DNA of 45,142 nucleotides from Dimargaris cristalligena. Its lineage: Eukaryota. Positions 1 through 45,142 of the stretch are shown one piece after another; position 1 is the stretch's first letter, and every line of letters begins with the position of its first letter. Position numbers and translations under genes: made by a program. The stretch spans positions 1-45,142 of the forward strand of contig ML002305.1 in the NCBI GenBank assembly GCA_003614675.1, read 5' to 3'. The notes under the pieces were generated by a model that did no database searches, was not told where the DNA came from, and saw only the letters and a program-made list of their open reading frames with translations.

Positions 1-710
1 TGCAGAGGCGCCAATTGGCTCACCGTGGACCTATAGTGTGCTGTACGATGTGCATTCGGAAATTGTATACCGCTACTTACATACCATATCAACTTAAAAT
101 TACCCGAACATGTTGGAATTTGATGCTTATTTTTATTTAATAACCCCCAGACTGGATAACCACCCCCCCCCCTTCGCCATTTCTGTCAATATTTTTTCTC
201 AATCCAGTGGGCTTTTAATAAACAAGACGGTGTTTCTTGCAGGCGATTTCTGAACGACGTTACCTCTCTGCCGTAAGTATAGGTATATATTATTTCTTAT
301 CCCGTGATGATGGATTTGTACTGAACGTGGTCATACTTGAATTTTCTGGGCCTGAGCATGTCGAATCCACTAAAAAGAAACGACGTTGGCGGCTTTCATC
401 AACTGGCATAGTATGGAACATAAAGCCATGGCTAATCCTCCCGGCCCATTGATTTGGTTGGCACTTTTTTCCGCTCTATAGGCCCCCCACTGGAGTTGGC
501 AACTCTCAACGCACTCAATGTAGGTATACCTCCCCCCCAGGAAAGTCTAGCATGGATGCTTAAGATCCTACCGAAGGACTCTGTTCCTGTAATCCGGAAC
601 CATTGAAGTATATCATATGTAATGGTGTCAAGTACCATCGGTTCTGCCCTTAACATACACCGGGCTATATTATAAATAGCATAGTTTGCATATTCCTCGT
701 AGCACCATAT

Positions 711-986
711 GGGAGAAGTTCATTCAGGCTGTATAATGAAAAATCCATTGGACGAGGCCAATATTACTGGTTAAAAGCTATTCTCACATATATTCGCCCA
801 TACACATATTATGTAGACCCTTATACAGCTGGTTTGAATTTCATCCATATGGCAGAAGTTCATCCAGGCTGTATAACGAATAATCCATTTGATGAGGTAA
901 ATATTACTGGTCAAAGGTTATTCTCCCACATATTATCCCACACATATATTGTGTAAAATCTTATACAGTTGGGTTGAAGTTCACCC
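711..986. mobile_element. Two head-to-tail copies (711-846, 851-986) of a ~136-bp MITE-like element
   Basis: Period 140 bp. Each copy begins GG(G/C)AGAAGTTCAT(T/C)CAGGCTGTATAA and ends TTATACAG(C/T)TGG(T/G)TTGAA(T/G)TTCA(T/C)CC, an imperfect ~26-bp inverted repeat. ATAT occurs before, between and after the copies. Confidence 0.75.
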
Positions 987-1251
987 ATATGCATTCAAAG
1001 TAAATCCATGATAGTTGTCACATTTGATCAATTCCTAATCCCCCCTACTATTTACCGAATAACTTAACTCGCCTCCCAAGTAGTATCCACAATTATGAGT
1101 GGTAAGCAGTTTCCTGATATTTGGTTAGATAGTCCCGCGATCCCTCTCATTAATCAAGACCGGATCCTACTGTAAGCTAAACGATGACTGCGTGAAATTT
1201 TCCAATATACCATACTAAACATGCCAACAGTTTTGGCCTAATTAACCAACT

Positions 1252-1387
1252 GGGTGAAATTCGGCCCAGGTGTATAAGGTTTTAAATGATTAGTGTATGG
1301 GATAATATATGGGATACTTAATTTTAACCAGTAATATTTGCTTCATCTAACGGATCTTTTGTTATAAAGCTCGGTTGAACCTTGCCC
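1252..1387 (-). mobile_element. Inverted copy of the MITE-like element
   Basis: GGGTGAAATTCGGCCCAGGTGTATAA...TTAACCAGTAATATTTGCTTCATCTAACGGAT...GTTGAACCTTGCCC is the reverse complement of the 711/851 copies. AACT flanks both sides (1248-1251 and 1388-1391). Confidence 0.75.
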
Positions 1388-3094
1388 AACTGGAACCAGA
1401 CAAGTCGCATTAGAACCTTTCTAATTATCAATCGGTGGGGTGCGGTGAATGACGTATCGGCTATAGCCAAATTTGTCTAGCGTACATTCAATACCGCACT
1501 GTAACCGGCCCTCACCGACGATACCATAGACTTGATCCAAAACACCCCACTAGCCAGCCCCGTCTGCTCCAGTTACCCAAATGGGCTGTGCTACTTAGCG
1601 GACACTGTTTATTAAAGGTTAGCTCTAATCCATCACCCTGGTCCGTTAGTCTAGCCGCTGGGTTCGGTGGCGGAATATTTAGTCAAGCGGGGCGATTCTC
1701 CACCACCATGTCTAGGCCTGTGCCCCCCCCCGGCTGACCTACCGGTGCTACCGGAGGGATTACACTGGGGTTTGCTGTAAAAGCAGTATTGCTGCTCCCT
1801 AAAATAAAAGAATGGAGATTCTGAAACATGTTAACCTGGTGCCGATGGGTTGCTAAAGAGGAAGCACTTGAAGGAAACTACCGGTCCTGGCCCGACCGAT
1901 GGGTCCGGCAGTAAACGTACTGGCCCAAATAGTCCACCCCACATAAAAAAAGATGTAGGACGACATCAGGTTCCACCGAAGAATGGGGGTAGTGTGAACT
2001 CCACAACGGATGTAACCATTGCAGCCGAATGCGATACATCGCCCTCCCCTTTAAGAAGAGTAGGTAAAAGTGGCGTCAACTGTCACTGACGCATACGGTT
2101 TCCGTATCCTCCTAACCCATAGTGTATAGTAGATGAGACCGTTTGGAGCGAGTCCGATTTACGGCCTCGAAGCCCGAGTGGCGAATATTATGATTACTAG
2201 TCAGTGGGAGTGACCGTAGAACGAACCGCTTATTATAATACTGCACTTGCGTTCACATTGTAGCTAGTTTGTTTTCTTCGGTCTATAAACGCCACAGCCA
2301 ATTCTATATTGCTATCCCCGGTTTACCTATAACAGTCTTTAAAAACTGACACTATCGGTATACACAGTAATAACAACACCATGTTGGTATTGGGCTGCCA
2401 ACGGACGCTAGGCGTGGAGGAACCATTATGCGATCCGAAGGCAGCTTTACATCAACGTGTGCGACCAAGTTGACTGTACTACCCAGCTGGTTTCGATGGA
2501 AATGGACATAATAGAAATACATCACCCTATGTCTAAGCGCCGAGTCGGGCTGGTTTGGTAATAAATTGGTAGGACACGAATACCGAAAGCGAACTCCTTA
2601 CGACTTCTAGTCTAGCTAAAACACCCTTTGGACCGAATGGCCAGTTGAGGTGGTAATGACCATAAACTTGCTTAAGGGGGTTTGGCCGGGAGCCAGTCAC
2701 TCACTGAGGGCTGCCCGTTTTCCGCAATTGGGTTTATAGTGGGTGTGCTACCGAGCCCCACAGTGCCGGCGGGCAGCGGGGAGTCAATGATGTCGGGAGA
2801 GGGGCCTGGTGGACTAGGCCATTCATTTGTCGGGCCTTGCTAGTCTCCAACCAATTCTTCATGCCAATCAATACTCTTGCGCTTACAGCGAGTTAGGCCA
2901 AAGGTATATATACCCCCGCGGCTCGTCGCTTCATTGAAACTTCATACTATCCTCCTACCCACCGTTCACTACATAACCTCTACGAGTCTACCGCTTTGGA
3001 ATATCATCCCTTGGGTTCGTCTAAGTTCAAGTTCAACTTCAGCTTCCCAACTATCCCACGCCCTTCCCCTCCCTCTCCTGCCGTTTAAATAACC

Positions 3095-3865
3095 ATGCGT
3101 TTCCCATCGACTTTCAGCCTGGCGTTCGTCTTGGGTGTGTCGGTTGCCGTAGCTGCGCCGAACACCGACCCCACCGGCATCTCCAAAACCCGCCTGGAAT
3201 GCCAACGGTTCCCCGGTGGGAAACTTCCGAGCTCGGTGCGGAGCGCCAAGGTCCACAGTCCCCTCCACATGTTCCAGATGGCCGTTTGCCGGGACCGATC
3301 CCCCGAGGTAAAAAAATTCATTGACCGCCTGCTGGCGAACCTCGACTACGCTGATTTCTACGATTTCACGCCCGTACCCCGCCCGCCCCAGGGCCCGTTC
3401 GCCGAATTTACCAAGGTACGCGAGATCAACGCGGCGAATACCCCCGCCCGCATCGGGGACCTGCTCCACCGCAGTGACGAGGAACTGCTCGTTAAATACC
3501 CGCTCCTCTACGCCGTCAAACACGACCACGATTACGTCCCGTTGGCCCTGCACGCCCAGCTTAAGGACAGCCAGAGTGAGCCGAATAACCACTATCTCAC
3601 CAGCGTGGCCCTGGCCAAATTGGTGACGCAAATGGGTTACGATGCCGCGGTGGAATATGGTAAATATGAAGCCCAGGCGCATATGGAAGAAGTTGGGCTG
3701 AAGACCTTTAATTTGAAGGCCGGCGAGTACTCCCCGTACTTCCCGGCGGTGTTCAGATCGATCACCAACCCCAAGGTGATTGAGCAAGAGAAGAAGGCCC
3801 GGACTGAATGGGAACTTCACCAGACCCAGCCGGCCTCCCGAAGCTACGCCATGAAGGCTTATTAG
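3095..3865 (+). CDS. Orphan secreted protein, 256 aa, intronless
   Basis: ATG in an ACCATG context, a hydrophobic N-terminal signal-peptide-like segment (MRFPSTFSLAFVLGVSVAVAA/P), GC3-rich codon usage, a TATATATA run near 2905-2912 and an AT-rich 3' flank. I recognise no family. Confidence 0.8.
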   Translation: MRFPSTFSLAFVLGVSVAVAAPNTDPTGISKTRLECQRFPGGKLPSSVRSAKVHSPLHMFQMAVCRDRSPEVKKFIDRLLANLDYADFYDFTPVPRPPQGPFAEFTKVREINAANTPARIGDLLHRSDEELLVKYPLLYAVKHDHDYVPLALHAQLKDSQSEPNNHYLTSVALAKLVTQMGYDAAVEYGKYEAQAHMEEVGLKTFNLKAGEYSPYFPAVFRSITNPKVIEQEKKARTEWELHQTQPASRSYAMKAY

Positions 3866-4765
3866 AAGGACCTGGGAAATGGACTGCCATTTCGGCCTCT
3901 TCATCCGTACTTTACTTTGTATTTCTGCCCATCAATTTGTATTGTTCCGCCAACGATGGTTTATTCCTTTTACTTTACTACACTTTTCCAACATATATAT
4001 ATATCTCCGAATAAACCTTCTAAATTGATATATTATTGATGCTATTTTAACGACCTTGTGGCGTAGTTGGGCTAATAGGCGATTGAATGCCGATTTAAAA
4101 AAGGGCGGCTAAATTTTAATACCGAGACGGCCTCATCCATAAACATGGACCAATACTGGGCACCCTGAATGTACCGGATTGCTTTATGACTTTACTGAAC
4201 AGTAATGCCCCATGAACTTAACAACCCGTAAGGATTGCTGTTAGGCACTCGATTTCTACATGACCTGCAAGGTTAACTACGGAGGCCTGATTATCACGGC
4301 GACCGCCTCCAGTGGTGTCACTTGTGCGGACAGGTTGCACGGTACGACCCACACGCTCCTCTCCTGCGGCGTTTCTGGTAACCAACAATACCCCAACCCG
4401 ACACTTAATGGCAGGGCCGGTTTGTCTATCCCCTTTCTGCATCGAAAGAGAGAGGACGCTGACTCGAGTCCAGTTAGTGGCGCGGGGTAAGAGGTAGGCT
4501 GCTCTTGGTCACTCTGAGCGACATGCTCTTCTTTATTACTTTTCCCATTCCCCCTTCTCTCTCTGTTTCTCTAGCTCCACCTCTCTTGCCCTTAGTATAG
4601 ACCCCACCCCCCCTTATCTCTCCTTTCCTTCGGTCTTTACTATTACACTACTTTTATTTTCCTTTACCCGCTGTACCTTGGGTACGTACCCTTCCCCAAT
4701 ACCATACTCACACCAAGTCTCCGCTCCTGCCCTTCCCGGCCCCCCTGTGACCCAACTTTGCCACC

Positions 4766-6300
4766 ATGTCCGGTCCCCGTCTCAACATTTTCCCGACCCG
4801 GATGGCCCAGACCACCATGAAACTCCGCCTGAAGGGCGCCCAGACGGGCCACAGTCTGCTCAAGCGCAAGAGTGAAGCCCTGACGAAGCGATTCCGGGAC
4901 ATCATCAAGAAAATCGAGGAAGCCAAACTCAAGATGGGTGTGGTCATGCAAGTGGCTGCCTTTTCCATGGCCGAAGTCAACTACATTGCCGGTGACATTA
5001 GGTAATGGAGAGAGCGTAAACTCGTTGGGTTATCTAGCCAGAGAGCCGCCTTAACCCCTCGCCCTCCGAGGTCTTTTGTATTCGCCCGGACTGCGGGAAT
5101 GCTGAACGGGAGGGGGGAAGGGGGCCCTATGCAACCCCTCCCTCGGACCTTGGGTGGTATAATAATAGCAGTGACCTTATACTTAACCACACGCTATATG
5201 ACTAACCCGTATTATATTATGACTGCGTCTTGATATATATATAACTATATCCACACAGCTACCAAGTTCGCGAAAACGTCAAGAGTGCCCAGCTGCGCGT
5301 TCGGGCCAAGCAGGAGAATGTATCGGGTGTCATGCTTCCATCGTTTGAGCAGTACTCCGAAGGCTCGAATTCGTTCGAACTGACCGGGTTGGGTCGCGGT
5401 GGCCAGCAAATCCAAAAATGCAAAGACACCTACACCAAGGCCATCCTAACCCTCGTGGAATTGGCTTCTCTCCAGGTAATTATTTCGCCCCATGTTAATC
5501 CTACGCGGACTGGTATTGATACTATCGAACTCGTACATTGGAGCAGGCTATCTTAGCATCAACCTATTGACCTCCTCACTTGATTCACTTTTAACCATTA
5601 ATTATATATACATATGTTTATGAATCTTTATGATAACGCCCCATGCATATTTGCTGTTAGACTGCCTTTGTCATTCTGGATGAGGTCATTAAGCTGACGA
5701 ACCGCCGAGTCAACGCCATTGAACACGTTATTATTCCCCGCCTCGAGAACACCATCAAGTATATTATTTCCGAGCTTGACGAGCAGGATCGTGAAGAATT
5801 TTTCCGGTATGCCCTATCTATTAAAAATTTGTTGATGCTACGCAATGCCCCTTCATCCTGTAGACTCCAACGGTGGGTTGGAATATACCCCACCTATGGA
5901 CCTATGTATTAACTTGATTATAATCCCCTTGAATTCGGTATTTTCTTGACCAACAGTCTTAAGAAAATCCAGACCAAGAAGAAGGAGGCCCGCGCCATTG
6001 TCGAAAAGGCCGAGTTCGCGTCCGCCGCCCAACGGGAACTTGGTATGTATAACTAATTTAAATTGCTCGGCGAACCATGCCTAGTTAAACTGGACACCCT
6101 TCTGCTCCCGCGGTGAAGGCCAAGTCTAGCCCACCCAGCCGAATTTACCGCCAGATGGGTATTGCCCTACTAACCATCGAATACTGTAATATGTGCTTGA
6201 TACCGTTTGTAATTACCTTTTTTATTATTCATTAGATGAGGCCGAAAGCCAGCCAGCCGACATACTCCAGGCTGACCAAGACGAAGACATTATCTTTTAG
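4766..6300 (+). CDS. VMA8: V-type H+-ATPase subunit D, ~249 aa; exons 4766-5001, 5259-5475, 5661-5806, 5957-6042, 6236-6300
   Basis: Hallmark peptides [80 protein letters not shown] and C-terminal DEDIIF*. Four GT..AG introns keep the frame (exons total 750 nt). Confidence 0.96.
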
Positions 6301-6774
6301 ACGCCAAGGCCGCGTCAAGTGACCGTCTCTACTAGAATTGCCGTATAGTACCTGAATATACGACCGCCACCTTTATTCTTTGACCCTTCCCCCACCATTC
6401 TGTTCGGTATTGTTTTCTAAGTGTTTTTTCGCTGTTTTGTTTCAATTACAGTTATCTGTACTGCTCATTTTACTTATTTATTATTATATTATATGATCCA
6501 GCCTTTAACCACCAAATTGCTCCACTTTGTCGCTCGATCAAAACAAAAATACACTGGGACTTTGTACCACCCTATCGATGATATACATGCTACTCCTTGT
6601 CAGTTATGGGGTGAAGCTAAGCTCTAGTCTACGTTAAAATAAGTCACTGATTGGCATAATATTGGACGAGAGGGAATCTAACCATAGAGACAATCCACTG
6701 AATCGCCAAAATTTTGGAAAATACTAAAAATACAGTACTGGTCTCTAGCATCATAGTAAAAAAAAAGGTAGGGA

Positions 6775-7494
6775 CTAAGGTTCGAATAGATTAGTACAGG
6801 GTTTAGGGTTATAAACTCTTAGATTACGGGCCAGAAACGGCTGACCAGGCTGCGAACTCGCCGACAAGGGAGGCACGTTGACATGGGCTAGCCGATACTC
6901 CCAGAGGTAGTCCAGATCGATGCGGGGATCATAATTATCTAGGATACAGCGAAATTGTAAGGGCCGGTAAATAATGCATTTGGTAGTCCGTACCAAGTCG
7001 GCTCCGAAACTCGACGAAGTATCGCTCTGCGTTGTTGACCCGTGGTCTGAGTTGGCAGCAGTAGCTAACGGCGGGTTGCCCCTGGCTATGAAACGACGTG
7101 GGGGCAGATGGCCTCGATACCTGGAATAGCGACTGAGGGCAGGCCGACAAGTCCGACATAGGGTCCCCGAACCGGGTGATGCATACCGGGGTCGCTTGTT
7201 GTTGTGGTTATTGCTGTTGTCGTGATGACTACTACTACTACTACTACTACTGCCTAGGGCGGGGTGGGCTTCGGCCGGGCTCGCCAGAAACCAGGTGGTG
7301 ACATCTTCCAGCGATCGTTTGCAGGAACCGCTTGGGTCCTCGGAAGAAGATGCTAAGGGTGGAGGGGCCCTGGAGGAGGGACCCAATGTAGAATGGGGCG
7401 ACTCCGGCGGCTCGTCGCCAATTAGGTGGGAGTACAGTAAATCGAATTCATAATTAACGGTGGCGGGATCAAGACCTTCGGAAGGTTCGGCCAT
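6775..7494 (-). CDS. Hypothetical protein, 239 aa; Ser/Pro-rich N-half with an NLS-like KRPR and a more ordered C-terminus
   Basis: ATG-initiated 720-nt ORF, more GC-rich than its AT-rich flanks, convergent with VMA8. No recognisable domain. Confidence 0.6.
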   Translation of the reverse strand: MAEPSEGLDPATVNYEFDLLYSHLIGDEPPESPHSTLGPSSRAPPPLASSSEDPSGSCKRSLEDVTTWFLASPAEAHPALGSSSSSSSSHHDNSNNHNNKRPRYASPGSGTLCRTCRPALSRYSRYRGHLPPRRFIARGNPPLATAANSDHGSTTQSDTSSSFGADLVRTTKCIIYRPLQFRCILDNYDPRIDLDYLWEYRLAHVNVPPLSASSQPGQPFLARNLRVYNPKPCTNLFEP

Positions 7495-8402
7495 ATATAG
7501 GGTAAATAAAGAAGAGTAGGCACAAAGGAACGGGCAACTTCAGGAAGAAACGACTGGATGTATGCAAATGGGAGACTGGCAATTCGATTACCTTGTCTCA
7601 TTCAATAAGTACTTTTTTGTTATTTTGGTCACTCAAGATCTAAAGTCCTAAACTTTGCAATGCTTAGTAATTGTAACCACATGCCTTCTGGCTTACAAGT
7701 TAGGGGCGGTACTGTAGTCAATACCATTTCCCAGAGCTGTCCTCGGTGAGTTTTCAAGTGGCTGGAACATGCTTACTAGACCATTGGGTAAGAGACTACC
7801 TTCCCAGCTGAATGATGATTCACAAAGTTAAAATAAGGGCTATTGCTGACAGGGCTATTTGACAGACAGCCCAAGAACTTATTAGCAGTGGCGAGGATTA
7901 CCAACCTTTATTAGTAACGCTTGTATATTCCCTTATACGATTCTCAGGGACTAATTTTAGAATGAGCAACTACTCGTATTTAACCGGAGGTTGGCGGAGT
8001 CGGAATTGATGCTACTGCAATTGGCGGGTTCCATTTCTCCGGCCTGCTACGAATACAAGAATATACTGGTCCTTCATATTTCCCTTGAACGGGCTGAAAC
8101 CAAGTTGACATTCTCGCTTGGACAAAGAAGTGTAATCGTTAGACCCTTTCCACCTTGACCCTAGTCCTAACCTTTCGAGCAGCATGTTCACTGCCACTGT
8201 ACCGCCCGCTTGATAGCTCTTCCGGGACCAAATCAACGACCAGGGAGGGGGGCCCGCCTTGTTCAACTCGACGTCCAGAAACCTACAGCACAACTCCATC
8301 AAAAGCCGCACCAGCGACTCTTGGAGAGTAGTAACGATACACACTTATACCTATCCCGTCAACATGACAAGGGCCTTGGAATACAGTATTGCCCAACATA
8401 GG

Positions 8403-8476
8403 TATATATAGAAAGAGAGAGAGCGCGACGCGTTCGGACTGTGGGAGGGGTTGGCCGATCTAGGCAAACGCGTCGC
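8403..8476. promoter_or_regulatory. Inverted pair of MCB (ACGCGT) elements next to a TATATATA run
   Basis: GCGACGCGTT (8425-8434) and AACGCGTCGC (8467-8476) form a perfect 10-bp inverted repeat. TATATATA lies at 8403-8410. Confidence 0.45.
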
Positions 8477-11400
8477 CACTCGACCTTCTAGCCAATCCTA
8501 ATCGGTGTAATCGCAGTAGGAATCCGTCCACTGCCTAACCCTGGTAGATCGCCCTAGGCAATGGATTAGCCGGGAATTGAAAGAAACAAAATGATGTAAA
8601 AGAATATAGAACATTGGTCTAACTTCAGTGGCGACTTCAAGTGTCGCTGGATCAGTGTCTATCCATGCTAACCATAACGTGGCTCATATAATCAGTAAAC
8701 CGGGAGGGGGTTCCTCTAAGGATCCGAATGTCTATTCCGCCCATAGAATACCCTGCTTGTGGTTTGACATGCAACATCCTTAAAATAAGATAAGCATTGT
8801 CGGATACCCCCCCAAAAAACTGATTGGAAGTCCGTGGTGTTAAAATACCAAGTTAGCACTACTAAATCAACATTTGCGTAACACTAGGATCAACCACATA
8901 ACGTAGCTTGGTCCTAGGCATTCCCGATCCCAAGTAATACGATTGACATCGCGGGGTTTTCCATTTCTAACCCTTGCGTAGCAGAGTACGACTCTAATAC
9001 CCATAGTTCCTCCGGAAAACGATCGGCGTACCGCATCCCCCAGCGGCGACCCCCAACCCTTTAGCCAAAGACCAGGGGGTATTAGGTCATTTGGAACCCC
9101 GCAATTCAGTCTGGCATAATCATCTTACGGAAGTAGGGTTGACTGAACAGATTGGAAGAGCAATCCACTGAGTCACTCGATCCCCTAGGGACCTGTGTAT
9201 CATTGCTGAGCTGTACCACCCCCCCCCCAGTCCACTCTTTCCTACAGGGCCTTTCTAAAACCTTGGATAGCCGACAACTCTCGGACGAGTCTCATTTAGT
9301 ACCTACATTTCGATTTCACCTTGTAGAAGAATGTCCGACTAATGCCCCGGATGTTAAAATGCGTTAAAGGGGCCCACCCGAGTCCTGCAACTTTATGCCT
9401 AAACGACGTTAACGATGTACCCAAATTTGTAAGTGGGAATGGCTGAGAGCAAGCCACTGCCATCACAAGCCTTGCGGTTGGGGGTCGTTGGGTGGGGGGG
9501 TCTAGAAAGAATGGGGACGATCGTCGAGCGAAACACTAGAGTGAAAACAGGGTGAGGGAGGTAGCTTTCATGGAGGGGGGGGGGTTCGGTGGAACAATCG
9601 GAAGACCTAAAGGGCCTAGTTCCCATAACGGGCAATTGTATAGGCATGACCATAACCGAGGCACGCCATCACTTTCACCATATCCGGGTAAGTGGGTGGG
9701 CTCAGCGTATGTAGAGTAAGGAGAGTCTGTCGTTGGGAAGGGGATATAACAGGGCCTTGATCACCCTATAAATGGGTTAGGAGGCTAACAGTAATGATCT
9801 ACTGGGTGATGAGGTATGTGAACTGTTCACACACCCCTGTTTATGTGTTACAGAGGGCGGTTAGCCTTAGAGTTTAATCAATGGCATCTAGCGGATGTTG
9901 TACGATTCAACAATCGACCACGGCCATTAGGGAGTACCTCATTGCATTTTCCAATAGCATTGAACAGCCACTCAGTTTCTTACCAATAACTCTACTGGCA
10001 ATTCCGGGCCATTTTACAGAAAAAAAGTATTAGGCTTAAACGTGACCGGTTTACAACTCCGTATTCTATTGTTGGTTTAGTGAGAACTGGGTAAATGTTT
10101 ATTTTTCATAACGTGGGGATAGCTCAAAGGGATAATTATGCCTTATAAACATTCCGCTGCAACACAATAAACAGGTAAAATTGAAATGTCCATAGGCCCT
10201 TATTGGTATAAATTTGCCATTCCCAGGGAATACTTTACCCCACGACTCTTTTCGTCTGCTCCTTTTATGGAGAACTGTGTTGGGTGCTGACCAGGCCGGC
10301 TCGGTCCCAACATAAAAACCAAAAGTATTGTTCTTCGGTAGACCCGCTAATCCAGAGCTGTTCGGAAGCTTTAGAATCCACCAATCGACGCATCTGGGTA
10401 CCTTTGCCAGCTACTAAGACTAATTTGTAGGTCAACATTTCCCTCTTTCTTCCCTCCCCCATCCTTCCAACATCACTAAGTCTGGAGGGCTGATCCGTTT
10501 GGGACCGTTGGTTAAGTGACTATACCCTGCCGTATGTGAAGGGAAGATCTCGGCGGTGCACAGGGCCACTTGGCAAAGGCCGCCCGGGCTCGTTTACTGA
10601 CCGGAATTTGGGTAAACATCGCCATCAATATTTAATTAACTTGGGAATCGCCCTCATCGACTATTCTAATATACCGGAATTGGTGGCCCATACTTGACGG
10701 CTATATAGAGATGGGTAGCTGTACATAACGTGTATACGCAGTGGGGGTGGCCAGTGACCTCGCCACTCTAAAGGTTTTGATAAGTTCATACATCTCAGCT
10801 GTACTACTACAGTGGCATCAGTTGACCATACCGATATCAAGAGACTGCTTGCTTAGACTTGGGAGTGTCGTCGTGCCCTAGTTTCAAGGTGCACAATAGA
10901 ACTTTAGAAACAATAGGCCTGCATCAAAAAATACAGGACTGCCATTTAATAGTACGTAATACAAATTCGGATGTCGTTCCCATCAACTTCGCAGGAATGC
11001 CTTTTTGCAGGGATTTTCTTTTCATTCTACAAGTACTTATCGGGTTGTGATTATGAGGGCTATTACTAAAATAGGGAAGCTGTTTACTTTACTCTAAAAC
11101 TCTTGGATAGCCCTCCTTTCAACGTGGTAACCAGTGCCACTTAGTATATTATACAAGCGGCCTCTTGGCGTCGATATATTATGGATTCGACTATATAGTT
11201 TGCCGGTTGAAAGCGATCAGTTGATAAGAGACATCTGGTCCAGTCGTAGCCCAGGCATCGTCTCGTATCCCTCTCAGATAATGTAAAGCAATTTTGGGCT
11301 GCAGTTTTATCTAGCATAACCAACCTCCCTACAGGGCACTGTATACCGGAGTTGTCAGTGAATTCTTAGCTGTCCTTCCGTTTGACAGGATATTAAATCG

Positions 11401-12513
11401 CTCAGTATATTCTCAGTGTCATGGATCGGTTGCAACTCAAAGGTGATCTGGCATTGAACACCATACTGTTCTATATCTGCAAGGGATTGGTGAAGACTGT
11501 GGATGTTGGATGCGGAATAGACCGGCATATTAGGCAAACCCCCCTGGCGACGGTGCTCGATCCTTTCCCTCACTAACCTGTTTGTCCCCCACCCACCTCG
11601 TCTGAAAGACGGAATGTCATACTTCTTCTATTAGATTGGTTTTTACTACCTCCCTTTGGCCTGGACTCGGCAAAAATCTAGAGGTCCGCATCCCAAACCG
11701 ATGCCGTTCTCTGGGATGCAATTGTGTACGGTAGGTCTACATTTCCTCCAAAGTACATTATCGACCCTACTGCAATATATAGGGTATAAAGTTTAAAATA
11801 AAAACCATTAGCGATGACTAAATAAAGCAGGCCTCCGGAACATCCTATTGTTCAGTTTGCCCTTATATAGACAAACTGGCCGGGTCCCAAGACCCAACGG
11901 CATACAATACAAAATACCGAATCAGGTAAGTCGATGGATGGAGGGTGGGTACCGGTCGATATTCTTGATGAGAAATCACTAATAAGGGTTCCATCTCCGA
12001 AATCCTTTTGGGGGGTGATAACGCGACTACTTAGTTGATTAAAGTGGAGTCATGGTGATTGCACTGTTTCATACTTTACCATAATCCTTTATTTCGTCGG
12101 TTTCCCATACTCTAAACGAAGAAATTAAAGAGTGGGACCGCCACGCCCCCCCAAAAAAACCATTGTTACGGCTCACTTTAACAACCCACGCTACCTATTC
12201 ATTTCCTCCGTTTAGAGCAACGCCTTTTTCGGCGGGCCAGGATGGAAGGAGGTATAGTATAGTATAGTATGGTATGTAGTTAGCGGAAATGGGGGCCGCC
12301 CTCTATACCACGCTGCACTCTATGCTACAGCATTCGGCCGATGGATGGAGATGCAACCACAGAGATGTGAAAGCGCCATGGTGGGAAACCGGACCCACAG
12401 ATGGAACGGGTACAACAATTGAGAGGGGTACAATCGCCAGCACAACTCGTGGGCAAAAGTGTTCAGTCCCATGCCCATGCCTATGCCGTTTAATACACTT
12501 AACTATATTAAAG

Positions 12514-12516
<3 letters not shown>

Positions 12517-12548
<32 letters not shown>
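12517..12548. repeat. (AT)n microsatellite
   Basis: About 16 AT units. Similar tracts occur at ~22281-22299, 23551-23576 and 26275-26302. Confidence 0.9.
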
Positions 12549-12551
<3 letters not shown>

Positions 12552-15500
12552 TATGGGTGACGGTCAAAATGAAGGCTTCCTGGGCAATGGCGAGCGCGGT
12601 ACAGTATAAGATGATGTAACCCGACTGATACATAATATTACCCATCTAAGCATTAGCTTTTTGACAATCTGATTTCTCAGAAGTGGGGTCCGTCTCCCCT
12701 TCCACTGCAAATGCGGGTGTGGACCCGCGAAAACCCCAACTGGCCCGCAATACCTAGGTTATTTTTTTGTAAAATATTTTTTGGTATATCCAAGTTTGAT
12801 TGGCGCGATCCCATCGAATCCATAATGACTGCTCAACCAACGCGTCGTACCGACCCGGGTAATCCATAGCGGGAACCTTCCGACTGATAACCAACCGTTG
12901 CTGCAGCACCCTTAAGGTCAACCTGCGTTGCGAACTGAAGGCTTCTGCAAGGGCTGACCAGGGGGGGGGCTGGCCAAGCAACGACGGAGACTGGTGACGG
13001 GTGGAGTGAAGGAACCATGGAACGGGTTGAGTAAGGAGTGTATGGGACGCAGTAGGATCAAGGGCCGGTTAGGTCATTTGGATCGACCTCATCTCACCAG
13101 GTCCCTCTCCTCCCCTTCTCTCCCGGACACCTCCATTCAAGCTAATCAGTAATCGAAAGAGAGTAACTCTACTGTATATAGGATTTAGGGCCACCAATTG
13201 ATTTTGATGCCGAGGGGAGGGGGGGGGGCAGAGGCGGAAAATGAAAATGAAAATGAAAGTGGAAAAATAAAAGGGGGGACGTAATGTTGGAGGAAAGGGA
13301 TGGAGGGGGAGGCAAGGTGATCCATCGTCCATGGTCCATTTTCGTTGGGTACTACTAAAGAAGGAGGTTTAGTTTGATGAGTGGAGTGTCAAACCGCGGT
13401 ATTATTATATTTTGCACCAAATCACGCACTCTGCTCAGTAGTCTTGCAGTCGAAATGTGCTGCGTCACGACCCACACTGGGCCAAAATACCACCGCCGAC
13501 CGTTTATTCAAGGGATGTGCCAAGAACGCCCCTCCCCCAACCGTAACGCTGGCGTAAGGGGGAGAAGGCAAGGTGAGCCGCACCGAGGTTTCCTTTTGGA
13601 CGCTGCCCCCGAATGCCATGACTGGGCGTTGGTTGGATAGCGGACCTTCGGGTCCATGAAACGTGCCGGCAGGCAGTTTCCCCAATGAACGAGCACCACA
13701 GTGACAGGCCAACCGGGTTGATGCGCCTGTCCCCGTGTGTACAAGCGGTGTGAGTATGTATGTGTGTATGTATGTATGGTTTGATGAGGGGGTATTGTCA
13801 ACTCCCGGTTCGTTTCGTTTCTCCTTATTTGGGCAAAGGTATATTAGAATAGTGTAGGTTTCCGTCCAATAGTAGATGTAACTCTGGTCAATCCCTCCAT
13901 AAGGCCGCCAAGGTAATAAAGAAGAAAATGACGCTGGAAGGTATCCCGGGCCGTGGGAGAGAGACACCTCGCTGGGTTAGTCATTGTGAGCTGTGTGGAG
14001 AGAGTAATAGCACTCGTCTACAGCCGCCGGACACTCTGCCCGCTGGTCGTAATCTCTCCACCCCATATTCATACCCTGAGTGATTAAGGGATTGCGGTTG
14101 GGGATAACGGCTGCATTTTGTCATTTGTTATTTATTTACCATAGCCGCACACCCCGTTACTTTATACGCAAGTACTGCCCTTCCCCAAAAGAAACCAAGA
14201 AGAGAATGCCTGCCAAATACATCAGCCGGTATTTGAATTCATTGAACGGATCATGATGACTGCTGTGTAGGACCTTAAGATTGTTTTGATAGGTACTTCA
14301 AGGGAAGGATGCACTTTGCTTGTCCCGCCGAGCCACATTATGCCTATTACGTAGCACCATTAATCGGCTCAGTAAAGGGACTAGCTAGAGTCATTTGATT
14401 CATTTATAGACATGGTCTAGGCATCATTAACCGAAAAATAGATACTTACTTACCTGATGGTTACCCAAGGTCCGTTGTGTGCGAACAAATTTTTATGTAC
14501 ACAGGCATCGTAGAGTGATAGCGGGTCCTACTCCAATTGGCTTCGTGACGTCCTCTTGAGATATAAACCGACATAATGGAATGCCAACTTCGGCGTAATC
14601 TTCCGGGTCAATGAGTCAAAAAAATGAATGCCAGGGTGGGAGAGGCGGCGGGCCACCAAGTGTGGGCCTGAGTGTTAACGAGGTGATGTGTGGTCCCTGC
14701 ATAGCTCTTCATCTCTACCCCTCTCACCACCACCTTCGGGCCACTGTCCATTCTCTGCTTACCTCGCCCCGACACCTTTTTTACTGCTATGTTTTATATA
14801 CTTATAAACTCGGACTTGTAGATTGAGCAGGGACCAATGGAGGTATGCAAGGAACCCAAGGCCCACACCTACTGCACACTCACCCCAATCGGGCCCACTT
14901 GTTGCACTGGGGCTGCAAGGGCCCTGCCGCAAAATATCAGGCCCATTCATTTGATATTCTTCCCCAACGAGGGTTTTTTAATGTTATGTTTATTTCCTAC
15001 TTGATAAAGTAAATCATACCTGTGTGGGTTTTACATCTGCAGGGTCCTCTATTCAGTTACATTCGGCTTTTTCGTTGGAAGTTACTGACGAAACACGCGG
15101 CCCGAACGTTAGCCATGCGAAATCATGTTTCCAGGTAGTGAGTGTGAAGTTGATGATGATTGAGTGAGAGAGACGAGACGGGAGGAAGTAAAAGAGTCAC
15201 CCTCATGACAGGTATGACCAGCAGTATGTTGCCAAGGTGGTCGGACGTTAAACAGGCCTACGGAAGGGGGGGAGGGTATCTGCCCTGGCCCCTGACTAAC
15301 CATCAGGTACGTCGGTGTAGATAGTTTAATGCGAAATAATAGCGCAGTAAGGTAGACTGCTGGGAAAAGGGGGTTTTTACCGACCCCCCCCCCCCTTCTC
15401 TCCCCCCTCCGCTGTCAACCCGGCTCTAATGTCCATTAAGTGACCCAAATTGGCTTTCAGGCTCTTTCATTCAAGGTAACCAACTCTTAAAAAGAGTGTA

Positions 15501-18500
15501 TCCTTTAATGGCATTGGAATTGGGAATAACTCACTAAGACTAGCCATGCTGTATATCCAGGAGTCCCTGTAAGCCTAAACTATCCTTCGGCCGCATTATA
15601 TACCCATTTAGCTTGGCGGCCAGTCACCCACCCCCTCCCCACCTTACTGAATTACCAAATTACCAATCAACCGCCCATTTTAATATGCGCGGGTTCACCC
15701 GTAAGAGACTACCCCGACTTTCTGTCGTACTTGAACCGTCTCTGCCTTGGAGAGCAGGCTTAACTCTTGAAGCGTAAAGACAAAATTGGGTTGGGGAAGT
15801 TATGGGTGTTTGCCCGGGGCCTCGCTGGCTGTGACGCTGGTCGAATGCCTGGTTTAACAGCACTGCAGTTCGAATTTCACTGAATTGGCTATGCGGAGTT
15901 CATTAGCCGCCCTGTAGGCCCTGCATTTGTCAGATAAGTCACATTATATCATTGCATAATAATATATATATATATACAAAATACCTCCCGACCCAGCGGG
16001 GTCATTGGGGAATTACCGGGTGGAACATTTCGTTGTTAGTTTGTCAGTCATAATTAATCCATCCCGAGGAAACCATTGATTCATGGCGATTAGAAATGGA
16101 TTATGCCGAGCCTCTTTAGTCAAATAGATGGGTTGGGTCTAATAACTGAGGACCAACCGTGCGTGGTATTAGAGGGCAGAACTATAAAAAATAGAGATAG
16201 GGATAAGTATACGGTCTGTATTTTTTCATGATTGCACTATTACAGTTCGATTTTGCTTATTTAGCTTGGGTAGCTCAGCCATGGGTCTGTAGGCTCCTGT
16301 ATAGCGCACAAAACCAACACCCCACCCTCCCCCATCTTTCCTGTCAAACCACCAACAGAAGGGGATGGAAAAGAAGGGAGGACAGAGGAAAAAGGGGAGG
16401 GAAAAAGATAAAGAGAGAGAGAGTGTGTGTGTGTGTGTGAGGGGAAAGAGGGGTCTTGGCTGATCCTACGACGAATGAAAAGGTACTACCCCCAACCACT
16501 ATCCGCACCCCTCCCCCCTTTTTTTCTTTCAACTGTGCTTCATTCCCTCATTTCCTTGGCGTTCCCTATCCCGGGTGACGCGAACCAATGACCACCCGGT
16601 TTATTTTTAGATTCGGGGAGTCTGATTTGCAAACCGTCTAAAAATAAATCATGCACCTCGTTGGTTCTAAAAATACATCATACTCCCACCACTCAGGTCG
16701 GACGAGCAGAGTGCCCACACACCAGCTGATTTGCGGAGGGGGAGTACCAAATGGGGGAACTTACACCATTTAGTAGGCCGCCGCTGTTGCTGCTGCCTCT
16801 TTCCCTTGCTAAATAAATCACCCTGACGTCTTTTTTTAGGATTGCCACTATTAGGTAGTTTTAAACTATCGTGGCTATTAGCTAGGTGCCACAACCAAAC
16901 CCCACGGTTCACTGCCCTGTCCATTTTGTCGTGTGGTAGCGGGCGCTACAGGTGAACCATGTCCCAGTCTCTGCTTATAAAGGAATGTAAACAATAATTA
17001 TAGCCATTGGTGGTACGTAAAAAACATGGTATCTCTCTCTCTCTTTCCCTGGCATTTGGTTGGCTACCCCCCCCCCGCCCGACTTTACAACTTCCCTAAA
17101 CGTTTAGTATTCCTTTTAATCGGGCGGATCAATACGCATAGTACGACTAGGCGATTAAAGGGCAGTAATCCACTGATCGTACCGTTAAGCGGGATCTAAC
17201 TGAGTAGCATACATCTATAAATAATGTTTAACGAGTGTCAAACTGCCCTGTCATTTCACCATGAATTACCTTCTAATTAGCACTCGCTAAGCTAAAAATA
17301 ATAGAAATGTAGCAATTCTACCCTGCCGCATGACGGATTTACGAAATTGTCGCGTAAGTCTGGTCTGTCTATGCTAATATAGTTGGTCAAAATTGGGTTA
17401 AAGAAAGAGATGCACCGCCTTCTATCTTTGCATCCATTGGTCTCTGACGCGAACCCATTTTTTTTTGCTACAAGTGACTGGGTGGATTTTCACAGCTCAA
17501 CGGGGCTTTCACAGGCTCTGACGTATGTGTCTCTTTGCTCTTTCTCTCCCCACCAGCCACTTCAATAGTTTTTTGGTTCAGTAATTAAAACCTGGGGTTA
17601 CAGTCCCTCTACGGGCCTAACTGATTACGGATATTCCAGGAATAATGTTTGTCCGCCTAGGGTTTGACTTAGAATCTGGCTACCGGAGGGAAGCGAGAGA
17701 CATCGCAATTGGAGGCGGCTTGGCGTCCTAATCTATACACTATTCTATGAGTCCCACCCCATTGGTAAAGGGAGCTTGGTAACGTTACTCAATAAGGTAT
17801 CACGTTAAAAAGCTTCCCTACTGGCCCAGATATTATTTTTTAAAAGAAAAATACCTTTTCTCGTTCATCTATTAATAGCGTTTGTCCGACATCCTTTTAG
17901 GTAGAAGGGGTGATGCGTGTGTGACCCAGGTGGGTAGCATAAAGGGAATTAGTCTTGGAATTCTTCCTCGCCACAGCTAAAAATATCTTGGATGCCGCCT
18001 TGATTTTGTTTAAAAAGAAAAATACACTTGGGTGGGGTAACCTAGTTTCATAGTAACCATCCGCCCGGGTCGTATTCCCCTGTTCTAGTGAATTATACTG
18101 CACCCCCATCACCTCAGTGCATTGAGCATATTCGACGATGGTAACCCAACGGAGTAAATATAGATATTAATAGCACACACCGCCTACCATGTATGGAGAT
18201 GCCCTCGTATTTTTACTTGCAACAGCCTAGCTTGGTATAGCTTTATTAGTGAACATAATATTACTCTGGATCTACTTGGGTGGTGGAGTATCGACACATA
18301 AATGCAAAGTGAAGGAAATGAGAGCGACACGGTGACTAAACAAGTGGTAAGAAAATGTATTTATAATTCTGCCCGCTGGGCATTATTGACGTATTTTTGA
18401 AGATCTGTATGATAGTGGTTATCGGTGTCTAGTGGGTGGAGGGTATACCCATCTATCCCCCCCATACTGGAGGGGGGAGGTCAGCAGATCATCAGAGACG

Positions 18501-20652
18501 CATGAGGGAAATAGGGGGGAAGAGGGAGAGGGCGGGAATAAGGTGGCGGTTTAAGCGGCATGGCGTTTGTGAGATGCACAACCCCACAGACACCTTGAGT
18601 CGGGTGGTTGAACAGTGCCGCCGGCTATTTTTAGAACCCCATACCTCGCCCTAGTGGTCGGATGGCCGCCATTTGCCCTGTTTAGGTATACTGATTGGCC
18701 ACCGGGTAGCCTCTTGGAATGAATCTGCATTGCCCTAATTAGGAGATGTTGGTTGACTAATAGTGTTGAAAGATGTAATAGGGGCGCAATTAAGAATCTA
18801 TTCTAACCTGCCTATGACAGCACCAAACTCGGTTAACCTATAATTGGATGAGTGGAGGTCACTTGGCGGGGGGCGGAAATTGGCCCTAAAATGGAGTTAG
18901 CCAGTAGGCCATAGGGATAACTAACTGGTGGGCACCTACTGTAAATATATGGGTACGAAGCGGGCATGGTTGCTAATCAGCGGGATAAAGCCGAGCTAGC
19001 CAGGGTTGTTAGCGGGTCAGTTAAGTCCGCTGGGCCCGGTAATCTAGCCCATACCTTACTGCTTATTGCATCATGGTTATTTTCTAGAATGCAGTTATGT
19101 CCTTTGGTTTCCCGGCCCAATCAAGGGGGTATATAGCGTTTAAGCCATGTTAGCTTCGAGTCGCCCCCCCCCCACAAGTTACTAATTAAAGGGCCATTCA
19201 CTCCAATCTGATTCACTCGCTAGTGGTTCTCGAAATTCGTAGCGAGTTGGCTGATCACCATGTTCATTTATCAAGGCGGCCGTCACTTCCCACCCTGAGG
19301 AGTGTGCGTAGTTCTAGAACTAAGCTAGTTGAAACTCACCATAGTATAGGTGGCTAAAAACCCGAGGATGAGCAGAATCACTCGTCCCTGGCCCAGCGTA
19401 ATCAGTATTGACTACAGTGCTGAAAAGGGGTCCACTATCTGTGGCTTAAGGGTTAGAAGGGAGGGGATGGGGTCGCTGGATATCTCCGAACGATGGGTAG
19501 CCTAATTCGGTATTCAGGTAACGCATCCCCGGGAGACAGGGTAGGGGGGGTTATTTAGAATATGAATGGTTCAATACATAAATAACAAGAGGGATTGTAA
19601 CGGCGCTGGGTGAAGGGTGCGGGAAGGGGATGAGATGCGATGGGGGAGGTTGCGACGGGCCTACCATGAGGGTAAAGGTGAATTGATTTGGCGTGAGGTA
19701 AGTGGTAATCGGAAGTAACCTAGTTAAGGGAAATAGGAATGGAAGAGTGGGATAGAATCATCCAGTGGTCTGTTTTGACACCCAATATGGAAAAGCAGGG
19801 TACATCAAAAAAAAGGGGGGGATATATTACTAATTAACAAAGCGGACCTCCCCGATGAGGAAATCAGCTACGCCCTCCCTCCCTTGCTTACCACTCACCC
19901 ACCCCTCGTCCCAACAGCCAGTGCACCCATTCAACCAAGCATCGTGAAGGTATCTGCAATCCTTGTGATGGCGACCTGGAGTACCGTGCCGGGCCAGAGG
20001 CCAGTGGTTCCCATGGATACGGCCGCCTTACCCCACACTTCCCCTTCGTAGGCCTTATTAATCCATACCTTTTTACCTGACGGTAGTGATACTCTGGCCG
20101 TATCGAAACGGATCTTTACGCCTGAACATGGACGGGCGGCGTCGGGGGAATCGTCGCCACCCGCTGACCACCGTCCCCACTTAATCACCCGGCTATTTGA
20201 ATGGTCGGGACGGCATCGAATCGATGTTGGCCATTCCCAGACTTACAGCCGCGGATGGTTACACAGACACGTCTAAGTATACCAACAAACGGGGGGGAGA
20301 GGGAGTCCAGTCCCTTCGACATGGGTAATATAGTTTTACTCATGGGCAGGGCAAACGGGGGGGGGGAGTGACTTACTGATAGTAAAATTGCTCGGAAGGT
20401 ACAGAACCCTTCTTCCACCAGAGTTGCATACTGACTATTCTTGGATAATAGGTGTCGTTTATCGCAAGCGAACTTGGCCCTAGGCACAATAACGACAGAT
20501 GTTGAATATTTATCGGGGTTTGATAGAGCGAGGACTAGTGGCCCGAATAATTTGAAAAGAGATATAGCTGGGCGGGTAGTAAAAGGGGCAGAGGGATGTA
20601 GTGGTCCAAGTCTCTAACCACCCCGAATAGCCCATGAACGGGGGGAGGGACC

Positions 20653-20955
20653 CCAATAATACCCGTCTGTGATTGGTCGGGGATGGCTGGATGTGGGTGT
20701 GGGTGTGGGTGTGGTGTTTATTAGAATGGGAGGAAGGCTGGAGCGGGGGGACACTAATGGTGTGCTGGCCCTACTCCGTCTGCCCCCCTCCCCATTCGCC
20801 GGCCCTCACCAAGCAGTGAGGGCAAGGATTGGCCCATCCTCCCCCGGTACTTGTGACGAAACAAGCAGTATACACAACCAGGGCCAGCCTCTTCCATCGA
20901 GTCCTCCACCCAGTGCCGCCCATCGGATTTTCTGGGCACCCGGTGCAATATAAAA
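20653..20955 (+). promoter_or_regulatory. Core promoter of the HMG-box gene
   Basis: CCAAT/ATTGG boxes (~20653, ~20672, ~20828) and TATAAAA at 20949-20955, followed by a pyrimidine/CAC-rich leader of ~270 nt up to the ATG. Confidence 0.55.
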
Positions 20956-21226
20956 AGGCCAAGCCTTCCCTCCCTCCAACTCTCATCATCATCACCACCA
21001 CCACCACTAAGCACTAGCCTTACCATCACCACTTCTACTACCTTTGGCCATCTTTTTCGACTCCGCCTTTCTACTTTACTTGTCCTCTCTGACTTTCTAC
21101 TGCTCGCTACTCTCTCATACAGACCTTTCCCCCGCCCTATTCACTGCTACTAGCCGCCTGTGTGCACTTAAAATCTTGACACCCACACTACTCTCCACTC
21201 ACTACTACCTTAAATCAACCATACCA

Positions 21227-22204
21227 ATGGATTCTTTTACTATGTCTCCGGTCGAACTGACCTACAACGATGTGAGCGACGTCGAGCCTATTACCTATCT
21301 GCCGCAAACCGCAATGGATTTCGACCCCGCCTATTTCCAGCAGTTCCTTGGAGGTGCCTTCCTGCCCTACCTATGCTCCCAGCAACCCATCACCAGCGAG
21401 GATGATATGCTAAAAGCCGTCGCTGCGATTGAAGTTCCCGCTGTCCTGGCGGGAGTCCTCAATACCCCTCCCCTATCCCCCCGCCAAGTCCCCCAGGCCC
21501 ATAGCAGCAGCCCCTCGGCCGCCACCCCCACGTCCACCGCGGTGTCATCGTCATCGGCCCCTTCATCGCCCAGCGCCGCCCCGGTGAAGCGCCCTACCCG
21601 CGTCCGCTCGCGGTCATCCCCCGGCCACATCCCCCGACCCCGCAACGCCTTCATTATCTACCGCCAGGAGAAGCACCGCGAACTGGTGGCCGGTTCGACG
21701 GGCCCCAGTATTCCTAACAAGGAAATATCCAAAATCATCGGCAAGATGTGGCGGGAAGAACCTAAGCTGGTCAAGGATGAGTACCACCGCCGGGCCGAGG
21801 AGGAGAAGACCACCCATGCCACCACCTACCCTGACTACAAGTACAGCCCCCGCAAGTCCATCAAGAACCCGAAGCGACTGCGCCTGGCCGGGGAGTCCAC
21901 CCACCACCACCATTCTACTGCCGCCACGTCCTCCCCCAATGCCTCGCACTCCAACACCTTGACCCATACTACCCCCACCATGAACTGCGTCGACCTGTCG
22001 ACGGCCCACCTGGACCACATCACTCCCCCGCCCCTTATGGCGCCCCTCTCCGCCTACGACTTCAACATGTTTCCCGCCTTCTCGCCCTTTGCCGCCGCTA
22101 ACATGGAACTCCTGACACCTGAGTTCGACCAGTCGACTTTTGCTGCGGCTGCGGCCGGTTTCAACTTGGAATACTTCCAAGCCATGTACCAACCACCCAA
22201 CTAA
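21227..22204 (+). CDS. Sequence-specific HMG-box transcription factor (MATA_HMG / Rox1-Rfg1-like class), 325 aa
   Basis: HMG box HIPRPRNAFIIYRQEKH...IPNKEISKIIGKMWREE...AEEEK...YPDYKYSPRK with a basic tail, flanked by Ser/Pro-rich regions and acidic/aromatic termini. The first in-frame ATG is at 21227; the ORF-track start at 21044 is TTG. Confidence 0.93.
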   Translation: MDSFTMSPVELTYNDVSDVEPITYLPQTAMDFDPAYFQQFLGGAFLPYLCSQQPITSEDDMLKAVAAIEVPAVLAGVLNTPPLSPRQVPQAHSSSPSAATPTSTAVSSSSAPSSPSAAPVKRPTRVRSRSSPGHIPRPRNAFIIYRQEKHRELVAGSTGPSIPNKEISKIIGKMWREEPKLVKDEYHRRAEEEKTTHATTYPDYKYSPRKSIKNPKRLRLAGESTHHHHSTAATSSPNASHSNTLTHTTPTMNCVDLSTAHLDHITPPPLMAPLSAYDFNMFPAFSPFAAANMELLTPEFDQSTFAAAAAGFNLEYFQAMYQPPN

Positions 22205-25200
22205 GGGTGTATAGCGGGTCCGCTTGCTCTAGGCCCAACCATATACATATTACTGTTATTTTTTTTATACATACATACAGATATATATATATATATATAC
22301 ATTTCTATTTCTATTATTATTATTTTGGTTAAAAAAATGGGCACCTCTTCTCTTTAATGGAGGGGGAGGAGGTGCCCATGGGCGTACCCATTGCACGCCG
22401 TTGCTGTTCTATTGTACCTATTTCGCCCCCCCCCCATTCCTCACCCTGTATAGTATTTTTTGCACTGTCAATTATTTATTTTATTGCTATTGTAATATTC
22501 AACCCCCGCCTCTCCGTCAGCATCGTAGTATGGGGGGAGACGGTCTGTTTGTTCATAAAGCTGTCTTACACACACATGTATAGGGGGGTCTTACCTTTGC
22601 GTTTGTGGGGTTCCCCGACCGTGTGTCAAACTACCATCCCTATTCATTAGTCCATGTGCATATTCCAATGTGCTTGTGGGTGTGTGTGTATGTGTGGGGA
22701 GGGGAACAAGTGGTTTATTTATTTCCATTTTCCCCATCACTACCCACCCACCCATATCGAGCCCCTTCACTTCTTACTATTACCTATACTTGCCCCCGGT
22801 ATACTACTCCCGAATAAATATTTCATTATACCTATTTGCATGCACTGAGCTTACTGATGAAAACGGACCGCGAATATTGGAATGGCGCCCAAAATAGCGT
22901 CGGTTCAAGGGCGACGAGGGTCATGCGCTGGTCCTCTCATCAGCCTCCGTCACCGCCGCCTAACTGAATCCCTCCCGCCCGTGCTTTCACTGCCTTACCT
23001 GACCTTGTTTAAATGTGCTTCCGCTTATCACCCACCAGCTGCACCGGAGTCGGATACTGTCCACCCTATGGTATGTATTGCGCGCCTCCCGGGCTCTATA
23101 ATCGTCACTCTATTTGGGATGGGCGGGGGGGGGGTCTGGCAACCCATAAAATGTGCATGGCGTCTCAATGTTGGGGCTCGCTCACTGATCGTCTTGTTGT
23201 CCTTAAAATAAACATAAGCTGGGAACAGACGAAGTCCATGGGTGGTCAAATTCGAATACCACTGGGGTGATTGCCCCCATCTTTGCAGATATTACAGGAT
23301 GCTAAAAAAAGAGCAGGGAGATGGGTGTGGCCTCTCCTTCTTATCCACCATCCCTCCCCTCTCCTCCCATCTGTTGATGCGCTGAATTAGGTGACAGACG
23401 GCCAGCAATTAGGCAATGCAGAGTAGTTTAATATACCGCTTACCTATCTATTTGGCTGGACTATGAATTGGTACGGCGGAATGACAGCTAGGTTCATCCC
23501 GAGAAGCGAACTGATCAGCATGGGCCTGATCGTATGGAGAGGCGCTCATTTATATATATATATATATATATATATAATCCCTATTTCTTGTATATACCAA
23601 TAAACATGGGTATCCACACATTTGAATGATACGAAGGCTAAAATAGCTATGCGATCGTGGCGGCCTAACAACGCCCTGGTTCGCCTAGGCCATACACCTG
23701 ACGGTCAGCAGAGTGAGGGGGGCGATATCCCTATTTGCTGTGGAATTGAATGGAGGTGTGGTACGCACTAATTATGGTCTAGTACCGTTTCCTGGTGTAA
23801 CTAGACCAGGAACATAAGAGAGGGAGGGGGGGGGGGCAAAAGAGTGTGCGTCACTGGTGATTGGTATGATGGATCCTAATGGGCGGAAAGTCGGCCGCAT
23901 CACAACTACCAGCATTCTAGGCCCGGATAAACTATATCTTAGAATGCGTCTTCGTACCATTCAGTAGCCGTGGATGTCGGATATCTTAATCTGCATCTCA
24001 GGTGCGTTGACTCCTTCCTGTCAAATGCCGGCTTTCAAATCCCTATTCGCCTATTCTATTTAATTTTTCATATTAGTACGCCAGTCCAAGGCTTACATTC
24101 TTATAGCCTGGGAAACCCGAATAAATCGGCAGTGAATAGAGAGCTGGTTGGTGGACGAGGGAACGGTAACTAAAGTAGCCGAAAAAAGGCCGTACTTAAG
24201 AGTAAACCAGGTACCTTGTCGTTATTGGGAGGTCATGCAGTGACGTGTGAACGGGAAAGAAGATAGCTTTCCCTCTCTCTATCTCTCCCCGTCGCAAGAA
24301 ACGGAGGGCTTCGCAACGCATTCTCGACGTACAAGTTCCCAACTTTAATCCATTGGCGGTTATTAATACCTTCCAATTGGTCGGGGGCAAAGGCATTGGT
24401 GTAGAAAATCCAACCCTGTAACCCCCCATTTTAGCTATTCCTCCTCCCCTATCCCCCCTAAACTCAATGCAATCCATACCATCCCATCCATGTAATTTGT
24501 TTGCCATCATGCGATTCCAGAAGGGCACACACCCTTCGCAAGTTTCTAGAACCAGCCGTTGGGCAAATCGGACTCAGGCCGAATTCAGCGGACCCCAACA
24601 TGACGAGCTCCCAAGGTTCTCGAATGATGAGCTCGCCCTATTTTTTAGATGATTCCAACATGGGGTTTTTTAGGAGGCTCGTGGACATGTTCTAAGCCGA
24701 AGAAGCCTCGCGTTTTCTTATGCTGCGGGTGGACTAATCAAAATACGTGACTGTCGAAGACGCGGCGTTCACCTGTGCTTTAACAAGTGGTATCTGACGC
24801 GATTCCATTATGGCGAATCTTGATTCGTATTGGGTGGCCTGAAGAGTGGCTAGAAGAAAACCTAAATTATAAACTAGTCAGAGCCTGTCCGCTCAATCCT
24901 TCCCACTAGCTGTCATACACTAATTGCATTTTAAAGGTATCCTTCAACCTAGGTTCCGTTAGAGTCTCGCTGTCACCCAAAAAGACACTGGCGCTAACTC
25001 GTGACTATGGTTGGGTGTATTGTACATTGGTAATAAACCCGGAATATTCATACTGTACCAATTGTCCCACCCAATCTCCTATACACCATTGATACCAAAA
25101 TACACCCCTGAGTTGAACCCACTCTCTTACCTCGTATGCCCAAGAATACTTGTATTGTCTATATTCATATATTTCTTTTCAAGTAAAGAGGTAATAGCTT

Positions 25201-26270
25201 ACTCAGCTTCATCCAACCGCTTCTTCAAGGCAATATATATATATATATCCTACATGTAATTTCGATGGTGGATCGTGGTGGTAGGTCTTCCCTCCTCCCA
25301 ACCCAACCCAACGCTGGGAAATCACATCAACTCAACCCTTCTAATCGAATGCACGCATGATAAGCGCCCAGACTGGTACTACAGCCAAAATTCCGCTTCC
25401 CGGGATGGGTTCTACTGGTAATAATAAACACCATACCTGTATTTACTCCGATATATAATTCAACATCCTATCCATTGGGTTCGACCTTCTCTCATATTAT
25501 TACACCGTATTCCTATAGTAAATTCAATGGAAATCGGCATCAGAGGACACCAACTGAAGGTCGATTTCATGTAAACGGCGCCCTCTTTCTACATATATAT
25601 TGTCCTGCGTAGTTTCCGGATGGTGCAGCGGCCCCAACCTATCTGCGGTGGGTCTTTCACCGCCAGTCGTTCACCTGGCCACGTCGCCCGAACTGCGACC
25701 CAACCAGACGAACATCGCCACTCTCATTTTCCGTCTGGTCCACTCGTCCGATATCCTCTCCAAAAAAAAAGCATTGCCCTCTTCACTGCGGCGTCTATTC
25801 AAATGATCTCTACGCTGCTGGAAATAAAAAACATGCAGGTATGTGTTCAGCTATATACTTATACCTGCGCTTACAGGACATGGTCTTGTGGTTCCATTGC
25901 CTCATTAGGATGGTGGTGAAGGTGGTTTATCCAACCCCACCTGCTCGTTGTATAGCCGCGGCATCTAATTATTCAAGAAAAAATAGTCAGTTCATTAAAG
26001 CCATGCGTGTGAATAAGTGGGTGTGTGGCCATTCCCTCCCCACCTCTGGGAGCCGGCTGGTGGAAACGGGTGGCCGACGCTAATTATCCTTCCTACCCCA
26101 AATAACCATTTACCCGATCACACTGTTCTATTTGCGTCCCACATGGGTCTGTTCCCATTCTACCCGTCCGACCACGCCCCCCCACAACACCGAATTGGAC
26201 CTGCAGCAAATGGCGGAAACCTTTAATAGAGAGGCCTGCCAATGTGACTACGTAGTAATGCATGGCTGGG

Positions 26271-26303
<33 letters not shown>

Positions 26304-27579
26304 CGTACACTGGAATTACAGGGGGCGGTTTGGATCATTATTTTGAGAAGGGGGAGGGGCTCTAGGACTATTGAGAACCCCCCCTCTCCTCCTCCTTCTT
26401 CTCAATTGACGAAGACCTGGTTTCCATTGGGGTCATACGACCTTCTTATTTCAACTCCATCAGCGTCGCCGCCACTGAGGCAACGACTTCAGTCCAAAAT
26501 GAATTCAGTCAATCCCCCCACCTGCGGTAAGGGGATCCGTGCAGAACTTACTTGACCCTGGCAGCTGCCACCAACGCCATGCAGGGTACGATTCAGACTC
26601 ACGTTCGTTGATTTAATCGGTTCTCCTCGAAATCTTAAGTCCGAACATCCGACTCAGTCGATGGTGTCGATAGTCGCCCCTCCATTTCATCCAACTGACC
26701 TATTAGTGTGGAAGCCCCTGAGGATGGAGGAGGCATATCGCCACAATACTATAATTTGAAACTTGACGTTGCAAGTATTTACCGACTTTGAATTCCCAGA
26801 CTGCTTGTCCAGTCAGTACCCGGGTAACTAACTGGTCGGCCCTGGGACCGACTGACCGCCGGATTGCTAGGGCGGACTTCTCTGCCATTGAACCGGATTC
26901 ATACGTACATGGTCTTAATTCATCAATATACCCCCTATTAACCCATCCTCCAGTATGGCATTAAGCCACTGTCAGCGGGGGCGTAAGGCAAAGTGCCTAT
27001 TGCCAAAGGTAGAGGTGTATTATAATCCAAAAACGGGTTGAGTCTAGGGGCCCTGCCGGAGGATTGATGCGTAAACACTGAGAGCCCCCCAGTCCCAACT
27101 TACCCCGGATAATAGATGGCCGGCTTACTCACCTTTGAAAATCGAGTCGAAAAAATGGCATTGATGGCCATTATGCTACCCAACGTAAGCAAACATGGAT
27201 ACTCAACCAGACGGGGGGGGGCGGAATTCGAAGGCATAGGTGATGTAGGAGGAATCAATTACGTGGCGAAGATAAATAACAATCAGCCAAGGGAATACAT
27301 GTTTGTAATGAAAAGACCATTTTCAATGCGATGCTATACCCAATGACGGGTAGTAAGGTGATGCCGTTAATGTTATCCCTGACTTCTAATATTGCTAACA
27401 GTATATTCCCTACGAAATTTGGCCAGTAGAGCTGTTCCCCAAATAGCATTAGGGTGTAATTTCTTTATCTTTAGTTGTGCTGCCATCCCTACTTTATGCG
27501 GCTCATATGGGACCATCACCTAAAAATGGTAAATTCCTAACAATCCGTACCGCATCTCCTCTGAGTTTTTTTCAGGCAC

Positions 27580-27727
27580 GGGTGAAATTCAACTAAGCCA
27601 TATACAGTTTAGCATGAAATGCGAGTGAATACATGTGGGGATTGCTCGGCCAAACTATATTATGAAAAAAATTGGTTGATTAAACGTGCACTACTGGTTA
27701 AATATTATTTTTTGGTTGAATTTCCCC
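27580..27727. mobile_element. Diverged or related copy of the MITE-like element
   Basis: Termini GGGTGAAATTCAAC...GTTGAATTTCCCC are inverted repeats of the same type. The internal TACTGGTTAAA is shared with the copy at 711. Confidence 0.5.
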
Positions 27728-28439
27728 ATTGAAATGCCGCCTAAAATCAGGTATGTTTGAGACAGACCCCCCATGTAAACTTAGTTTCGGCATAACCAAT
27801 ACAGCCTGGCCATGGTTCCCTTTTTCCAACATAGTTGGTTTTCTCCCATCTGGTACATTATTGATTAAACAGGCAGGATTGATTACATTCAAGGCTCTTC
27901 GCCCACTGACACAGTAGCTGGAAGTTGGGGGGGTTTTTTTTATTAAAAAAAGGGCAGGTGGGGCCAACTCCAGTGTCAGCATGGCGGGTACCAAGCTCTT
28001 CAGATATCCGAGGCGGCTCGGCTTAAGCTGCCGATTTTACTGGTGTCCCTGTGCTTGTGGCTCTGATTTTGGGGGGTCTAATTTAAACCACGTGACTATA
28101 GTTTAAAGTCGGCTGATTATTAAGGGAGGCGGTGGCACTGGGTTGTTTCATATGCGATAGAATGGGAAATAAAAGTGCCATCAGTGAAAATAAACGGGGG
28201 GTTTTCCCGCAGGTATAGGATTTATGGGGGTTTTATTCTCTACGGCTGTCCCAGTTTTTTTTCCAGTTTTTAATTTTGCGGGCCCACAGTTGCGCCATAA
28301 TGGTAGCCTGATATTCTCTCTCTATTAAAGAGCAGCGTCAACCGCCGTCATTTTGTTCCTCCTCTTTCCCGTCGACTGTTGGCATACTTCCCCTTCTTTC
28401 TGACCCTTGTCATTTGGAACATCCCCCCCGACTATCACC

Positions 28440-29999
28440 ATGTCTTCGTAAGTATTTCCTCCTACTCGGCCTCCTACTTGTCCGCTTGAGATTCCCTTGG
28501 AGTCGCGATTGGCTCTTTCCGCCGTTCACCGTACCCCCAACGGATCTTGGTGTTAACCAGTTTATCGCTCCCTCCTTATACGATTGGTTCCATATGTGTG
28601 TTCCGTGGTTGACCCGATTTTCCCTCTGTTAGTTAAACCGGATCTTGCAGCGGATCTCTTGTTCGAAAGGATCCCTTTCCCCCAACCCAAGGGGTGTAAG
28701 GCGGGCACTACAGAGCCTTCGTTCAGCCACGGCCACTGGCCGTCGATAAAAACTAAGTAGCCAGGTTCGCTTAGCGAATACTGACAACTCCTCTCCAGTT
28801 CGGTGACTCCCAGATAACCTGGCCAGTGGTAGTGTAGTATTTTACCCTACTGGTTTGTTCTATCTGTACTCGCGGTCACTTTGCTGGTGTGGGAGCTTAA
28901 TTTTTAGTCCATGCTGGGTCTCTTGTATTAATTCTTTTATGTGCCCTTCGCAATCATGTGCTCGTCGCATCGTTCACCCCTGCTACTTTCGTCCCCCCTC
29001 TATCAGCGCCGTCCTTGCCCCCGAGACCTTCCTCAAGAAGCGTCGCGATACCGCTGAACAGAAGGCTGCCAAGCAGGCCCAGAAGAAGGAAATCTCCAAG
29101 GTATGCCCCTCTATCACTAGAGGGCTCTCAGAGTCCACCATTCTATATTCCTATCGTGTACTTGTAGCTGATGTTAACCCATACTAATTGATTCACTCGA
29201 AAGGGTGGTGATTGTAGTAAAAAAACTTCACCGTTTTTCGGATCTGATGCAAAATCCCCGATTGTCCTTGGGCCAATTTCCTAATTCAGTTTCTATCCAT
29301 CGTGCATGACCTGGTACCGTATCTAACCGTTTATTCAACTTGTTATTTACTCTGAATGTTCCACCGAGTTAGAAGCGTCGCGCCACCCGTGCCGTCATCT
29401 TCAAGCGTGCCGAGAAGTACCTGAACGAGTACAATGCCACCGAGAAGGCCATCGTTGCCCAGAAGCGCATTGCCCGTGACACCGGCTCCTTCTACGTGCC
29501 CGCTGAGACCAAGGTCCTCTTCGTGATCCGTATCAAGGGTATCATGAAGATCCCCCCCAAGCCCCGCAAGATCCTTCAGCTCCTCCGTCTGATCCAGATC
29601 AACAACGGTGTCTTCGTCAAGGTCAACCAGGCCACCAAGAACATGCTCACTCTGGTGTCCCCCTACGTCGCCTTCGGCGAGCCCAACCTGAAGTCCGTCC
29701 GCGAGCTCGTCTACAAGCGCGGTTTCGGTAAGATCAAGGGTCAGCGCATCCCCCTTAACGACAACTTGATCATCGAAGAGGCCCTCTCCAAGTTCGGCGT
29801 CATCTGCATGGAAGACATCATCCACGAGATCTTCACCTGCGGCCCCAACTTCAAGGAAGTCAACAACTTCCTGTGGCCCTTCAAGCTGTCCAACCCTACC
29901 GGTGGCTTCGCTACCAAGAAGACCCTGAACTTCGTCGAAGGTGGTGACTCCGGTAACCACGAGGACAAGATCAACAAGCTCATCCGCAAGATGAACTAA
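28440..29999 (+). CDS. RPL7: 60S ribosomal protein uL30 (L7), 242 aa; exons 28440-28447, 29007-29100, 29373-29999
   Basis: The spliced product reads [16 protein letters not shown]...[19 protein letters not shown]...FVIRIKGI...[14 protein letters not shown]...[12 protein letters not shown]...INKLIRKMN. Introns are GTAAGT..CAG (28448-29006) and GTATGC..TAG (29101-29372). Strong codon bias. Confidence 0.97.
28707..28838 (+). promoter_or_regulatory. Structured intronic element containing a cryptic branch point and 3' splice site (RPL7 intron 1)
   Basis: TACTGAC at 28779-28785, a pyrimidine tract and CAG at 28796-28798. Enclosing helices: 28760-28767/28816-28823, 28732-28741/28821-28830 and 28707-28712/28833-28838. 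Confidence 0.5.
29162..29252 (+). ncRNA. Intronic box C/D snoRNA, snR39/snR39B family (LSU rRNA Gm805-equivalent guide)
   Basis: Terminal stem TTGTA/TGCAA, box C-like TGATGT (29169-29174), internal hairpin CACTC-GAAA-GGGTG, C'-like GTGATT, guide TTCACCGTTTTTCGGAT (29227-29243) complementary to conserved LSU ACCCGAAAGAUGGUGAA, and box D CTGA (29244-29247). Confidence 0.8.
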
Positions 30000-30247
30000 T
30001 TTCCCTCCCTCTTCTTTCTGTCTATGTTAGGTTTTGGTCTCTATATTCCCTCGATTAAGTCTGACTCCTTCACAGGATTTATTAATATGAGGCCTTTCCA
30101 TAAATAAAATTTGGACTGACATTTGTAAAATAACCGTTTATCGTCGTAATTCTTTTCATTAAAGCCCACTCAGTCATACTTCTACCGGGATGGAGTCACT
30201 GATAAATAATAATCGGAGAGGGGATTAATTTTAAGCGGTGTGTGAGT

Positions 30248-30383
30248 GGGTGAAGTTCGACCCAGCTGTATAGGGATTTGATTGATACATGTATAGGAAA
30301 ATAGACGCTATATTCATTTCCAACTGGTACTGTTTGCCTTATCTAACGGGATTTTCGTTAGACAGCCAAATTGACCCTCTCCC
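30248..30383 (-). mobile_element. Copy of the MITE-like element downstream of RPL7
   Basis: GGGTGAAGTTCGACCCAGCTGTATA...TTTGCCTTATCTAACGGGATTTTCGTTA...CTCTCCC aligns by eye with 1252-1387. Confidence 0.7.
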
Positions 30384-31030
30384 ATATATTGTATGTCCTG
30401 GCTATGCTACAGGGACTCCTGAGTGCATTTAATAATGCAAAGTCCAATTTAATGTGGTAATTTCATGTGGATGTTTGAGTGAAGCCTTGTGTGTCTTCGT
30501 CGTTGCCCCAGTTGCACGCGGATTATAGAAGAAGAATCATGATAGGCCCATTTTAATCCTTAATTCCGACAGTATTCATGAAGTACGGATTGCCAGTACC
30601 AATAATAATTCAATTTTTGCTCAATTTCGCCTAGCAGAGCTGATGCCGGTCAAGGGAGTAATGCCTGGAGGCTATTAAACAAACAAACAAAAGGATTCGC
30701 ATTAATACTCTACCCAGTATTTTCATCATAGAGAAGTTGGAAGGCGGTGTATAGCGGCTTTTACCATTTGCTAGTCCCAGTGGGGTCTTCTCTGAAATTG
30801 GGTTATTGCGTGATGCCTTAGCAGTAGTTGAATGTACCCCCGCTTGGGGCCTATTTCTGGCGAATCCTTTCGTTCGTAGAGTTATTGGGTGTAGATGCTA
30901 CAGTGAGGGGTGGGCTGTGCAGTACAAATAGTCCATCCCATCTCCTGGTTCATTTAATAATGCCTTCAAAACAGAGGTTTTATATACGGCTCCCCTTTTA
31001 TGGTTTATTAATAAAACTAGTACGGTTAGT

Positions 31031-33343
31031 TTATTGCGTATCAAACAGGGCCAGCCCACGGTGTTGGGCGACAAGAAGGGCAAAGGGAGAGGTGCCCCAG
31101 TCCGCCCGCTCGTACCACTGTATGGTCCGAATGCGGTAGGGGTCCACCTCCGCTTTTGATGCCATGTCTGAGTAATCGAATGGACTGGTTAGGACATTCA
31201 GAAGTTGGCCTGTGGTAGTGCTCCATAGGCGGATACAACGGTCGGAACCGGCGGCGGCCAAGACGGACCCCCCCGGATGGAGGGCTAGCCCCAGATCCCG
31301 GGAAAAATTTTGGTTGACGTGGCCCTTGAAGTACAGTACCGGGTGAGCGGGGTCCCGAGCTGAAGCGGGTGAAGTGTGGGGAACCAATGAAGTTTTCATA
31401 GTCGTAGTCGTCCGGGTTCCTGCTTTTCGAGATCGGGCCGGTTGGTAGGGCGTGCCCCCATAACCCCCCTCTCCACTCCTACTGGAGCGAGCCAGCGGAT
31501 TTGTCCGGTGGTAATCCATGTCCACCTGAATTACAGGGTCAGAGCCCTGGCTGCGGTACGGCACTACCGGATACACTACCGCGTCTGCTTCGGCGGATGC
31601 GTTTATTGCCGTCCCCCGCATGTATCGAATGTCCCATAGGGCATGGCTATCCCCGGTGGTGGCTGTCAATAGCTGCCATTCGTTGGTCTGGTCTAAATGA
31701 GTAATGGACGTTCCCGGCATATGGACCCCTGGTAGGAGGCCGTACTGGGGTAGGTGTCGTGAAAAGGGGACTCGGTAATCGAAGAGGCGGGCCCGGCCAT
31801 CCCGGCACCCGGCGTAAACTAGTGACGGGTGATAGCGGTCCCGCTGGATGGCAAAGACATCGCTCCCAGTTTGGATCACCAGGTTTAATGAGGCTTGAAT
31901 ACCCGTTGGAGGGTCTTCCGACATCCGCAGACCCAGACCCAGGCCCGTTCGGGCCGGCGATTCAATAGAGAGGGGTTCATCCGTCGGGCGGGTGGCTTCA
32001 TACATATTAAAGTTATAAATACCGTCCGAAGTGCCCAGGGACACATCGTGGGAGCCGACCGCCATTGTCCAGGCCGTGGTCCACTTTACTCCACGCTGGA
32101 GGATCAGGGGGCAGCTCTCACCCGCCCGAGCCTGCCGCACCATCTGGAGTTCGGGGGGTTGGTTGCGGGCACCCGGGAATAGGGCAAAGTAGTGGCCATG
32201 GTTGCGCCGTACCATTGTCGTTCCATGGGTGAATTGGTGGGTGTCGAGTAGATCAGCCTGGATCTGGCGGAGAGGCGGTGCCTTGGCTAGGGTACGGCGT
32301 CGGGTAAAGGCAGTGGTGGGGGTCAGGGTTAAAGTGTCCAGTTGGCCTTGTGTTGTGAGGAGTGATATTGCCTGATCCTGGGCAGGGCCGACTAGCATAT
32401 CCACGATACTTCCAGTCGCCAAATCGTACGGTATTCTTGGGGGGACGTGCGAACTATTCCCGTTATGGTCCCGACGATCCCCGCCGGGCTGTGCCAAATC
32501 CAGGATCATGCGGGGCTTCAGCGTGCGGACCGTCATTTCGACGTGTTGCAATTGGGTGGGTCTGCTGGGTGACCTAGACGACCCACCGCCACCACCACGA
32601 TTCACGGCTTCCTCCTTGTATGCGCGCCATCGATCCCGGCGACAGCAGCCCAAATCCCGGTTGGCCAAAAATTCGGGCCACGTTTGTTGGGCCCGCTCCA
32701 CCGCCTGCTGCTCGCTGATGTGGTGTTGCTGAAGTTCCTGTGTCCTTTGACGTTCTCGTATTTGATCTTCATGGTGCTGGCTGCCTGGATTGGATGCCCC
32801 GCCTTTTTCCACCTTAAAGTACCGGCGTTGGACGGGACAGTATGTGAACCCGGGAAGGATAGGCATGTTGGACGGCGGCGGGGTGGCCGCGGGCGAAATG
32901 CGGATAGATGCCGATGGCGAGGGGTCGTTGCTAGATGAAGTAGAGGTCCGGTGGTCCAGGCAAGGTCGTCGTGGGGTTGCTGTTACGGCTCCCGTCGCAG
33001 GGATTTTCCCTCGGCGGTTAGGATGGGAAGTGGGTGGTCGACAGGTCGATGTCGATGCCGATACTGATGTCGATGGTGTGGCAGAGGCGTTGGGTTGTCC
33101 CGTCCTGTCCTGACTACCCAGCAGCTGTTTCGCTCGACCGCCATCTCGTTTCCGGCGGGTGGTCACTTCCGAAGGAATTTGAAGTGAATGCCCGGTGTCT
33201 ACTTTAGTGGCCTGGGTTCGGAACGGGGGACCTTCGTTGGGGGTTGGTAATGTTGGGGAAGTGAGGCATTCTGAACTGACCTCAGGGCGGCGCTCCCGGT
33301 GTCTGCGCCTTTTGTTCTTTGGAGGTGGTGGCGAAGGGCCCAT
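31031..33343 (-). CDS. DCAF4/WDR21-like WD40-repeat protein (putative DDB1-CUL4 substrate receptor), ~770 aa, intronless
   Basis: Motif ILPGFTYCPVQRRYFKV resembles the N-terminal LPG(Y/F)YYD.EK.RYF motif of the DCAF4 family. WD repeats carry DxR motifs (GCRDGRARLFDYR, ALWDIR) and the segment FKGHVN...AAGSDRCIRLWS. First ATG at 33343. Confidence 0.8.
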   Translation of the reverse strand: MGPSPPPPKNKRRRHRERRPEVSSECLTSPTLPTPNEGPPFRTQATKVDTGHSLQIPSEVTTRRKRDGGRAKQLLGSQDRTGQPNASATPSTSVSASTSTCRPPTSHPNRRGKIPATGAVTATPRRPCLDHRTSTSSSNDPSPSASIRISPAATPPPSNMPILPGFTYCPVQRRYFKVEKGGASNPGSQHHEDQIRERQRTQELQQHHISEQQAVERAQQTWPEFLANRDLGCCRRDRWRAYKEEAVNRGGGGGSSRSPSRPTQLQHVEMTVRTLKPRMILDLAQPGGDRRDHNGNSSHVPPRIPYDLATGSIVDMLVGPAQDQAISLLTTQGQLDTLTLTPTTAFTRRRTLAKAPPLRQIQADLLDTHQFTHGTTMVRRNHGHYFALFPGARNQPPELQMVRQARAGESCPLILQRGVKWTTAWTMAVGSHDVSLGTSDGIYNFNMYEATRPTDEPLSIESPARTGLGLGLRMSEDPPTGIQASLNLVIQTGSDVFAIQRDRYHPSLVYAGCRDGRARLFDYRVPFSRHLPQYGLLPGVHMPGTSITHLDQTNEWQLLTATTGDSHALWDIRYMRGTAINASAEADAVVYPVVPYRSQGSDPVIQVDMDYHRTNPLARSSRSGEGGYGGTPYQPARSRKAGTRTTTTMKTSLVPHTSPASARDPAHPVLYFKGHVNQNFSRDLGLALHPGGSVLAAAGSDRCIRLWSTTTGQLLNVLTSPFDYSDMASKAEVDPYRIRTIQWYERADWGTSPFALLVAQHRGLALFDTQ

Positions 33344-33903
33344 ATTCAAATAAAAATGCGCTCTTATAACCTTGGGTGTATACAGAGAGAAACTAAAGGG
33401 AATAAGCGATTCATTTCAACTGAACGAGCCATACATTAGTAGGAAGAGCAAAAACGCATATTCAGTGGCAGTAATAGCCGACTATGGGATATCGGTGTAG
33501 ATATTGAAGGACTTGATTAAAAGGTACCCAGCTATAAAGCTCATTTCAAAGCGATTTCATAAAAAAAATATTAGAGAATTGTATATTGATGTGGTATGGT
33601 TTAACGGCTTCCTTTGAATGCCAAATAGAGGAGACGCTCGGAATCAGCTTAGCCACTACTCCTCTCATACTTAGTGCTCATTGGTACGCGAATTAGCCTA
33701 CTCGTTTATTTCCAACCCTCCAACTATACCTCTCCTCCGCCCTTGTTCTTCCACTCGAAATACCGCTGCCCAAGCTGCCTTGTACTATTCCATCCCCGAG
33801 AATCGGAATTAACGCGTGAATCAGCGCCCCGTTCTCGTTCGCTCCCACCACCCTATCTCTCCCATCGCCACTCGTCTCCGATACCGGAGGCGAACCGCCC
33901 ACC

Positions 33904-36900
33904 ATGTCCCTCTATCCGGTTTACCAGGAGCTCATTCCCCCGACGGCCACCTACCATTGCGCGGCGGGCCACTTTACCGGACGCAATGACACCAATCTCA
34001 TCCTCGTGCGCGGCAATGTCCTGGAGGTCTATTTGGTAATCATGCGGGAAATGGACCCGTCCACGTCCGAAGCGAACCGGGTCCACCCCACCTCCACCTT
34101 CGCCTATACCTACCAGACCCAGGCTTTCGACCTGGATGCGGATCAGGCCCTGGACTTCAGTAACCCGGACAAGGATTCCTCCGAGATCCGGACCCTACAG
34201 GCCTTTTCCCAAACCGGTACCCCGCGCCTCCAACTAGTATTAAAGGCCCCGCTGCAGGGCCAGGTCCAATCCCTAACGCTCGTCCAGACGTCAGCCAGCG
34301 AGGCCCATGGCCGTTCTTACCTATTACTGGCTTTAGCCGAAGCCAAAATGGCCCTGCTGGAATATTCGCCAACCGGCCACTGCTTCGTTACCGTGTCGAT
34401 TCATTACTACGAATGGGAGGAATTTCGGACCGAGTCCCTGCAGGAGCCGTGGCCCCCCACCGTGATTACCGACCCCAATGGCCGGTGCGCCATACTCCAG
34501 GTGTACCGCGATCGGATCGCCGTGCTGCCCTTTCGGCAGGCCGAAAATGCGGACCTGGCGCTGGGCCCCACCTCGATGGCCGCCGATCTAAACCGCAAAC
34601 GTCCCCTACCCATGACGGGGTCGGTTCCCCCGGCCACCAGCTGGCCCTATTCGCCCAGTTTTATGCTCGATTTAGAACAGCTGGACCAGCGGGTGGCCCA
34701 AGTCCTAGACATCGTTTTTCTACACGGCTACTACGTCCCCACCCTCGCCATCCTGTACGAGGCCCCTGAAACGACCTGGACTGGTAACCTTAAAAACCAG
34801 CGGGATACTTGTTCCGTCATTGTACTCTCACTGGACCTGATGCAGAAGGGCGCGTCGGTCATTTACCACAAAACCGGACTGCCCTACGATTGTTTTAAAA
34901 TTGTGCCCGTCCCTATTCCAACGGGCGGTCTAATGGTAGTAGCCGCCAACGCGCTGATTCATTTAAGCCAGGGTTCGGCCGGCGTTGGAGTGGCCGTGAA
35001 TTCCATGGAGGCTATGTCATGCTACACCGCCTTCCCACTTAATCGGGTCCATATTGACCAACCGGGTAGTACCGCCGATGACTCCACCTCCGACCCTATA
35101 CAGCTCCGACTCGAGTGCAGTCAGTCCGTTTTTCTGGACCACGAAACTATGCTAATGTCCTTGGCGTCGGGGCAGCTCCTTCTTGTCCGGTGTCTTAGTC
35201 ACGGTCGGAGTGTATCTAATCTCAAACTCGCACTGATTGGCGAGAGTGTTACTCCGTCCTGCGTTAGCTTAGTGTCCCCGGACCTTCTCTTTTTGGGATC
35301 CGCTATGGGTGATTCACAGCTTATTCGGTTCCAAATTCCACCGGTGGGCTCGGCTACCCGGGTCGTTTACGACATTGAGCCCGTCCGACCGCGAACCACC
35401 TCCCTTCTTCCCCCCACTAGCCTCTCTGATTCGGCTACCGAGTCAGCCGGGGACTCCAAGCCCGTCTCCGGCATGGCAACCAACCCCTCCGCTGGTGAAT
35501 CGCTGCCTCCGGTGGAGGACGAGGACGACTGGGACGAGGAATTATACGGACCCATGCCAGCCGGTAAATCAACCGCTGCCCCTTTTGCGGCGGGCCAATC
35601 CGCAACGGGGCCGAGCGCGAGGTCTACTTCCAATCAGCCTAAATGGTTTTCCTACTACCGGTTTAATGTTAGCGATTCCGTACTATGCCTAGCCCCGATG
35701 TCGTGTGCCACCCTTGGTTTGACCCCCGCCGATGTCGGGAATGCTTCGGCCACCGACAGCGATACCGCCGAACCGAGCAATGGGCCCGCCCGCTTCGTGG
35801 CCGGCTCAGGCTATGGAGCAGCCAGCTCGCTATCGATCCTCCAGCGCCATATCCAACCCGATGTTTTGACCTCGTTCCATTTACCGGGCTTTAAGTACAT
35901 CTGGTCCCTCCAAATGCAAGATCAACAGAGCGGATCATCCTGGGGCCTCCCCAACAGCTACGAGCCCGATTCGGACACGGCCTTTACCAAGTATTTGGTT
36001 CTGTCGAAACCGGGGGCTACGCTCGTCCTCGAGTCCAGCGATGAACTTCAGCAGGTGGAGGACACGGGGTTTGCCGAAACCGCTCTAACGGTGGGAGTGG
36101 CCGAATGGGCCAACCATCGCCAAATTGTGCAAGTTACCGAGGACGCCGTTTATCTTCTTAATCATCAGGTCCAGCGAATCCAGTCCCTGACCATCGATGA
36201 GTACACCAACTCCACGACCATACGAATTGTGGACTGCCACATCGTTGATCCTTTTGTACTGTTGGTCTTGACCGACGGCTCGGTGGCCCTGGTAACTAGA
36301 GTCAATTCGGCCCAGCCGCAACTCCACTTTGTCCGGATCCCCACTCATCTCAATCGATCCGCCATTGTATCCGCTTGTCTTTTTGATGATATCTACGGTT
36401 GCTTTAAACCCCTGTCCTCAGTATTAGATGTTGATTTGACTCTGGCCGACCCACTGGCCCCTGATGACTCTCCGAGTGACGCCACGAGTACCACTAATGT
36501 AGCAGTTGAGGCCACGGCTACCCTCGAAATTGACCTCCCCCCACCGCGGCCGGTTGCCTCTATGGATATAGACGATGACGAGCAGGTAGACTTTGATGAT
36601 GCCGACGCCCTGGGCGATGGGCCTCCATCGGCCAGCCTACGCTCTGGCGGCTCCACCAGGCACCATGTCGACGAAGACAACGTCAGTAATCTTCAGCAAG
36701 CCCTATCGGCCGCCAATACGGCACCCCAATGGTGCTGCGTATTTCGCCTCAATGGTGCCCTTGAAATCTACGCCTTGCCTAAGTACCAATTAGTGTACGT
36801 AGCCCCCTATTTCGACCAGCTTCCAGGCCTACTCACTGACAGTCTAGTGGCGCAGTGGCAAACATCCCGGCCGCCAATCACTCTACCGCAAACGAACCCC

Positions 36901-39026
36901 ATTTCCCTAGCCGACATCACCCACCTCCGTCTCCACGCCTTTGGGCCCGCACTCGACGACGTCTACCTCTGTGCCGTTCGGCGGTCGGGGGAGGTGGCGC
37001 TCTACCGTGCTTTCCCCTTTGATCCGAGTACACCGGATCCACTGGAGGTGGCGCCCTGTTTAAATGTGCCGCCACCTCCTGTTGAGGCCACCCCCCCCCC
37101 AAGGCCGTGGCTCCCGTCGATAAAGGTCAATTGAAAAATCGGCTAGCCCTCCGACTCACCAAATGCCCGCTATCGACGCTTGTCCTACCCTCCTCTGCGG
37201 AAAATCCAGCGCCGACCGGCCCGGTACCGAACCCCATTACCACTTTCCGGAATATCCAAGGTCACCATGGCTTCCTCATCCGGGGACCTCAGCCCCAGTG
37301 TGCCTTCATTACCCCTTTTAGTCTCTACCCCCAGGTCCATCCCCTGCGCCTACCGCCGAGTTATTTGGCTGAGGTGGAGACTGAAGTAGAGGGCGACGAC
37401 TTAACGGCCGCGAAAACCGCCCCCAAACCCACACTACCGACATCAGCCAGCGGCCTAACCGGATTCTGCGAGTTCCACAGTTCCCAAGTGGACCGAGGGT
37501 TTATTGCCCTGGATGACCAAAGTCGCCTCCATATTGGCCAACTAGACCGGGATGTCATTTACGATTTCGACTGGCCTCTCCGCCGGATTGGCCTAGGTCG
37601 GACGATTCACTATTTGGCCTATCACCCGACGGTGGGGGCCTTTTGCGTAGTGACTTCCACCCCGCAGCCGTTTACCCTGCCCAGCAAGGACGAAGAGGAG
37701 GAAGCCAAGCTCGAACAGGCCATCCACGCGGCGAACCAAAAAATGAATATCGAACTCCCCCCGTCGCCCCCGCGGTCGGGCCGACCGGTCAGTCCGGAGC
37801 CCAACCCGACCGACCAGGGCAAGATGGACCTCAAACCATTGGTACCGCACTTCCAAATCGACCTTATTTCCCCCGAAGCCTGGGAAATCATCGATACGTA
37901 CGTGCTAGAACCGGACCACCACGTCACGGACTTCAAGTGCCTGAGTCTGACCAGTCGCCAAACGGTAACCGGGCGCAAATTCTACATGGCGGCCAGTACC
38001 TCTTTAGTCAACGGGGAGGACCGGGCCATGCGGGGCCATGCCCTGCTATTTGATATTATCGAAGTCGTGCCTGAACCCGGCCGGCCCCTCACCAAATATA
38101 AGCTAAAGTTGGTCTGCGAGGATGAAGTGGGTGGGCCCGTCTCGGCGCTCTGTGCGGTGAATGGCCATCTCATCGTGCCCACTGGTCCCCGGGTGTTTGC
38201 CAAGAATTTCCGTGACGGGATCAAACTGGAAGGGGTCGCGTTTGTGGACCTTCTGCTGTACGTCACCAGCGCCACCGTCCTCAAGAACTTTATCCTCATG
38301 GGGGACACGAGCAAGGGCGCCGCTCTGGTGGGCTTTCAGGACGAACCGGCTAACCTCGTCATGCTAGGCCGGGACTATTTGCCCATGGATGTGACCTGTG
38401 GTGAATTCATCGTCGATGATCGGTCCACCTACTTCCTCGTGGCGGACGACCGGTGTAATATTTTCTGTCTGAGTTACTCGCCGCGCCATGTCCAGTCTTT
38501 CTCCGGTCAGAAACTGCTCCGACGGGCCGACTTCCATCTCGGTTGCCGAGTCACCTGCATGATGCGGCTACCTAGTCAGTCTGCTCTGCGTCTCCGGCCG
38601 GACCATCATCCCGCCCACAACCTTTCTAATAATGCCCGCCACCACTCTAACCGCCCCCCGCCGGGACCCCAACACCCCGTAACCCAGAAACAACTATGTT
38701 TATGCGGTACCGACTCGGGAGCGGTATTTGCGGTATCGTCCGTCCCCGAAAAAACGTTTAAACGACTCCAGCGTCTCTATCTCTACCTTACCAACGGCAT
38801 CCCCCATGTCGCTGGGCTTAACCCACGCGCGTTCCGGCTGCTTCCCGTTGGTCAGCGATTGACTAGCAATCCGGCCAAGAACTTCGTGGACCTGTCCTTG
38901 ATCAACCAGTACCTCGATCCTTTACCCATATCCAAGCAACGCGAATTTACCCACCGGATCGGGTCAACCCTGGACCGAGTAGCAGTGGATGTTACAATTA
39001 TACCCCAGGAAATCGGCTACTTCTAA
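33904..39026 (+). CDS. CFT1: Cleavage and polyadenylation specificity factor subunit 1 (CPSF160/Cft1), ~1700 aa; frameshifted in this sequence at C10 (37091-37100)
   Basis: N-terminal part: PPT..H..GHFT..NLIL..N.LEVY, TVSIHYYE, DP.GRCA, FLHGYYVPTLAILYE, LPYDC, LFLGS.MGDS. C-terminal CPSF_A region: GEDR..RG, IIEVVPEPGRP, GPVSAL, AFVD, KNFILMGD, SFSGQKLLRRADFHLG, HVAGLNPRAFR. Two overlapping ORFs, 33904-37134 and 37107-39026. Confidence 0.93.
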
Positions 39027-40592
39027 AATATCGGCATAAACTATGTATCCTAGAGTATATATAGTACTGAATTATAACCCATCTATGGGCATTACATGTG
39101 CTTAGCTGTCAAGATTATATGGCTATTCCATACCGGGGGCTCTATTTTCGTTCACTGGGGCGTAACTATAATTATATACTTCCACCTTCTTAACATATTT
39201 ATTGTCGACATCTATTTACTCCAGAGCCTTGGTTGGTCTACCGGTTTATAATAAACTATTATAATAAAAGCATTTCTATTTCGTACACGTATTCTGCTTA
39301 AATGACGACTCTCGCTAGGCAGCCCACTGGCTCAAAAATTGTGAAAAGGGACTGAATAGCAAGAGGTCTCTACTGATACAGCCATTTCCCCCAGCCTAGA
39401 GGTATTATTTTACTGTAGCTGTTGGGCAGACCGCCTCTGGCGTGGCTTCCCAGGCCCCTAAGCCATAACTACCACCAATACCATTAGTGCATTTCATATG
39501 ACAAATACCAGTGCATAGTTAATAGGGTCGACATGGGCTTTGGAACGTCACTGATATAGTAGCGCTGTTCAACCCTACCATTTTGTTCCCTCTCCCAGTT
39601 GGCTGCTGTTTTAATAAATTTACAGCAGCTAGATCTGATTAATAGCATGATATGGGGACCCTGTAAAATTTTACCTGGCGGGTTCTCCATCTCTCCCAAC
39701 CCCCCGTCAGACCGAGTCAGGGTAACAGCAAGTCCTTGTCTGTGTTCCTCGCTGGTGATTAGTATTGCACCTGGTGAGTGGTGGTCAATCATCCTATCCG
39801 CCGAGGAGAGTGTGATCTACCCATATGTACAGTCGAATTATATACGTTTACTACTCTCCCACAGTGGATTATAAAAGCGGCTTGCCAATCCCCCCCCTAT
39901 TGCTACTTGCTTTAGACCAGGCTGGGTTAACGCAGCGTTTCCACAGTCATATTATCCCTTGCCTACTACAATCTATCAAGCCTTTTTTACACATAAATTA
40001 GTGTCTAAAATGCTGGGATTGACCGAAAGGAGGTCCCGAATTGTTCAGCTTTTCTCTGGGCAAGTATTACCGCTTAACCAGAGCATCATCCCGCATTCTA
40101 CTGACAGGCTAAAATCACCCAGTAGTACTTCTCTCGGCGGTATACACATCATGGGTAACCTTAACCAACTGCCCAATAACCATTGGCAAGTTGTTCAGTG
40201 CCAACGAATGTGGCGCTCGGTCCAGCAGTATAAGTAGCTGTTTTCCATTACCCTACTTGGTCAGTGGAAGAGGGAGAACGCCCATTCGGAAATGGAGGGT
40301 CGTAGCTGTTTCCTAATGAAACTTACTAGGTATATTATTATATCCCTCCCTGTTGGAAACATGAATTTTGGGCAGAAGTGGCTTTTCCCTCGGATTCTGG
40401 TGGCCAATCGGCGGTGTTGATATACACTCCCCAAGTTCCTTTGACTCCACCGCTCAGACTGGCGTCGTGTATTCTGGTGGGCGAAGCATGCACAGAGGTA
40501 GGTGAAGGCTGGGCGTCTAAAGTGCCTTTTGGTCAAATTCATATTGGCCGAGTGGGAGGGAGGGGGGCCTTTACCGAGTGGTGGTATAGATC

Positions 40593-40964
40593 GAATATTC
40601 CCCATTTTTCGACCAGCCCGTATTTAAAATACGCTTTCATACCAGCTTTTCCAAGAAATGCAGGAGCGAGGGGTTCGGATCGACTGTACGAGAAGAATGG
40701 TAAGGTTACCTGCATATATAATATAGTAAGTAGTGTGTGAGTGGTGGTGGGCCCACAACCACCCGAGCGATGGTGCTCAACGCTTCTGGAAAATGACCGA
40801 ACAGGCAAAAAATTAACCAACGGGGAAAATCGGCCGCTGATTGGTAAAGCTGGGCTCCCCTTGCCGCCACCTGCTGTAACGGCCAATTACCAATGGCAGG
40901 TCTCAGCCCACAACATCTTCCGCCTTCGATTCCCTTCCACCAGCCCTGCTGGGCTTTTATAAAA
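40593..40964 (+). promoter_or_regulatory. HSP90 promoter with partial heat-shock elements, CCAAT boxes and TATA
   Basis: GAAtaTTC at 40593-40600, TTCtgGAA at 40784-40791, ATTGG/CCAAT near 40840-40895 and TATAAAA at 40958-40964. Confidence 0.5.
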
Positions 40965-41172
40965 TAAGCGCCGTCCCGCTGTCCCTCTTGGCTTCCCCAC
41001 TCCACTATTTTCCCTTTCACCTATTTCTCTCCCTCTCTCTCTGGCTACGTTAATAGTCCCCGCTTAGGCTTATTTACCCTCTTTCTCTTTGCTCATTGTG
41101 TTTCACCCGTTTCCCGCCTTTTTCTGTATCACCACTCCCATTAGCCCTTCTATACCCCCACATATACCCACC

Positions 41173-43305
41173 ATGGTCGCCAACGCCGAGCAGTTCGCCT
41201 TCCAGGCTGAAATCAGCCAGCTGATGAGCCTGATCATCAACACCTTCTACTCCAACAAGGAAATCTTCTTGCGCGAATTGGTTTCCAACTCGTCCGACGC
41301 CCTCGACAAAATCCGCTATGAATCCCTGACCGACCCCAGCAAGCTCGACTCCGGCAAGGAACTGTTTATCCGCATCACCCCCGACCGCGCCAACAACATC
41401 CTGACCATCCGCGACTCCGGTATCGGTATGACCAAGGCCGACCTGGTCAACAACCTGGGTACCATCGCCAAGTCCGGTACCAAGCAGTTCATGGAGGCCC
41501 TGTCCTCCGGCGCCGATATCTCCATGATTGGCCAGTTCGGTGTGGGTTTCTACTCCGCCTACCTGGTCGCCGATAAGGTCGAGGTCATCACCAAGCACAA
41601 CGACGACGAGCAGTACATCTGGGAGTCGGCCGCCGGTGGCTCCTTCACCATCACCCGGGACACCGTGAACCCGTCCCTGGGCCGCGGTACCGAGATGCGC
41701 CTCCACCTCAAGGAGGACCAGCTCGAGTACCTCGAGGAGAAGAAGATCAAGGAGATCATCAAGAAGCACTCCGAATTCATCGGCTACCCCATCCAGCTCG
41801 TGGTTGAGAAGGAGGTCGAGAAGGAGGTGTCCGACGACGAGGCCGAGACTGAGGCCAAGGAAGAGGAGGACAAGAGCGAGGACGCCGCCAAGATCGAGGA
41901 GGTCGAGGACGAGGAGGACGGTGCCAAGAAAGCCAAGAAGACCAAGAAGATCAAGGAGATGACCACCGAGACCGAGGAGCTCAACAAGACCCGGCCCATT
42001 TGGACCCGCAACCCCGACTCCATCTCCAGCGAGGACTACTCGTCGTTCTACAAGTCCCTGTCCAACGACTGGGAGGACCACCTGGCCGTCAAGCACTTCT
42101 CTGTCGAGGGTCAGCTCGAGTTCTGCGCCCTGCTCTTTATCCCCCGCCGCGCCCCCTTCGACATGTTCGAGACCAAGAAGAAGCGCAACAACATCAAGCT
42201 GTACGTGCGCCGCGTGTTCATCATGGACGACTGCGAGGAGATCATCCCCGAGTGGCTCAACTTCGTCAAGGGTGTCGTCGACTCCGAGGACCTGCCCCTG
42301 AACATTTCCCGTGAGACCCTGCAGCAGAACAAGATCCTCAAGGTCATCCGCAAGAACCTGATCAAAAAGTCCATCGAGCTCTTCGCCGAGATTGCCGAGG
42401 ACAAGGATAACTTCAACAAGTTCTACGAAAGCTTCAGCAAGAACATCAAGCTGGGTATCCACGAGGACAGCCAGAACCGCGCCAAGCTCGCCGAGTTCCT
42501 GCGCTACTTCTCGACCAAGTCCGGTGACGAGCCCACTTCCCTCAAGGACTACGTGACCCGCATGCCCGAGAAGCAGAAGAACATCTACTACATCACCGGC
42601 GAGTCCAAGCAGGTGGTCGAGAACTCCCCCTTCCTGGAGGTCCTCAAGAAGAAGGGCTTCGAAGTCCTGTACCTGGTCGACCCCATTGACGAGTACGCCG
42701 TCCAGCAACTCAAGGAGTACGATGGTAAGAAGCTCATGAGCGTCACCAAGGAGGGCCTCGAGCTCGAGGAGGACGACGAGGAGAAGAAGAAGCGCGAGGA
42801 GGAGGAGAAGTCCTTCGACGACCTGTGCAAGCAGATGAAGGAGATCCTCGGCGACCGCGTCGAAAAGGTCTGCGTGTCCAACCGGATTGCCGACTCCCCC
42901 TGCGTCCTGGTCACCGGCCAGTTCGGTTGGTCCGCCAACATGGAGCGCATCATGAAGGCCCAGGCCCTGCGCGACTCCTCCATGTCCTCCTACATGGCCT
43001 CCAAGAAGACTATGGAGCTCAACCCCGAACACCCCATTGTCCAGTCCCTCAAGGCCAAGCTCGATGCCGACAAGAACGACAAGGCCGTCAAGGACCTTAC
43101 CCTCCTGTTGTACGAGACTGCCCTGCTCACCTCCGGCTTCTCCCTGGATGACCCCTCGGCCTTCGCCAGCCGCATCCACCGCATGATCAAGCTGGGTCTG
43201 AGCATCGACGACATCCCCATGGATAGCGCCGCCGCCGCCTCGGCTGATGACGATACCCCCACTCTGGAGGACACTGAGGAGTCCAAGATGGAGGAGGTGG
43301 ACTAA
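41173..43305 (+). CDS. HSP90: Cytosolic Hsp90, 710 aa, intronless
   Basis: [52 protein letters not shown], a charged linker, [15 protein letters not shown] and C-terminal MEEVD. ATG at 41173 in a CCACCATGG context. Confidence 0.99.
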
Positions 43306-44872
43306 ATTATCTATATATTAAAAATAACTATTAGGTTAAAACGGACGTAGGGGATGGAACGGGAAGGACTAATGGACCCACTTGGCCAGCCTTTTCCTTC
43401 CATTCTCCGCCTTATTTGTTGCACACTTTTAATAAACATCGCATATTAATCAATTTTCCCCCAGTCCAGTATTAGTAGAATGTATGGGTTTTAATTGGAT
43501 TAGGAGTGCGCAATGGTTGTGCGGTTGTGAATTATGCCAGTGTGATGGATTAAAATACTGCGGCGGCTGGAATGGTCGATTGGGCTTGTAAAGGGGGTGA
43601 TTATTCGGTTATGGAGCGCGCAGTGGCCCGAAAAATGTGACCCGGGGGAGGCCCGTTATTGTTATTGTCACTTGTTTAACGTGCGACTGACTAGTAATAT
43701 ACTGGTTGGTGTTGGTCGACTAGTGTAGAAAGTTGTTACAGGAGTTGGTGGTTTTGCCATCACCAACTCTTCTTCCCAGCCAACACACATCTATTTGCAG
43801 CAAGACCAGTTGCAACGAAGGTCCTCCTCCCAAGTTGGTCCACCGAATCCAATCGATGGCGATGAGTATCTTCTGGGGTGTTTGCATGTACATTGGAGCA
43901 AGTATAATCCCATCTTGCCTGGAGGAGGGGACTTACGCGGTGATATCGATTCAAGAAGGGATGACGACGGACTGGCCCCTCGAGTCCCCATGTCTCCCTG
44001 TCATATCCGGTACTGACAGGGTCTAGAAAAAGGGTTCAACCCCCGCCACCACCTTCATCTTTCCCAGACACATGCACACACAACATGGAGTGGGGGAGAT
44101 ACTGGGTTTGACGGCATAGTGTGCTATTCACCTTTGCATGGCGGCTTTGGTTGTCGTGAATTATATTCACAGATTCGTAGCCTCATCGGATTACATTGGA
44201 CAATGACTCCCCCAAATCTAGTCAATCAGTAGTTGCCTATCCCTCGTTTTTCCAGGACCAGCTGCAGAGTAGTACTGCCATTTGGCAAGAATGGGAAACA
44301 GGTGGCGCGGGAGCCAGGTCGTATTGTCGCTCATTAGACCGAATATGAGGGGCGTGTGCTAGGGGACGTCCAATTTGGACAATAATTAACCTGTGAAATT
44401 TCGGGTTGAATTATAATTCGGGCATTGTTGATGCCACTTTTAACGGCATAGTTTTGAGTTATTTCCCGTCAACTTGCTATTGCCAAATGTAAAGGCGGAC
44501 TAGAGGTTATCCAGTGGTGGAATAATAGCAGTATAGACCGGTATGCCCTATATCATTGTTGGCCACTTCTGTGCTAAACAAGAGGTAATTGCTACCTAGA
44601 AAATCACCAGCACTGGCAAGCTGCCAACAAAGCAGCCCCTATAACCAGCATTTTAGGGTGAGTGTTAAGAATACCCGTAGCCATAGCCACCATTCGTGAC
44701 TCTGGTGCCTGGTTGGCCGATTGTCATAACCAGCTATAGCTCGTTAAGTGTGAGGCTGGACTGGGAGGGTCCATGAAGGCTTAGTATTGTTGATATTCGG
44801 TGGCCCATGTCTCTGTTATTTTGGGACAATTGCATGTGGGGTCATGGTCATAATGACCTGAATAGTTAATAT

Positions 44873-45008
44873 AGGAAAGGTTCAACCAGGCCATATAACG
44901 ATAAATCCGTTAGATGAGGCAAAAACCACTGGTTAATTATGGATCTCTCATAAATCTTCCCATGTGCGTATCATCCAAAACGTTATACGTCTGCACTGAA
45001 TTTCACCC
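44873..45008 (+). mobile_element. Copy of the MITE-like element
   Basis: AGGAAAGGTTCAACCAGGCCATATAACGATAAATCCGTTAGATGAGGCAAAA..CACTGGTTAA...TTATACG...TGAATTTCACCC aligns with the 711/851 copies. Flanks are ATAT and ATGT. Confidence 0.7.
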
Positions 45009-45142
45009 ATGTTAGTAAAAATGTCAATCCAAGGTGTGCGGCAGCATGGCTAATTTCCAAGATCCAGTGCTGGACTGACGAGCTGTGCCTTACAATGAGC
45101 CCGTATGTTAGTCATTCTCCAGCTGCTTTTCTACCTCCTTCC

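Follow-up and report, generated by a model that had tools for sequence, protein, structure and literature searches.

A putative structure-masked decoy 3' splice site in the first intron of the RPL7 (uL30) gene of Dimargaris cristalligena

The long first intron of the RPL7 (uL30) gene of Dimargaris cristalligena carries, upstream of its productive acceptor, a branch-point-like heptamer (TACTGAC) followed by a pyrimidine spacer and a CAG, and the reading that we tentatively prefer, with a probability of about 0.4, is that this is a decoy acceptor masked by RNA structure whose leak would feed NMD. The heptamer, spacer and CAG would together form a cryptic 3' splice module, while the acceptor at 29006, preceded by a long pyrimidine tract and, as its branch candidate, only the weak TTCAC, is most likely the productive one. 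The decoy would probably be mostly silenced by its position in the 5' arm of a predicted hairpin, rather than by the competing helices A and B considered below, and the productive CAG would stay single-stranded while the decoy CAG is buried. Any leak to 28798 would yield an mRNA whose reading frame ends at codon 9 and which NMD would be expected to degrade; the size of that leak could be adjusted if the hairpin were melted or remodelled, by a purely putative regulator. Use of the site, decay of its product and any control of dosage are inferences.

The window, by which we mean the whole stretch of 45,142 nt that was analysed, comes from a fungus placed by taxonomy in the Kickxellomycota, Dimargaritales. 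The gene is RPL7/uL30 with a first intron of 559 nt, as a first-pass annotation had proposed, and a three-exon model starting at 28440 reproduces exactly the public protein P0001 (242 aa). Exon 3 (29373-29996) is 100% identical to this protein, which is entered as '60S ribosomal protein L7 [Dimargaris cristalligena]', and its next-best protein matches are from Dispira simplex (73%) and Dimargaris xerosporica (70%). The two public models disagree on the first exon: P0001 starts with MSS at 28440, whereas P0121 (245 aa) starts with MPPKIS at 27734 and crosses a 1257-nt intron to the same acceptor. The start at 28440 is favoured by the 8-nt first exon and the phase that it has in common with three yeast RPL7 loci, by yeast N-termini that line up with MSSAVLAPE, and by a TATA-like box and CT-rich leader upstream of 28440, as at the neighbouring HSP90 gene. 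Phase is identical for the first exons at 28440-47 and 27734-49, so the reading-frame argument for a premature stop is valid with either. That both independent models use acceptor 29006, and that the resulting N-terminus aligns with those of relatives, supports the assignment of roles to the two acceptors in the decoy reading. The features are collected in Table 1.

Table 1. Features of the RPL7 locus and of the surrounding window (positions in the window; RNA structures are predictions)
Feature	Position	Strand	Remarks
Alternative RPL7 first exon, ATGCCGCCTAAAATCAG	27734-27749	+	followed by GTATGT; used by P0121
RPL7 exon 1, ATGTCTTC	28440-28447	+	8 nt; followed by 5' splice site GTAAGT
RPL7 intron 1	28448-29006	+	559 nt
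Upstream hairpin domain (domain 1)	28598-28736	+	predicted; takes up ACTACAG and part of the 5' arm of helix B
Helix B, GCCACTGGCC/GGCCAGTGGT	28732-41/28821-30	+	5' arm 28732-28741; ensemble probability about 0
Helix A, GCCAGGTT/AACCTGGC	28760-67/28816-23	+	5' arm 28760-28767; ensemble probability about 0
Branch-point-like heptamer TACTGAC	28779-28785	+	branch A at 28784; sole CTRAY of intron 1
10-nt spacer AACTCCTCTC, then cryptic acceptor CAG	28786-28798	+	spacer 8/10 pyrimidines (80%); CAG at 28796-98
112-nt imperfect hairpin (core of domain 2)	28786-28897	+	predicted; pairs CAG 28796, CAG 28811 and CAG 28824
In-frame TAA (codon 9)	28815-28817	+	reached when exon 1 joins 28799
3' arms of helices A (28816-23) and B (28821-30)	28816-28830	+	28821-29 pairs instead with 28847-55 in the ensemble
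Productive 3' splice region	28967-29006	+	78% pyrimidine tract (28967-29003); TTCAC; CAG at 29004-06
RPL7 exon 2	29007-29100	+	P0001 model
RPL7 intron 2	29101-29372	+	272 nt; ATCTAAC 46 nt upstream of acceptor; candidate C/D snoRNA inside
RPL7 exon 3 including stop codon	29373-29999	+	P0001 model
Long-frame genes of the intron-poor window	3089-3862, 21011-22201, 31034-33415, 33820-39023, 41174-43302		

The motifs of the internal module, their geometry and the premature stop can be read directly in intron 1. The heptamer, the spacer and the CAG lie exactly where the first-pass annotation had placed them, the G of the CAG being 14 nt past branch A28784. Joining exon 1 to 28799 gives the translation MSSSVTPR*, in agreement with the eight codons and stop proposed earlier, and the phase is the same from the alternative first exon at 27734; in this respect the site has the early stop of an AS-NMD poison site. 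The next CAG (28811-13) would as an acceptor likewise give an immediate stop, and these first two cryptic CAGs (28798, 28813) are the only poison ones. The exon-2 frame is open upstream of 29006 for 66 codons, from 28807, so that splicing to 28826 or 28907 would keep the frame and add Cys-rich insertions rather than stops. Micro-exon, nested-intron and recursive-splicing arrangements were considered and rejected: no frame-preserving GT occurs between 28798 and the TAA at 28815, and intron 1 has no second CTRAY. An origin as a repeat or mobile element was also rejected, with zero further copies within the 45,142-nt window.

The earlier statement that the productive acceptor has no comparably good branch motif is confirmed. 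A scan for CTRAY over the last 222 nt of intron 1, up to acceptor 29006, gave zero matches, and the only yTnAy within 60 nt of this acceptor is TTCAC, a weak candidate whose A at 28976 lies 30 nt before 29006. The contrast between a site without CTRAY but with a tract that is 78% pyrimidine and an internal site with a full heptamer is one of the supports of the decoy reading. A non-consensus branch point at the productive acceptor is also a trait of yeast RPL7B, and TTCAC fits it, with the proviso that the species consensus is not measurable from this window.

Folding predictions, which are fallible for an RNA of 559 nt, suggest how the internal site might be silenced. The hairpin at 28786-28897 has an MFE of -41.1 kcal/mol (z -3.46, with 1/200 shuffles as good), and in the ensemble of the full intron its stems have probabilities of 0.74-1.0; it begins 3 nt past TACTGAC and is retained when folding starts downstream of the branch motif. 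The predicted unpaired probability is 0.00 at the CAGs at 28796, 28811 and 28824, against 0.83 at the productive CAG (29004-06), and this pattern, with the z-score of the hairpin, speaks for the decoy reading. Two sets of results weaken it. A 112-nt window of equal stability occurs in 14/150 shuffled introns, so the hairpin is not significant once corrected for the choice of the best window, and the fold of the whole intron stands out little from shuffles (z -1.16; 14/100 as good). In addition, about 15% of the 3-nt windows of intron 1 are paired as fully as the cryptic CAG, and the TAGs at 28830, 28835 and 28905 are poorly masked (unpaired probability 0.34-0.59). Both the hairpin and the accessibility pattern are predictions only. 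Upstream, domain 1 (28598-28736) has stem probabilities of 0.95-1.0 and a z-score of -2.04 (6/200 shuffles as good) for a window picked post hoc. A search for a zipper stem between the region of the 5' splice site and that of the branch found only a 5-bp closing stem at 28467-71/28738-42, with a probability of 0.39-0.44.

The first-pass annotation had proposed a different structure, in which helices A and B compete around the poison acceptor and free uL30 shifts the pre-mRNA to an NMD isoform. We give this switch a low probability. Its complementary segments are present and overlap at 28821-23 exactly as described, the sequences of an outer ACTACA/TGTAGT pair and of a TTCGC hairpin are also there, and helix B is part of the MFE structure of the isolated 146-nt segment. 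The folding check that had been suggested for it nevertheless turned against it, because the 146-nt region around the cryptic site folds no better than shuffles (z -0.32; 75/200 fold as well) and because helices A and B, like the outer pair and the TTCGC hairpin, have a probability of about 0 in the whole-intron ensemble. Forcing them on the whole intron costs +10.6 kcal/mol for helix A, +9.6 kcal/mol for helix B and +18.1 kcal/mol for helix B with the outer pair, and in growing-chain folds, with the chain stopped at each of ten points from 28800 to 29006, helices A, B and the outer pair never form. Helices this long are within reach of chance; of 500 shuffled introns, 31% contain a perfect helix of at least 8 bp within 110 nt and 11% a helix of at least 10 bp with at most one G-U. 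The predictions, fallible as they are at this length, therefore disfavour the A/B switch as a fold.

Yeast offers the switch some encouragement at the level of the family. S. cerevisiae RPL7B is autoregulated via intron 1, where, in the available text of Granas et al. 2025 (PMC12311795), Rpl7 binds a conserved structure and splicing is repressed; the bound structure and a zipper-stem enhancer are in competition, and a weak branch point is required for the effect. The intron position is common to yeasts. Autoregulation of uL30 through RPL7 intron 1 is already known in yeast RPL7B, by a different mechanism, and control of the D. cristalligena intron by uL30 would be plausible by analogy. The gene resembles yeast RPL7B in belonging to the uL30 family, in the position of the intron (after an 8-nt first exon), in the length of the first intron and in the non-consensus branch point at the productive site, and alternative intron structures may be possible in both. 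Against the switch, what is inhibited in yeast is a splicing enhancer, and a poison acceptor plays no part: a three-stem structure is set against the zipper-stem enhancer, and the outcome is unspliced RNA. The RPL7B structure, first described by Hooks et al. 2016, is reported in the available part of that paper to be conserved in Saccharomycetaceae and Candida only (PMC4937481), and we detected no similarity to it in intron 1, by a test without power.

That test drew on a metagenome scan that gave 22 RPL7 loci with 46-68% protein identity, comprising yeasts, Pezizomycotina-like fungi and cDNA-like contigs. None of the 22 is a close relative; the closest has 68% protein identity, and none belongs to the Dimargaritales by identity. 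L003-L005 and L007 are yeast-like and amount to three distinct yeasts, as L003 and L004 are identical in sequence; L001, L002 and L010 are Pezizomycotina-like, L010 having coordinates and scores identical to those of L002. All these yeast-like and Pezizomycotina-like loci have long first introns (407-505 nt), and an 8-nt exon 1 with the same phase is found in L004, L005 and L007, so that the element in D. cristalligena lies in the first intron of a uL30 gene at a conserved position. L004 and L005 share conserved blocks that fit the published yeast structure, and a covariance model, R1, built from these two loci matched only its two training sequences among six sources; because it missed the third yeast, L007, it has no reach, and little can be concluded from its failure to match Dimargaris. 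When intron 1 of Dimargaris was aligned locally with five other RPL7 first introns, no alignment rose above shuffles (for the best, 6/100 were as good). As a separate observation, the related loci L001 (2233-2690) and L002 (2259-2709) have first introns of about 455 nt with long identical stretches and a stem of about 15 bp (alignment positions 42-58 to 428-442) that overlaps the branch motif TTCTAAC and resembles the zipper stem described for yeast RPL7A/B.

The strong rival to the decoy reading is chance. TACTGAC, CAG and all the helices could be accidents of a 559-nt intron, with no meaningful use and no function, an explanation that we hold to be unlikely but that carries considerable weight. 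In 2000 dinucleotide shuffles of intron 1, with the YAG placed 10-30 nt past the branch A, the strict module (TACTRAC and YAG) arose in only 2.4%, and TACTRAC alone in 5.3%; this rarity of a full heptamer with a well-placed CAG counts against accident and for a decoy. The loose module (CTRAC and YAG) arose in 34% and the loosest (CTRAY and YAG) in 59%, and these frequencies weaken the decoy reading. The module would therefore stand out only if splicing in this species relied on the extended heptamer, and the window has no other clear intron for reference. Accident is also favoured by helix lengths inside the range of shuffles, by the fold scores and best-window count given above, by intron 2, which has five CTRAY, including a TACTAAT, distant from its own acceptor, and by the yeast RPL7 intron of L007, which likewise has an internal ACTGAC followed by CCAG. 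On the other side, TACTGAC is the sole CTRAY of intron 1 while the productive site is without one, and, had a strong decoy been harmful in this essential and highly expressed gene, mutation should have removed it.

A quite unlikely possibility is that TACTGAC is instead the true branch point for 29006, with a constitutive downstream-stem arrangement in which structure spans the intervening 222 nt and hides the AGs. Intron-poor genomes tend to have strict splice signals; the window looks intron-poor, and TACTGAC is the only consensus branch motif in intron 1. The predicted hairpin just past the motif hides three CAGs, and a 7-bp stem at 28755-61/28982-88 (probability 0.65-0.97) would put the neighbourhood of the branch motif beside the final 18 nt of the intron. 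Of 88 yeast introns, 21 have documented downstream stems in the available text of PMC12350175, which also describes zipper and downstream stems as common in yeast introns. The geometry is less accommodating, since about 110 nt still remain before 29006 with the hairpin formed, the three TAGs stay partly exposed, and a 7-bp long-range stem is expected by chance. The first exposed acceptor would be TTTTTAG (28905-07), about 16 nt away, whose use would give an in-frame insertion of 33 residues that is missing from both public models and from the N-termini of relatives. An explanation unrelated to splice choice, that the structured region is a separate non-coding RNA hosted by the intron, such as a snoRNA, has next to no probability in our judgement. 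A C/D snoRNA occurs in RPL7 introns of most fungi according to the accessible part of PMC8476143, and the excerpt of Hooks et al. (PMC4937481) reports that the structured part of intron 1 of yeast RPL7B gives rise to a stable RNA; the conserved snoRNA position, however, is intron 2, the other intron (PMC8476143, as far as its available text goes). Intron 1 gave no Rfam match at E up to 10, nor did the whole window at the gathering score, and by eye there is neither a C box within reach of the single CTGA nor a hairpin-H-box-hairpin-ACA layout. A snoRNA in intron 1 was accordingly rejected.

Intron 2 itself contains a candidate C/D box snoRNA (29160-29255) at the position of the fungal snR39/snR59 family, with GCTGATG near 29169, CTGA at 29244-47 and a stretch resembling a guide, which can be aligned to the block that is invariant among the second introns of five other fungal RPL7 genes. 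A sequence model made from those five introns gave weak support, reaching E 0.4 at the candidate in a 1.2-kb search; over the whole window the same model found nothing, and Rfam gave no match to the candidate. Elsewhere in the window, a scan that joined open reading frames found no convincing intron besides RPL7 intron 2, and HSP90 (41174-43302) and the large neighbouring genes are intronless. The window looks intron-poor, with HSP90, HMG-box, WD40/DCAF4-like and RSE1/CPSF_A genes as long uninterrupted frames, and its 5-20 kb part is largely without a long high-GC3 frame. The RSE1/CPSF_A-type gene (33820-39023) shows a frame change at 37086-37131, with a C run at about 37092-37101; an intron there was rejected, as no splice signals lie near the run, and the change looks to be either a sequencing error in the homopolymer or a genuine frameshift.

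Structure-guided 3' splice site choice in yeast introns has reportedly been the subject of earlier work. The structure-masked decoy that we prefer would combine features of several known systems. The dependence on a weak branch point and intron structure described for RPL7B (PMC12311795, available text) and the non-productive sites that lead to NMD (PMC3983031, available text) are its precedents. In yeast, the latter source finds NMD-feeding alternative sites of this kind to be widespread; its available text includes RPL22B, with an NMD-coupled alternative 5' site, and contains 0 occurrences of RPL7. Other ribosomal protein genes with NMD-coupled non-productive sites are those for L10a (PMC4937301) and RPS9 (PMC3315480), again from the parts of these papers at hand. 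The Dimargaris site would share with RPL22B, L10a and RPS9 an intronic alternative site that leads to an early stop and makes it a candidate for dosage control of a ribosomal protein. It differs from RPL22B in being a 3' acceptor rather than a 5' site, and from all three in that those cases rest on junction reads, stabilisation in NMD mutants and conservation, whereas the Dimargaris site is a candidate. With yeast downstream stems it would share a hairpin just past the branch motif that buries AGs and leaves the used acceptor open, as predicted here. In yeast, each such stem sits with its two arms inside the interval from the branch point in use to the acceptor in use and leaves only a short effective distance (PMC12350175, available text), unlike in Dimargaris, where a long stretch with an exposed TAG would remain and the branch used is putative. 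Among the literature matches listed for Dimargaris cristalligena and intron, we found no paper on splicing in Dimargaris.

The solid outcomes of the analysis are a confirmed sequence anatomy, a corrected likely fold and a discrepancy between two public gene models. A far more ambitious conjecture, to which we attach only a slight probability, is that uL30 feedback via its own first intron is much older than the budding yeasts and would act in Dimargaris through a structure-gated poison acceptor, a strong internal branch and CAG being set against a productive site with a weak branch, so that excess pre-mRNA goes to NMD. Splicing feedback by uL30 has so far been shown only in budding yeasts. If the internal acceptor is truly used and gated, ribosomal-protein splicing feedback would extend to an early-diverging and little-studied fungal phylum, and a poison 3' acceptor would join the repertoire known for a uL30 gene.
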